A stretch of 64,000 nucleotides of DNA. Source: Rhodospirillales bacterium. GTDB lineage: Bacteria; Pseudomonadota; Alphaproteobacteria; Bin95. The DNA is taken from contig JAYQLI010000035.1 in assembly GCA_038143065.1 (NCBI GenBank), forward strand, positions 1,280,894 through 1,344,893, written 5' to 3'. Under the pieces are notes generated by a model, which ran no database searches, was not told where the DNA came from, and saw only the letters and a list, made by a program, of their open reading frames with translations. A program made the translations under genes and the position numbers. Each line of letters opens with the position of its first letter. The first letter of the stretch is position 1. Shown piece after piece: positions 1 to 64,000 of this stretch.

Positions 1-546
1 GTGGCTACTGCTGATAGACTTTCAAACGGCCGTTTCTTATTTGGCGTTGGTGCTGGTTGGAATGAAGAAGAGATGGCAGATCACGGAACAGAGCCAAAAC
101 ATCGCTTCCGACTTATGCGCGAGCGTATCGAGGCAATGAAGGCAATTTGGACTCAGTCAAAGCCGTCATACTCAGGAGAATTTGTAGAATTTGGGCAGAT
201 GATGACTTGGCCAAAACCGGTACAAAAACCACATCCTCCTGTAATTGTTGGAGGCGCATTTCCCTATGGTGCACGGCGAGCAATACGTTTTGGTGATGGT
301 TGGATTCCCCTTGGCGGTACTCGTGGCGTGGATATAGCCAATCAGATGCCGCACTTTCGTCAGATGGCAGCTGAGGCTGGACGTAACCCTGATGAAATTG
401 AAGTTAGTGTATTTGCAGCACGACCTAATGAAAAAGAACTCGAAACGCTAAAGGCAGCCGGTATTGCTCGCGTTACTTTTGATCTTCCATCCGCATCTTC
501 GGATGAAGTTTTACCTCTTCTCGATAAGCTAGCACGATTGATTTAA
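1..546 (+). CDS. LLM-class (probable F420-dependent, TIGR03619-like) oxidoreductase, 5'-truncated by window
   Basis: DRLSNGRFLFGVGAGW, PKPVQKPHPPVIVGG and RRAIRFGDGW motifs. Confidence 0.85.
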   Translation: MATADRLSNGRFLFGVGAGWNEEEMADHGTEPKHRFRLMRERIEAMKAIWTQSKPSYSGEFVEFGQMMTWPKPVQKPHPPVIVGGAFPYGARRAIRFGDGWIPLGGTRGVDIANQMPHFRQMAAEAGRNPDEIEVSVFAARPNEKELETLKAAGIARVTFDLPSASSDEVLPLLDKLARLI

Positions 547-564
547 TTTCTTGGAGAAATTCCT

Positions 565-762
565 TTGCGGATATGTGTGGATCCCGACAAATGCGAAGGC
601 CATAATCGTTGCTTTTCGCTAGCACCCGAACTTTTTGAGGTAGATGAATTTGGTATTGCTGCGACTAAGAATAACGGAGAAGTCCCAAAGGGTATGGAGG
701 ACAAAGCAGACCTAGCAATCGCTAATTGTCCAGAATTCGCTATTTCAATCCTGGAGGATTGA
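565..762 (+). CDS. Small single-cluster ferredoxin (3Fe-4S type, P450 partner)
   Basis: CEGHNRC...CPE motif (His at second Cys position); GGAG RBS before TTG start; directly upstream of P450. Confidence 0.85.
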   Translation: MRICVDPDKCEGHNRCFSLAPELFEVDEFGIAATKNNGEVPKGMEDKADLAIANCPEFAISILED

Positions 763-766
763 CAAC

Positions 767-2025
767 ATGAGTGATCGCAAACCAAGTATTCCCAATACTC
801 GCGAAGGCTGTCCCGTTCATGACTGGGCAACAGACTACGACGTCATGGACCCCATCTATAACAGTGATCCAGGACCAATTTGGCAGGATCTTCGGGAACG
901 GTGTCCCATCGCGCATTCAGAGAGATGGGGTGGGTCTTGGATGCCGACACGTTACGAAGACATCCGTGAAATGGCTCGAGCGGTTCCAACTCTTTCAAGT
1001 CGTGCCCCAGGGGTAATTCCTCCCTCCCCTGAAATGCGGGAAATTCTCATTCAGGAAGTAAAAGAATTTGGGGCTGAACTGCCACCAATTTCAGCTGACC
1101 CTCCTCTGCACAAACCCTTTAAGCAGCTAATACTTCCTTTATTCTCACCCAAGGCTGTCGACACGTATCGCCCTTTCACCGAACAATTAGCAAACAGCTT
1201 AATTGATCAGATCATTCAAAAAGGTCCCGAGATAGATGGGGCAACAGACTACGCCCAGCAACTTCCCCCAAGAGTGATTGCTCACAATATTGGGATTGAT
1301 GAGTCCCGTGCTGACGAATTTACAGAATGGGTCAGAGGGATCCTTGAACAGGGCCAAGCGGACGCAGAAATACGGCTTAAATATCGGCGGATAATCAGAG
1401 ATTTTTTCCAACAAATGATTATTGAAAGGCGGAATGCCCCTCGAGATGACGCCATTTCCAGACTTATGAAAGCAGAAATTGAAGGAGAAAAATTATCTGA
1501 CTATACAATCATAGGCGTTTGCTTTTTGTTATTGGTAGCCGGAATTGATACAACCTGGAGCTCTATTGGATCTGCGCTGTTTCATTTCGGCACAAACCCC
1601 GAGCACCGCCAACGGATTTATGCCGAACCCAATTTGTTCCCGACTGCAATTGAAGAATTACTGCGGTTCTATTCACCCGTAAAAATGGCGCGGCGAGTAC
1701 TAGAACCTATAAAATTCGGTAAGGTTGAGATGCAACCGGGAGATAAAGTGATAATGAATTTCCCAGCTGCTAACCGCGATCCTCAAATTTTTGATAGAGC
1801 TGAAGAGGTAGTTCTAGATCGCAAACAAAACCGTCACATAGCATTTGAGTTGGAATTCATCGATGTGCTGGTTCAAATCTAGCTCGGATGGAGATGGATA
1901 TTGCTCTTCGTGTCTGGTTTAACAGAATTAAGGACTTTGAAGTAATCCAACCTAAAAAGGTTATATGGTCTGGTGGCCAAGTTCGTGGCCCTCGGGTCAT
2001 GCCAATGAGAATTTTAGGGGCTTAG
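767..2025 (+). CDS. Cytochrome P450 (one frameshift near 1846)
   Basis: AGIDTT I-helix and EELLR K-helix; restoring one G gives heme motif FGVGIHRCAG and a stop at 2023-2025. Confidence 0.9.
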
Positions 2026-2028
2026 GGC

Positions 2029-2440
2029 CTAACTCGGCATTTCATCAGATTTAGGTAAGTTTGGGTCTAATTGGTTCCAAGGTTGAGCAGACCTTACAAA
2101 GATGTCTCTAGCCGGTTGATAGGAACTTGGATCATCCAAACTTCCCGCATAAAGAACAGTAAAGTATTTTGAAATATCATTTCGAATAAATAGAGGTGAT
2201 CCACAATCACGAGCAAAAGGCGCGATGTATCGCATGGCCTCGGTCCGCCTGACGCGTAAACCACTTGGGCTCACCCTTTTCAAGGTTGAAATTTTCACTC
2301 TTGAAACCCATACCCGGAAAATAGGCACTGCCCGTTGCCTGCTGACAATCTCTACAATGACAATTACCCATATAGCGCGGTTCACCCACTGCTCTGTAAC
2401 GGATCGCACCACAAGCACAACCACCCGTAAAATCAGTCAT
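2029..2440 (-). CDS. GFA/CENP-V family Zn-binding protein (frameshift near 2210)
   Basis: GGCACG, CHCRDCQ, then FC..CGSP split across two frames. Confidence 0.85.
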
Positions 2441-3561
2441 AAGACATCTCCCTTCTGGACTCCCTTTATCCTATCCCATTCAGCCTGAACTTCTGGGTCC
2501 GGATCATTACGATACATCAAATTTGCCCTCTCAGGTTCCAATCGGCTGAGAGCCCAGATAGCGGCACGGCGAACTAAAGGTGATGAGTCAGTGGTTAATT
2601 GAGCGGCGGTTCCTGCCAGCTCTGGTAAATCGGAGTTACCAATAGCAATGGCAACATTTCTTACAAACCTATCACGGCCTGTGCGCTTGATCGGAGATCC
2701 TGCAAATACCTGCCTGAACTCTGCATCATCAAGGCCAGCTAGCTCTTTAAGCTTAGGAACTTGAAGCTCAACTCGGGGCCAAAGAGCGGGTTCTTTTGGT
2801 AATTCTGCAAATTTATTCCAAGGGCATACAGCCAGGCAGTCGTCGCAGCCATAAATCCGTCCCCCCATAGCCTCCATTAAGTCGTAATCAATATGGCTCT
2901 TATGTTCGATTGTAAGGTAGGAGATACAGCGACGAGCATCTAGCTTATAGGGCGCAACAAATGCATCAGTTGGACATGCTTCCAAGCAATTCCGACATGA
3001 TCCACAATGGTCTAATTCCACCGCATCAGGCGTTAGGTCAATATCCGTAAACATCTCACCTAAAAAAAACCAATTACCTAGCCCGCGGCTAACGAGGTTC
3101 GAATGTTTACCCTGCCAACCTATTCCTGCGCGCTGAGCAAGGTGCTTTTCTAATACAGGGGCGGTATCAACAAAAATTTTTACTTGCGCTCCATGAACCT
3201 CATTCGTCCATCTAGCTAAACGCTTCAAACGCGATTTCAAAACGTCGTGATAATCTCTAACTGTTCGCGCGTAGACGCTTATCTCGCCACTTTCAGGATC
3301 GCTAACAGAAGAAAGAGGGTTTTCTGGTGGCGCATAACTCATAGCAACAACAACTACGCTACGAGCTTCAGGCCATAACTTTTTAGGGTCCGCTCGCCTT
3401 TCAGCATGAGTTGCCATCCAACCCATATCGCCATGCATACCAGACTTTAAGTACTCAGCTAGCCAAGCCTTTGCATCCTCTGAGCTCTCCGCTGGAGCAA
3501 ACCCGATTGCATCAAAACCTAGCGCTAAACCCTCTGAGCGGATCGCTGACGTTAGATCCAC
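2437..3561 (-). CDS. queG: Epoxyqueuosine reductase
   Basis: DTAPVLEK, GWQGKH, CGSCRNCLEACPT, RCISYLTIE and YGCDDCLAVCPWN motifs. Confidence 0.95.
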   Translation of the reverse strand: MDLTSAIRSEGLALGFDAIGFAPAESSEDAKAWLAEYLKSGMHGDMGWMATHAERRADPKKLWPEARSVVVVAMSYAPPENPLSSVSDPESGEISVYARTVRDYHDVLKSRLKRLARWTNEVHGAQVKIFVDTAPVLEKHLAQRAGIGWQGKHSNLVSRGLGNWFFLGEMFTDIDLTPDAVELDHCGSCRNCLEACPTDAFVAPYKLDARRCISYLTIEHKSHIDYDLMEAMGGRIYGCDDCLAVCPWNKFAELPKEPALWPRVELQVPKLKELAGLDDAEFRQVFAGSPIKRTGRDRFVRNVAIAIGNSDLPELAGTAAQLTTDSSPLVRRAAIWALSRLEPERANLMYRNDPDPEVQAEWDRIKGVQKGDVL

Positions 3562-3566
3562 TGGAG

Positions 3567-4349
3567 CTATCTAAGACCTTTAAGAAATTTTGCACGAGCT
3601 GCAGCTCCCGCCATGAGAAATCCAAGATCGCTGCCGCCAAGGATAAGTTGCGCGCCCATACCAATGTATCGGCTTGCCAAGTCTTCGTCGTATATACCTC
3701 CCATGCCGAGGTGCTTCCCATTGTTTTTGCATGCACTTGCTACCCGCCCATATGCTGCTTTCACTTTTTCGTGACCAAACTGGCCAGGGATGCCCATTTC
3801 GGCGCAAAGATCATTCGTTCCAATTAGAAGACAATCGACACCTTCAACTGCTGCCATCGCATCAGCTTGTTCTACAGCGCTAGCACTTTCTATCATGCAA
3901 ACAACTAGGATATTGTCATTGACCAAGCCAACCTGCTTTTCAATACCTACCGCCTCATACGCAAGTTGAGGGGCAAGGCCGCCTACAGATCTTTTTCCAA
4001 GAGGAGGATGCAAACACTGATCACGTATCATTGTTGCCTCTTCAACATTTTCTACATGGGGAGCAACAATTCCCTGAGCACCCGAATCAAGGGGTCTACT
4101 CATAAGAAAGCTGGCGTGATGCGATGGTCGAACTAAAGGAGTTATTCCTGCATCAAGTCCTGCAGCACACATGTCAGCTGCTGTATCAATGGTCATTGAA
4201 TTATGCTCAAGATCAATAAATAGCCAATCAAAACCACACACTTTAGCAATCTTGACTGTGTCAACAGTGCGAGCCTGGCGCATGCCAAACCCTATAGCTA
4301 GCTCACCTGCTTTCAACTTATCTTTAGCAAGATTTGGGATAGCTGGCAT
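3567..4349 (-). CDS. HpcH/HpaI aldolase family protein
   Basis: GFDWLFIDLEH, MIES and IGTNDL motifs. Confidence 0.88.
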   Translation of the reverse strand: MPAIPNLAKDKLKAGELAIGFGMRQARTVDTVKIAKVCGFDWLFIDLEHNSMTIDTAADMCAAGLDAGITPLVRPSHHASFLMSRPLDSGAQGIVAPHVENVEEATMIRDQCLHPPLGKRSVGGLAPQLAYEAVGIEKQVGLVNDNILVVCMIESASAVEQADAMAAVEGVDCLLIGTNDLCAEMGIPGQFGHEKVKAAYGRVASACKNNGKHLGMGGIYDEDLASRYIGMGAQLILGGSDLGFLMAGAAARAKFLKGLR

Positions 4350-4392
4350 TTTTGCCTCCTTAGCAACATCGTCGATAATTTTGCCCCATAGC

Positions 4393-5280
4393 TTAAGCGG
4401 GGTCCATCCGCTGGAAGATTAACAAAGTGGAGAAATCTCCAAAATCAATTCTCGCTCGGGTTTGAGCTTTAACGACGGGCTTTCCGCGCCATGCAACACC
4501 AAGACCAGCTCGGCGCAGCATGGGAATATCGTTAGAACCATCTCCCACAGCCAGAACGGCCTCTGGGCCGATTTCAAGTCTTTGCATAGCCGCTTCAAGA
4601 GCCTGCACCTTTGCCGCGCTATCTAAAATTGGCTCAATTAACTCCCCCGTTATTATTCCAGAATTAATTTCAATATCGTTAGCCTGGTTACCGTGAAAGC
4701 CAAGTTGGTGCGCAACCTTGTCAGTAAAAAACTTGAATCCACCAGAAACCAGCAGACACTCCGCACCCGAATTTGCCATTGATCTCACGAGCACATCAGC
4801 ACCTGGAGTTATCGAAATATTGGAATATACGTCTTCTAAAATACCTGCCTCTACGCCAGCTAAAAGACGGACCCGTTCTCGAAGTGCCGTTTGAAAATCG
4901 ATTTCACCATTCATTGCACGACTTGTGATTTCAGACACTCTATGCCCAACACCGGCTCTAGCAGCCATTTCATCCAACGTTTCTGAAGCAACTATGGTGG
5001 AGTCCATGTCTGCAATCATGAGCCGCTTACCTCTGTGCTTGGCTGGCTGCAAAGCATAATCAACAGGTTTATGGCCAATAGCTAAGCGAACGGCATCGGC
5101 GATATGTTCGTTCCAGGGGTCGCCCTCCCATCTGATGTCTGCAGCACGATCATTAGAAAAGAATTCCACTCCATCTACGGAGTGCGCACCTCCAACACCT
5201 AGCGCAGTAACAGCAATTTCGCTAACTGAAGTCTCGAGCTTGCAGTCAGGAGGCGCTACAAGAGTAAGTATGGATTCCAC
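4393..5280 (-). CDS. serB: Phosphoserine phosphatase
   Basis: HAD motifs ADMDST, VSGGF, GDGSND; start moved to GTG at 5280 because the longer ORF runs into miaA. Confidence 0.9.
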   Translation of the reverse strand: MESILTLVAPPDCKLETSVSEIAVTALGVGGAHSVDGVEFFSNDRAADIRWEGDPWNEHIADAVRLAIGHKPVDYALQPAKHRGKRLMIADMDSTIVASETLDEMAARAGVGHRVSEITSRAMNGEIDFQTALRERVRLLAGVEAGILEDVYSNISITPGADVLVRSMANSGAECLLVSGGFKFFTDKVAHQLGFHGNQANDIEINSGIITGELIEPILDSAAKVQALEAAMQRLEIGPEAVLAVGDGSNDIPMLRRAGLGVAWRGKPVVKAQTRARIDFGDFSTLLIFQRMDPA

Positions 5281-5302
5281 GAGAAATTGTCCCCTTGGCG
5301 AA

Positions 5303-6223
5303 ATGCGCCCTGTCATTGTCGTAACTGGCCCTACAGCAAGCGGCAAGTCAGCATTCGCACTTGAAATTGCGAGGCAGTTTAATGGGGTTGTGATAAACGC
5401 AGATAGCATGCAGGTCTATAAAGGACTTCGAATTCTAACAGCTAGACCCACACCAGAAGAGGAAGCACAAGCCCCTCACAAATTGTACGGCTGGCTAGAA
5501 CCAGATGATGTGTGCTCGGCAGGTCGGTGGGTACAGGCAGCCTTGGCAGAAATCAAAAAATGTCATGACTCTGGCCTCACCCCAATTATTTGTGGAGGAA
5601 CCGGGTTTTACATTGAAGCCTTAATCAAAGGCTTGCCTCCCACCCCGTCGATTCCTCCCGACATCCGTGCTCAGGCAAGGGTGGACGTTGCTAAAGATTA
5701 TGAAGGTCACTATTCCGTGCTCGAACGGGCTGATCCTAAATCAGCGGCTCGAATTCACGATCCGCAACGTCTATCTCGTGCACTAGAGATTTGGCGGACA
5801 ACAGGAAAAATTCCCTCGGAGGTGCTCCATACTCCACCAGCGCCTCCTAAAGGGTTAGTTTTCAATGTAACAGCAATAATGCCAGAACGAGATCAACTTT
5901 ATGCTCGTATCAACTCTCGAACCAATATCATGGCTAACCTTGGTGCAGTTGAGGAAGCAACAGCCTTTCTTGCTCGCAATCTAAATCCCGAGTTACCAGC
6001 AATGAGGGCGATTGGGGTGAAAGAATTTGCCTCAGTCAATAAAAGTGAAATTTTATTACAAAATGCAATTGAAGCAACATCGCAAGCCACGAGACGCTAC
6101 GCAAAACGCCAAAACACCTGGATCAAGCAACGATTAGAAGTGGATTTTGTTTTAAATATGGAAGAAAATGTTAATTTACATGATGATTTTATAATAAAAT
6201 TATATAAAAAATTATTGACCTAA
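5303..6223 (+). CDS. miaA: tRNA dimethylallyltransferase
   Basis: GPTASGKS, NADSMQVY, GGTGFY and TRRYAKRQNTW motifs. Confidence 0.95.
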   Translation: MRPVIVVTGPTASGKSAFALEIARQFNGVVINADSMQVYKGLRILTARPTPEEEAQAPHKLYGWLEPDDVCSAGRWVQAALAEIKKCHDSGLTPIICGGTGFYIEALIKGLPPTPSIPPDIRAQARVDVAKDYEGHYSVLERADPKSAARIHDPQRLSRALEIWRTTGKIPSEVLHTPPAPPKGLVFNVTAIMPERDQLYARINSRTNIMANLGAVEEATAFLARNLNPELPAMRAIGVKEFASVNKSEILLQNAIEATSQATRRYAKRQNTWIKQRLEVDFVLNMEENVNLHDDFIIKLYKKLLT

Positions 6224-6250
6224 TATACCAATCAAATTATCTTGCGCGCC
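6215..6250 (+). promoter_or_regulatory. Sigma70-type promoter for ilvI-ilvH
   Basis: TTGACC (6215-6220), 17 nt spacer, TATCTT (6238-6243), then GC-rich discriminator GCGCGCC; AT-rich tract upstream. Confidence 0.6.
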
Positions 6251-6309
6251 GAAAAAATATTCGAAAGTAATTTTGTTTCAATTTAAATCTGGTGTTACTG
6301 GAGTTTCTG

Positions 6310-8076
6310 GTGAGCGAAGAAAAAATGACCGGCGCGGCCATGATAGTCCGCGCATTAATAGATCAGGGTGTCGAAGCGGTATTTGGCTATCCAGGCGGGG
6401 CAGTGCTCCCCATTTATGACGAAATTTTCAAGCAAAATCGCCTGAAGCACTATCTAGTGCGCCAGGAAGGTGGGGCGGTTCATGCTGCTGAAGGTTATGC
6501 CCGCTCTACCGGCAAGATTGGTGTTGTGCTCGTGACATCAGGGCCTGGTGCAACCAACGCCGTTACGGGACTAACAGATGCCCTTATGGATTCCATTCCA
6601 ATTGTTTGCCTAACCGGGCAAGTTCCGACACAACTTATAGGAAATGACGCCTTTCAAGAGGCTTATACCACCGGAATCACACGGCCCTGCACAAAACACA
6701 ATTACCTTGTGAAAGAGGTAAATGATTTACCTCGCGTGATGCACGAAGCCTTTCATGTAGCTCGTTCAGGCCGACCTGGTCCCGTTGTCATTGACTTACC
6801 CAAAGATGTTCAATTCGCAGAAGGTAGCTACAACAAGCCCCAAGCATTCGAACATCGGTCTTACCGTCCAAAAACCGAGCCAGAACCAGCTGCCATTGAA
6901 GAAGCCCTTGAGCTGATGGCAAAGGCAGAACGCCCCTTGTTTTATGTAGGCGGAGGCGTGATCAACGCTGGACCACAAGCATCAGACGATCTTCGAAGCC
7001 TGGTACGTTCCACTGGATTCCCTATCACTCAAACCTTGATGGGGTTGGGGGCGTTTCCAACGGATGACAAACAATCGCTCGGAATGGTTGGAATGCATGG
7101 GCTCTACGAGAGTAATATGGCAATGCATGACTGTGATCTTATGATATGCATTGGCGCTCGCTTTGATGATCGCGTGACAGGCAGGATTGATGCTTTCTCG
7201 CCAAACTCCATAAAAATTCATGTCGATATTGATGCATCTTCCATCAATAAAAACGTACGTGTTGATCTTCCAATCGTTGCCGATGCAGGCCGCACTCTAT
7301 CACTTTTGCTTGAGGGCTGGAGGTCAAAGAAATTAAAGACCAATGCAAAAGCAATCGACCTTTGGTGGCGTGTGATAGACAAATGGCGTGAACGTGATTG
7401 CCTTGCCTATGACAAAGCCTCCAAGATTATCAAGCCACAACTGGCACTAGAGCAACTCCAAATGGCAATGGAGAAATCTGGCAAACAGTATTTCGTAACT
7501 ACGGAAGTCGGCCAGCATCAAATGTGGGCAGCTCAATTCCTTCAATTCAGAGATCCCAACCGATGGATGACATCCGGCGGCCTCGGTACTATGGGGTATG
7601 GCCTACCAGCAGCGACAGGCGTTCAGGTAGCTCATCCAGATGCACTTGTAGTTGATGTATCAGGCGAGGCCTCATTCCTTATGAACATGCAGGAAATGTC
7701 CACAATTTCGCAGTACAAACTGCCAATCAAGCTCTTTATTTTGAACAATCAATGGATGGGCATGGTTCGGCAATGGCAAGAGTTACTGCACGGAAGCAGA
7801 TACTCGGAAAGTTATACGGACAGTCTTCCAGATTTCATTAAACTTGCCGAGGCTTTCGGTTGGACCGGCCTTGTTGCAAATGAGCCGGGGGAACTTGATG
7901 ATGTGATCAATCGCATGATTGAAACTGATGGTCCGGTGATTGCTGATATCCGCGTAGATCAAAAAGAAAACTGTTTTCCAATGATACCATCAGGAGCCGC
8001 TCACAACGAAATGCTAATGGGCCCCAATGCAGCCCAAGCAGCCGAAGTTAGTGACGCCGGCAAGGCTCTCGTTTAA
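6310..8076 (+). CDS. ilvI: Acetolactate synthase large subunit
   Basis: FGYPGGAVLPIYD, TSGPGATN, GARFDDRVTG, SGGLGTMGYG; exact start uncertain (6292, 6310 or 6325). Confidence 0.95.
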   Translation: MSEEKMTGAAMIVRALIDQGVEAVFGYPGGAVLPIYDEIFKQNRLKHYLVRQEGGAVHAAEGYARSTGKIGVVLVTSGPGATNAVTGLTDALMDSIPIVCLTGQVPTQLIGNDAFQEAYTTGITRPCTKHNYLVKEVNDLPRVMHEAFHVARSGRPGPVVIDLPKDVQFAEGSYNKPQAFEHRSYRPKTEPEPAAIEEALELMAKAERPLFYVGGGVINAGPQASDDLRSLVRSTGFPITQTLMGLGAFPTDDKQSLGMVGMHGLYESNMAMHDCDLMICIGARFDDRVTGRIDAFSPNSIKIHVDIDASSINKNVRVDLPIVADAGRTLSLLLEGWRSKKLKTNAKAIDLWWRVIDKWRERDCLAYDKASKIIKPQLALEQLQMAMEKSGKQYFVTTEVGQHQMWAAQFLQFRDPNRWMTSGGLGTMGYGLPAATGVQVAHPDALVVDVSGEASFLMNMQEMSTISQYKLPIKLFILNNQWMGMVRQWQELLHGSRYSESYTDSLPDFIKLAEAFGWTGLVANEPGELDDVINRMIETDGPVIADIRVDQKENCFPMIPSGAAHNEMLMGPNAAQAAEVSDAGKALV

Positions 8077-8089
8077 GGAATTTATCATC

Positions 8090-8632
8090 GTGGCAAATTC
8101 AACTTCAGTGTATGAAACGCAGTCTCGCGTTGACCCAATAGAGCGGCATACACTTGCTATACTTGTAGACAATGAACCCGGTATTCTCGCGCGCGTTGCA
8201 GGCCTTTTCTCAGGGCGCGGTTACAATATTGACAGCTTAACGGTTGCTGAAACTGACCATATGGCTGGGCTATCCCGTATCACCGTTGTGACTACCGGCA
8301 CACCCATGATTATTGAGCAAATCAAAGCACAGTTAGGTAGACTCGTACCTGTACATGACGTTGCAGATCTTACTTCCGAAGGCCCGCATGTGGAGAGAGA
8401 ACTTGCTCTGGTAAAAGTCGCAGGAAAAGGCGAACACAGAGTTGAAGCACTCAGAACTGCAGATATATTTCGGGCACGTGCAGTGGACAGCACCACTGAT
8501 AGCTTTGTATTTGAAATCACTGGATCTAGCGAAAAAGTGGATGCATTTATCGATTTGATGAAACCCTTGGGGTTAGTGGATGTAGCACGCACTGGTGTTG
8601 TAGCCATTGCGCGAGGCGCCAACGCGCTTTAG
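8090..8632 (+). CDS. ilvH: Acetolactate synthase small subunit
   Basis: ACT domain VDNEPGILARVAGLFSGRGYNIDSLTV; GTG start after AAGGA. Confidence 0.95.
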   Translation: MANSTSVYETQSRVDPIERHTLAILVDNEPGILARVAGLFSGRGYNIDSLTVAETDHMAGLSRITVVTTGTPMIIEQIKAQLGRLVPVHDVADLTSEGPHVERELALVKVAGKGEHRVEALRTADIFRARAVDSTTDSFVFEITGSSEKVDAFIDLMKPLGLVDVARTGVVAIARGANAL

Positions 8633-8711
8633 AACCCGCCTTCGCAAACTAATTTGACGCCAGTCTAACAAAGTTAACAACGAAAAAATTCTATAAATGA
8701 GGAGAACGCCA

Positions 8712-9731
8712 ATGCGCGTCTATTATGATCGGGATGCCGATGTAAATCTGATAAAGACTAAGAAAGTTGCTATTGTCGGCTACGGAAGCCAAGGACATGC
8801 ACACGCCAACAATTTGCGTGACTCTGGTGTCAAAGATGTAGTTGTTGCCCTGCGTCCTGGATCTGGTTCAGCAGCAAAAGCAGAAGGAGCTGGCTTCAAA
8901 GTGATGAGCCCAGCAGACGCTGCACAATGGGCTGACGTTGTAATGATCCTAACCCCAGATGAAGGTCACGCCGACCTTTGGGAACAGCATTTACGTGATA
9001 ATATGAAACAAGGTGCCGCTTTGGCAGTTGCACATGGCTTGTCGCTGCACTTCAATCTGGTTAAGCCTCGAGATGATCTCGACGTGTTCATGGTCGCCCC
9101 TAAAGGCCCAGGACACTTGGTCCGCACCGAGTACGTGCGCGGAGCCGGCGTACCCAGCCTGTTAGCAATCCATCAGGATGCAACAGGCAATGCTCATGAT
9201 ATTGGCCTGTCATATTCTTGCGCAAACGGCGGTGGCCGCGCGGGAATTATCGAAACCACAATGAAAGAAGAATGTGAAACCGATTTATTCGGCGAACAAG
9301 TTGTACTCTGCGGCGGTCTCTCTGCCCTTATTCAAGCAGGCTTCGAAACCCTTACTGAGGCAGGTTATGCTCCAGAAATGGCGTATTTTGAATGCGTCCA
9401 CGAGGTAAAGCTTATCGTCGATCTCATTTATGAAAATGGCCTAGCTGGTATGCGTTACTCAGTCTCCAACCCAGCTGAGTATGGAGACTACACAAGGGGG
9501 CCTCGCGTAATCGACGCCTCTGTTAAGGAGCGCATGAAAGAAATCCTTGGCGAAATCCAACGCGGTGAATTTGCACGAGAGTTTGTCCTCGAGAACAAGG
9601 CTGGTCAGCCTTCATTCCTCGCAAAGCGTCGAATTGGTGCAGAGCACGAGTTAGAAGTTATTGGCGAACGCCTACGCGGCATGATGCCTTGGATTGCCGA
9701 AAACGCAATTATAGATAAAAGCAAGAACTAA
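8712..9731 (+). CDS. ilvC: Ketol-acid reductoisomerase
   Basis: [20 protein letters not shown] and ETDLFGEQ motifs; GAGGAG RBS. Confidence 0.97.
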
Positions 9732-9737
9732 TCGGCA

Positions 9738-9766
9738 AGGGCCAGCGCATTAAAACCGCTGGCCCT
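9738..9766. terminator. Hairpin after ilvC, probable terminator
   Basis: 10-bp stem AGGGCCAGCG/CGCTGGCCCT between convergent genes. Confidence 0.6.
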
Positions 9767-9831
9767 CACCCTTGGTTTTTTAGACAAGCCTAAAATTATT
9801 TCGTCATCAAACATTGGCGCAATAACTATTT

Positions 9832-10389
9832 CTACAGAGATTTTTTTGCCACAACATCTATTCGGACAATAACATTATCTTTGATGAAATCCGTAGAACG
9901 CCATTGCCCATCTCCTACATTGAACGCAAGACGGGAAAGAGCAACTTCCCCCTTCATATGAGCGTCCGGGCCGGAAATTGATAATGTAAAAGGAAGCTCC
10001 AACTTAGTTTTGATACCTTTTATTTCCAATGTTCCATTGGCAACATAACGGTCCTCTTCTAGGTGGCGAAACGAATCAGCCACGAAAGTCGCTTGAGGGA
10101 ATACATCGACCGACAGCCAATCACGTTTTCGAATTTCCACGTCTCTTTCTTTATAGTTTGTATCGATGCTTCCCGTTTCAATGTCTACACGAACTGAACT
10201 CGCGCTAAGATCTGTCTCGTCAAAACTAATTGTTGCATTCCATCTCTTAAAGAGACCTTCAACTGGAGAGTTCTGCCAATACGTAGTGAAGCCAATTCGG
10301 CTAGCGCCAAAATTGACATTCCAAATTGGCGCCTCTGCAAAAGCAGGGGAAATACAAAATAAAGTCATAAACAAAATTAGGTATTTCAA
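9832..10389 (-). CDS. YceI family secreted lipid/polyisoprenoid-binding protein
   Basis: Signal peptide ending AFA; SIDT..ERD, FPQATF and GTLEIKG motifs. Confidence 0.85.
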   Translation of the reverse strand: MKYLILFMTLFCISPAFAEAPIWNVNFGASRIGFTTYWQNSPVEGLFKRWNATISFDETDLSASSVRVDIETGSIDTNYKERDVEIRKRDWLSVDVFPQATFVADSFRHLEEDRYVANGTLEIKGIKTKLELPFTLSISGPDAHMKGEVALSRLAFNVGDGQWRSTDFIKDNVIVRIDVVAKKSL

Positions 10390-10555
10390 AACATTCTCTT
10401 GTCTTACTGCATCAAAGTTCAGCAGAATAACCCCATCTCGCCGATAAGCAATTACTGACAGCATAAATGGAATCCGCCAACCCATCCTGCAACGCATCTC
10501 AGGGAATAACGAAAGCAGCAGGTCATCTAATCCACAAAAGGAGACTCAGAAATCA

Positions 10556-11344
10556 ATGACAGAGAAACTAAAATTTGAAGTCCGAGACGATAAGGTTGCT
10601 GTGATTACTTTTAATAATCCAGAAAAATTAAATGCATTCTCAATTGAAATGCTAGAAGCATATATTGATCGCCTGCGGGAGTGTGGCGATCGTGATGACA
10701 TCCGCTGCGTAGTTATTACGGGCGAAGGCCGAGGCTTTTGCTCTGGTGGGGATACCGGCGGAATGGGTGGTGCACAGACTACAGTAACAGCGGTTAAGTC
10801 TGGTCTTTGGGATAGAATTCAAAAAATCTCACAAGAGATACAAAACCTCGACAAACCAGTTCTCGCTGCAGTGAACGGTGTTGCAGTAGGAGCTGGAATG
10901 GATATGGCCCTACACTGCGATATTAGATATGCCGCAAAAAGTGCACGCTTTGCTGAGACCTATGTCAGGATGGGTCTAGTACCAGGAAATGGGGCATGTT
11001 GGTTTTTACCACGAATTATCGGCGTCCAAAAAGCTTTAGAACTTCTTTGGACTTCAAAATTTGTTGATGCCGAAGAAGCTAAAAATATTGGTCTTGTCCT
11101 AGACGTTTTCGACGATGATCAGCTTCTTGATAGAGTATTGGAGATTGCTTCTGGCATCGCAGCTGGCGCACCAATATCTGTGCGCTTGATAAAGAGGTTG
11201 GTGTACCAAAATCAAAACATGGATCTTCGCTCAAGCTTAGACATGGTGTCGTCGCACATGACCTTAGCTCGTATGTCTGAAGATCATGTTGAGGCAATTT
11301 CTGCTTGGCGTGAGAAACGCCCAGGAGACTTTAAAGGCTACTGA
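10556..11344 (+). CDS. Enoyl-CoA hydratase/isomerase family protein
   Basis: NPEKLNA, FCSGGD and AVNGVAVGAG motifs. Confidence 0.9.
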   Translation: MTEKLKFEVRDDKVAVITFNNPEKLNAFSIEMLEAYIDRLRECGDRDDIRCVVITGEGRGFCSGGDTGGMGGAQTTVTAVKSGLWDRIQKISQEIQNLDKPVLAAVNGVAVGAGMDMALHCDIRYAAKSARFAETYVRMGLVPGNGACWFLPRIIGVQKALELLWTSKFVDAEEAKNIGLVLDVFDDDQLLDRVLEIASGIAAGAPISVRLIKRLVYQNQNMDLRSSLDMVSSHMTLARMSEDHVEAISAWREKRPGDFKGY

Positions 11345-11365
11345 TTATCCTCAATGTTAGATATT

Positions 11366-11400
11366 TAAATCCCCTCGGCATCATGAGCCGAGGGGATTTA
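11366..11400. terminator. Probable bidirectional terminator
   Basis: Perfect 14-bp inverted repeat TAAATCCCCTCGGC/GCCGAGGGGATTTA between convergent genes. Confidence 0.75.
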
Positions 11401-11481
11401 GCTGGTGTTTACCCATCTCTCCAAGCACCCAACTTCAAGTTAAAATCTTGGCACGTTAGGTGCGGGTTAATAGAATATTTT

Positions 11482-12421
11482 CTAAAGAGCAGGAGCAATT
11501 ATTTCCGCAAAACGCGCCAGATTACGAGTTTGCTCTTCCGCATCAGCGCCTCTGTATCGGATTATAATTTTCTCAAACCCCGCATCTATGACTGATTTAA
11601 GATCATCAATGATATCTGCTTCGGACCCAGAACCCATATCACGACCTCCAAAGGGTCCCTGCTTTGCTTCCCCAGGGCTTAAGAAAAGTTTGTATACGAG
11701 TTGAATATCACTGAAATTTCTACCTTCGGCTTCAGAAATACCTCTCAAAGCTGCAAGCCTTTCAGGCATTTCCTCCCGACCAAGTGCCGTCGCAAGCCAG
11801 CCATCGCCACGCCTAACTATCCGCCTGAGCGCTGGATCTGAAACTCCTCCTATGAGGATTGGAGGATGTGGTTTTGGAAGGAACCAGGAACCGACTGAAC
11901 TGGATCAAATCGATAGGTCTGCCCTTCAAAACCAATCTTTCCCCTTCGCACATAGCCTTGAATATATCTAAATACTCGTCTGTAGCTTTACCACGTAGCT
12001 TAAAATCAGGTGTCTGAAGGGCTTCAAATTCCTCTCGCAGCCAGCCTACACCAGCTCCTAACACAATCCTTCCGCCAGAAAATTGATCCAGCGTAATAAG
12101 CATGCGAGCGGTTAGTACTGGGTTTCGATAGGGAATAATTAGAACTGCTGTTCCCAATTTTATCTTGGAGGTGGCTCCAACAAGAACCCCCATAACAGCC
12201 AATGGTTCGAAGAGGGGGTCGTTGGTTGGCGCTGGAAAATTACCGGTAGCACTAAAAGGATATTTCGACTCAAATGAGGCTGGAAAAGCTACATGATCAG
12301 CCAGCCAAATAGAGTCAAAACCAACATCTTCAGCAAAATGAGCCAGACCTATCACCGTTTCTGGATCTGCCAATGGTCCATAGATACCCACGTCTAACCC
12401 GAACATATTCAAATCAGCCAT
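11482..12421 (-). CDS. LLM-class probable F420-dependent oxidoreductase (frameshifts ~11830-11945)
   Basis: GFDSIWLADH, GTAVLIIPYRNP and SGGRIVLGAGVGW motifs; C-terminus continues in ORF 11482-11769. Confidence 0.85.
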
Positions 12422-12539
12422 GACAATATCTCCTTATGATCTGAAGATTAGAAATATAATTTGAAAACACAGGGTCTTCACGTACGAGTTTCCATCGTTA
12501 AGCTCTTTAATAGAATAACACTAGGAGCTGTCGGCAACT

Positions 12540-14827
12540 ATGACCCGTCCACTTGAAGGTATCACCATTCTTGATCTGTCTACTGGTAATGCCGGAGCAT
12601 TCGCCACAATGCTCCTATCTGATTGCGGTGCGAGAGTTTTACGAGCTGTTGGTAAGGCCAATCCCCTTTTTAGGGATGGCGGGTTTGTAATTTGGGATCG
12701 TGGCAAAGAAGCAATTGATCTAGACATTGATGCTCCTGGTGCCAAAGAAAAGATCGAAGCGTTGCTTGCTGAGGTAGATGTTCTAATCGAAGACTTTGCC
12801 CCTTCATCTCAACGCCAATTATTAGTGGATCGGGAGAGGATAAAGGCTCTAAACCCACGCATAGTGGCCTGTGCCATTACTGCTTACGGTCGTCATGGTC
12901 CATTAAAGGACGACTTGCCTATAGATGATCTTATTCTGGCTCGCTCTGGCGTACTGGGAGGGATGCCTGGGTTTCGAGAAGCGCCAATCCACACCGTACA
13001 CCCTCTCCCAAGTGTTGGAGCTGCTATTTTTGCATGTATTGGTGTTGCAGCCAGTCTACTTGCACGCGAAGAAACTGGCCGTGGGAGAATGGTTGAGACC
13101 TCATTACTGGCGGGCGCACTACTTTATCACCCCAAGGTTGAAGGCGAAGGCATAGCAAAGCATGTATTCCAAACCCACCCATCAGGATCTGCACCTTTCT
13201 ACAGTGTTTACGAGTGCCAAGATGGAAATTACATCCAACTCGGCTGTGTCCATGAAGGCTTCATAGCTCGCTGTGCCCACCTCATGGGGATTTCCGATTA
13301 CGTGAAGGAGCCCCGCTTCCTTCAGGGTCGAGGCGGAGCTACTCCTGAAGATGAGCAGGAAATGCGAGACTGCCTGACAGAAATAATGAAAACTCGAAAA
13401 GCAGATGAGTGGGCTGCTGCCCTGGAGGAGGCTGATGTTCCCTTTGCTCCGGCGAGACACGCGGAAGAAGGACTAGAGGACCCACAGGTCATTCACAACG
13501 GCATGGTAAAAACGCTTGAGGATCCTGACCAAGGCTCCGTAGTTCAGATGGGGACTCCAATTATATTTACCAAGACCGCTGTATCCCCCAAGGACCAAGG
13601 GCAGCCCATATTTCAGAAGCTCCTAGTGCAAAACGAACCACAAATAGTGTGATTACATCCGAGACTGTAGATCCCCCTCCCCTTCAAGGAGTTCGCATTT
13701 TGGAGATCACAAATCTAATAGCCGGACCAACTTGCGGCAGATTATTAGCTGACCTTGGGGCTGATGTGATAAAGTTAGAGCCTCCTGGGGGCGATATATC
13801 TAGACCAATAGGGCGAACATATTTCTATAACGTTAACTTTAACAAACGTTCTATTTGCTTTGATGCTTCAAAACCTGGAGCAAAGGCAGCAATCCAAAAA
13901 ATTGCAGCTACGTGTGATGCCGTGCTCGCAAATCTCAGACCAGGCGCCACCGAGCGCATGGGCTTAGGTCCAAGCGTAAACCCAAATTTAATAGAAATGC
14001 ATATTACAGGCTACGGATGGACAGGCCCATATTCAAAACGACCTGGCATCGATCCTTTGGCTCAGGCACTGATGGGGCTTCAACGCGCTCAAGGTGGCCC
14101 CGATAACCCACCGTCTTTCCCTGCTCAACTTGCTCCCACTGACTATACTACTGGAGCTCTTGGTGCCTTTGGCATGGTCACAGCGCTTTATCACTTAAAG
14201 CGAACTGGGGAACCACAGAGGATTGAAAGCAATCTTCTGAACGGGGGCGTTGTGCTATCATCCGCATGGTTTAGTCGCTATCGAGACAAACCTAAAAGAC
14301 CTTTAGCCGATCAACAACAATTTGGTCTTAATGCATATCATCGTCTCTACAAGACAAGTGATGGATGGATATATACTGCGGCTGATACTGAAGATCAGCG
14401 CATTGCATTGAAAAAATTCCTGGATCTTGTGAATTCAGATGATCAAGGGTTACAGCACCCAGCACGTTCACCATTTGCTGAGGCTGCTTCAGAACAATTT
14501 AAAACTATGACCACAAATTTAGCTCTACAAAGTCTCAAAAAAGCGGGCATACCTGCCGCTGAAGCACAGCCAGGTGACAGCCAATATTTTCTTCAAGACC
14601 AAAATTCTCATGACAATAATTTTGTGTGTGAACGCATCCACCCCAAAGTCGGCAAGATGCAAACTGCTTGGAATTATATACAGTTCAGTCAGACGGGTCT
14701 TACGGCTGGTAAACCCACTCCTCTGCTTGGAGAGCAAACAGCAGAAGTGCTTGCAGAGGCTGGTTTGGATCAAAGTGATATCAAAAATCTATTCATGTCG
14801 GGTGCCGCAATAGCAGAGGAGCCTTGA
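12540..14827 (+). CDS. Fused two-domain class III (CaiB/BaiF) CoA-transferase (frameshift near 13590)
   Basis: Two CoA_transf_3-type halves (RPLEGITILDLS; PLQGVRILEITNLIAGP); the frame of the second half is open back to ~13590, giving a linker. Confidence 0.8.
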
Positions 14828-14879
14828 TGAGACCTATTTTCAATGCAAAGCTCTGCTATCAGTATTTAAGGAGTCCAGT

Positions 14880-15497
14880 GTGGCAGATCCGTTAACTCTT
14901 GAAATCTTCACGGACTATGTTTGACCGTGGTGTTATCTCAGCACCGGGCGTGTTGAAAAACTCAAAGAGACCTTTGACATTCAAGTGAAGTGGGTACATT
15001 TCCCCCTCCACCCTGAAACACCGATGGAAGGCCGTTCATTAAAAGACCTTTTTGCCGGGCGCGATTACGATCCAGAGAAAATGTACCAGCAAATGAAAGT
15101 ACGTATGGATCAGGAGGGCCTCCCCTACGGCAAGCGCACTCACACCTACAATAGCAGGCTAGCTCAAGAATTGGGCGTTTGGGCTGACACACAAGTTGAC
15201 GGCGAAAAACTGCATGACCTCCTCTATCGAGCTTATTTCGTACATTCAAAAAATATTGGTGACATCAACGTACTAATAGATCTTGTTGCGGAGGCTGGCC
15301 TAGACGTTGGAGATGCAAAAAAAGCTCTTGAAGCTCGCAGCTTTAAAGAAGTTGTTGATGCTGACTGGAATAAATCAAAACAATATGGGGTAACTGGTGT
15401 ACCTACATTTGTAGCGAGCGGCTACGGAGTTGTTGGCGCTCAACCTTATGAAACCTTAGAAGCATTGTTAGATAAAGTAGGTGCGGTAAGACGATAG
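14880..15497 (+). CDS. DsbA/FrnE-family thiol oxidoreductase selenoprotein (UxxC)
   Basis: AAGGAG RBS at 14868-14873 and GTG at 14880; reads ...EIFTDYV-TGA(14922)-PWCYL in frame with ORF 14985-15497, which has GVTGVPTF and GAQPYE. Confidence 0.88.
14938..14956 (+). promoter_or_regulatory. Bacterial SECIS-like hairpin
   Basis: TCAGCAC-CGGGC-GTGTTGA: 7-bp stem with one G-U pair and a G-rich loop starting 20 nt after the UGA. Confidence 0.7.
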
Positions 15498-15592
15498 GTA
15501 GAGAGCGGTTAGTTAAAACCGCGATCGCTGAGGATATCAAATTCGTCAAATTGCAACCAACCCATCAATGACCCCTGGGGCCATTTTCGTTC

Positions 15593-16438
15593 TCAAGAAT
15601 CTGCCTTCTTGAGGCCGTCATGTCTCAAACAGAAGTCCCTCAGCTGCTCGCAGCAGACCGCCGGAAATAGCAATTGGACCATGTGATAGTTCGTCGGGAG
15701 TTTCCGCATCGAGAAATCGGAGAGGCTGTTTCGCAAAAGTCTTTCTTGAGATTTTGACGTGATCTGACCCTCTCCCGGGTAGAGACCCAAGACCGGGACT
15801 TTTACGTCTTTCAGAATATCCGTAACGTTGGCTTGGTTGACAATGCCTGACATCCGGACCTGGAGGTCTGGATCGCCTTTGGAGAATTCGTTGACATACC
15901 ATTCATACAGACCGGGATTTTCATCAGCTGGCAAGCGAGTGATTTTGGTGGTTTCCGAAACCCACTTACGGATTCCAAGTTTTTCCATAGCCTCGATCCG
16001 AGAAGCATAGCCAAGAGCATAGCGCTCCTTCATTTCTTCTTCGATGAATACCGGTGTCGATACCAACGTTAGCGTCTTGATCAGTGATGGGTGCTGCGCA
16101 GCCAGAAGCAGTCCCAAGATACCACCCATTGATTCGCCACAGAAATGGACCTTATAAACCCCTAATGCACCGATGACTTTGAGCAAATCTTCGATAAGGC
16201 TTTCAACGCTGAGGTCGACAGCTGATCCATCAGCGAAAATGGACTTTCCCAACCCTCGCATGTCAGGTCGTACGATCCGGAAATCCCTGCTCAGATAAGG
16301 CACCCACTGATACCAAAACTGGGCGTTTCGTCCATTACCGTGCAACAAAATTAAAACCGGGCGGCGTTCCCAAGGGTCAGTGTGATCGTCGACCTCATAA
16401 TTGAGGGGGGTCCCATCATTTGCTTGGATCATAGGCAT
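15593..16438 (-). CDS. Alpha/beta hydrolase
   Basis: LLHGNG, PDMRGLGKS and GESMGG nucleophile elbow. Confidence 0.85.
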   Translation of the reverse strand: MPMIQANDGTPLNYEVDDHTDPWERRPVLILLHGNGRNAQFWYQWVPYLSRDFRIVRPDMRGLGKSIFADGSAVDLSVESLIEDLLKVIGALGVYKVHFCGESMGGILGLLLAAQHPSLIKTLTLVSTPVFIEEEMKERYALGYASRIEAMEKLGIRKWVSETTKITRLPADENPGLYEWYVNEFSKGDPDLQVRMSGIVNQANVTDILKDVKVPVLGLYPGEGQITSKSQERLLRNSLSDFSMRKLPTNYHMVQLLFPAVCCEQLRDFCLRHDGLKKADS

Positions 16439-16687
16439 AGCTGTTGACCCTTTTATTCGGGTGGTGCGCCAGCGTCGATCACCGGAACAGCCAGCGAAGG
16501 TCGATAAGCGTCTGTAAAAGGCCCGCCGGCGACTATAGATTTAGTATATCCACCAATCCCAAGATAAACGCGACAGCTGCAATTTTGAGGGAGCTGATCC
16601 TCCGCCAGTCCCCTTTGGCCTGGATTTATATCAACAGAATGAAGAAGGTGATCCGCGCAATAAAGACCCCGGCAAATCGCTGTGGGC

Positions 16688-17920
16688 CTATCCATGTTTC
16701 TCATTTTCAACTTTCTTTAGATTGCTTTGTCCGTTTCGCATTCCGAGTACCAGCGCACCAACACCCACCAACACACATGCACTTAATGTTAAGAAGGCTA
16801 AGCCCCACGCGAAAGGATCAAACCTTCCACCGCCAATATCGAGCATAAATCCAAAGAGTACTGGACCAATTAAACTACCCAAGGCATTAGCAAACGCCAT
16901 CAAAGTTACTGCTGCGCCGCGCCTACCGGTTTTCGCTACCTCAGCAGCTCCGCCATTTAGAGCACCTGAGTCCGCAAGGACAAAAATATTATGCATCAAA
17001 ACTAGAAAAACAAATAACCAGAGCGGGCCTTCAATCGCAAAACCAACAGCCCCACATGCCAATGCCGACAACGCCATTGCTACTGCAGAGGCATATGCAA
17101 ATCCCTTTCTATGGCCAAGTTCACCACCAACCATACTACAAGGCATGCCAATCAATACTAGAACGGTGGCAATGACTAGTATGGTTTCATGATCTAACCA
17201 CGACCATCGCTCACTTACGACTACGAGCATGACAACGGTCCAACCACGAACAGCCAATAACTCCACGGTATGCATAGTTGCGGCAATTATAAAACCACGC
17301 ATTCGTGGATCCAAAAACTCGTCTCTGAAGTCGAAAAGTGCTCTCCTTGGACCACTGGCAACTTCAGGCTCTGATGTTTTCAAAAAGGTGAATATCAGAA
17401 AGAAAGCAAAGGCGTTTGTTACCGTTGGCAAAATAAAAGCTGCACGCCAGCCAAAAGAGTCTGCGAGGAGACCCGCTATTATAATTGAAAAGCTAGTAGT
17501 TGTTGCGAAACTAGAAACATAGATAGAAGCACCTCGCCCTCTTTGTTCTGGAGACACGCGATCAGTAATAGCTTTAACACCTGGCATATATGTAAAAGCA
17601 AAACCAATACCTTGAAGCACCCGAAAAGCTACAGCACTCCAAAGCCCATCCGCGAGCAACGCAAAGCCTAAGTACCCAATCACATTAAAAAGTGTTCCCG
17701 CAAGCAATAGACGCTTTGCGTCTATCCTCTCCGAAAAAGCAATGATTGGCACCGCCGCCACATAAGCAAGGTATTGAGAGCTATTAAGCCAACCAGCTTC
17801 AGTATTTGTTAGGCTCCAAATTTCAATGAATGTTGGCAACAGTGCCGCCATAGCATGCAGGCCTGACAATGTCAGACCAAGATAGATACACATCAAAACT
17901 AGAAGGTGGCTGAAAGACAT
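16688..17920 (-). CDS. MFS transporter
   Basis: About 12 hydrophobic segments; motif A-like SERIDAKR. Confidence 0.85.
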   Translation of the reverse strand: MSFSHLLVLMCIYLGLTLSGLHAMAALLPTFIEIWSLTNTEAGWLNSSQYLAYVAAVPIIAFSERIDAKRLLLAGTLFNVIGYLGFALLADGLWSAVAFRVLQGIGFAFTYMPGVKAITDRVSPEQRGRGASIYVSSFATTTSFSIIIAGLLADSFGWRAAFILPTVTNAFAFFLIFTFLKTSEPEVASGPRRALFDFRDEFLDPRMRGFIIAATMHTVELLAVRGWTVVMLVVVSERWSWLDHETILVIATVLVLIGMPCSMVGGELGHRKGFAYASAVAMALSALACGAVGFAIEGPLWLFVFLVLMHNIFVLADSGALNGGAAEVAKTGRRGAAVTLMAFANALGSLIGPVLFGFMLDIGGGRFDPFAWGLAFLTLSACVLVGVGALVLGMRNGQSNLKKVENEKHG

Positions 17921-17951
17921 TTAAGGCGAGAAAAATTCTTAGTTCAAATTG

Positions 17952-19103
17952 CTAAAATAAAATTTTACTTGCTATCTCAGCACCCTTAGCCATTGAACGG
18001 AATTTCGACCAAACAACACTTGGGGCAACACGCCCTAAACCAGCAGAAGTATCGAAACCACAATCAGTACAAGCTATCACTCGCCCCGGATCGCCTATTG
18101 CTCTAGCTACATTTTCTAATCTGTCCGCAACGACCTGTTCGTGCTCAACAAAGTTGGTGAGAGTATCAATCACCCCCGCAGCTATGAACTGATTATCTTT
18201 TGGCGGGCTATCCCTCAGCACTCGCCATTCGTGAGCATGCCTGGGATTGGCAAATGGCAAAACAAAACCACCAACAGGTGCTTGCTTTACGATGTGCCAA
18301 AAGTCACCAAGAGGTGTGTCGTGATCATGGGGTGATTCTACATTACCCCAACATAGGTGCAGACGTATCCGATCTGACGGCAAACCCTCTATAGCCTGAG
18401 CGATGGCATGTATAGCTCGCTCAACAAACTCAAGGAATTCCTTAGGACGTCCATTATAGGTTAAATGGCCTTCTAAACCGAGCTCGGGACAATCCAATTG
18501 AAGATCATGACCATGAGCAAGAATGATTTCGTATTCGACTCTCAGTGCCTTAGCAAGATCGGCCAAATAAGCCTCTTCATTATCATAGAACTCGTTCTTC
18601 ATTGCTGCACAGACAATGCCAGGTGAAGGCGCAGTTAGAAAAGTTCGAGTAAACTCATAATTCTTACTTTTGAGAGCTTCATCAAAATCTGAACACTCTT
18701 GCTCACATGCTTCCGGTTTCGCATGAGAAATTGCTCCGATAGCCTTTGGCGGCTCCATATTTGAAACGACAGGTCGAAGTGATGCCTGCTCTTTCATCAT
18801 CTCAGCAAAGTCCGGATGACTGATCAGTTCTGCCCTCGGGGGGCGTGTCCAACGGCCACCAAGACCTGTCAGACGATGTCGAAGATAAAGAAAAAACGCC
18901 TCTCGTTGTTGTTCACCATTGTTGGCAATATCTACTCCATTTTCCGACTGCTGCTCTAAAACATGAAAAAGAGCATCGCGCCCCGCCTAATTTAACTCTG
19001 CAGTATTAACCTCGCCACCTTGGGCACTTCTGGCATAAAGGCCTGTAAGCGCCAACGGACGAGGCAGGCTGCCTGCATGTGTGGTCAAGATACGGTCCAA
19101 CAT
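17952..19103 (-). CDS. Cobalamin-independent methionine synthase II (MetE C-terminal-like) family protein, with in-frame TAG at codon 39
   Basis: MLDRILTTHAGSLPRP start at 19103; NNGEQ, LQLDCP, RLHLCWGN and TDCGF motifs; one frame throughout apart from TAG at 18987-18989. Confidence 0.85.
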
Positions 19104-19353
19104 AAAAAAATCTCCAAAACACTCGTAATGAAATTATAGAATTTATTTTTGGTAACACAGAAGTGTTTTTGAAAAGCGTAGTCTTTAACTAATCAATATC
19201 AGAATTGTTTCTTAAAGTTGGTATAATAGCATCTCTATCGTGCAGTGGAGAGGCAAGAAGTGAGGAAGTTGAGCCTTTGGGTTTGACAACACAATCAAAA
19301 CGCGCCCTCCTAGCGACTGAGGGAAAAACGAAACCTTTAAAGTAGAGATGTAA

Positions 19354-20112
19354 ATGTCCGATATTTCAAAAATCGCTATAGTTACTGGGGCAGGATCAGG
19401 TATTGGCCGAGCGTCCGCATTGGCACTTCTTGCCAATGGCTGGTCGGTAGTTTTGGCTGGCCGGCGAGAAGAAGCTCTAGCCGAAACTATGTCTGAGGCT
19501 GGTCCAATGAGCGCAAAGGCGCTGCCAATAGCGACGGATGTAACAGACCCTGATTCAGTAAAGGACCTTTTTAACGCGGTTAAGACAAAATTTGGACGAC
19601 TGGACTTTTTATTTAATAATGCGGGAGGCGGCTCACCTCCAGACCCGTTTGAGGAAATCTCTTTAGAAACTTGGCAACGTGTATTGAATGTAAACCTCAC
19701 TGGTCCATTCTTATGCTCTCAGGAAGCTTTCCGGATCATGAAGGATCAAAGTCCTAGAGGCGGCAGGATTGTTAACAACGGTTCAATCTCTGCTCATGTT
19801 CCACGTCCTTTTTCAGCTCCATACACCTCCACTAAACACGCCATTACTGGCCTGACGAAAGCCACGTCCTTAGATGGTCGCGCTTATGATATTTGTGTGG
19901 GCCAGATAGACATTGGAAATGCTGCAACACCAATGACCCAGAGGATGCAAACTGGAGTACTTCAACCTGACGGCACAACACGTATCGAAGCCACTATGGA
20001 CGTTAAGGCTGTAGCAGATGCAATTGTCTATATGGCCAACCTTCCATTAGACGCCAACGTTCATACAATGACAGTTATGGCTAGCAAAATGCCATATGTT
20101 GGTCGCGGCTAA
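19354..20112 (+). CDS. Short-chain dehydrogenase/reductase
   Basis: [13 protein letters not shown] and YTSTK motifs. Confidence 0.9.
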
Positions 20113-20127
20113 AAGAAAGCCAAAGGA

Positions 20128-21072
20128 ATGAATGAAACAAAAGACCCGGGCACGTCTCGAGCGCTTTGGTATACCGGTGCACCACTTGACCGATTATCTC
20201 ACAGGCGAGCCGATGACGGCTGGATGAATAATAAGCTTTATGATCCACAAAGTCGGATAGTTGCAGTTTGGCGAGATAAAAGCCTGGTTCACAATGAAAA
20301 AGAAGGTGCCTTTTTGCCTACAGTGGGTGAGGCCAAGGAACTTCTAGATACTGGACGCTTCCATAGCTTTTTGGGCGTGAAAGAGGGAATTGCATATTTT
20401 GGGATTGATTTATCCCATCATGAGGATCCGTATCAGGCACATCCACACATTGATAATAATGGCACGTTTGAAGATCTTCGTGCCGTTGGCCCATCTCTAG
20501 AACAGCATGAAGGATCAATACTAGCGCACGCCCGAGGGCTAATGTTTTGGCATAAGCGCAATGGTTATTGCGGCGTATGCGGTGCTGAAACCCAACCTGA
20601 AAAAGCTGGCAGTCAACGCCGATGTACTAATGTGGACTGCAACACAGAACACTTTCCGCGCACTGATCCAGCTGTGATTATGCTTGTTTATAAGGGCGAT
20701 AAATGTCTCCTAGGGCGCACCCGTAATTTTATTCCCCAAATGTACTCAACCCTTGCAGGCTTTGTAGAACCTGGTGAGAGCCTGGAAGAGGCGGTTGCGC
20801 GAGAAGTATTAGAAGAAACGGCTGTGATCGTAGACCCAGCAAAGGTTCGCTATTGGGCGTCCCAGCCTTGGCCCTTCCCTGCATCTCTTATGTTGGGCTT
20901 CCACGCTGAAGCTGACAGTGAAGAAATAATGGTGGACGAAGAGGAACTTGAGGAAGCACGCTGGATTCATAAAAGCCAACTTAGTCACTTAGAAGATTTT
21001 GATATGCGGTTGCCACGTCGTGACTCAATTGCATACAGACTCATCGTCTCTTGGATGAATGGTGAGGCCTAA
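20128..21072 (+). CDS. nudC: NAD(+) diphosphatase / NAD-cap decapping Nudix hydrolase
   Basis: Zn ribbon CGVCG..RRC, FPRTDPAVI, Nudix box and SQPWPFP. Confidence 0.93.
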   Translation: MNETKDPGTSRALWYTGAPLDRLSHRRADDGWMNNKLYDPQSRIVAVWRDKSLVHNEKEGAFLPTVGEAKELLDTGRFHSFLGVKEGIAYFGIDLSHHEDPYQAHPHIDNNGTFEDLRAVGPSLEQHEGSILAHARGLMFWHKRNGYCGVCGAETQPEKAGSQRRCTNVDCNTEHFPRTDPAVIMLVYKGDKCLLGRTRNFIPQMYSTLAGFVEPGESLEEAVAREVLEETAVIVDPAKVRYWASQPWPFPASLMLGFHAEADSEEIMVDEEELEEARWIHKSQLSHLEDFDMRLPRRDSIAYRLIVSWMNGEA

Positions 21073-21087
21073 AAAAAGGACTAATTC

Positions 21088-21849
21088 ATGCGTCTTCAAA
21101 ATAAAATTGCCCTGATAACTGGTGGAGCTTCTGGATTTGGGGAAGCTATTGCCAAGCAATACGCAGCAGAAGGTGCTGCGGTAATGGTGACTGACCTCGA
21201 TCCCGTTGGCGCACGGCGCGTTGCAACTGAGATCAACTCATCAGGAGGGCGCGCCGAGAGTCATCAAGCAGACGTTACAAAAGCTGCTGATGTAGAGGCC
21301 ATGACTGAAGCTACGATTAAGGCGTTTGGTGGATTGGATATCCTCGTAAACAATGCCGGAGTACCGCAACGGATTGGTCGATTTGAAACCGTATTGGAAG
21401 ACGCAATAGATCGTATCTTTGACGTTAATGTAAAAAGCTGGCTTAAAACTACCCGAGCTGCATTACCACACCTAGAGGCACGTGGCGGCGGATCAATTGT
21501 AAATACAGCATCAATTGCGGGGCTTAGACCTAGACCTGGTGCAGCTTGGTACAACGCATCTAAAGCAGCGGCATGCAGCCTTACTATTTCTATGGCTTCG
21601 GAACTTGGCGAAAAAAATATTCGTGTAAATGCTCTATGCCCAGTGGCTGCTGAAACTCCTTTATTTGAAGAGGTAGTAGGCGGTCAAATCACTGATGAAG
21701 ACCGGCAAAGATTTATTTCAGGTATTCCCTTAGGGCGGCTTGCAACCCCAGCAGATGTTGCCGGAGCTGCTGTTTATCTCGCTTCAGATGATGCTCAATT
21801 CTTAACGGGAGTCCTCCTACCGATAGATGGTGGACGAACGACGCTTTAA
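21088..21849 (+). CDS. SDR family oxidoreductase
   Basis: TGGASGFG, VNNAG and WYNASK motifs. Confidence 0.9.
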   Translation: MRLQNKIALITGGASGFGEAIAKQYAAEGAAVMVTDLDPVGARRVATEINSSGGRAESHQADVTKAADVEAMTEATIKAFGGLDILVNNAGVPQRIGRFETVLEDAIDRIFDVNVKSWLKTTRAALPHLEARGGGSIVNTASIAGLRPRPGAAWYNASKAAACSLTISMASELGEKNIRVNALCPVAAETPLFEEVVGGQITDEDRQRFISGIPLGRLATPADVAGAAVYLASDDAQFLTGVLLPIDGGRTTL

Positions 21850-21871
21850 TATTTCATGGAGAAAGCTTCAA

Positions 21872-22789
21872 ATGAGTGAAGTATCGGCTTTTATCGGTAT
21901 TGGTCGTATGGGCGCCCCAATGGCGCGAAATCTAGCTAGAAACGCCAATACTCTTGGAAGAAGAGTGCGGGTCTACGATAAGTCAGCATCAGCGATAGCT
22001 GCCTGCAAAGATGCTGGTGCAGATGCAGCGGGGTCACTTAGTGAAGCAGTTGATGGTGCAAATGTAATTTTTTCAATGGTACCAGCCGGCCCAGACGTGC
22101 GTTCATTATACATGGACGAAGGTGGTATCTTTGACACCGCCGCCAAGGGAGCACTCCTTATTGATTGCTCAACCATCGACGTTGCAACGGCTCAAGAAGT
22201 AGCACAAGCAGCACGTGAAAGGGGCTTTCGTATGCTTGATGCTCCAGTCTCAGGCGGGGTTGCTGGAGCTGAAGCCGCAACCATAACTTTTATGGTTGGG
22301 GGTGAAGCGAGTGATTTGGAAGAAGTTCGACCGCAACTAGAAAAGATGGGGGCTAAAATTGTCCATTGTGGCCCTTCTGGCATGGGAGAGGCCGCAAAGA
22401 TCTGTAATAACATGATAACAGGCATTTCAGCAGTTGCTGTTGCCGAAAGTTATGCAATTGGGCAACGCCTCGGTCTTGATCCAAAAATTTTGTATGATGT
22501 AGTTTCTACCAGCTCAGGACAAACCAACATTGGCACACGCAATCCCCCAATTGCGGGAATTGTTGAGACAGCTTCAGCTAACCGTGATTTTGAGCCCGGC
22601 TTCACCATCGCATTAATGTTGAAAGATCTTAGACTTTCCCAAGCTGCAGCAAAGCAGGTTGACCAAGCAAGCCCTGTCGGTGCGGCAGCAGCTGAAATTT
22701 TTGCCCTCGCGGCCAATGCTGGTCTTGCACATCTTGATACAGCGGGCGTCTTCAGACTAATCGCAGGCAACCAGCCGCCTCCAAAATGA
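21872..22789 (+). CDS. mmsB: 3-hydroxyisobutyrate dehydrogenase family protein
   Basis: FIGIGRMGAPMA, DAPVSGGV, KICNN and LMLKDL motifs. Confidence 0.8.
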   Translation: MSEVSAFIGIGRMGAPMARNLARNANTLGRRVRVYDKSASAIAACKDAGADAAGSLSEAVDGANVIFSMVPAGPDVRSLYMDEGGIFDTAAKGALLIDCSTIDVATAQEVAQAARERGFRMLDAPVSGGVAGAEAATITFMVGGEASDLEEVRPQLEKMGAKIVHCGPSGMGEAAKICNNMITGISAVAVAESYAIGQRLGLDPKILYDVVSTSSGQTNIGTRNPPIAGIVETASANRDFEPGFTIALMLKDLRLSQAAAKQVDQASPVGAAAAEIFALAANAGLAHLDTAGVFRLIAGNQPPPK

Positions 22790-22832
22790 CGCCTATGTGC
22801 TACATTTGCTAATACCTTTTTCAGAAAAGCTT

Positions 22833-23170
22833 TTAGGCCTGAATGCTGACAACTACTGCTGCACTAGCAATTACAGCAACGTCATCTCCAGAGTCGTCGT
22901 AGATATCAAGCCCCCCTTTTCGGCAGACACTTTTACTTGTCCAATTGGAAAACGTGCCTCCACAGCAGCAAGATCAACTTCCTCAGGCTTTTGCACCCCG
23001 ACCATAACTTCAACTATTAGCTTTGACGTATCAACATCTAACGTTCGGACGAAAGTCATAGAGCTATGATGGAGAGCGTCGTCACAGGCCCGAATTGCAG
23101 CTTTTGTGTAATCACCTCCATGCAAGTCATTACCTGCGCCCATCTCTACAATAATGCGCTTTTTTGACAT
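22833..23170 (-). CDS. Lin0512 family protein, copy 2 (frameshift near 22908)
   Basis: IVEMGAGNDLHGGDYTKAAIRA signature; corrected C-terminus ...VIASAAVVVSIQA*. Confidence 0.8.
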
Positions 23171-23183
23171 GCTATTTCCTTTA

Positions 23184-23521
23184 TCAGACATCTAGGTAGA
23201 CAGCTGCTGCTGCGAGAGCAAGCAGAGAAACATCAGAAGAATTAGGTTTAGGGATAGCTAAGCCACCATCAACACACTTCACCTCACCAGTACCGTGCGG
23301 CAATACTTCAAGAACCTTGGCTTTATCTACACTTTCTGGATTTGGAACTGCGATAGTTACCTGCACTCGCATGGCATCCACATCCTGATCCACCAAATTC
23401 CCAATAGTTAATGAATTATGCCATAGCGCATCCCTCAAAGCACGAACGGCTGCCTTGGTGCTATCCCTCCTCGAATGTCGGTGCCCATACCAATTTCTAG
23501 GATCATACGTTTCCAGGCCAT
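23184..23521 (-). CDS. Lin0512 family protein, copy 1 (frameshift near 23466)
   Basis: Corrected N-terminus MAWKRMILEIGMGTDIRGG-DSTKAAVRAL; GAGGAG RBS. Confidence 0.8.
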
Positions 23522-23535
23522 CAGACACTATCTCC

Positions 23536-24434
23536 TCAAATATTTGGCATCACTTCAGATGAAATTCGATCGAGTATATCCTCGTGGAACGATCGCTCGC
23601 GGCTAGCAATGCTAACAACTACTTCGTGACAGCCCGCGTCAGCAAACGCTCTAAGAGTTTCAATAATGTCTTCGGTCGGTCCTGAAATTAATTTCCTGTC
23701 GTCTGGTTTACGATCCTGAGTTGAGGAGTCAAAACGGATGCCAGCATTTAAGGATATGTAAAGACCGTCTGGATCTCGGCCTTCTCCCTGCATTAACTGC
23801 GCTAAAATGGGTAGCTTTTCTCTAATATCGTTAGGAGACTGACGAAGAGTATGCCATCCATCTCCAAACCGAGCCGTACGTCGAAGTGCCGCCATGCTAG
23901 ACCCACCCACATGAATAGGAGGATAGGGTTTTTGCTGAGGTTTAGGTGAAAATTTCAAACCAGAATAGCGATAGAATTCTCCAGAATACTCTGGGATTTC
24001 TTGAGTCCAAAGTGCCTGAAGAGCTGAGAGGATTTCGTTTGCTCGCTTACCACGAGTTTTGAAATCAACACCAAGATTGACGTACTCATCCTCAGTTGTA
24101 GCGACGCCGACTCCAAGATCGACACGCCCATTAGAAAGTTTGTCGAGGGTCGCAACCGTTTTTCCCAAACGAGGGGGTCATGCCAGGGTAAAACAATTAC
24201 CGTGGTACCAAGCCGAACAGTTTTCGTTCGCATTGCCACAGCGCTTAAGATGGACAGCGGCTCATAATAAGGCCGATTATCCAAGCGGTCGGCAATATAA
24301 CTAGAGTGAAAAAGATGCTCACTCGTCCAGACGCTATTTAAGCCAACTGCCTCTGCTTTTTCAGCAAGGCTAACGATATCTAATGGATCTTCAAAACCTT
24401 GATTAGAGGGAAGACTGTAGCCGAGTTTCATCAC
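23536..24434 (-). CDS. LLM-class probable F420-dependent oxidoreductase (frameshift near 24175)
   Basis: SVWTSEH, LGTTVIVLPWH, TLDKLSNGRV, PKPQQKPYPPIHVGG and FGDGWH motifs. Confidence 0.85.
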
Positions 24435-25324
24435 AGGCTCACTGGGGCCGACGCGTAAACTGCATCTTGGTGTCCTGGAGCATAAACGCGATTGGAAATG
24501 TTAGGGTTCCGGTTTGTGTGCTCACGAGCGTAGAGGGGATGACGCATGCTCCTAACCTCGTGCTCTAAACGAACCAAAGGCTTCTTGCTTTTAAGGTCAA
24601 CAATATCAAGGAAGCGATATTGGTGCTGGTCACTCTCCTCGGTAATCAAGCCAAGCTTGAGTAGTTTTTCATATGGCCTGGAAAAATTTGCCAAATAGAT
24701 AGCAACATGATGCCCATCGTAATCAGCAAGTTTCTTCGATGTTTCTTTGAAAATAATTTTTTGACCTGGCCCAACCGAACCGGTAGCTGAGGTTTTACCT
24801 GCACTGGCCGGCGTATCAAGAATTTCTTCGTAAAACCTGGCGATGCCAGAAGAAGATCCTTTTGGAGCGTTCACCTCCATGTAAGGCATTCCTAGCATCA
24901 TGCCTGGGAATTTAGGCCCTGGCTCATGCACTTTGAAGCGATTACCCCAAGGGCACACAACTTCAACGTGATCCTTCTTCTCTGCAAACATAAACGACGT
25001 CTGCGCAAGGTCGTCCTTAACCATTTCAAGCCGTTCCAGCAAAGCTTCTCTGCCAGGAATAACAAGACCAGTTAGTCCCCTCAAAACCTGAGCCGGTCCA
25101 GTGGGGAGATGGAACTGACTTTTGCCGCAGTTGATCCACATGTTGTTAATGCCTGTTACAAGATAGGGATCCCGCGTTAATCCAAGGCCCATTACGTAGA
25201 AAATAGTCGAAAGACGTTGGTCGGGCGCCTTTACATTGAGGTGCTCTAAAAAGACAATATTTCCTAGGTCCTCAACTGTTCGATCATATTTGGTTTTCTT
25301 TGCCATGCGCCTATCCTTTTTCAT
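24431..25324 (-). CDS. Uncharacterised two-module VOC/glyoxalase-like protein
   Basis: LEHLNV..FY...LGL and ARFYEEIL modules, CPWGNRF, GHHVAIY, EHEVRS. Confidence 0.6.
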   Translation of the reverse strand: MKKDRRMAKKTKYDRTVEDLGNIVFLEHLNVKAPDQRLSTIFYVMGLGLTRDPYLVTGINNMWINCGKSQFHLPTGPAQVLRGLTGLVIPGREALLERLEMVKDDLAQTSFMFAEKKDHVEVVCPWGNRFKVHEPGPKFPGMMLGMPYMEVNAPKGSSSGIARFYEEILDTPASAGKTSATGSVGPGQKIIFKETSKKLADYDGHHVAIYLANFSRPYEKLLKLGLITEESDQHQYRFLDIVDLKSKKPLVRLEHEVRSMRHPLYAREHTNRNPNISNRVYAPGHQDAVYASAPVSL

Positions 25325-25437
25325 TTAGAATGGATTTTCCTAATGTTAGGTTGAATTGCCTAGATCTGCGAGAGTGAAAATTATCTACCAAGGGCTCAGT
25401 CGAAGTATTTCCATCTAAAAAGAATTGCAGCCGACCA

Positions 25438-26271
25438 TTAAAAAAATACCAGCTTATTTATTCCTTTGCGCATGGATAATAGTGGCAACAAATTTTTTGT
25501 TGTCATTCCAACAGTGCAACCAAACGCTGATGCAAGATCATTAACAACAGAGATTATACCGGTGTCCCAAGATGAACGAGCATCCCCGATCCTAGCGCTT
25601 GTTGCCATAACAGCACCGGCAGCAACACCCATAGAAGAAGCAGCGTAAATGCGCGCAACACCTGCTTTTTCTTTTCCAATACCGGCATCGTTAAGAACAA
25701 TACCGAGTACAGGTGCCTTTAAAATATAGCCAGGATTATTAGCAAGTAGTCCACCATGGCTTGCACAAACAACTATTTGCCCTGCATCCTCGTCTTTTAT
25801 TAAGGAAGCAGAATCACAGCCAATAACCATGGGCTCGTCAGTTTTTTGCGAAATAACAAACCGGCTTTCCGGTAACTCTGGCAACTCACTGCTCCACATA
25901 TCTGCTGTCAGCATCCGTGCCGCCGCCGCACCACACCCGAGTCCGACCGATACACCAGCTTTTGCCGCCGCTTTATTAATGAAGGAAATATAACCAGTAG
26001 ACATCATATCCTTACCATCACCAATGCGCGCCGACATACAGTCTACTGTGGCCGCCGGCATTCCAATTGCGTCTGCCCAATCCAGACCGCCAAAACCGGC
26101 TGCCTCCAAACCTCCACCTGCATCATTGAGGATAACGCCACGAGCTTTGCCTTTGGCCGCCAGATACGCTGCGTATACACCACCATGGGACGCTGCAACG
26201 AGGACTTTCCCCGCATCTTCTGACGCCAGCTTAGTGACACTATCCATAACGAGAATACGGTCTTCTGCCAT
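25438..26271 (-). CDS. Hypothetical protein with an internal tandem domain duplication
   Basis: DS...EDAG.V.V.ASHGG...I.LNDAG.G...SARIGD occurs twice. Confidence 0.75.
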   Translation of the reverse strand: MAEDRILVMDSVTKLASEDAGKVLVAASHGGVYAAYLAAKGKARGVILNDAGGGLEAAGFGGLDWADAIGMPAATVDCMSARIGDGKDMMSTGYISFINKAAAKAGVSVGLGCGAAAARMLTADMWSSELPELPESRFVISQKTDEPMVIGCDSASLIKDEDAGQIVVCASHGGLLANNPGYILKAPVLGIVLNDAGIGKEKAGVARIYAASSMGVAAGAVMATSARIGDARSSWDTGIISVVNDLASAFGCTVGMTTKNLLPLLSMRKGINKLVFF

Positions 26272-26278
26272 GAAAACA

Positions 26279-27988
26279 TTACTCTTTCATCATAGCATCA
26301 GATATCTTCTCCGCCGTCATCAGAGTTGGACCATTGGTGTTAGCGGAGGGCACAAATGGAAATAAGGACGCGTCGACTACGCGGAGTCCTCTGACACCAC
26401 GAACTCTTCCTTCATTGTCTGTTACTGCCATCGGATCATCATCGGCGCCCATTCGGCACGAACAGGTTGCATGCCAGGTGCCGGTGGCATTTGCTAACAC
26501 AAACTGATCCAAAGCATCGGAGTCTGTTAGCAAGGTCTCAAGTGTCACTCCGCCAGTTATGACCTTTTCAATCAGTAATTTGCGTACAGGCGCAGGTCCA
26601 TCCATCAACTTGCCAAGAAACCAAGTAATAGCCTTGTTGCGGCCATTAACTTTCGCAATCTTTCTAACCTGCTCGGTGTAAGCCGTCGGGAATGCGTTGG
26701 TAGCAACCTGGCTAACCGCCTCAGAGAGTAAGATCGCTGCGGATCTTTTAAAACCATCTGTAAGTCGGTCAAGATCACGCCGGTCACTACAAAGCCCAAA
26801 GTCGACTGAAGGTTCATCTCGCCAATTAGGCGATGTAAGCTTGATTTCACCGGTCGAATAAGTCCGGTTAACCCAAACAAGAAGAGACCCCATATGCTTA
26901 CCAACATCGTGCCAGGCAGATTTAGTCACCTGAGCTGCAAACATGTCACCATTAGGAGCATCGTGCATATTCGAAGAGAAACGCCAACCAATATGCATGT
27001 GGCGCACATCATCGCGCTTAATACGATTTTCAGCTGATAGATAACCTGAAACGCTCACAGAGGGATGGTCTTGTAAATTTTGACCGACTCCCGGAAGCGA
27101 TTGGCGGACATCAATACCAAGGTCCTTAAGATGACCCGCAGGCCCTATACCAGCACGCATCAAATGGGCGGGCGAATGCAGCGCTCCAGAACAAATGATG
27201 ACTTCCCTGAGAGCTGTGTGCGTTTCCTCTACAACTTTATGGCGAAAAGCTTTAACTCCGGTTGCTTTCAAACCTTCAAAAGTAATGGAAGCAACCCGTG
27301 TGTCCGCCAAAATCTTAAGATTAGTCCTACGACGAGTTGGAGGATCTAAATAACCTATTGCAGCTGAAACTCGACGATCGAATGCGTTCGAGATTGTAAG
27401 TGGGAAGAAACCATCCCGAAACTCACCATTCTGATCCTCGATGTATTCATAACCTTCGGCCTGTAGGGCTTTTTGGACTGCATGCGTATAACCCGTCCAT
27501 TGCTCCTCAAATAGACGGCGAACTGGGATTTTGCCCTCCGCACCATGATAAAAATCATCCGGAAAATCGAGATCTCGTTCGAATTTTCGGAAAAAGGGCA
27601 GGCAGTCATCCCATCCCCAACCCTTAACGCCTAGGTCCCGCCAACCATCGTAGTCAGTAGGAGCACCACGATTAAGAAGTTGTCCATTTATTGAAGACCC
27701 GCCACCCATTATGCGGGCTTGCTCATAAGAACGCTTGGGCGGACTAAAGGTAGGATCATTATGTTTTAATGGTTGAGTGGTCACCTTAAGCTCAGTCCAA
27801 TGAAACCTGGGATCAAAGTAGGCAACGCCAGGATAACTAGAGTGCACCTCAGGAGGGATACTACCGTGCGGCGTGTCTGGCCCAGCCTCAATAACTAAGA
27901 CCCGATTTGAAGGATTAGCAGATAAACGGTTTGCCATAACGGACCCTGCAGACCCGCCTCCTACAATGATGTAATCCCACTCTGCCAC
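26279..27988 (-). CDS. GMC family FAD oxidoreductase
   Basis: GGGSAG, GGGSSING, GQNLQDH, WHATCSCRMG, LRVVDAS and SANTN motifs. Confidence 0.92.
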   Translation of the reverse strand: MAEWDYIIVGGGSAGSVMANRLSANPSNRVLVIEAGPDTPHGSIPPEVHSSYPGVAYFDPRFHWTELKVTTQPLKHNDPTFSPPKRSYEQARIMGGGSSINGQLLNRGAPTDYDGWRDLGVKGWGWDDCLPFFRKFERDLDFPDDFYHGAEGKIPVRRLFEEQWTGYTHAVQKALQAEGYEYIEDQNGEFRDGFFPLTISNAFDRRVSAAIGYLDPPTRRRTNLKILADTRVASITFEGLKATGVKAFRHKVVEETHTALREVIICSGALHSPAHLMRAGIGPAGHLKDLGIDVRQSLPGVGQNLQDHPSVSVSGYLSAENRIKRDDVRHMHIGWRFSSNMHDAPNGDMFAAQVTKSAWHDVGKHMGSLLVWVNRTYSTGEIKLTSPNWRDEPSVDFGLCSDRRDLDRLTDGFKRSAAILLSEAVSQVATNAFPTAYTEQVRKIAKVNGRNKAITWFLGKLMDGPAPVRKLLIEKVITGGVTLETLLTDSDALDQFVLANATGTWHATCSCRMGADDDPMAVTDNEGRVRGVRGLRVVDASLFPFVPSANTNGPTLMTAEKISDAMMKE

Positions 27989-27994
27989 GACAAA

Positions 27995-28399
27995 TTAACC
28001 CTTTTTTGTTGGACGGGCTTCAGTTGGCCCACCCGCTTGTTTCCAGGCACCATAGCCTCCCACCACGTGCGCAACTGGTCCAAAACCCATGTCTTGCAAA
28101 CGTTTTGTAGCCAGTGCCGAACGCAGCCCACCTGCACAGAAAAGAACATACTTCTTATCCTGGCCAAAAACTTCTCTGTAGTATGGACTGTCAGGATCCA
28201 CCCAAAACTCAAGCATATCCCTGGGTGCGTGCAATGCACCGGGAACCTGTCCATCACGTTCAAGTTCACGGACATCACGAATGTCAACAAGTTGTACATT
28301 CGGATCATTTGCCAATTCCAGAGCGGACTCTATCGCAATATTTTCAATCTCTTTTTCCGCTTCAGCGCAGAGATCTTTAACTCCTTTGGTGATCTTCAT
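27995..28399 (-). CDS. Single-domain rhodanese
   Basis: VDIRDVRE, HAPR, active-site loop FCAGGLRS, GGYGAW. Confidence 0.9.
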   Translation of the reverse strand: MKITKGVKDLCAEAEKEIENIAIESALELANDPNVQLVDIRDVRELERDGQVPGALHAPRDMLEFWVDPDSPYYREVFGQDKKYVLFCAGGLRSALATKRLQDMGFGPVAHVVGGYGAWKQAGGPTEARPTKKG

Positions 28400-28405
28400 G
28401 GCTGA

Positions 28406-28828
28406 TTAGTCCTTTTTTGCTGATTTAGCTTCAATACTTTTTCCAGCCTCTTTCCAGGCTTTAAAACCGCCCTTGATGTGCGCCACGTTACTTGCCCCCA
28501 TATCCATCAAATCTTTTACGGCAATTGCGCTCCTCCAAGCACTCTGACAGTAAAACACATAAGTCTTGCTCTCATCTGCCATCCATTGTTTGTGGTACGG
28601 ACTATCTGGGGCTGCCCAAAACTCCAACATCCCGCGCGGAGCGTGTCGCGCTCCGGGGACCATTCCTTCTCTATCCAATTCTCTTATATCTCGAATATCG
28701 ACAATTACAGTGTTTGGGTCGTTGAGCCTGGCCTCGGCTTCATCCACACTCAAGACTGTTGCAACTGCATCAGCCTCCGCTAAAAGCGCTTTAAAACCGC
28801 GTTTCAACGCCATACTAAAAGCTCCCAT
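28406..28828 (-). CDS. Single-domain rhodanese (paralog)
   Basis: VDIRDIRE, HAPRGMLEFW, active-site loop YCQSAWRS, GGFKAW. Confidence 0.9.
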   Translation of the reverse strand: MGAFSMALKRGFKALLAEADAVATVLSVDEAEARLNDPNTVIVDIRDIRELDREGMVPGARHAPRGMLEFWAAPDSPYHKQWMADESKTYVFYCQSAWRSAIAVKDLMDMGASNVAHIKGGFKAWKEAGKSIEAKSAKKD

Positions 28829-29000
28829 TTAAATAGATCGTTCTAAAGATTAACTCCCCCTCTCCCTCAACGAAAGGTTTTAAAAATGGGTACAAGGGTG
28901 AGTAGTCAAATTTTTCCAATGCGAGGTTGAAGCATTGTATAAAAAAATGCTGTTATTCCAGTGGAAAAATTTTCGACATTTCAAAGAGGAGTCGTAACCG

Positions 29001-30374
29001 ATGTCAAAAATGCCAGCTACCGGAAATGATGACAGACAACTTACGGCCCCTATCGCGAGCTTTGCTGCAAACCTCAATCACAACGCCACACCATCAGAGG
29101 CAAGAAAAGCTGCTCGTCAGTGTTTACTAGATGTTCTTGGAGTGATGCTTGTTGGCGCCAACGAACCATTAGTCCAAATGCTTTCAGCGGAGGCAGAAGA
29201 AGCCGGAGGTAGTGAGCAAGCAACCGTCGTGGGCAAGGGTTTCAAAACCTCAGCTTCCCAAGCTGCTTTGGTTAATGGCGCGTGTGCGCATGCTCTAGAT
29301 TACGATGATGTACTGAAAGCAATGCTTGGCCACCCAACGGTTCCCGTTTGGCCTGCCCTTCTCGCAATCGCAGAGAGAGATGGTTATTCTGGGCGAGATA
29401 TCATCACGGCATTTATAGCTGGTTTAGAGGTCGAAGCCCGTATTGGAACACTCATGGCAACTGGCCATTATGCCAAAGGCTGGCATTCCACTGGTACGAT
29501 AGGAACGTTTGCCGCGGCCGCAGCAGTCGGCCGGCTTCTTAAGTTAGACGACGAGAAGATGACCCGTTGCTTTGGGATTGCTGGAACTCAGGCAGCAGGC
29601 CTCAAATCTATGTTTGGCACGATGTGTAAGCCACTTCACGCAGGGAAAGCAGCGCAGAACGGTGTACTTGCCGCAAGTCTGGCGAAACGTGGCTTCTCAG
29701 CAAAAGAAGATGTTCTTGATTGCTTTCAAGGCTTCGTAGATACGATGAGCGACGGTGGACTTGCTCCCGATGCCGCATTGGAAAATCTCGGGGAGCAGTT
29801 CCACGCACCGGACGTTCTATTTAAATATCACGCCGCTTGCTATGGAACTCATGGCCCAATTGAAGCTGCCTTAAAAGCAGCCGACCACCCTGCCTTTGAT
29901 GCAGACCTTAACGAAAAAGTAGACATTGTCGTCGCGCAACATTGTATCGGTATGTGTGATATTCCAGAGCCAACAACAGGACTCGAAGGCAAGTTTAGTT
30001 TAACTCACAACGTAGCTCTTGGCCTCCTGAAGCAAGCTGATGGCGCACTAGACCTGTATGATGATGCGAGGATGACGGATAAAGCACCGTCAGAGCTTCG
30101 TAAAAAAGTAAATGTAGCTTCGACCGATAAAATTGGTGCGTTTGAAGCAAATATCACCGTCCATCTTTCAAATGGTATTGTAATCCGAGAAACCCATGAT
30201 GCTGATGTGCCAGAACGTGATCTTGATCTGCAATGGGAAAAGCTGGGACGTAAATTCCGCACTCTCACCACTCCAATTCTTGGCGAAAGTAAGGTCGAAA
30301 AAATAATAGAACTAGTTCACAACTTAGACGACGCAGACAATATTTCGCCTCTTATGGAAGCGGTAAGGAACTAA
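29001..30374 (+). CDS. MmgE/PrpD family protein
   Basis: HALDYDD, GWHSTG, KPLHAG, FKYHAAC and EGKFS motifs. Confidence 0.9.
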   Translation: MSKMPATGNDDRQLTAPIASFAANLNHNATPSEARKAARQCLLDVLGVMLVGANEPLVQMLSAEAEEAGGSEQATVVGKGFKTSASQAALVNGACAHALDYDDVLKAMLGHPTVPVWPALLAIAERDGYSGRDIITAFIAGLEVEARIGTLMATGHYAKGWHSTGTIGTFAAAAAVGRLLKLDDEKMTRCFGIAGTQAAGLKSMFGTMCKPLHAGKAAQNGVLAASLAKRGFSAKEDVLDCFQGFVDTMSDGGLAPDAALENLGEQFHAPDVLFKYHAACYGTHGPIEAALKAADHPAFDADLNEKVDIVVAQHCIGMCDIPEPTTGLEGKFSLTHNVALGLLKQADGALDLYDDARMTDKAPSELRKKVNVASTDKIGAFEANITVHLSNGIVIRETHDADVPERDLDLQWEKLGRKFRTLTTPILGESKVEKIIELVHNLDDADNISPLMEAVRN

Positions 30375-31387
30375 CGGACATAAAACTGTCGCCCAAACCA
30401 TCTCCAACGACCACTGCCGGCAGGCAGTGTGCAATTCACACGGTGCCTGCCAGGTGAAAACTTTTTTGGCAACCGTGCTTCAATGCGACGCTTTCCAAGT
30501 TGATTAAGTTGAAGTCGACCAATTCCGCTAGCGTAACATGCTAAAGTGGATAAAGCCCCAATCGATGGATCTACAGTAAAACCAAAGGCTGGTGGATTAT
30601 CATCATCACCAAGCATCATGTCACGCGGAGTAATATCACGGGCAATCAAGGGAATTGAACTAGCCAAGGTTCGAAAGCGCTCTAAGGCCCCGTAAGTTTC
30701 ATTTAACGCAAAACGCGGAAGATAAAACATATCCTCGAAATTGTGCAGCACGCCAGAATGCTGGCCAAAAGCCGCCAAATAACCTGCCTCTTGTATGGCC
30801 TCCCGAACATTTAGACTCGCTTCTCCATAAGGGTAAGCAAAGAGTTCCGGAATAAAACCGAGCTCAGATTTATACCGAGCATTGCTCTCGGCGATCTCAC
30901 GACGTACTTCTTCAAGCGGTAAATCAGCCAGGTGGGCGTGACTAGACGTATGAGCACCAATATCGAAACCCATCTGAATTGCACGCCTTACGTCATCCCA
31001 AGTCATGTAACCTGGCAACTTATCGTCAAGAGGCTTTGTGCTTACGAAAAGGGTGGCCGTAAATCCTGCTGCCTTAAGCTTAGGCAAACCATATTCGATC
31101 ACTGAGGCATATGCATCATCAATAGTAAGAGCAATGGTTTTGTCAGGCAAAGGTTGCTCTGATCTCAATCTGTCAACTATCTGAGAGAGGGGCAGAACAG
31201 TGAAGCCATTTTCCTTCAGATGGCGAATTTGAGAATCAAATTGCGCAAGCGTTGTATTCGTTGATGGATAAGAATCCTCACCAAATCTATGGTACATCAC
31301 AGCCACAGCATGCTCAAATGCAGAAGCAACAGTAGGCGACGCCGTTATCAATAACGCTAGTGTCAATATTTGAAGCCACTTAACCAT
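30371..31387 (-). CDS. Secreted polysaccharide deacetylase (CE4/NodB)
   Basis: Signal peptide; MYHRF, TIDDAY, HTSSH and FAYPYG motifs. Confidence 0.88.
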   Translation of the reverse strand: MVKWLQILTLALLITASPTVASAFEHAVAVMYHRFGEDSYPSTNTTLAQFDSQIRHLKENGFTVLPLSQIVDRLRSEQPLPDKTIALTIDDAYASVIEYGLPKLKAAGFTATLFVSTKPLDDKLPGYMTWDDVRRAIQMGFDIGAHTSSHAHLADLPLEEVRREIAESNARYKSELGFIPELFAYPYGEASLNVREAIQEAGYLAAFGQHSGVLHNFEDMFYLPRFALNETYGALERFRTLASSIPLIARDITPRDMMLGDDDNPPAFGFTVDPSIGALSTLACYASGIGRLQLNQLGKRRIEARLPKKFSPGRHRVNCTLPAGSGRWRWFGRQFYVR

Positions 31388-31443
31388 AGTGTTTAATGCA
31401 CATGTCAGGAATATAATTGCAAGTCATTGAGGTGTTGGATTGA

Positions 31444-31917
31444 ATGCCAGACTGTATCCTCATCAGGGAAATCAGGGCAGCAGACGCTGAACCTATTGCT
31501 TGTTTGTTTCAGGAAACAATTGGAGATGGTGGGGCTGCTGGTTGGACCCAGGGTGCCATTGAAAACCTGATACAAGATAATGGTTTTGGATTTGTTGCAG
31601 AACTTAATAGTACTGTTATAGGGGCTTGCATACTGCTCAAATCAGGAGAAGATGCTGAGATCTTAAATATCGCAACAGACTTTAAATATCGACGCCTTGG
31701 AGCTGCTCATAAAGTACTGAGGGCTGCATTACTTGCCTCACAAGGCCTAGGCTATTCGAGAATATTTTTAGAAGTTGCGGAAGATAACTTTGAAGCAAAA
31801 TCCGTCTATCAAGCAGTTGGGTTCAGCAAAATTGGGATCAGGCCGAAATATTATAAGAGAGGTTCGACGCCCATAGATGCGGAAGTATTATCTTTAGAAC
31901 TCAAGTCTTTTCGATAA
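31444..31917 (+). CDS. rimI: RimI-like GNAT N-acetyltransferase
   Basis: EILNIA, RRLG, FLEVAEDN and GIRPKYY motifs. Confidence 0.75.
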   Translation: MPDCILIREIRAADAEPIACLFQETIGDGGAAGWTQGAIENLIQDNGFGFVAELNSTVIGACILLKSGEDAEILNIATDFKYRRLGAAHKVLRAALLASQGLGYSRIFLEVAEDNFEAKSVYQAVGFSKIGIRPKYYKRGSTPIDAEVLSLELKSFR

Positions 31918-32167
31918 TTAAACTAAATAAGTTTTCACTTATCGCAATTAATGGCCCCACTATATGTCCAAGCTCTTTCGCTGATTTAGGTACATTTTGT
32001 GCAGGCTCACCGCCTCTCAAAATTACTTCAAGTTTTTCCCCAACCAACATTTTATCTAGAGCAAGTCTCGTCCTAACAAATGTCATTGGGCATCGATCTT
32101 CAGTTATATCTATCCGATGTTTTACTTCGGAATTAGAATTTTTTTGTTCTTTATCTGAAGAAGACAT
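31901..32167 (-). CDS. tusA: TusA family sulfur carrier
   Basis: IDITEDRCPMTFVRTRLAL (CPM variant of the CPxP motif). Confidence 0.75.
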   Translation of the reverse strand: MSSSDKEQKNSNSEVKHRIDITEDRCPMTFVRTRLALDKMLVGEKLEVILRGGEPAQNVPKSAKELGHIVGPLIAISENLFSLIIEKT

Positions 32168-32252
32168 CTTATTTAACCTTGAATAAGTATTATCTCATAT
32201 ATATATGCCTTTTATATTTACAAAATTTTTAAATTTTTGGAGCTTTACTTAA

Positions 32253-32669
32253 ATGTCAGAAGAGCAAAATGAGATGACTAGAGAATTACTAGAACATACT
32301 ACTGAAATTGTTGCCGCGCATGTTGCTAACAATCCTGTGGCAGTCAATGATCTTCCAGAATTAATTCGCCAAGTTTACACGACGTTATCTCAAGTTGACG
32401 CTCACTCGGCACCCCAGGCTGAAAAGCCTCAGCCAGCTGTTTCTATAAAGAAATCTATTACCCCTGATTATTTAATCTGCTTAGAAGATGGAAAACAGCT
32501 GAAAATGCTGAAGCGTCATCTAAAAACTGCCTATGATATGTCGCCAGAAAGTTATCGCGAAAAATGGGGTCTTCCTCATGACTACCCAATGGTTGCCCCT
32601 AACTATGCTGCTCAACGCAGCTCACTTGCCAAGAAAATTGGACTTGGGACACGCGCTCGTCGTCGCTAA
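32253..32669 (+). CDS. mucR: Ros/MucR family regulator
   Basis: PAVSIKKS, ICLEDGK..KMLKRHL and YPMVAPNYA motifs. Confidence 0.95.
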   Translation: MSEEQNEMTRELLEHTTEIVAAHVANNPVAVNDLPELIRQVYTTLSQVDAHSAPQAEKPQPAVSIKKSITPDYLICLEDGKQLKMLKRHLKTAYDMSPESYREKWGLPHDYPMVAPNYAAQRSSLAKKIGLGTRARRR

Positions 32670-32720
32670 TTCGTTTTTCATTGAATAGCGGGCAGCATTG
32701 CGTAAATTTTTTGTTTTCAT

Positions 32721-32755
32721 AAAACGCTCACTTTCCATAGGAAGTGGGCGTTTTT
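32721..32755 (+). terminator. Intrinsic terminator after mucR
   Basis: AAAACGCTCACTT-loop-AAGTGGGCGTTTTT. Confidence 0.75.
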
Positions 32756-32889
32756 AATACCATAAAATATCAACCTCTCTAGCGATTTGCTCTTGCAAGA
32801 TAGGCTTTACAGTTCCACTTTGACTTAGTGATACGAACAGGTCATTCAGAAGTTCCGGCTTAATATTGCTAAACTCAACAGGAAAAGAG

Positions 32890-33854
32890 ATGGAACGGCT
32901 TATGCCGATCGCAATAAAGCGACCACTAGCAAAGCACCGACTTTGGGGACGCGTAAGGCCGCCTCGTGGTCGCTATTTTGGCGGTAAAAAACCATTCTTA
33001 TTTGTTCGAGCCTTGCGGCGAGGAAAACAGCCAACGCGACTTGGGGAACTAAGGATGGCAGCTGGCCGTTTGGAGGTAAGACTAGCTAAAAATGATGCTG
33101 AGATAGCGGCAGCACAGCGACTGCGCTACGAAGTTTTTATGAAGAACTATCGGCTAAAGCTTCACCTGAAGTCGCAGCAGAGCGCCGTGATTTTGATCGT
33201 TTTGATCCATTCTGTGACCACCTGATAGTTCTTGATCATGCAGAGGCGCCTGCACGTGTCGTAGGGGTTTACAGACTACTTCGACGTGACATGGCAGCCC
33301 GAGTTGGGCAATTTTATACCCAAGACGAATTTAATATCCGCAAACTGCTTCGTGGAGGCCGACAAGTATTAGAACTGGGACGATCCTGCGTACACCCTGA
33401 TTTTCGCAGCGCTGGAGTGATGAATCTTATGTGGCGTGCGTTAGCGCACTACATAGTGATGCATGATGTGAAAATTCTTTTTGGATGTGCAAGTTTTCCT
33501 GGTGCCGATCCTGAAAAGCACGAGTTAGCACTAAGTTATCTTTACCAAAAACATTTAGCACCCAGTCAAATTCGACCTCGCGCCATTAGAAAACGCTTCG
33601 TCAATATGAACCGTTTAAGTGAAGAGTCAGTTGATGAGAAAGATGCTCAGTTGGCAATCCCACCCCTTTTGCGTGGTTACCTTAGACTTGGTGGTGTTAT
33701 TGGTGATGGGGCGGTTGTGGACGAACAGTTTGATACGTTAGATGTTTGTATTGTTGTCCGTACAGACCAGCTTGCTGAAGATTATGCGAGGCGGTACCAG
33801 CGAATGCGTGATAAGACTGGAGTGGATGCGGCAGGAGCCCCTCTGGGGGCCTAA
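32890..33854 (+). CDS. olsB: Ornithine N-acyltransferase OlsB-like GNAT (frameshift near 33138)
   Basis: AAQRLRYEVF, D.FD..CDHL, ELGRSCVHPDFR and PPLLRGYLRLG motifs. Confidence 0.75.
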
Positions 33855-33862
33855 ACAGTCAG

Positions 33863-34639
33863 ATGATTCCAGCGATCAGGATTACTGCCCTTGTATTGTG
33901 GAGTGCAGTTTGTGTCCTAGCATTTGGGTTGCTTAAAATTTTATTCTCAAGAAAAGTTAATTCCTTTCCAAAGCTTTATCATTCGGGGGTGCTGAGGGTT
34001 TTTGGAATAAAAATAACATCAGTTGGAACAATGCAGTCCAGCCATCCCACTTTGTTTATCTGCAACCATATTTCGTATCTCGATATTTTTGTACTTGGAG
34101 CTTTCATTAACGGGTCGTTCGTCGCGAAAGCCGAAGTGGCCAAATGGCCTGTAGCTGGTTACATGGCAAAATTGCAACGAACCGTATTTATCGAAAGGCA
34201 GCGTCGCAGCAGCACGGGTGAACAGCGAAATTTGCTTCAGAGCCGCTTGGAGGATGGCGACAATATTATCCTCTTTCCCGAAGGAACAAGTTTTGACGGC
34301 GCTCGAGTTCTTCCTTTTAAAAGCGCCTTATTTGCAGCCGCTGAGCAAAAAATTGGTGACAGTTCGATAAAAGTTCAGCCAGTATCTATTGCTTACACTA
34401 CTATGGATGGACTTCCTCTAACACGGGCACAACGGCCATCTGTCGCCTGGTATGGCGACATGTCATTACTTCCTCATATATTGAATTTTTTAAAAGCGAG
34501 TAAAACAGAGGTAACATTGAAATTTCACACCCCCGTTAGTATGGACGAATTCAAAAATCGTCGCCAACTCTCTACCCACTGTTATAATATTATAGCTAAA
34601 GGGGTGGAGGATGTTATCTATAATCGAAGCAAACAATAA
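33863..34639 (+). CDS. Lysolipid acyltransferase (OlsA/PlsC family)
   Basis: NHISYLD, FVAK, FPEGT and WYGD motifs; adjacent to olsB. Confidence 0.85.
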   Translation: MIPAIRITALVLWSAVCVLAFGLLKILFSRKVNSFPKLYHSGVLRVFGIKITSVGTMQSSHPTLFICNHISYLDIFVLGAFINGSFVAKAEVAKWPVAGYMAKLQRTVFIERQRRSSTGEQRNLLQSRLEDGDNIILFPEGTSFDGARVLPFKSALFAAAEQKIGDSSIKVQPVSIAYTTMDGLPLTRAQRPSVAWYGDMSLLPHILNFLKASKTEVTLKFHTPVSMDEFKNRRQLSTHCYNIIAKGVEDVIYNRSKQ

Positions 34640-34752
34640 AAATGCCAACCAATTGAAAAAGTTTATCCAAGAAAAACTTGACTTGAGACACTTCATACGT
34701 ACCTTGCGCCGCCATGCAAACGCATATTGAAAAGAGTAACGGCAAAAAGCCG

Positions 34753-36114
34753 ATGAAGCTCTTCATAAAAACTTATGGCTGTCAGATGAATGTCTATGAC
34801 TCCGCTCGTATGGCGGACGTCTTAGCAACCATTGGCTTTGGTTCGACTGCGACACCAGAAGACGCCGACCTCGTAGTGCTGAACACATGCCATATACGCG
34901 AAAAAGCTGCCGAAAAAGTTTATTCTGAACTTGGACGCCTTAAAGTCTTGCGAGATCAGCGAAAAGCTGCAGGTGGAAACGACATGCTTATTGCCGTGGC
35001 TGGGTGCGTAGCCCAAGCCGAAGGGCAAGAAATTCAAAGGCGAGCACCGGCAGTCGATATTGTTGTGGGGCCCCAAGCCTATCACCGACTCAGTGGAATG
35101 GTGAACCGTCTCCTTCAAAGCAGAGGCCATCGTGAGACCGATACGGATTTTCCTCCCGAAAGCAAATTCGATGCTCTGCCAGAAGAGTCCGCACCCCAAG
35201 GCCCAGCTGCATTTCTTACAATTCAGGAAGGGTGTGATAAATTCTGCACCTTCTGTGTAGTTCCTTATACCCGTGGAGCTGAATTCTCGCGACCAGCGCA
35301 TGACGTAATTGCCGAGGCTAAGCGCCTCTCTGCTCAAGGAACTCGAGAAATAACTTTGCTCGGTCAAAACGTGAATGCCTATCATGGCCGGAGCCCCGAT
35401 GGTGGCACGTGGAGCCTCGCCAACCTCATTCAGGAACTATCTGAAATCGATGGCATAGATAGAATTCGATTCACCACTTCGCATCCCCGGGATATGACCG
35501 AGGATTTAATCACAGCATTTGCAGATGTGCCTGCTCTGATGCCCTACCTACACCTTCCTGTACAATCAGGTGCAGATCGCATCCTTAAAAAGATGAACCG
35601 TGGACATAACCGGCAGTTTTATTTCGATATAGTGCAACAACTGCGAAGTGCCCGCGCAGATTTAGCTCTTTCATCTGATTTCATAGTTGGCTTCCCAGGC
35701 GAGAACGATGAAGATTTCGAAGCTACAATGGACCTGGTAAGGACAGTTGGGTTCGCGCAGGCTTACTCGTTTAAGTATAGCCCACGCCCAGGTACCCCTG
35801 CAGCCACCCAAGACGATCAAGTCCATGAAACTGTTAAGTCAGAACGGCTTGCGCATCTTCAAGATGTACTAAATCAACAGCAACTAGCATTCAACGCTGA
35901 GATGTCAGGCTCTCAAATCGACGTGCTTTTTGATCGAGAAGGTCGGAAACCCGGGCAAATTGTTGGCCGCTCTCCGTGGCTACAGGCAACCCACGTCAAC
36001 GTAGAAAACGCCAAAGTAAAGAGCCTTTTAGGGGAAATCCGCCGAGTTCGCATAAGCCGAGGCGCACCCAATGGTCTTATTGGTTCACTGATTTTGGATG
36101 GGGAGGTCGCTTGA
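34753..36114 (+). CDS. miaB: tRNA-2-methylthio-N6-dimethylallyladenosine synthase
   Basis: KTYGCQMN, radical SAM CDKFCTFC, YSPRPGTPA; alternative start 34714. Confidence 0.96.
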   Translation: MKLFIKTYGCQMNVYDSARMADVLATIGFGSTATPEDADLVVLNTCHIREKAAEKVYSELGRLKVLRDQRKAAGGNDMLIAVAGCVAQAEGQEIQRRAPAVDIVVGPQAYHRLSGMVNRLLQSRGHRETDTDFPPESKFDALPEESAPQGPAAFLTIQEGCDKFCTFCVVPYTRGAEFSRPAHDVIAEAKRLSAQGTREITLLGQNVNAYHGRSPDGGTWSLANLIQELSEIDGIDRIRFTTSHPRDMTEDLITAFADVPALMPYLHLPVQSGADRILKKMNRGHNRQFYFDIVQQLRSARADLALSSDFIVGFPGENDEDFEATMDLVRTVGFAQAYSFKYSPRPGTPAATQDDQVHETVKSERLAHLQDVLNQQQLAFNAEMSGSQIDVLFDREGRKPGQIVGRSPWLQATHVNVENAKVKSLLGEIRRVRISRGAPNGLIGSLILDGEVA

Positions 36115-37089
36115 CGACTAACGATCATAATTCTCCCGCTCGCGCAGAGTTAACTTTCGAGGATGAAACACACCTACCAAACCTTTTTGGCGCTTATGAC
36201 AGACATCTTGCCAGGTTAGAGAGAGAATTCGGTGTGAGCGTTGCATCTCGAGGAGGAAACATCGCTATCACCGGATCAGCTAATTCCGTAGCTAGTGCAG
36301 AAACAGCTCTTCGTTGGCTTTACGATAGTGCTCAGTCAGGCCAAGTGATAAATGAAGGTAAAGTTAGCGACGCGGTTCGTACAGCGCGATTTGGAAAGCT
36401 AGACACTTCCGCGGCAATAGATGTTTATAAAAACCCGATACAGCCGCGCTCTGGCGCACAATCACACTATGTAGAAACTATTCGTCGATCAAAGCTGACA
36501 TTTGCAGCGGGCCCCGCAGGTACTGGCAAGACGTTCCTAGCAGTTGCCGTAGCAGTTGAAATGATGAAGCGTCGGATGGTGGACCGTATAATTTTATCTA
36601 GACCTGCCGTTGAGGCCGGTGAAAAACTGGGTTTTCTTCCCGGCGATCTACGAGAGAAAGTTGATCCATATCTGCGACCATTAAAAGATGCTTTGATGCA
36701 GATGATGCCCGCGGATATGGTCGACAGACGGCTTGCAAACGAAGAAATAGAAGCAGCCCCCTTGCGTTCATGCGCGGGCGGACACTCGCTCACGCGTTTA
36801 TCATTCTTGATGAAGCTCAAAATACCACTCCCATGCAAATGAAAATGGCCCTTACTCGAATAGGGAAGGAAGTAGGATGGTTGTTACTGGAGACCCCAGC
36901 CAGACAGACCTTCCACCCGGTCAACGCTCCGGATTATCTGACGCTCTTGAAATTTTACCTGGTCTAAAAGACGTCTCCGTTTCGAATTTCAGTGCAAAAG
37001 ACGTAGTGCGGGAAGATTTAGTTGCAGCAATAGTGTCAGCTTACGACTCTAGACAAAGGCGGCTTTCGGAATCACCGGATAATGCCTAA
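36111..37089 (+). CDS. phoH: PhoH family ATPase (two frameshifts)
   Basis: [34 protein letters not shown] and GDPSQTDL spread over three frames. Confidence 0.9.
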
Positions 37090-37596
37090 GAACCCTGTAG
37101 AAACAGATAATTCGCGAGAAGTAATCATAGATACAGATGACTGGAAAGGGACACCATTCGAGGACGGAGAGGCCCACGAAATCGTTGTCACAGCAATTGA
37201 AGCCGCAGCAGGCGAACTTAAGCTAGGCTCAAATATTGGCTTGACGGTATTATTAACAAATGACTTCGAAATTCAAAAACTTAACAAGCAATTCCGCGGC
37301 AAAGATTATCCTACTAATGTTTTATCCTTCCTGCATTTTCTCCAGGAGCAATCCCCTCTGAAGGTCATATAGGTGATATAGCCGTTGCCTTTGAGACATT
37401 ATTAGCCGAGTCTTCATCTGAGAATAAAAATCCTGGTCATCATCTGGCACATATGATTGTTCACGGACTAGCGCACTTAGCTGGCCACGATCATAATACT
37501 GACGCCGAAGCTGATATAATGGAGGCAATTGAAGTGCGATCACTCGCGCAACTTGGCGTTACAAATCCTTATTTAGAAGAGGCCTGCGAAACGTGA
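37082..37596 (+). CDS. ybeY: Endoribonuclease YbeY (frameshift near 37331)
   Basis: LNKQFRGKDYPTNVLSF, then HGLAHLAGHDH in the shifted frame. Confidence 0.9.
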
Positions 37597-38501
37597 CCGG
37601 GGAAAATGGACACAATGGTGCTTTTGGTGGACTTATACGCCGTCTAACAAGGCGTAACGGCGAGCAAGATCTCCGCACAACCCTAGCTGAATTGGTTGAT
37701 CAGGAGAGTGGTGAAACCCCTTCTATTTCCCCGGCTGAACGCCAGATAATTGAAAACTCTCTATCTCTCAGCGAGCTTTCTGTTGCTGATGTGATGGCAC
37801 CTCGCGCAGATATTGACGGAGTAGATATCTCCCTTGGCATTTCCAATGCTGTGCAAAAGGCGCGTGAAACTTACCACTCCAGGTTACCTGTCTATAGAGG
37901 CGATTTAGACGAGGTCATAGGCATGGTTCATGTCAAAGATCTTTTGGTAGCCGTTACGAGCGACAATACTTCGGATGATTTAGCTCCCTTGCTTCGCGAT
38001 GTTTTATTTGTTGTACCATCAATGCGCGTTATCGAGCTGCTTCTACAAATGCAGGTCAGCCGAACTCATATGGCATTAGTCGTTGATGAATACGGAGGTA
38101 TCGACGGTCTTGTTACGGTCGAAGATGTTGTCGAAGAAATTATTGGTGAAATGCGCGACGAGCATGATAACGCAGTGTCACCAGAAATCATTGATCAGAA
38201 CGACGGCAGCATCATTGCGAGTGCCCGTACTCTGCTTGAGGATTTCGAAGAGAAGGTAGGATTCATTTTAACTGAAGACGAACGCGAGGAAATTGATACA
38301 ATTGGAGGACTAGTGGTCAGCCTCCTTGGTCGAGTGCCTACGCGTGGTGAGATTATAGCTCATGAGTCAGGAGTGGAGTTTGAGGTGCTCGCCGGTGATC
38401 CGCGCCGCGTGCATCGCCTAAGAGTAAAAAATATCCAGAATTCACTTAATTCCTCAGCCTCAGAGAAGGATGAAGCTGAAAAACAAGACGGTTCAGTCTA
38501 A
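37593..38501 (+). CDS. corC: CorC/HlyC CBS-domain protein
   Basis: HSRLPVY, VVDEYGGIDGLVTVED and C-terminal CorC domain; synteny. Confidence 0.85.
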   Translation: MTGENGHNGAFGGLIRRLTRRNGEQDLRTTLAELVDQESGETPSISPAERQIIENSLSLSELSVADVMAPRADIDGVDISLGISNAVQKARETYHSRLPVYRGDLDEVIGMVHVKDLLVAVTSDNTSDDLAPLLRDVLFVVPSMRVIELLLQMQVSRTHMALVVDEYGGIDGLVTVEDVVEEIIGEMRDEHDNAVSPEIIDQNDGSIIASARTLLEDFEEKVGFILTEDEREEIDTIGGLVVSLLGRVPTRGEIIAHESGVEFEVLAGDPRRVHRLRVKNIQNSLNSSASEKDEAEKQDGSV

Positions 38502-38509
38502 CCCTGTTG

Positions 38510-40045
38510 ATGAAGCACACTGATTTTTTAAAGCTTTTATTACTAGTAATTTTTGGGATTACTGGAGCATTTGGATTTCCACCCTGGGGGCTTACTCCTC
38601 TCACATTGATTGCGGTGGCGGGTTTAGGACTAATCATTGCTTCTGCACCACCTTTCCGTGCAGCCTTCCACTCTTGGGTTATGTTTAGTGCTCAAAATTT
38701 TGTTGCGCTGAGCTGGATTTCAGAGGCTTTTCTAGTTGTATACCCCGAAATGGGGCTTATTGCTTTTGCTCCAGTGTTTTGCCTGTCAGCAGGACTTGCA
38801 ATAATTCCATCTTTATTAATTTACGCTTGGGGACGGCTTTGGCCCAAAAATAGAACTACCCTCACAGCCTCAATGCTAGGATTAGCCTTATTTTTGAGTT
38901 GTGCTGAGTGGCTTACAGGGCATGTGCTAACCGGCTTTCCTTGGGCTATCACTGCGCTGGCCGCTTCCGAAATTAAATTATCCCAGTCTGCGGCAACATT
39001 TGGAGCGTACGGTGTTGGTCTATTGTTACTTGCACCCTCTTTGACTTTTGCAGGTTCATTTTGGGACTTTTTAAAAAACAAAAGGCTGCCTTTTGGAGAT
39101 GTGGCCCTTGTTGGCTTAACAGTAATCCTCATATCGGGAAGTTGGATTTCACATTCTCACCCAGCTCCTCAGCTTGATACTAATAACACTTGGCCAGTTA
39201 TCAGATTAGTACAAGCTAATACGCCTCAAAGAGAGAAATGGAAGCCTGAAAATAGGGGGTTATTTTTGCTCGTCACCTTGCATTAAGTGAGGCTCCTGCA
39301 ACTGATCGGTTAGCAGCCATAATTTGGCCAGAAACAGCAACGCCCTTCCGAGTTACAGAAGAAGCCAAGTTATTGGCACGAATTGCAGAGGTAGCAAAGG
39401 CACATCAGGGATATGTATTACTCGGCACCCCTACACGCGCAAGTAATACGTCAGGACTGCGCGGCTATAATAATAGCCTTATTGCTGTGAATTCAGGCGG
39501 AGACATCTCTTTAAGATATAACAAAGCACATCTTGTTCCGGGCGGGGAATATGTGCCGTTCCAAAATTATTTACCACTTGAAAAACTAGTAGAAAACCGT
39601 GGCTCGTTTATTCCCGGCCCTGGGCTACAAACAATCCATCTCTAATCTTCCACCATTCAGCCCATTAATTTGCTATGAGATAATTTTTCCAGGCGAAGTC
39701 GTACTTGAGAAGGACAGGCCTGATTGGATTATTAATATTACTAACGATGCTTGGTACGGGAATTCGGCAGGCCCTTATCAGCACCTCGCTATTTCTCGAC
39801 TTCGTGCAATCGAGGAAGGCTTGCCCTTAGTGCGAGTAGCCAATACTGGAATTTCGGCGGCTTTCGATGGGAAAGGAAGAGAACTTGGCCGGATTCCACT
39901 GGAAACGACTGGTTTTATTGACGTTGCTCTTCCACCACCAGAGAAGCCAACTTTGTATAGTAAATTTGGGGATCTTACTTATCTAATACTGCTGCTTGGT
40001 CTTGCAATTCCCAGCCTGGCTTCAGGAATGTTTAGGCGTTCCTAA
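38510..40045 (+). CDS. lnt: Apolipoprotein N-acyltransferase (two frameshifts)
   Basis: TGFPW, IWPETA, YNKAHLVPGGEY, ICYE, TNDAW and VRVANTGIS motifs. Confidence 0.92.
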
Positions 40046-42560
40046 GAATTGACCCCGGCGCTACAGATAATGCTCGCCAAATTCCAGCCCCCCCAGCACT
40101 CATAGCCAAAGTCAACGCCAAGGCAGCAGGAATGAACGCTGACAAAAATGAAAAATGCCAAATTATTTGTAAAAGGTAGGTCACAATCGCCCAAGCACCA
40201 ATGGTTCCCACCATAACTGACAACAAAGCCGTTATCGCTCCTACCAAGCCAAACTCTATAATGTAGGCTGATATAATTTGACTTCGGGTTGCACCGGCAG
40301 TTTTCAGTAGAACTGCATCATTAACTCTTCGATTATGACTTGCTGCAACCGCACCAGCCAGAGTTAATGCGCCAGCAATCACGGCAACGGCAGCAACTAT
40401 AACGAGTGCATTACTAATTTTACTCACAATTCCTTTTGCTAGAGCAACTACATCCTTAACGCGGACAACTGTGACGTTTGGGAATTTCTCTGAAATTTCC
40501 TGAAGGATAGTTACCTCTTCACCTACAGGTGCAGTTGCGGTCGCGAGGATGGTATGGGGCACCTGATCAAGAGTAATTGGATCAAAAATTGTAGAAAAAT
40601 TCATCGTAAAATCGGCATAGTTAACATGACGCAAGTTTTTTATGGTCGCGGTAATCTCACGACCTAGCACATTGAAACTAAGTGTATCACCAACACCCAC
40701 GCCAAACCCATCTGCGATGCGAGCATCAAATGAAATTAACGGATCGCCCTTATAATTATCAGGCCACCAATCACCTTCAGAAATCCTAATATTTTTCGGT
40801 GGATAAGCAGCAAAAGTCAGACCACGTTCGTTTTGGGTCGCCCATTGTACGGATTTCTTAATCTTTGCTTTCTCCACCAAAACTCCATTTATGCGAGTTA
40901 TACGAGCCCGAAGCATTGGCGCCTCACTGTCCAATGTGACGTCAGGTTTATTTTTTAAAAGCTTTGCAAAACTCGACCGCTGATAGGGCTGAATATCAAC
41001 GAAGAAAAAGTTGGGGCTTGGCCAGCTATCCGTTCATCAAGTTGGTGCCTGAACGCCGCTTCGGTGAGTGTCATACATGTTAACGCGGTTAAACCTAGAC
41101 CCAGAGAAAGAATAATAACTATTGTAGGCGCGCCCGGGCGCGATATACCAGACAACGCTAACCTAAATATCGGACTTCTAAATCTCGGAGCCAAGCGGAT
41201 AAAACGTATGAGAAGAAATGACAATAATAGAAAGCAGAAAGCTGCAAAAACAGCTCCTGTTATAAATACAATCGCGATAAATTTACTGCTGGCCATATAA
41301 ACGGCCATGAAAATCAATCCAATCGCTGCAAGAACAATTAAAGCCAGCCGTTTTGCACTTGGGCGTATTCCTGTAATTCCTAATTCTGAACCTCTAACTA
41401 AGTCTGCAGGATGCAATCTCTCTGCCGCAGCCAGGGGCCAAAGAGTATATACAAACGCAGTTAGCACACCATATGCCAGCGCCAGAAAAAATGTTTCAAC
41501 GTCTAAATACCAATTGATATTCAATCCTAAAACATTCGAGAAAATTGGAGCAAAAACTAGTGGGATTATAGAGCCTATAGATGCTCCAATAATGCTTGCA
41601 GTGAAAGCCATCATCCCAACTTGAATTAAGTAAGACTTGAATATTACATCAGCTGAGGCACCCAAACATTTAAGAATGGCAACGGTTCGAGAGCGTTGGT
41701 CCATGTATGCTTTAACTGAATTTGCTGCACCAACCCCACCTACCAATAGAGCAGCCAAACCAGCAAGAGTGAGAAATAAACCCAAGCGATCTATGGTACG
41801 TTTAATGTCCGGGGCAGCTTCGTTATATGTCCGAAGCCTCCATCCTGGGTCTCCAAATAGGTCTTTGATTTTACTAACAACTACTTTTGCATCTTCTCCA
41901 GCTTGCAACGCAATGCGGTGGTACCAGGTTACCAGAGATCCCGGCAAAACTAGTCCTGCGGATTTCAAAGCAACATGATTTATCATGACCCTGGGGCCAT
42001 ATGATATTAATCCTACGCCACGGTCGGGCTCCGATAAAATTATGCTTCGGATCTCAAATTCTGCCTTATTTAGGCGAAAACTATCACCGAGTTTCAGTCC
42101 TGAGGACTCAAGGAATAACTTTTCAACTGCCGCTCCATATCTACCTTTACGCAAGGAAAATAATTCAGAGCCCAACGGCCCAGGAGAAATACTAAAATCA
42201 CCGTACAGAGGGTAATTAGAGTCCACAGCTTTCAATGCAACAAGCAGAGACTTCCCATTTGTTCGTGCCATAGTCCTCAGCTCAGCTATCCTGGTGGCAC
42301 GACCCAAACTTTCAAAAAATCTATCTGTACTGGGAGGGCTTCGCGATAAAGAAGTCGCACTTCAACATCACCTCCCGTTAGACTTTTGCATCGCGAGATA
42401 TAGCATTCTTGACAGCGACTTGAGCTGCCCCCACCGCAGAAATAGCCGCTACGCCAATAGCTAAACACAAAATCATAATTCGAAAGCCGCGAAGTCCGCT
42501 TATAAAAACATCCCGCAACTCTCTAAAGGCAATAACCCAGGCAAGATACCAATTCATCAT
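40032..42560 (-). CDS. YbbP-like ABC transporter permease (several frameshifts)
   Basis: Two FtsX-like halves; LKAVDSNYPLYG and LKCLGAS; next to an ATPase and an arylesterase. Confidence 0.82.
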
Positions 42561-43229
42561 ATGCCTAGGACCTGGCCATCCAACATTTGATAATTTTTAG
42601 CGCAACGCCCTGCGAGAGAGATCATGCGTTACTAGAAGAAGTGCCGCTGAACGCTCCTCAGCACGCGAAAACATAAGATTTATGACTGCCTCGCCTGTAT
42701 CTCGATCAAGATTACCTGTTGGTTCATCTGCCAACAAAATGTCAGCATTGCCAACGAAGGCACGAGCAATTGCAACCCGCTGTTGTTCTCCCCCGAAAGT
42801 TCACTCGGCAGATGATTAGATCGAGCTGACAGACCTACAGCCTCTAACTCTTTAGCGGCCAAATCACGGGCATCCCGCTGACCAGATAACTCTAAAGGGT
42901 ATTGCAACATTTTCGAGAGCGGTCATCGAAGGAATTAGATTAAACGCTTGAAATACAAACCCTATACGTTGCCGACGAAAACGAGCACGATCATCTTCAT
43001 TTAAAGTAGATAAATTGACCCCTCCAACGCTTACCAAACCCGAGGTAACTGTCTCTAAACCAGCCGCGACCAAAAGAAGAGAAGATTTTCCTGACCCCGA
43101 TGGACCAATCAATGAGGCGGTTTCACCAACACCAATTTCGAGATTTACTCCACGCAAAACATTGACGGAGTTCGTCTCTCTACCCAGTGTGAGAGAAACA
43201 TCTTTTAAGTTTATAGCGGCATTGGACAT
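42557..43229 (-). CDS. YbbA/LolD-like ABC ATP-binding protein (frameshifts)
   Basis: GPSGSGKS, IGFVFQ and PSELSG motifs; ATGA overlap with the permease. Confidence 0.88.
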
Positions 43230-43257
43230 GAATATTCCTGGTTGGGAAATTTTAAAA

Positions 43258-43908
43258 ATGATCTGCCCTCGATATGGCATTTTGGCTATGTTTTTCAACG
43301 CAATAGCCGGACTTATCCTGTTGCTGCCATCTTCCAGCGACGCAGCGGAAAAGCGGGTGCTGTTATTCGGAGACTCACTGATAGCAGGGTATGGCCTGCC
43401 CGTTAAGGATGGCTTAACGGCTAATTTAGATCGTGCATTAAATTCCATTGATGTCCAAGCAACACTAATCAACGCTGGAGTTTCTGGCGACACAACGGCT
43501 GGTGGACGAGCTCGTTTATCCTGGGCACTCGCAGATCAACCTACGCATGCGATTGTTCTCCTTGGCGCCAATGACGCCCTTCGTGGCCTTGATCCGGCAC
43601 AAACCAAAGCTAATTTACTTGCTATCCTTGAATCTCTGCGAGAAGAAGGTATACCCACGTTACTCGTCGGCATGCGCTCACCACGAAATTGGGGTGAGAA
43701 ATATGCTAACTCTTTTGATAAAATTTTTATTGACCTTGCCCGACAGACTAACTCACTTTTTTACCCATTTTATCTAGATGGTGTGGCATTGAATCCCGAC
43801 TACAACCAACCTGATGGAATTCATCCAAATGCAGCCGGCGTGGAACTGATAACCAGTCGCATGCTCCCAACAGTCAAAAAGCTGCTCGAACTTGAGACTT
43901 CTCGATGA
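43258..43908 (+). CDS. tesA: Arylesterase / acyl-CoA thioesterase I (SGNH)
   Basis: GDSL, NAGVSGDT, GANDA and DGIHPN motifs; divergent from ybbA-like gene. Confidence 0.85.
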   Translation: MICPRYGILAMFFNAIAGLILLLPSSSDAAEKRVLLFGDSLIAGYGLPVKDGLTANLDRALNSIDVQATLINAGVSGDTTAGGRARLSWALADQPTHAIVLLGANDALRGLDPAQTKANLLAILESLREEGIPTLLVGMRSPRNWGEKYANSFDKIFIDLARQTNSLFYPFYLDGVALNPDYNQPDGIHPNAAGVELITSRMLPTVKKLLELETSR

Positions 43909-45058
43909 CTAAAAAAATTTCCTTTCGCTAAATCGACGTTAACTGATCCACTAGAAGCTTCCTTTGAAGTAGGAGAAGCTCTCTCTAATTTTCCGATTAA
44001 AGGTGGATTTGGGATTGTCTACGTGACGTCATTCTTTGCGGAAAATCTCAATGTCATTTTAGAAACTCTGAAAGAAAAAACCGGTATAAGTGCATGGAGT
44101 GGTGGAGTTGGACTTGGAATAATTGCCAACCAGCTCGAAGTTTTCGATCAGCCAGCCATCGCTGCTATGATTATTGATATTCCGGAAAATTCGTTTCAAA
44201 TTTTAGGCTCGATTAGTACCAAAGAGGAATTTGAAACTTCCAAAGCGCAAGCTTGTTCTTTCGCATCTCCGCAAGGAGCAGCTTTATGCATTACACACAT
44301 CGACCCTCTTCAGGTGATCCTTCAGGGCATGGTCTCGCAAGCTTTCCAGCAGAGCTCTCGAGTGCTGCAGACTTATTTCTTGTTGGCGGTTTAACTTCCG
44401 GCCAGAACGCTATGCCAGCCATTGATAGTGGCGGAGCTGCAGCTGGCGCTGCTACCGGAGTCCTCGTGGCTCTGGATCAGAATATTTCGACCGGCGTAAG
44501 TCAAGGATGTACTCCTATCGGACCAGTACGATCAGCAAAAACTGCAGGAGTTGGTGTTCTCTCTCATCTTGGAGAAGAGAGTGCAGTTCGAGCACTCATT
44601 AAAGATTTAGAATTATCTGAACAAGCAGGCCCCAACGAACTGCGTGCTGCTCTAAACGGACTTCACATAGCTTTTCCGATTAAGGGTGCTGATCGTCAGG
44701 ATTACTTGGTTCGAAATATAACAGGAATAGACCTTGCAAAAGGCTTAATTGGCGTCGCTGAAGCAGCGGAAGATGGAGCAGCTGTATTCTTCTGCAGGCG
44801 CGATAAAAAAACAGCATCTAACGACCTAAAGGAAATGGCTGACAATGCTGCAAAAAGGCTCAAGACAGCAGCCCGTGGGGCTATCTACATTTCCTGCTTA
44901 GCTAGAGGTCCAAATCTTTTGGTCCTAACAATGAAGAAATAGCAATAGTTAAAGATGCTATCGGGGATGATGTGCCCGTCCTGGGGTTCTTTGCAAATGG
45001 TGAGATCGCTCACAATCGTCTTTATGGATATACGGGCGTGCTCGTTATATTTGGCTAA
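43905..45058 (+). CDS. FIST domain protein (several frameshifts)
   Basis: [22 protein letters not shown] and GFFANGEI...LYGYTGVL motifs. Confidence 0.8.
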
Positions 45059-45549
45059 TAGTCCCCTCGGCGCAGAGCACGCGCTTGGGAACGCTTCCAT
45101 TCACGATCTTTTAAGTCCTGTCTTTTATCTAATTGCCTTTTTCCCTTAGCGAGGCCAACTTCGAGCTTCGCACGACCTCTATCATTAAAATACAAACGCA
45201 AAGGTACTAACGTTGCCCCTTCCCGGCGAACTGCTCCGATCAGCCTTTCTATTTGCCTTCGGTGCAAAAGCAGCTTTCGGTCCCGCCGAGGTGCATGTCC
45301 AAAATTCTTAGCTCCCTCATATTCAGGGATATGAGAATTCATAAGCCAAACTTCGCCACCCCGCTCACCAGCATATGCCTCATTAATGCTACCGCGACCA
45401 AGACGCATCGACTTGACCTCACTACCAGTGAGGACAAGTCCGACTTCCATTGAGTCTTCGATTGTATAGTCGTGACGGGCGCGACGATTTTGGGCAACCA
45501 AACCCGTAGCTATCATTCCGCCACTTTTATTATTTTTTTTAGCGGCCAT
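45055..45549 (-). CDS. smpB: SsrA-binding protein
   Basis: [20 protein letters not shown] and KGKRQLDKR motifs. Confidence 0.96.
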
Positions 45550-45591
45550 CTTACCCAAAATTTCCTTTGGCCTGACTGAGACAGGCCAAGG

Positions 45592-46464
45592 TTAAATTAA
45601 ATCAAGAGCCTTCATAGCATCTTTCATTCTAGTACGTGCGATCTCACTAGCTTCAGCCAATGGCAGCCGAACTTGGTCAGACGCTTTTCCAAGAAGGCTA
45701 GCACCATACTTAGCCGGCGCAGGGCTTGGTTCACAGAAAATAGCATCATGTAGTGGCATTTAACTTTCATTAAGATCCCTTACACGATCCATATCCCCCT
45801 GCTGCCATGCTTCATGCATCATAGCGCAGAGCTTTGGAGCCACATTTGCAGTCACCGAAATACACCCCGAGCCACCCTGAGCCAAGTATGCAATTGCAGT
45901 TCCATCCTCACCGGATAGCATGCACCAATCTCTGCCGATAAGATTTGTCTCTCTTAAGGGTCGAGCAAGATCGTTTGTTGCATCTTTAACCCCAACCACA
46001 TTTGGCAACCCGGCTATTCGCGCCATCGTATTAGGTTGGATATCCACAACCGAGCGAGGTGGAATATTATAGACAATTATCGGAATATCTACGGCATTAT
46101 TAATAGCCTCAAAGTGCCTAAAAAGGCCTTCTTGACTTGGTTTGTTGTAGTATGGGGACACCACTAGAACTGCATCGGCACCAGCAGATTTTGCGTGTTT
46201 TGCCAAGTCGATTGCTTCGAGGGTCGAATTTGAGCCAGCTCCAGCAATCACTGGAACTCGTCCAGCTGCAGCTTCAATACATAACTCAACCACTAATTTG
46301 TGCTCTTCGTGAGATAAGGTAGGGCTCTCACCCGTGGTGCCGCACGGAACCAAACCATGACTACCTTCAGAAATCTGCCATTCCACAAACTCTTGAAATG
46401 CCTTCGTATCAACTTCACCATTCTTGAATGGAGTAATAAGAGCAGGCAAAGACCCTTTAAACAT
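45592..46464 (-). CDS. dapA: 4-hydroxy-tetrahydrodipicolinate synthase (artefactual in-frame TAA at 45760)
   Basis: GTTGE, PYYNKP, YNIP and GVKDA motifs; same frame continues [13 protein letters not shown] after the TAA. Confidence 0.95.
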
Positions 46465-46608
46465 ATCTTTCCTCCGCGACATTCGCGCTAAAACTTTTTA
46501 AGACGATACGCCTCTAGGCCAGCTCTCGCAAGGAAGACCATTGTCGAAAAACATACTTACTTGGAGTATAGTGTCGAAAGTTTGGATTAGATGAAGGGAG
46601 GGAGGGCA

Positions 46609-47289
46609 ATGAGCACCCTAGTTGGAGTTAAGGCCTATATATTTGATGCTTACGGCACCTTATTTGATCTTAAAAATCCTGTTGCCGCCCGAGCAGCAAG
46701 AGTAGGAGATAAAGCTTTTCAGTTGAGTGAACTATGGCGTCAAAAACAGCTGGAATATTCTTGGATCAGAAGCTTAATGGGCAGTCATGCCGACTTTTGG
46801 ACAGTCACTGGCGACGCACTAGATTTCACTCTGGATACACTGAATATCGACGACCCAGCGCTTCGCTCTGAGCTGATGGAACTGTATCTCTCCCTTCCAA
46901 CTTTTGAAGAAGTTCCTGATGTCCTCAGAACACTAAGATCCAAAGGATTGAAAACTGGCATCCTCTCGAATGGGTCACCTACCATGCTAACTTCAGCGGT
47001 GAACCACTCTAACCTTGCACCAAGTTTGGATTTTGTTCTTTCAGTTGAGGAAATAGGCATCTTTAAACCAGCTACCAAAGTATATCACCTGGCGGCTGAA
47101 CGATTAAACATCACTCCTGAAAAAATTGCATTCTTTTCATCGAATGCCTGGGATATCGCTGGCGCATCATCTTTTGGATTTCAGGCCGTATGGTGCAACA
47201 GAGGCAACGCCCCAAATGAAAGGTTGCCAGGGCAACCAATAGCTGAGATCACAAATCTAAAGAATGTTCTAGACCTGTTGGAGGGCTGA
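46609..47289 (+). CDS. Haloacid dehalogenase type II
   Basis: FDAYGTLFD, WRQKQLEYSW, LSNG, FKP and SSNAWD motifs. Confidence 0.88.
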   Translation: MSTLVGVKAYIFDAYGTLFDLKNPVAARAARVGDKAFQLSELWRQKQLEYSWIRSLMGSHADFWTVTGDALDFTLDTLNIDDPALRSELMELYLSLPTFEEVPDVLRTLRSKGLKTGILSNGSPTMLTSAVNHSNLAPSLDFVLSVEEIGIFKPATKVYHLAAERLNITPEKIAFFSSNAWDIAGASSFGFQAVWCNRGNAPNERLPGQPIAEITNLKNVLDLLEG

Positions 47290-47292
47290 TAA

Positions 47293-49668
47293 ATGGTAGC
47301 CCGAAAAATTTCGGCAACTGAAGCAGGACTTCCTTACTTCGAAGTATTAGAACTAGAAAAATCTGCAAATACCTTCTCCCTGGAAAGCCATACACGCGCC
47401 AAGGAAGCCCTGGAACGTGGCCTAGAAATGTCTGAACCAGGCTTCAACATTTTCGTTGTTGGCGAAGATCGAAGCGGTCGGATGACGGCAACGCTGGCTT
47501 TCCTTGAAGAAGAAATGGCGAAGCGCCCTCCCCCTCCTGACTGGCTATATTTGAACAACTTTCTGCAAGAAAATCAGCCGCACGCATTCCCTCTACCATC
47601 AGGCTTAGGGAAAGTATTTAAAACGCGTTTGAATTCTCTTATCTCACAGATCCGAGAGGGACTCGTCTACGCATTTGACCAAGAGAAAATGCAAGGAATT
47701 ATTAAGTCTCAAACAGAGCAGTTGAATGCAGACATTTTAGAGAAACTAAATAATTTAAGGTCAGAGGCTCACGATGCCGGTCTAGAAATTAATCAAACTC
47801 AGCAAGGACTATTCATCGTTAACTCGGAGAAGAAGGCAAAGGCAACGTCAGAATCTAAAAACTCATCAGAAGAAGACGGCGAAGACGTAAATATTAGGGT
47901 TCAAGAGCTAGAGTATAAAATTTCTCAATTCACAGAGTGGGTAACTGGAGAACAAATTAAGATTCAACAGAGTTCGCAAAATTTGGGCAGGAAAATTGCT
48001 GATGCCACTATTTCAATGCTTGTCAAAGATTTAAAAGAAGAATTTTCCGAAATTCAAAGTATTTGCGACTGGCTAGATGAACTTCAAATGGATGCCACAG
48101 AGAATTTCCATTTGTTCTTACCTCCCCAAAGCAACCAGGCGAACCATCCTGGCTATGAGCTTCCAGAGCGGCGCTATGCTGTAAATCTTTTTGTTGACCA
48201 TAATTCTAGCAAGCACCCAAAAGTGGTCTTAGAGGCTAATCCAACCTATCAAAACCTTTTTGGACGCTTAGAATATCGCCAAGAGGGAGGTGGAGCTGAA
48301 ACTGACTTCACCATGATTTGCCCAGGAGCTCTACACATGGCCAATGGGGGAGTACTAGTCCTCCGTGCCGATGCGCTAGCAGGATCTGACATTTCTTGGA
48401 AATTCCTAAAAGGCGCAATTAGAGATGAGACTATACAAATAGAGGAATTACATAGATTTAATGGCATTCCGATTGCTGGCGCACCAAAGCCACAGACAAT
48501 TCCTCTCAATCTGAAGGTCGTAATCGTAGGCACTCCTCACTGGTATTACACATTCTTTTCGTCTGACCCTGAATTTAGATCATATTTTAAAATAAAAGCC
48601 GAAATAGACGCTGATATGCCGGCAAGCTCGAACAACTTAAGTCGGCTTGGCGGCATTATTCAGAAAATGGCACATGACCGAGGCGGCTATACTTGTTCCA
48701 ATTCTGCCGTTTCTGAATTGTTTAGTTATGCCAGTAGATGGGCTGACAATCGAACAAGAGTTTCATCTAAATTTGAACAAATAGATGACTTAATTGCAGA
48801 AGCGGTCATCATCGCAAAACAATCAGGCAATCTTAAGCAGCTTGAAAAAGCTGATATCCAATCAGCAAGGACAGCACGATTACGAAGGAATAGTAGGGTT
48901 GAAGACCGTAACCAGGAGATGATCCAAAACGGAAGCGTTAAGATCGACTTAAACGGAAGTGTCATAGGGCAAGTAAATGGCCTAACCGTCCGCGACGTTA
49001 GCGATCATACATTTGGAAGTCCATCAAGGGTCACTGCTAGAACGTCTATAGGGCGAAAGGGCGTCATAAATATTGAGCGTGATGTAGCATTAGGCGGGCC
49101 GATACAGCAGAAAGCCGCGATGATATTGAATGGATATTTTTTGGGTACTTTTGCAAGACGAACCCCTCTTTCGTTTACAGCCTCTATGACTTTCGAACAG
49201 AACTATGGTGGGGTAGAGGGTGACAGCGCTTCATTAGCTGAAGCTGTTGCAATCATTTCAGATCTAGCAAAAATGCCAGTAAATCAATCTTTAGCCATTA
49301 CCGGGTCAATGAACCAGCTAGGTGTAGCTCAGTCTGTCGGTGGTGTACGACATAAGATTGAGGGCTTTTTTAGAACCTGCGAAAAATCCATAGCTGGCCT
49401 TACGGGGAAACAAGGAGTAATCGTTCCAGCCAGCAATAAGGAGCAAATTTTACTTGACCAATCGGTTCAAGATGCGATTTCTGATGGGAATTTCCATATC
49501 TGGACAGTTGAAAACCTTGCGGATGCGTTAGAGCTGATGCTAGGGGCTCCTGCTGGTGAAGAAGAACAAGATGGAAATTTCCCTTCGGAAACTATTTTTG
49601 GGCGCGTTCAAGCAACGCTGAGTATGTTTAACCATCAGCTTATCCTTTCCGAGCGGCAAGGCAGCTGA
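47293..49668 (+). CDS. Lon-like protease (LonC/AAA_32 type)
   Basis: ANGGVL, GQVNGL, EGDSAS catalytic Ser, KIEG Lys; degenerate Walker A. Confidence 0.85.
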   Translation: MVARKISATEAGLPYFEVLELEKSANTFSLESHTRAKEALERGLEMSEPGFNIFVVGEDRSGRMTATLAFLEEEMAKRPPPPDWLYLNNFLQENQPHAFPLPSGLGKVFKTRLNSLISQIREGLVYAFDQEKMQGIIKSQTEQLNADILEKLNNLRSEAHDAGLEINQTQQGLFIVNSEKKAKATSESKNSSEEDGEDVNIRVQELEYKISQFTEWVTGEQIKIQQSSQNLGRKIADATISMLVKDLKEEFSEIQSICDWLDELQMDATENFHLFLPPQSNQANHPGYELPERRYAVNLFVDHNSSKHPKVVLEANPTYQNLFGRLEYRQEGGGAETDFTMICPGALHMANGGVLVLRADALAGSDISWKFLKGAIRDETIQIEELHRFNGIPIAGAPKPQTIPLNLKVVIVGTPHWYYTFFSSDPEFRSYFKIKAEIDADMPASSNNLSRLGGIIQKMAHDRGGYTCSNSAVSELFSYASRWADNRTRVSSKFEQIDDLIAEAVIIAKQSGNLKQLEKADIQSARTARLRRNSRVEDRNQEMIQNGSVKIDLNGSVIGQVNGLTVRDVSDHTFGSPSRVTARTSIGRKGVINIERDVALGGPIQQKAAMILNGYFLGTFARRTPLSFTASMTFEQNYGGVEGDSASLAEAVAIISDLAKMPVNQSLAITGSMNQLGVAQSVGGVRHKIEGFFRTCEKSIAGLTGKQGVIVPASNKEQILLDQSVQDAISDGNFHIWTVENLADALELMLGAPAGEEEQDGNFPSETIFGRVQATLSMFNHQLILSERQGS

Positions 49669-49687
49669 AATTTAGGAACACGTAAAT

Positions 49688-50812
49688 ATGAGTAGTACCA
49701 GCCTTCGAGCAACCGGTTACGGCGAACCAGAATTTCTCACTTTACAAGAGCTCCCCGAGCGCGCTCGCATAAATTTACCCGACACATCTTGGGATTACCT
49801 TGCAGGGGGAGCTGAAACTGAAACAACTTATCTCCGTAATCGTCTCAGTTTAGACAGCCTGGCGTTCCGGCCTCGCGTTTGCAATGACGTGTCAACCATT
49901 GATGTTTCAGGGAATTTTATGGGCCTTAAAAGGCGTCTTCCAGTTTTCCTCGCACCAATAGGAAGCCTAGAAAGCTTTGCAGCCGGTGGTGGTGTAGCAG
50001 CAGCTAGAGGAGCAGAAACATTCGGCGTTGATCATATGGTCTCGTCTGTCACCCAGCCCGATATGGAAACAATTGCGGGGAATGTAAATCAAGCAACTCT
50101 ATTCCAGCTTTATGTCAGAGGAGACGACAGCTTAGTTGACGACCATGTGAAACGAGCTGAGGACTGTGGATTTCGTGCCTTCGCAGTAACGGTTGATACC
50201 GCCCATTATTCTCGGCGTGAAAGGGATATTATTAAACGTTTCTTGCCTGCAGGACGAGCACGTGGAGCAAATAAAACAGGTCACAATTTCCAAATGGCTT
50301 GGAACTGGGACAAGGTAAAACGCTTTAAGGACAAGCATACAATCCCACTCATACTCAAAGGTATAGCGACAGCGGAGGATGCGGCTTTAGCAGTCGAATA
50401 CGGCGTGGACTGTGTTTATGTCTCCAATCATGGTGGACGCCAACTCGACTATGGCCGAGGAGCAATTGACGTACTGCCAGAGGTAGTAGAGGCGGTTGGA
50501 GGTAAAGCAGAAGTCGCAGTTGACGGCGGTTTTTGCCGAGGTACTGATATCGTAAAAGCCATAATACTGGGCGCAAATGCAGACGGTCTTGGAAGAATGC
50601 AAGGTTACGCCCTTGCAGCAGGTGGAGAACCGGGGCTTGTAAGAATGCTAGAAATTCTTGAGAGAGAGTGTGAAGTTGCTCTAGGCCTACTGGGTGTTAC
50701 ATCATTCTCTGAATTGGATAAAAGCTACATCACGACAGCTCCTCCGGTTTTAACTCCAGGGCCTTTTGCTGCCTTTCCTCACCTTAAGTGGCCTAGACAT
50801 AACGAATATTAA
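49688..50812 (+). CDS. FMN-dependent alpha-hydroxy acid oxidase/dehydrogenase
   Basis: FQLY, TVD, ILKG, SNHGGRQLD and DGG motifs. Confidence 0.9.
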   Translation: MSSTSLRATGYGEPEFLTLQELPERARINLPDTSWDYLAGGAETETTYLRNRLSLDSLAFRPRVCNDVSTIDVSGNFMGLKRRLPVFLAPIGSLESFAAGGGVAAARGAETFGVDHMVSSVTQPDMETIAGNVNQATLFQLYVRGDDSLVDDHVKRAEDCGFRAFAVTVDTAHYSRRERDIIKRFLPAGRARGANKTGHNFQMAWNWDKVKRFKDKHTIPLILKGIATAEDAALAVEYGVDCVYVSNHGGRQLDYGRGAIDVLPEVVEAVGGKAEVAVDGGFCRGTDIVKAIILGANADGLGRMQGYALAAGGEPGLVRMLEILERECEVALGLLGVTSFSELDKSYITTAPPVLTPGPFAAFPHLKWPRHNEY

Positions 50813-50886
50813 TTTCTAGTACCCTTGCATCTGACTGAGCGATCTAGCAGTGTCGTGCTCCAAGAGCACGGGTTAGACTATACCGC

Positions 50887-51407
50887 TTGAGGAGGTTTTT
50901 TTTGCTTAGCACTCGTATTTGTACAATGTTTATCGCTTTAACGGTTTTGACTTTCCCTGCTGTTGCTCAACAACAACAGCAATTGACAAACATTCAAACT
51001 AGTCAAAACGGCGACTGGACCATGAAGTGCGGAGATTTGCCAAATAGCGGGCGTCTTTGTGAAATGACCCAGGTAATAAATAATCCGCGTGATGGAAAAC
51101 CTGTAATGCAAGCTGCCGTAGTTAAACCCCTGGGGAACAAGGCGCTTTATTGCGTTTCATAGCACCCCTTGGAATCTGGCTACGCCCGGGCCTCTCATTA
51201 AGTATTGATGGAGCAGAAGGGCAGAATATGGATTTTGCATTCTGCCTGAGGCAGGGCTGCATCGCTCAAATACGTTTGTCAGAAGGTCTAGTCAATTCAT
51301 TGAAACGCGGTTCTGCGGGGACAATAACTCTGCAAAATATTCGTCGTCAAAAACTGGACTTTAAACTCTCATTGAGCGGGTTCACGGCTAGTTTTGACCT
51401 CCTATAG
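50887..51407 (+). CDS. Invasion-associated locus B (IalB) family periplasmic protein (frameshift near 51135)
   Basis: Signal peptide; GDWTMKC, CEMTQ, PLGIWL, FCLRQGC and SLSGF motifs. Confidence 0.8.
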
Positions 51408-51772
51408 GCGGACCAATACATAGTTCGTTAAGGCCACTTTTGATCATCAAAACGCAACGACCATGCCAATACAGGAGCTTTACGCCCCAATGTAGGCATG
51501 ATGTTTTGACTTTAGTTCAGCTATTGCACCCGCATCACATTTAAAAAGGGCGGACAGCGTCTGTAACCTGACAGACCTGCTCATTACTCACGTCCAGCTT
51601 CTTCGTGCCAAGCATACAGCCTCTAGGTTAGACAATTCATTCCAGGAATTGGAGCTTTCTATGGGATCAGGCAGCGCTTCTAGCGGTTAACCGAATTGGC
51701 CCTATAAAATGCCTCGTTTTTAAAGAAATTTTTTCAAGGTGCATTTAAAGCTATTTAAATGCTCAGCTTAAG

Positions 51773-51807
51773 AAAAAGGCCCTGGAACAGATAAGTTCCA
51801 AGGCCTT
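51773..51807 (-). terminator. Intrinsic terminator of hppA
   Basis: On minus strand AAGGCCTTGGAAC-TTATCT-GTTCCAGGGCCTTTTT. Confidence 0.8.
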
Positions 51808-51832
51808 AATTCTCAAGAAGGAAACTGGGTTC

Positions 51833-53942
51833 CTAGTGCGCTAAGATTGCAAGCAACAGAAGCGCTACGATATTGGTAATCTTAATCATAGGATTGACGG
51901 CTGGACCAGCCGTGTCCTTGTAGGGATCACCAACGGTATCACCGGTGACTGCTGCCTTGTGGGCCTCAGAACCTTTACCGCCATGATTACCATCTTCTAT
52001 GTATTTCTTAGCATTATCCCATGCACCACCACCGGCTGTCATTGAGATAGCAACATAGAGACCTGTGACAATCACGCCCAAAAGCATCGCGCCCAGAGCG
52101 GAGAACGCAGCTGACTTACCAGCTATCATCCAAATCACAAAGTAAAGTACTATTGGTGCAAGTACTGGCAACAAGGACGGTACAATCATTTCTTTGATTG
52201 CAGCCTTTGTTAGCAGGTCAACACACGTATCATAGCGCGGGCGACCAGTGCCCTCCATGATACCTGGGATATCACGGAACTGACGTCGAACCTCTTCCAC
52301 AACAGAGCCTGCTGCACGACCTACTGCTGTCATTGACATCGCACCAAATAAGAACGGTAGAAGCCCACCGAAGAAGAGCCCAACGACCACATACGGATTG
52401 TTGAGACTAAAATTCGGGGTTACACCTTCAAAGAAGGTATAGGTTCCTGCGTTTGCAGCGAAATATTCTAGATCAGCGGTGTACGCTCCAAAAAGAATAA
52501 GTGCACCGAGTCCAGCAGACCCAATGGCATAACCTTTGGTAACAGCCTTTGTGGTGTTACCGACCGCGTCTAGAGCGTCAGTGGTATTGCGGACATCGCT
52601 TTCTAGCTCTGCCATTTCTGCAATTCCACCAGCATTATCTGTCACAGGGCCATATGCATCCAATGCCACAACCATACCTGCCAGGGACAACATAGCGGTC
52701 ACGGCAATCGCGATGCCGAAAATACCAGCAATAAGGTATGTGATGATAATTGCAGCACATATAACCAACGCCGGTAGAGCTGTTGCTTCCATTGACACAG
52801 CCAGCCCTTGGATCACATTTGTTCCATGACCGGTGGTTGACGCCTGCGCTACGCTCTTTACAGGGCGATACTCTGTCCCGGTGTAATATTCCGTAATCCA
52901 GATAATCAGACCTGTAACTGCAACGCCCACCAGGGCACAGATGAACAATCCAGTGCCACTGAAGGATCCAGACGGCCCCTCAAGAACCGTGCCCATACCA
53001 ATTACAAGTGAAGTAGCTGCAAGGATAAGCACAAGCGAGATCACGGCGGAAACAATGAACCCTTTGTACAATGCACCCATTATATTCTGTGACGCACCGA
53101 GCTTCACAAAGAAGGCTCCCGATAATTGAACCTATGATGGAGACCCCGCCAATAATCAGAGGGTAGACCAAGACTTGATCAATAATCGGCTGTCCACCAA
53201 AGAAAATAAGACCTAGGACCATAGTAGCTACAACAGTCACTGCGTAGGTTTCAAAAAGGTCAGCAGCCATACCTGCGCAATCACCAACATTATCGCCTAC
53301 GTTATCGGCGATAACTGCTGGATTGCGGGGATCATCTTCAGGAATTCCGGCTTCAACCTTGCCTACAAGATCGGCTCCAACATCGGCACCTTTGGTGAAG
53401 ATACCTCCACCCAAACGAGCGAAAATCGAAATCAAAGAAGCTCCAAAACCCAAAGCAACAAGGGGGTCTATCAGGTCGCGACCTTCGGCACCTACACCCT
53501 TTAGCACCCCGTAGTAGACCGCAACACCAAGTAGTGCGAGACCAGCTACAAGCATTCCGGTGACGGCTCCCGACTTGAACGCAATATCAAGTCCCCGAGC
53601 CAATCCAGCGCGGGCTGCCTCTGCAGTTCTTACGTTAGCGCGAACTGACACAAGCATACCAACATAACCCGCTAAGCCTGAGAGAGTAGCGCCTATCGCA
53701 AAGCCAAGCGCAGAAAGAAAACCGAGCAGAAGCCAGCTTAAGATGAATATTACTACACCAACCATTCCAATAGTAGTGTATTGGCGCTTTAAATAAGCGC
53801 TCGCGCCTTCACGGATTGCTCCTGCAATTTCCTGCATACGGGCGTTGCCAGCGTCAGCCGCCAGCACTGAGCGACCAATAATGATGCCATAGAGCACCGC
53901 CGCAAGGCCGCAAAGCAGCGTTATGTAATAGGCCATGTCCAT
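51833..53942 (-). CDS. hppA: Membrane-integral H+-translocating pyrophosphatase (frameshift near 53115)
   Basis: [35 protein letters not shown] and [10 protein letters not shown] motifs. Confidence 0.95.
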
Positions 53943-54086
53943 CTGAAGAGGCCTCCCCCAATTTGCTGTTAAGTAATGTTAATAGATAGGTACGACCCGG
54001 TGAACACCGGGTGCACAAAACCACGGCGGTCTATGCCAGATGACCATGTAACGTGCAAGTTGCACTACTGCGACAAAGCCGCCGGT

Positions 54087-55266
54087 TTAAACTGCAGATA
54101 TTCGTCTCGCTTTCAGTGAAATAACACAAAGCACGGCTAGAAAAATCAATGGTGTTACACCGTAGTTAACGGTCTCCCAATCAAAGGCGTTAAGTAACTG
54201 TCCAGATGAAAGAGCAGCAATTGCTACAGTTGCAAAAATCAAGAAGTCATTAAAACCTTGCACTTTGGCTCGCTCTTCAGGTTGATATGTCTCGGTCAAC
54301 AGCGTCGTAGCACCAATAAACATAAAGTTCCAACCAACGCCAATAACCAATAATCCAATCACAAAATTTTCAAAACCGGCACCTAAAAGATGTGCAATCA
54401 CGGCTGAAATGTTCAGTGCCGCGCCCATCAAAATAACATTCAGTACACCAAGCTTTCTTATGATGTCTCCCGTAACAAAAGATGGTGCAAACATCCCAAT
54501 TATATGGGCTTGAATTACCCATTTTGAGTCAACAAATTCAAACCCACAATTTGCCATAGCAAGGGGTGTTGAAGCCATTAGAAGTGCCATTACCCCATAT
54601 GCCACAAAGCCTGTGACAACTGCCACCGCGCACTTTGGCTGCAAGAGAATTTCAAGTAACGGACGCCCAGACGTCCTCCGTTGCTCTTCTGTGAGCTTAG
54701 GTATTTGGACTCCAGACAAAAGGACGAACGAAATTAAATATACTCCGATCAGAGCAAAATAACTTCCTGCAAATTGAATTGGGAAAGTGCATCTTTTGTT
54801 AAATTAGCAAGCTCCGGACCTAAAAGGCCGCAAATAGGCCACCTGTCATAACCCATGATATTGCCTTGGGTCGAAATTCCTCTGAAGCTATATCTGCCGC
54901 TGCAAAACGATAAAAAATGGCAAAGCCATTGAACCATCCCACCACTGTGACCCCAACGCAAAGAAGCCAAAAAGACCCCTGAAGCATCGCTATGCCTGCC
55001 AGAATAGCACCGAAAACACCGAACCAAGTAGCAATCATAAAGCCAGCCCTTCGGCCTATCCGACGCATGAGCTGAGAAGCTGGAATGGTTGCTAACATGA
55101 CGCCAGCATGATGCGTTGCCAAAGGCAAAGTTTCCCAGCCCGGCGTCGGCGACAGTATCTTTCCGGCTAAAGGGCCAGTGGTAAGCATTAACGCTGTGCC
55201 TGTCATGTACAATGCCTGACACACAGCAAGGATAAACACATTACGTTTGGAAGGGTCGGAAAACAT
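54087..55266 (-). CDS. MFS transporter (frameshifts ~54750-54830)
   Basis: MRRIGRR, YRFAAAD, HIIGMFAPS and GWNFMF motifs. Confidence 0.85.
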
Positions 55267-55402
55267 AAGAGTTGTTTACTTCCGAAATGACTGACCGACC
55301 CCATAAGCTTGATGGTCGATCAGCAACCAGCTACTCGTCCTGAAGATATCCCACTCCGCCCTAAGAAAAAAGGCTCCCGAAAGATCGTTCTATTGGAAGA
55401 AA

Positions 55403-56470
55403 TTATTCCTTACCGGCTATAAATGGCCAAAGGTTGTCTGCACCTTCAGCGGCGACCAAGCGGCCAAGTTCCATGGCCCAATAGCTTTCATTTCCAAATT
55501 CATCTCGCCAGGCCCAAATCCGACGAGTAGCATGGTGCAATGAATGCTCGTATGTAAAACCCATTGCGCCATGAGTCTGATGAGCAATCGCTGTACCCAC
55601 CGTAGCCGCTTCTCCAATACGGGTCTTCGCTGCCGCTACTTCTGCCCGAGCTTCCACACCTAATCCACCAGATGCCGCAATTGCCTCTGCAACAGCGTCA
55701 GCAGCAGCTCCTGCCGCCGCTGCTTCACCGGCAAGCTGTGCCAAGCCATGCTGAATTGCTTGGAATTTCGCTATTGGTCGACCAAACTGTGATCTCTCCA
55801 CAGAGTATTGGACTGACTGATCCAAAATTTTCTGCAGTCCTCCAGCTATCTGAACAGCCCGCGTTGCTGCTCCCATCGCAAATAATGCTTGGTCATCAAG
55901 CCCGTAAGGTGCGGGCTCAATATTAACTGGCTTTACTCCATCAAAGGACACCTCGTCCGAAGGCTCCCCAGCAATAGATTGTTTTTGACGAAGAACGCAA
56001 TCTGAGGTCTTAACAAGCGCAACAACCTTACCTGCCTCGCTATCCGCTAAAACTGCAATGTGTTCAGTCACGCGAGCAAAAGGAATATCGCGAACTGTCC
56101 CGGATAGAATGCCGTCTGGTCCCAAAATGATATTTGAATTTATCTTAGTTGGAGCAACAGTCATTGGTCCCGCGGGGTATTGAACTCCAGCATGACCGAG
56201 TAGCCACGATGCCAGCATGGTTTCAGCCAACGGCACAGGCACCGAATGACGACCTGCCTCCCTAAGCAGAGAAAAACCATCAACTACTTCTATTCCAGCA
56301 CCACCTAAGGTTTCATTTCCCCATGCTAATGTAAGTCCGCTTTCTTCAAGCATGGCCCAAAGTTCCGATGGCCAAATTCCAGCTTCAGCCTCGTTTATCA
56401 GACTGGGGGAAACTAAATCACCAAAGATACGCGCAGCAGCGTCTACAATTAAATTCTCATCACTACTCAT
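55403..56470 (-). CDS. Acyl-CoA dehydrogenase-like short (probably non-catalytic) subunit
   Basis: RSQFGRPIAKFQAIQH and HQTHGAMGFTYE motifs; no N-terminal SEP/TEP..GSD motif. Confidence 0.8.
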   Translation of the reverse strand: MSSDENLIVDAAARIFGDLVSPSLINEAEAGIWPSELWAMLEESGLTLAWGNETLGGAGIEVVDGFSLLREAGRHSVPVPLAETMLASWLLGHAGVQYPAGPMTVAPTKINSNIILGPDGILSGTVRDIPFARVTEHIAVLADSEAGKVVALVKTSDCVLRQKQSIAGEPSDEVSFDGVKPVNIEPAPYGLDDQALFAMGAATRAVQIAGGLQKILDQSVQYSVERSQFGRPIAKFQAIQHGLAQLAGEAAAAGAAADAVAEAIAASGGLGVEARAEVAAAKTRIGEAATVGTAIAHQTHGAMGFTYEHSLHHATRRIWAWRDEFGNESYWAMELGRLVAAEGADNLWPFIAGKE

Positions 56471-56481
56471 GATAAAAATCT

Positions 56482-57644
56482 CTAACGAAGGCCAAGCTGT
56501 CGGGCAACGATACCTCTAAGGACCTCATTGGTTCCTCCCCGAATGGTGGAAGACGGCACCCGCAACAATCCTTCAGAGAGAGTACGTGCGTAGTCATCTG
56601 TCGATTGGCCGATTGCTTCGGTAGGCATCAACTGTCGAACGTCATTAAGCAGCGTTGATTCAAATTTAGTACCTAAATCCTTAACCAATGCCGCTTCTAC
56701 CACAGGAGACTCTCCCCCTTGCAATAGCGCGGATACACCAAGAGACATTCGCCGCATGGCCTTTAAACGAGCAACATTCTTACCGATAGTCTCAGCCTCA
56801 CGAGAGTCCGGAGTGTTTCCGATCCGGCGCATCGCTTCACTTAAAGTAATGGCGGACGACAAGAACCTTTCAGGCCCCGAACGCTCTAAACCAAGCTCGC
56901 TAGTAACCTGATGCCAACCTTCACCTTCCTTGCCTAACAAGCAGTCATCTGACACGAAAGCATCATCAAAGATAGTCTCGTTAAAATGCTCATCACCCGC
57001 CATATTTTTTATGCCACGGATCTGTATTCCAGCACCTTTAAGGTCAATCAAAAACTGCGAAAGACCTTCATGCCTATTTTTCTCATCTCGGGTTCCGCCA
57101 GTTCGGACTGTGGCAATCATATAGTGACAAAAGTGAGCACCCGAAGACCAAATTTTTCTGCCATTAATCTTCCAACCGCCATCAACCTTCGTGGCGGTGG
57201 TGCGTAAACTGGCAAGGTCTGATCCAGAATCTGGCTCACTCATACCAATCGCAAAAAGCACTCTCCAGCAGCAATACGAGGCAAAATTTCTTGCTTTTGC
57301 TGCTCCGTACCATTCTTAAGCAGCATTGGACCAGACTGACGGTCAGCAACCCAATGAGCCGATACTGGAGCGCCCGCAGCTAGGAGTTCCTCTGTTACCA
57401 CATAACGTTCCATACTCGAGCGTTCGTGACCTCCATACTTTTTCGGCCACGTCATACCTAACCATCCTCGTTGCCCAAGCTTACGACTAAACTCGAGATC
57501 AACACCAAATGCCCAGCCATCTGCAACTGGCGTGTAGCCACCAGACGCTCGTTCTGATGCAAGGAAGTCTCTAACCTCTTGCTGAAGAGCTTTCAATTCA
57601 GGAGAAAAATCGATGCGAGGAAAACGAAAACCACCTGCCGCCAT
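56482..57644 (-). CDS. Acyl-CoA dehydrogenase (frameshift near 57255)
   Basis: MSEPDSGSD, NGRKIWSS, LERSGPER and IRGGTNEV motifs. Confidence 0.9.
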
Positions 57645-57713
57645 CAGTAGGTCCTTCTATATAAATTTGGTCTTAGAATATACTTTAGTGCCATGAGGAT
57701 CAGAGGCAAGGAA

Positions 57714-58765
57714 TCAATCCTCAGGACGAAAACCCATAATTCTTTCAAAACGCCTCTGATAAGCAGGCCAAACCTCTGGATTAACTAGTCTTGGAGGCTT
57801 CTTACCTCTTAAAATACCTATCCACTGTTCTGCTGCTCCAACAGACATATTTCTATTAGCTTCAGTGGTAATACCAGCGTGGTGTGGCGTAACCAACACG
57901 TTGTCGAGAGCCATTAGAGGGTGTGAGGGGTCTGTCGGTTCCTTCCAGAAAACATCAACACCCGCACCCAAAATTTCACCATTACTCAATGCTTCAGCAA
58001 GCGCTTCTTCATCTGTAATACCACCACGTGCAGTAGTTACAAAAACTGCATTTGATTTCATTTTTTTAAATTGTTCTGCACCGAACATGTTTAAAGTTTC
58101 TTCTGTTCGTGGACAGTGCACTGAGATGAAGTCACTGGTTAGGAGCAGTTCTTCAAAATCAACCTTGCGCGCACCGCGACTAGAAATCTCGGCCTCGGAC
58201 AAGTAAGGATCGAAGGCTATGACATCCATCCGCAAAGCAAGGCGACAAAGTTCCGCGGTTCGTGTTCCAATTTGTCCAAGCCCAACAATGCCAACCGTTT
58301 TTCTAAAAGTTCTGCGCCGGTGAGCTCCATCCGATCGACATTACTCTCACGTCTCAAACGACGGTCCGCTTGAATCATTTTTTTTGAAACAGCAAGCATC
58401 ATTCCAAGCGCATGCTCAGCCACACTCTCCTTATTCGTTCCTCCCTGATTTACGACTGCAACACCTGCTGCTGTCATTGCGGAAACATCGATATAATCGT
58501 AGCCCGCACCAGTGGAGGACACCGCAACAATATTGGGCGCCCTTGTTAAAAATTCAGAATTTGGGAACCAGGGCTCTTGAAGCTCCGTGCGGGATTGCAC
58601 TTGATAACCATGGGCACGAGCCATTGCCGCATCTAATTCGCCCTTTGGATCAGCGTAATGGAGATGCGAAACTTGCACGTCATCTACCTCATCAAACTTC
58701 GCCAAAGCAGCATCAGTATCCATCCATTCCTCAAAGAAAACGAGCCGGCGAGCATTATCAGCCAT
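57714..58765 (-). CDS. D-isomer-specific 2-hydroxyacid dehydrogenase (frameshift near 58300)
   Basis: GAGYD, VAEHA, SVHCP, TARG, DVF..EP and TPHHAG motifs. Confidence 0.88.
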
Positions 58766-58918
58766 AATAGCTTTGATCCTATCTAATGAGTTTAACGAAC
58801 AGCATATGAGGACTGTTTCATGCGAAGTTAGCGCTAACAAATTTAAGGCTGAAGACCTAAACCTCTAAAAGGCGCTTACAAATATGAGTCTAGCTAATTG
58901 AATTCATTATCGCAGACA

Positions 58919-59364
58919 TCAGCCACCTGCTTTGGGGTTCGCGATCTTTTTAGCCAGCATTTGTTGCTCTTCACAGTTACCACAGATGCGCGTTAAGTCG
59001 GCTAAATGCTGCTTAGCTTTTTCAAGATTCCCTAACTTGATATGGAGCTCTCCAACATATTCGTGAGCTCCCACATGATTAGGGTCAATAGAGAGAGCTT
59101 TATCATAGGCTTTTTTGGCTTCAGCGTATTTTCCAAGCTGACGTAAAGAGTATCCAATGTAGTTGTAAGCATCGGCAGAACGCGAGTTAGATTCCAAATA
59201 TGTTTTTGCCTTGGCAATTGCCCGATCATACTTCCCCCGATCGACATATCTTTTAACATCACCAATCGAGACGCTAGTATCGCTACCCCCCCAGCTGCAG
59301 TGGCGGTATTACCGCAGAATGGAATCAACAAAGCGAAGACCAGTGCTATCACTTTTCTTTGCAT
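58919..59364 (-). CDS. Small secreted TPR protein (frameshift near 59290)
   Basis: Signal peptide; ADAYNYIGYSLR..G.Y and HVGAHEYVGE TPR repeats. Confidence 0.75.
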
Positions 59365-59492
59365 CTTAGTTCTCCCTTAGCCTCTGATAGCGATGTGCTG
59401 CTAATGACAAAATTTAACAAGAATGTAAGTTTATGGCACGAAAATTTGTGAAAAAGCCACCATTGATAAGTAAGATTTGACGGCCAAGTAGG

Positions 59493-60653
59493 CTAGATAT
59501 CCTTCAACATTGCGCGAGCAATGTTAGCTTGCTGCACTTGGCTTGTACCTTCAAAAATTCGAAAAAGTCTCACATCACGGTATAAACGTGGAATAGATGA
59601 CATATCTTCCATGTATCCCATTCCTCCCAAAATCTGCACCGCTCGATCTGCGATACGGGAGACCGTTTCACTTGCAAACAGCTTTGCAGAAGCAATGTCA
59701 ACGTGAGGAATTGGCCCTCCCAAATCAAAGGCCTTAGCACAATCAATACATAAAGCCCGGGCGGCTGCCATCTCCGCCTGACTGTCTGCTAATAGTGCCT
59801 GAATTTGACCAAAATCGCCCACTGGACGATCAAATTGTATCCGACGCGCCGCATAATTCGTCATTTCTTCTATCAATCGAATTGCTTGTCCAACACAAGT
59901 AGCTGCCACGTGCAGTCGTGCATGGTTAATTCCACGAAGCGCTGCCTTTAAGCCCGCGCCTTCCTTCCCACCCACTAGCGCGCCTTCGGATACTCGCACA
60001 TTTTCAAACCATACGTAGCAGACATGACTTCCTTCATTTCCAAGCATACGTGGTGGCTCACCAACTGATACCCCGGGTAATGAAGCATCCACAAGGAACG
60101 CCGAGATGCCGTTTGCCGACTTATCATTAGGATTAGTCCGAGCCATCGTTAGAAATACATCTGCTTGAGGAGCATTCGTGATGTAACGTTTCTCCCCATT
60201 GATTACCCAAATATCACCATCACGCTCTGCTTGAGTTTTCAGAGAAGCTGCATCTGAACCTGCTTCTGGCTCAGTCAAAGCAAACGAGCCCGTGCACTCA
60301 CCTGTCGCCATCTTTGGGAGATAGAAGTCCTTTTGAGAGGATGTTCCAAAATCTAAAATAGCTTGGGAGGTTAACCCAATTGTTGTTGAAAAACGTGAGC
60401 GGTAAACGCAGGATGCTTGGCAAAACTCAAACGTGAGGCGGATTTGCTCCTCCATGGAGCACCCCAAGCCTCCATATTCCTCTGGAATTGAGATTCCAAA
60501 AAGACCAATCTCTTTAAGCGCTTCCGTCAAATCCTCGGGTATCCCACCCTCCCGCGTAAGACGGTGCTCATTTGGCCGAAGCACATCCTGAGATAACTCG
60601 CGAACAGCAGTAAGATAGTCCTCAAAATTTCTAAACTGCACCGAAGCGCGCAT
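59493..60653 (-). CDS. Acyl-CoA dehydrogenase
   Basis: FALTEPEAGSDA, NGEKRYITN and RIFEGTSQ motifs. Confidence 0.92.
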   Translation of the reverse strand: MRASVQFRNFEDYLTAVRELSQDVLRPNEHRLTREGGIPEDLTEALKEIGLFGISIPEEYGGLGCSMEEQIRLTFEFCQASCVYRSRFSTTIGLTSQAILDFGTSSQKDFYLPKMATGECTGSFALTEPEAGSDAASLKTQAERDGDIWVINGEKRYITNAPQADVFLTMARTNPNDKSANGISAFLVDASLPGVSVGEPPRMLGNEGSHVCYVWFENVRVSEGALVGGKEGAGLKAALRGINHARLHVAATCVGQAIRLIEEMTNYAARRIQFDRPVGDFGQIQALLADSQAEMAAARALCIDCAKAFDLGGPIPHVDIASAKLFASETVSRIADRAVQILGGMGYMEDMSSIPRLYRDVRLFRIFEGTSQVQQANIARAMLKDI

Positions 60654-61469
60654 TCAACTTTCCTCAAACTTCACATGGGTAATAGATGCTCTGCAGCGCG
60701 GTTTATCATCATCGCCTATGAGGGCCATTGATCTCGGACCTGCTGCATCTTTTGGAGAGGCTACAAAACGAAGTCGTTCATCCCAAAACATGGGGCGGTG
60801 AAAAGAAATTTCTCCCTGCAGCTCCACGATCCCACCCTGACCCGCCTCATCGACCAAACCTCCAAGCATAATGTGCGATGCCATTAAACCACCTGCGATG
60901 GGTGCTTTAAAACCAAACCTTTTTGCAGTGTCAGGATCAGAATGAATTAAGTTTTCAGCCTCATCAGAGAAGGCAGCTACTTTCTCAGGCTCTAGAATCG
61001 TCTCATTGACCAAATACATAGAGCTAATATTTAGTGACGGGGTGGATACCCTCGGAGCATCTAAATGAGGCTCGCCAGGATTGAGGCTCGATCGACTTGC
61101 TCTCAGGGGGACCGTGCCGTTTTCTAACGAGAATTTAAAATCCGCCCAAACTCTTTGACCTCGAGGATGTGGGTCAATTTTTGTAACTTCCCCAGCCATG
61201 TTGATTGGAAGCCCCTGAGGTATAGCCGAACTCAAAAAATAAGCCTGAGACATATGAACATTGCCGTTTATTGATCTACCAGTCCAGCGCTGCGCCATTA
61301 TAGTATAGAAAGCAAAAAAACTGGGGTCAGTGCACTTACCCCAGATCGCTGGATCAACTCCACAACATTCCAACTTCCTAGCTTGGTACCCGCTTTCAAC
61401 CACAACCTCCCTACTTGGGAAGCGAAATCCGACAGGAGGTGGTTTCGACGTAGAGTCGCCCTGGGCCAT
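60654..61469 (-). CDS. Double hot-dog (MaoC-like) dehydratase
   Basis: NLIHSDPDTAKRFGFKAPIAGGL and SFHRPMFW motifs. Confidence 0.7.
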   Translation of the reverse strand: MAQGDSTSKPPPVGFRFPSREVVVESGYQARKLECCGVDPAIWGKCTDPSFFAFYTIMAQRWTGRSINGNVHMSQAYFLSSAIPQGLPINMAGEVTKIDPHPRGQRVWADFKFSLENGTVPLRASRSSLNPGEPHLDAPRVSTPSLNISSMYLVNETILEPEKVAAFSDEAENLIHSDPDTAKRFGFKAPIAGGLMASHIMLGGLVDEAGQGGIVELQGEISFHRPMFWDERLRFVASPKDAAGPRSMALIGDDDKPRCRASITHVKFEES

Positions 61470-61472
61470 GAG

Positions 61473-62282
61473 CTAAGAGCTGCTAACGCTATCAAGAAAG
61501 TCTTTTAACGCTTGGTTAAAGCCAGCCGGATCCTCTATGTTCGAGAGGTGTCGTGCAATGGGCAAAACCACCAATTTTGCGCCTGGAATTCCTTTTGCCA
61601 TTATCTCCGACATTTCAACGGGTGTCCCAGGGTCATCTTCACCAACTATAACTAATGTTGGAGCTGAAATTTCCCCAAGCCGAGGGGTTATGTTCAGTCG
61701 TGAAATAGCAGACCCACAGCCACAATATCCCTCAACAGGGGTTGAGACGATCATCTGGCTTATTCTATCGATAATCTCGGGCTCTGCTTTCACAAAACCT
61801 GGAGAGAACCAACGTTCAATGGTCCCACTTAAGCCGGCGGACATCCCATTTTTTCTAGCAGCACTAATGCGCTCCTCCCAACCTGCAACGGCCTCGGCTG
61901 GATAACCTGAGGAGGTATCCGCTAGAGTCAGAGACTTCAATCGCTCTGGTGCTTTTAGGGCCACTGTCTGACCAATCATGCCACCCATTGAGAGACCAAC
62001 CCAATGAACGCTCATCAGCTTCAGAACATCCATTAAACCAATCGCATCATCTGCCAACATTTCAAGTGTGTAGGGACCTACCGGCGCACTGGAGCCACCA
62101 TGACCACGAGTATCAAACCGGATTATCCTATAATCATCTTTAAGGGCGTCTATTTGTGGGTCCCACATGCCTAACTCTGCACTCAAAGAATGGCTCATCA
62201 TTACAACAGGAGCGTTGTTCGGACCTTCATCGGAAAATCTTATATCAATTCCATTGACTTTAACGGTTTTAGTTGTGGTCAT
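61473..62282 (-). CDS. pcaD: 3-oxoadipate enol-lactonase-like hydrolase
   Basis: SHSL, MWDPQ, DTRGHG, GLSMGG, ERWF and HLSNIE motifs. Confidence 0.75.
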   Translation of the reverse strand: MTTTKTVKVNGIDIRFSDEGPNNAPVVMMSHSLSAELGMWDPQIDALKDDYRIIRFDTRGHGGSSAPVGPYTLEMLADDAIGLMDVLKLMSVHWVGLSMGGMIGQTVALKAPERLKSLTLADTSSGYPAEAVAGWEERISAARKNGMSAGLSGTIERWFSPGFVKAEPEIIDRISQMIVSTPVEGYCGCGSAISRLNITPRLGEISAPTLVIVGEDDPGTPVEMSEIMAKGIPGAKLVVLPIARHLSNIEDPAGFNQALKDFLDSVSSS

Positions 62283-62319
62283 TTTACTTCTCATAAGAAA
62301 GTTCAGATGTGACTATACT

Positions 62320-62739
62320 CTAATGCAGAACTTGATCTGATGCACTGGATGAGGTGGACCTAGGGCGCAACGGAGTCGGACCAGCATGATGATGAACGAT
62401 GCGCCACCCTCCATCCTCCCTGGTGAATATATTTGTTGCAAGCAGAATAGAACCTGAGCTTCCCCCTAGTTGCTCATAACAGGTCACGTATGCAGTTTGG
62501 TCCAGCAAATGCGGCTGTGGCTCAATACATATTATTTGAGGGCGTTCTTTGGCACTTAAAATGCTTTCCCAACTTTCAAGCACAACATCCCGGCCAACCA
62601 AAAGTGGGGCGCCAGGATGGGCGCAAGCAACTGGAGCATTTCGTGCCCAAATACTCTCCATCTTTTGTAGATCACCTGTCGAGAAAGCATCATAGAAAGC
62701 CTGATTTATAGCAAGAACATCTGTTCGATCAGCGCTCAT
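62320..62739 (-). CDS. SnoaL/NTF2-like protein
   Basis: NQAFYDAF, CAHPG, ATNIF and WRIVHHHA motifs. Confidence 0.8.
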   Translation of the reverse strand: MSADRTDVLAINQAFYDAFSTGDLQKMESIWARNAPVACAHPGAPLLVGRDVVLESWESILSAKERPQIICIEPQPHLLDQTAYVTCYEQLGGSSGSILLATNIFTREDGGWRIVHHHAGPTPLRPRSTSSSASDQVLH

Positions 62740-63919
62740 TTCCTCTCTCCTTATTTATTTTTACCTTTGCTCTTTTCAGCAATTCTTCCCGACTTAACGA
62801 AAAATCACTATCGATCCAGGCCCCTTCCAAGTCACTAAGCAGAGAGTTAACAGAAGGACCGGGCGATAGACCGAGATCAATCAGATCACGGCCTCGAAGA
62901 GAAAAAACTGGTGACTTCCAGTTAGCTGCAAGTTCCAACATTGAGTTTAATTTCGCTTCGTCATTATGAAGATTTTGCAAATAAGCGCGCTTTATAAAAA
63001 TGTCGTGACCTTGTCGATATATGGACTTTCGCCAATCAGCTACAGTCATTCCTGAGCCCATCCAAGGAGGGTTCAACGCCGATAAAATAATCCTTTCCCT
63101 TTTTGATAATCGAAGTTTATCGCCGATATTGGTATCACCAGAAACTAGAGCAGCCAGTCTCAAGATTGGATCAGCAGGTAAAAAATGTATCTCAACAATA
63201 TTATCTGGTGTGCGTCCAAACAGGATTTCGAAAACACAAACACTCTTCATGGCGCCTAAAGTTTCACTAACCTGAGAAGCCATGAGCAAACGGAACAGTT
63301 CAGCTCGGACCCGCTCTACTGAGACATTGGAGAGCCCCTCAATTCCAACTGCTATCGCCTCGATGGTACTAGGCTCTGGTCTACCTTTTCCATACCAGGC
63401 GTGAAACCTAAAAAACCGAAGAATGCGGAGATAATCCTCTCGTATACGTTCTCTCGCCTCTCCAACAAAACGAACAATCCCTGCACTTAGATCTTCTTTC
63501 CCGCCAAAATAATCATACATATTTCCGGAAAAATCAGAGAACATAGCATTTATAGTAAAGTCGCGTCTGGCAGCATCCTCACGCCAGTCATCAGTAAAAG
63601 CCACCTTCGCATGCCGACCATCAGTCTCAACATCACGCCTTAGGGTAGTAACCTCATAAGGCTTACCATCCACAATAACCGTAACCGTGCCATGTTCGAT
63701 ACCAGTCGGCTTTGAGGTTAGCCCTGCACTCTTAGCAAGACGAATAATTTCCTCTGGATACAGAGTTGTAGCTAGATCAATGTCTGAACAAGGAAGACCT
63801 AATATCGAGTCGCGGACAACTCCACCCACAAATCGTGTCTCGCCATCACCAGCCGACAACGCTTGAATAAGACGCTGGGTCTTCGCATCATTCAGGGCGG
63901 ACTGGCTACCAAGTTTCAC
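62729..63919 (-). CDS. cca: CCA tRNA nucleotidyltransferase (poly(A) polymerase family)
   Basis: VGGVVRD, DIDLAT, RRDFTINA and EDYLRILRFFRF motifs. Confidence 0.9.
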   Translation of the reverse strand: MKLGSQSALNDAKTQRLIQALSAGDGETRFVGGVVRDSILGLPCSDIDLATTLYPEEIIRLAKSAGLTSKPTGIEHGTVTVIVDGKPYEVTTLRRDVETDGRHAKVAFTDDWREDAARRDFTINAMFSDFSGNMYDYFGGKEDLSAGIVRFVGEARERIREDYLRILRFFRFHAWYGKGRPEPSTIEAIAVGIEGLSNVSVERVRAELFRLLMASQVSETLGAMKSVCVFEILFGRTPDNIVEIHFLPADPILRLAALVSGDTNIGDKLRLSKRERIILSALNPPWMGSGMTVADWRKSIYRQGHDIFIKRAYLQNLHNDEAKLNSMLELAANWKSPVFSLRGRDLIDLGLSPGPSVNSLLSDLEGAWIDSDFSLSREELLKRAKVKINKERGNER

Positions 63920-64000
63920 TTTTTTTCGTCTTTTTCAATGAACTTTCCAGAGGTAATCCTACCATCTTTAAACTGGGAAGGTACGTATTTTGCAGTTGGC
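63916..64000 (-). CDS. 3' end of a small protein resembling DUF6111
   Basis: ...KYVPSQFKDGRITSGKFIEKDEKK*; GTGA overlap with cca start. Confidence 0.5.
   Translation of the reverse strand, partial: PTAKYVPSQFKDGRITSGKFIEKDEKK

What the first reader, a model, noticed from the sequence alone, without database searches (positions are those of the whole stretch)
14868..15497. Hidden selenoprotein: DsbA/FrnE-like oxidoreductase with U-P-W-C motif and SECIS-like hairpin
Seen: the ORF track starts at 14985 and lacks an active site. An AAGGAG RBS and a GTG at 14880 open the same frame, reading VADPLTLEIFTDYV-TGA-PWCYLSTG. The TGA (14922-14924) sits where FrnE/DsbA proteins carry the attacking Cys of D.x.CPWC. 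A 7-bp hairpin TCAGCAC-CGGGC-GTGTTGA follows, with its G-rich loop 20 nt after the UGA. Known: bacterial Sec insertion uses such an in-CDS hairpin, and DsbA-like UxxC selenoproteins have been described from marine metagenomes. Inference: this alphaproteobacterium decodes UGA as Sec and may have a wider, unannotated selenoproteome. This break is not an indel and falls at the catalytic residue, unlike the errors elsewhere in the window.
Basis: partly seen in the sequence, partly recalled or inferred. Interest (0 to 1): 0.85.

Follow-up and report, generated by a model that had tools for sequence, protein, structure and literature searches.

The report
Selenocysteine FrnE/DsbA-like oxidoreductase gene
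This is a real but mis-called gene for a small cytoplasmic thiol-disulfide enzyme whose attacking cysteine is replaced by selenocysteine, and it belongs to a selenoprotein family already described from marine metagenomes.

Summary
AAGGAG lies at 14868-14873 and GTG at 14880. An in-frame TGA at 14922-14924 sits in D-Y-V-U-P-W-C, and a 7-bp hairpin follows with loop CGGGC starting 20 nt after the UGA.

Read through, the 205-aa product is a complete DSBA domain (E 2.3e-33). Its model fits Deinococcus FrnE (TM 0.85-0.89).

The TGA is not an error:
- It is kept in 79 of the 80 best genome loci, in 64 of 78 metagenome loci, and in all 12 orthologs found among 401 sampled genomes of the class.
- Cys homologs carry TGY at that codon.
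- The hairpin shows compensatory changes at three pairs and is missing from the Cys forms.

selA, selB, selD and tRNA-Sec lie on the same 2.86-Mb contig as the gene.

At least 12 further candidate selenoprotein genes turned up in the genome (UGSC, GrdB-like, AhpD-like, Grx, Prx).

However, DsbA-like (COG2761) UxxC selenoproteins with such SECIS elements were reported in 2005. This is therefore a new member of a known kind, usually truncated by gene callers. The substrate is unknown.

The parts
14868..14873 (+). Shine-Dalgarno-like AAGGAG, 6 nt before the start codon
   Evidence: Sequence read. Orthologs in six relatives also show GGAG-type motifs 6-9 nt before their ATG (upstream sequences printed).
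14880..15497 (+). Full coding sequence of the FrnE/DsbA-like selenoprotein: 205 residues plus the TAG stop, with a GTG start
   Evidence: Translation with TGA=U. Pfam DSBA PF01323, E 2.3e-33, residues 6-197. Orthologs start with ATG at the equivalent codon. AlphaFold model pLDDT 95.6. Foldseek match to D. radiodurans FrnE, TM 0.85-0.89.
14922..14924 (+). Sec codon (UGA), residue 15, at the attacking position of the U-P-W-C redox motif
   Evidence: TGA in 79 of the 80 best genome-contig loci, in 64 of 78 metagenome loci and in 12 of 12 orthologs of a class-wide sample. 73 full-length database homologs read DYVCPWC.
14922..14933 (+). Redox motif U15-P16-W17-C18
   Evidence: P16, W17 and C18 are invariant in alignments A1 and A4. 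The motif aligns to CPWC of FrnE 5cnw. In the model it lies at the N-terminal end of helix 16-19, directly after strand 5-11.
14938..14956 (+). SECIS upper stem-loop: a 7-bp stem (14938-14944 with 14950-14956) and apical loop C-G-G-G-C (14945-14949)
   Evidence: 82 Sec-form sequences: 98.6% of cells paired. Three pairs carry changes on both sides (UA:60/CG:22, AU:80/UA:2, AU:76/UA:1). 0 of 500 shuffles reach this; slid controls give 23-43%. RNAalifold recovers it. Cys forms make only 2-5 of the 7 pairs.
14932..14961 (+). Tentative full SECIS element: a 3-bp lower stem (14932-14934 with 14959-14961) enclosing the upper stem-loop
   Evidence: Predicted by RNAalifold. The middle pair joins two synonymous third positions (TGY of Cys18, AAR of Lys): UA:40, CG:32, UG:4, 6 unpaired. 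Its GC/AT association (phi 0.83) is the highest of 153 third-position column pairs; the next is 0.57. Relatedness of the sequences is not controlled.
15393..15404 (+). T172-G-V-P175 loop, at the position of the cis-proline loop of thioredoxin-fold enzymes
   Evidence: T172, G173, V174 and P175 are invariant in A4. The loop lies directly before strand 176-179 of the model. The cis state of the proline was not examined.
14985..15497 (+). The truncated 170-aa ORF that table-11 ORF finding reports, which lacks the active site
   Evidence: In the protein database the window's own products are even shorter fragments (158 and 134 aa, P0001 and P0048).

Best explanation
The region 14880-15497 is one gene for a 205-residue cytoplasmic thiol-disulfide oxidoreductase of the FrnE subfamily of DsbA-like proteins. 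The N-terminal, attacking cysteine of its CPWC motif is replaced by selenocysteine (U15-P-W-C18).

Proposed decoding: UGA 14922-14924 is read as Sec. The mRNA hairpin starting 14 nt downstream (7-bp stem, loop CG[G/U]GC) would recruit SelB carrying Sec-tRNA(Sec) to the ribosome. The genome encodes selA, selB, selD and tRNA-Sec on the same contig.

Proposed chemistry: the enzyme would cycle between a selenolate/thiol state and a U15-C18 selenenylsulfide, and would reduce or shuffle disulfides in cytoplasmic substrates.

Shown here: gene structure, family, conservation of the TGA, SECIS covariation and presence of the Sec machinery. Inferred: actual Se insertion, the direction of the redox reaction and the substrate. 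How the enzyme is regenerated is unknown, because the protein lacks the C-terminal CxxxxC tail of Deinococcus FrnE.
For: Family and fold:
- Pfam DSBA covers residues 6-197 across the TGA.
- PDB sequence match to FrnE 5cnw, E 1.4e-28, with the U aligned to the first Cys of CPWC.
- Model pLDDT 95.6; TM 0.85-0.89 and rmsd 2.1-2.3 to FrnE structures.

Conservation of the TGA:
- In 8 of 9 same-genus genomes plus one genome of another family.
- In 79 of 80 genome-contig loci.
- In 12 of 12 orthologs among 401 sampled genomes of the class.
- In 64 of 78 metagenome loci, even though the query was a Cys-form alignment.

Selection on the protein before the TGA: third codon positions vary there while the residues are kept (alignment A2).

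Cys/Sec pairing: 73 of the 120 best database clusters read DYVCPWC.

SECIS:
- It fits the model quoted in PMC13188914: loop of 3-9 nt, G in the first two loop positions followed by G or U, 16-37 nt from the UGA.
- Three pairs show compensatory changes.
- Changes that break the competing hairpin B are compensated in hairpin A.
- Cys forms lack the hairpin.

Sec machinery:
- tRNA-Sec 71.5 bits, above the cut-off of 47, and called tRNA-SeC (tca) by ARAGORN.
- selA 496 bits, selB 435 bits, selD 280 bits, all above cut-off and all on contig C35.

TGA is otherwise an ordinary stop here: it ends 543 of 1492 open frames of at least 300 codons.
Against: - No experimental proof of selenium insertion exists.
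- No synteny points to a substrate. The neighbouring CoA-transferases recur in only 8-10 of 80 loci, and the largest neighbour cluster covers 17 of 80.
- An alternative hairpin B (14928-14934 with 14940-14946) is 98.8% paired across the alignment, though without double changes. It is part of the free-RNA minimum-energy fold for the window sequence.
- The selA HMM match runs through one TAA, and the selA ORF is 429 aa. The C-terminal end of SelA may therefore be truncated or carry an assembly error.
- The assembly scores 5.5% contamination and contains frameshift-like breaks in other genes.
- The sequences used for the covariation counts are related, so cell counts overstate independent events.
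Confidence: 0.93

Rival explanations
1. The TGA is a sequencing or assembly error, or a recent nonsense mutation, in an ordinary Cys-type FrnE gene. The locus would then be a miscalled or dead gene.
For: This assembly does contain broken-looking genes. A DctM and an IlvD homolog have garbled stretches around an in-frame TGA, and two hydantoinase B homologs carry a TGA inside the domain. Contamination is 5.5%.
Against: The same TGA is present in 79 of 80 independent genome loci, in 64 of 78 metagenome loci, and in contigs of four separate runs. Protein-level conservation holds on both sides of it. A covarying hairpin is found only in the TGA forms.
Confidence: 0.01
2. UGA is a true stop. A 14-residue leader peptide is made and the real product is the 170-aa protein that starts at GTG 14985 and has no active site.
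For: Table-11 ORF finding gives this ORF. Gene callers report such truncated forms: 41 of the 120 best database clusters start after the TGA.
Against: The truncated product would lack strand 1, the redox motif and helix 1 of a fold that the full sequence models at pLDDT 95.6. The 14 upstream codons, the start codon and the Shine-Dalgarno site are conserved. The truncated start points differ between callers and lineages (M49, M36, M/V23).
Confidence: 0.02
3. UGA is read through as another residue (Trp, Cys, Gly or Arg), either by near-cognate suppression or by a reassigned genetic code, and not as Sec.
For: Six of the 120 database clusters print R, W or G at this position. This shows only that some pipelines translate it in other ways.
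Against: TGA ends 543 of 1492 long open frames in this genome, so it is not reassigned. A complete Sec machinery is present. A SECIS-type hairpin at the canonical distance is under selection. The position is the catalytic Cys, where Sec/Cys exchange is the known pattern (PMC1088965).
Confidence: 0.03

Closest known systems
DsbA-like selenoprotein family (COG2761, UxxC), Sargasso Sea metagenome, Zhang, Fomenko and Gladyshev 2005 (PMC1088965). Listed as 'DsbA-like protein form 1, PF01323, UxxC' in the 2026 review PMC13188914.
   Same: Same Pfam family (PF01323). Same UxxC motif, with Sec at the first position. A SECIS hairpin in the coding sequence directly after the UGA. Marine and environmental bacteria. 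Widespread Cys homologs (passages and tables seen).
   Different: I could not see the published sequences or the SECIS figure, so identity of the subfamily is inferred from COG, Pfam and motif only. Added here: the genome context (Sec machinery on the same contig), the near-fixation of Sec in this ortholog group, the compensatory changes and the possible 3-bp lower stem.
FrnE of Deinococcus radiodurans (DR_0659; PDB 5cnw, 5cp1, 5co3, 5coh, 5xwh), a cytoplasmic disulfide reductase/isomerase
   Same: 34-35% identity over the whole fold, TM 0.85-0.89. CP(W/F)C-type motif at the same place. No signal peptide. drFrnE has insulin-reduction and disulfide-isomerase activity, and its mutant is sensitive to cadmium and diamide (PMC8945050, section 2.4).
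   Different: Sec replaces the first Cys. The protein is 205 aa and its only cysteine is C18, so the C-terminal CxxxxC tail that regenerates drFrnE is absent. S. roseofulvus FrnE and D. maricopensis FrnE also lack it.
Bacterial SECIS elements (E. coli fdhF type; bSECISearch consensus model)
   Same: A stem-loop inside the coding sequence. The apical loop is 5 nt with G at position 2 followed by G or U. 20 nt lie between the UGA and the loop, within the 16-37 range. The upper stem is 7 bp, within the 4-16 range (model as quoted in PMC13188914).
   Different: No Rfam family matched the region, even at E up to 10. No bulged U is apparent. SelB binding was not tested.
Cys-type paralog in the same genome (G000:C35:2235699-2236316, minus strand)
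   Same: DsbA/FrnE-like, with a CPWC motif (translation); 29% identity over residues 4-198.
   Different: An ordinary Cys form with no in-frame stop. Paralogs of this kind occur in most relatives searched.

Membership tests
Bacterial selenoprotein gene (UGA decoded as Sec via SelB and SECIS) | In-frame TGA aligned with a conserved, functionally important Cys in homologs | tested here: met
   73 of the 120 best database clusters read DYVCPWC where the window has DYV-TGA-PWC. 14 metagenome loci and L091 carry TGT or TGC at that codon.
Bacterial selenoprotein gene (UGA decoded as Sec via SelB and SECIS) | TGA-containing orthologs in other organisms, with protein conservation on both sides of the TGA | tested here: met
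   79 of 80 genome loci, 12 of 12 orthologs of the class sample and 64 of 78 metagenome loci. The upstream codons vary at synonymous sites only.
Bacterial selenoprotein gene (UGA decoded as Sec via SelB and SECIS) | Downstream stem-loop fitting the bSECIS model: loop 3-9 nt, G in the first two loop positions, 16-37 nt from the UGA, upper stem 4-16 bp | tested here: met
   7-bp stem, loop CG[G/U]GC, 20 nt from the UGA. 98.6% of cells paired, with 3 covarying pairs. Model text from PMC13188914. No dedicated SECIS predictor was available.
Bacterial selenoprotein gene (UGA decoded as Sec via SelB and SECIS) | Genome encodes selA, selB, selD and tRNA-Sec | tested here: met
   All are above the curated cut-offs and all lie on contig C35. 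Caveat: the selA match includes one TAA, and the selA ORF is 429 aa.
Bacterial selenoprotein gene (UGA decoded as Sec via SelB and SECIS) | Selenium actually incorporated at the UGA | not testable with these tools
   Needs 75Se labelling or mass spectrometry.
DsbA-like selenoprotein form 1 (PF01323, UxxC) | PF01323 domain with Sec as the first residue of the UxxC redox motif | tested here: met
   Pfam E 2.3e-33; motif U-P-W-C.
[quoted passage not shown] | DxxUP motif in a protein described as crotonase/enoyl-CoA hydratase family | tested here: not met
   The string D-Y-V-U-P does fit DxxUP. However, the protein is a single 205-aa DSBA domain with no crotonase hit, and it keeps the resolving Cys (UxxC). 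I saw only the table row of the review.
FrnE subfamily of DsbA-like proteins | DsbA-like thioredoxin fold with a CP(W/F)C-type motif at the start of helix 1 | tested here: met
   Foldseek TM 0.85-0.89 to five FrnE entries. The motif aligns to CPWC. It lies at the helix N-terminus in the model.
FrnE subfamily of DsbA-like proteins | Cytoplasmic location (no signal peptide or membrane anchor) | tested here: inconclusive
   Only 4 residues precede strand 1 in the model, which leaves no room for a signal peptide. No signal-peptide predictor was run.
FrnE subfamily of DsbA-like proteins | C-terminal CxxxxC motif (present in many members, not all) | tested here: not met
   The only cysteine is C18. 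According to PMC8945050, some FrnE proteins also lack the motif, so it does not define the subfamily.
FrnE subfamily of DsbA-like proteins | Disulfide reductase or isomerase activity | not testable with these tools
   Needs insulin-reduction, DTNB or scrambled-RNase assays on protein made with Sec.

The most novel reading that the evidence does not exclude
Within this widespread FrnE-like ortholog group, Sec may be the prevailing and perhaps ancestral state, with Cys forms arising as repeated secondary replacements. The coding sequence after the UGA (peptide YLST[G/V]R[V/I]EK) would be locked by a two-stem SECIS. That hairpin may also serve as a recombination or insertion site, since one genome (L084) carries three tandem copies of the first 74 nt of the gene, each ending in the SECIS loop.
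Probability: 0.15. Interest if true: 0.45.

Novelty: new member of a known kind. Interest (0 to 1): 0.3.

Why it matters
This is a clean, well-supported case of a selenoprotein gene that standard gene finding truncates. 41 of the 120 best database clusters start after the UGA, and 6 print another residue there. It therefore serves as a check on annotation.

It also shows that this alphaproteobacterium keeps a full Sec machinery for a set of at least 13 candidate redox selenoproteins. No formate dehydrogenase above the family cut-off was found.

The biology itself is not new. Sec in the attacking position of a thioredoxin-fold CxxC motif, and in this family specifically, has been in print since 2005.

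Tried and rejected
- Rfam scan of 14000-16000 at E up to 10 gave only two chance snoRNA-like matches and no SECIS family.
- NCBIfam gave no family above cut-off. The best was a thioredoxin-like (seleno)lipoprotein model at 36 bits against a cut-off of 190.
- A pair between the first and last loop bases (14945 with 14949) was my own mistake, since C faces C. It is unpaired in 79 of 82 rows, and I dropped it.
- Hairpin B (14928-14934 with 14940-14946) was considered as the functional element. I judged it less likely because it has no double changes, because changes that break it are compensated in hairpin A, and because its 5' arm starts 3 nt after the UGA. By general knowledge of ribosome footprints, which I did not test, that arm would lie inside the ribosome when the UGA is in the A site.
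- Synteny as a clue to the substrate led nowhere.
- A phylum-wide search for Cys forms with P0020 found only the window's own gene among 401 genomes.
- SelW-like (PF10262) was not found. FdhA (TIGR01553) gave only sub-cut-off matches without stops. ArsC has no stop.
- My ab initio TGA scan listed 502 candidates. Most high scorers are adjacent in-frame genes such as L15/SecY, or frameshift-like breaks in DctM, IlvD and hydantoinase B. L225, L227, L229, L230 and L231 gave no domain spanning the TGA.
- The RNA-library contigs that span the gene are not proof of transcription.
- Supplements of the papers were not opened. They may hold the published DsbA-like sequences.

Full report
WHAT IS IN THE SEQUENCE. 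AAGGAG lies at 14868-14873 and GTG at 14880. Fourteen sense codons follow, then TGA at 14922-14924, and the frame stays open to TAG at 15495-15497. Table-11 ORF finding reports only the 170-aa piece that starts at GTG 14985. With TGA read as Sec, the 205-residue product matches Pfam DSBA (PF01323) over residues 6-197, E 2.3e-33. The UGA sits in D-Y-V-U-P-W-C. The hairpin TCAGCAC/CGGGC/GTGTTGA occupies 14938-14956, with 20 nt between the UGA and the loop.

FAMILY AND FOLD. The closest solved structure by sequence is FrnE of Deinococcus radiodurans (5cnw/5cp1, E 1.4e-28). The U aligns to the first Cys of its CPWC motif. An AlphaFold model built on a 59-row alignment has mean pLDDT 95.6. Foldseek places it on the five FrnE entries at TM 0.85-0.89, rmsd 2.1-2.3 and 34-35% identity. 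Next come SCO1869, YjbH, kappa-class GSTs and HCCA isomerases. In the model, strand 5-11 leads directly into the helix that starts at residue 16, so U15 sits at the helix N-terminus, the usual place of the nucleophile in thioredoxin-fold enzymes. T172-G-V-P175, invariant in the alignment, precedes strand 176-179. Only four residues precede strand 1, so a signal peptide is unlikely; no predictor was run. C18 is the only cysteine, so the C-terminal CxxxxC of drFrnE is absent. According to PMC8945050 section 2.4 (passages read), Streptomyces roseofulvus FrnE and D. maricopensis FrnE also lack it. [quoted passage not shown]

THE TGA IS NOT AN ERROR. A six-frame search of 60 relatives plus the own genome found high-identity copies (65-98%) in ten genomes. 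These were 8 of 9 same-genus genomes, one genome of another family, and the own genome. Each copy had one TGA, and in all ten it is the same codon, DYV*PWC. The ninth congener, 87% complete, showed only a 33% paralog.

Scanning one genome per species with an alignment of the family gave 599 matching stretches, of which the tool kept the best 80. Of these, 75 read DYV-TGA-PWC, 4 read DYI-TGA-PWC and 1 (L091) reads TGC. The titles are mostly alphaproteobacterial MAGs (Rhodospirillales, Stellaceae, Defluviicoccus). A few are labelled Gamma- or Betaproteobacteria or Methylomirabilota, and one is a cultured species, Desertibaculum subflavum.

In an even sample of 401 genomes of the class, 12 have an ortholog at E of 1e-40 or better (10 of 308 genera), and all 12 carry one TGA. 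A metagenome scan queried with an alignment of Cys forms returned 80 loci. The motif was found in 78 of them: 64 with TGA and 14 with TGT or TGC.

In the protein database, the 120 best clusters split as follows:
- 73 are full-length forms reading DYVCPWC (58-67% identity).
- 41 start after the UGA.
- 6 print R, W or G at the position.

Contigs of two DNA runs from different studies, and of two RNA-library runs, span 14922-14924 at 95-99% likeness with no listed difference there. Eight less-supported differences were not printed by the tool. RNA-library contigs are not proof of transcription.

In the 15 nt before the TGA, variation across 82 sequences is concentrated at third codon positions while the residues are kept. 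That is the signature of a translated region.

THE SECIS. I aligned 78 nt around the UGA from 82 distinct Sec-form sequences. These were the window, four relatives, 73 of the 75 DYV loci (two identical rows dropped) and the four DYI loci.

Three pairs carry changes on both sides:
- 14942 with 14952: U-A 60, C-G 22, none unpaired.
- 14943 with 14951: A-U 80, U-A 2.
- 14940 with 14954: A-U 76, U-A 1, 5 unpaired.

None of 500 column shuffles reaches the observed values, and sliding the partner by 1-3 columns gives 23-43% pairing. The commonest double change couples a synonymous Ser codon change (AGC/AGT) to a Val/Ile replacement (GTT/ATT).

RNAalifold, run without my structure, recovers six of the seven pairs and adds a 3-bp lower stem, 14932-14934 with 14959-14961. 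The middle pair of that stem links two synonymous third positions, TGY of Cys18 and AAR of a Lys: U-A 40, C-G 32, U-G 4, 6 unpaired. This association (phi 0.83) is the strongest of all 153 pairs of variable third positions; the next is 0.57. It therefore exceeds the background GC3 correlation. I mark the lower stem as tentative because the relatedness of the sequences is not controlled.

A competing hairpin B (14928-14934 with 14940-14946) is also 98.8% paired, but it has no double change. The three sequences that break it are compensated in hairpin A. Hairpin A with the lower stem is more stable than B in 66 of 82 sequences. When only the part from 14937 onward is folded, the 7-bp hairpin is the minimum-energy structure in 74 of 82.

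At the homologous columns, the 15 Cys-form genes make only 2-5 of the 7 pairs. The 64 metagenomic Sec forms make 7 pairs (58 sequences) or 6 pairs (6 sequences).

The element fits the bacterial SECIS model as quoted in the 2026 review PMC13188914 (passages read): apical loop of 3-9 nt, upper stem of 4-16 bp, G in the first two loop positions usually followed by G or U, and 16-37 nt from the UGA. No Rfam family matched.

THE MACHINERY. All parts lie on contig C35, the 2.86-Mb contig that also carries the window.
- tRNA-Sec: 71.5 bits against a cut-off of 47, and called tRNA-SeC (tca) by ARAGORN.
- selA: 496 bits.
- selB: 435 bits, ORF of 630 aa.
- selD: 280 bits, a Cys-type SelD with an extra N-terminal part.

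One caveat applies. The selA match runs through one TAA and the selA ORF is 429 aa. I did not resolve whether this is a short truncation, an assembly error or an alignment overrun.

TGA ends 543 of 1492 open frames of at least 300 codons. It is therefore a normal stop in this genome, and a reassigned code is excluded.

WIDER SELENOPROTEOME. I ran a hexamer-based scan of all in-frame TGAs. I then fetched 20 candidates and checked them with Pfam. I also ran four family searches of the genome and inspected two extra regions. This gave 12 further candidates, all on C35:
- Four UGSC-family proteins (PF24696, motif UGSC).
- Two GrdB-like proteins (PF07355, UPxC), plus a third with the same motif but no Pfam hit.
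- Two CMD/AhpD-like proteins (PF02627, CxxU).
- One glutaredoxin-domain protein (UTSC).
- One peroxiredoxin with T-R-G-U.
- One AhpC/TSA-like protein with W-U-S-F-C.

Motif types agree with those tabulated for these families in PMC1088965. I did not test conservation of these TGAs in relatives, so they remain candidates.

EVOLUTION AND CONTEXT. A FastTree of 138 Sec forms, 86 Cys forms and the own-genome paralog as outgroup needs 9 Sec/Cys changes, of which at least 5 are forced by well-supported branches. Rows shorter than 170 or 190 aa and exact duplicates were left out. The direction of the changes was not tested. Neighbouring genes are not conserved, so the gene mostly stands alone and its context gives no substrate.

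COMPARISON WITH WHAT IS KNOWN. PMC1088965 (2005; passages and tables read) reports nine DsbA-like (COG2761) selenoprotein genes with a UxxC motif and a predicted SECIS from the Sargasso Sea. PMC1794560 lists DsbA-like selenoproteins in several sequenced bacteria (tables read). The 2026 review lists 'DsbA-like protein form 1, PF01323, UxxC'. The window's gene meets the features of that family. It does not fit 'form 2', which is described as a crotonase-family protein.

VERDICT. It is a new member of a known kind. The enzymatic role, a cytoplasmic disulfide reductase or isomerase working through a selenenylsulfide, is inferred from FrnE and from the general chemistry of UxxC thioredoxin-fold proteins. 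The substrate and the recycling system are unknown.

Noticed in passing
G000 contig C35 (outside the window). TGA at 2125825 (+), 915583 (-), 1743815 (-), 109347 (-): Four UGSC-family (PF24696) genes with an in-frame TGA in the motif U-G-S-C. The domain spans the TGA, and stems of 7-9 bp with G-first or G-second loops lie 17-19 nt downstream.
   Followed up: partly
G000 contig C35. TGA at 2092865 (-), 1681328 (-), 2335338 (-): Two GrdB-like (PF07355) genes with U-P-x-C, and a third gene with the same L-U-P-V-C-H-Q motif but no Pfam hit.
   Followed up: partly
G000 contig C35. TGA at 262586 (-), 2363431 (-), 894762 (+). Also regions 357675-357977 (-) and 3111-3413 (-): Two CMD/AhpD-like genes with CxxU, a glutaredoxin-domain gene with U-T-S-C, a peroxiredoxin with T-R-G-U (an extra stop lies 8 codons upstream of the conserved part) and an AhpC/TSA-like gene with W-U-S-F-C.
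   Followed up: partly
L084:1670-4074: One related genome carries three direct copies of the first 74 nt of this gene (ATG to the SECIS loop), spaced 1245 and 1086 nt apart. Only the last copy continues as the gene. The spacers hold small ORFs rich in CxxC pairs. This occurred in 1 of 160 loci examined. It might mark insertions at the hairpin.
   Followed up: partly
Database proteins P0007, P0008, P0075 (R); P0015, P0049 (W); P0077 (G): Full-length homologs that print Arg, Trp or Gly where the Sec codon stands, while keeping the YLST[G/V]R peptide typical of the Sec forms. These are probably TGA translated under another code or by a tolerant gene caller, but real CGA, TGG or GGA codons are not excluded.
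   Followed up: no
G000:C12:49694-51094 (-), C35:31337-33178 (+), C35:1642100-1643758 (+), C9:11996-12640 (-): DctM and IlvD homologs whose Pfam domain spans an in-frame TGA with garbled sequence around it, and two hydantoinase B homologs with a TGA inside the domain. They look like frameshifts, assembly errors or pseudogenes, not selenoproteins.
   Followed up: no
G000:C35:517788-518672 (selD) and 594751-596061 (selA): SelD is Cys-type and sits in a 508-aa ORF with about 170 extra N-terminal residues that resemble part of a pyridine-nucleotide oxidoreductase (by eye). The selA HMM match reads through one TAA, and the selA ORF is 429 aa.
   Followed up: no
window 12540-14827: Two family III CoA-transferase genes (PF02515) lie directly upstream, overlapping each other by 4 nt. 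The second ends in TGA 52 nt before the selenoprotein start. This pairing recurs in only 8-10 of 80 related loci.
   Followed up: partly
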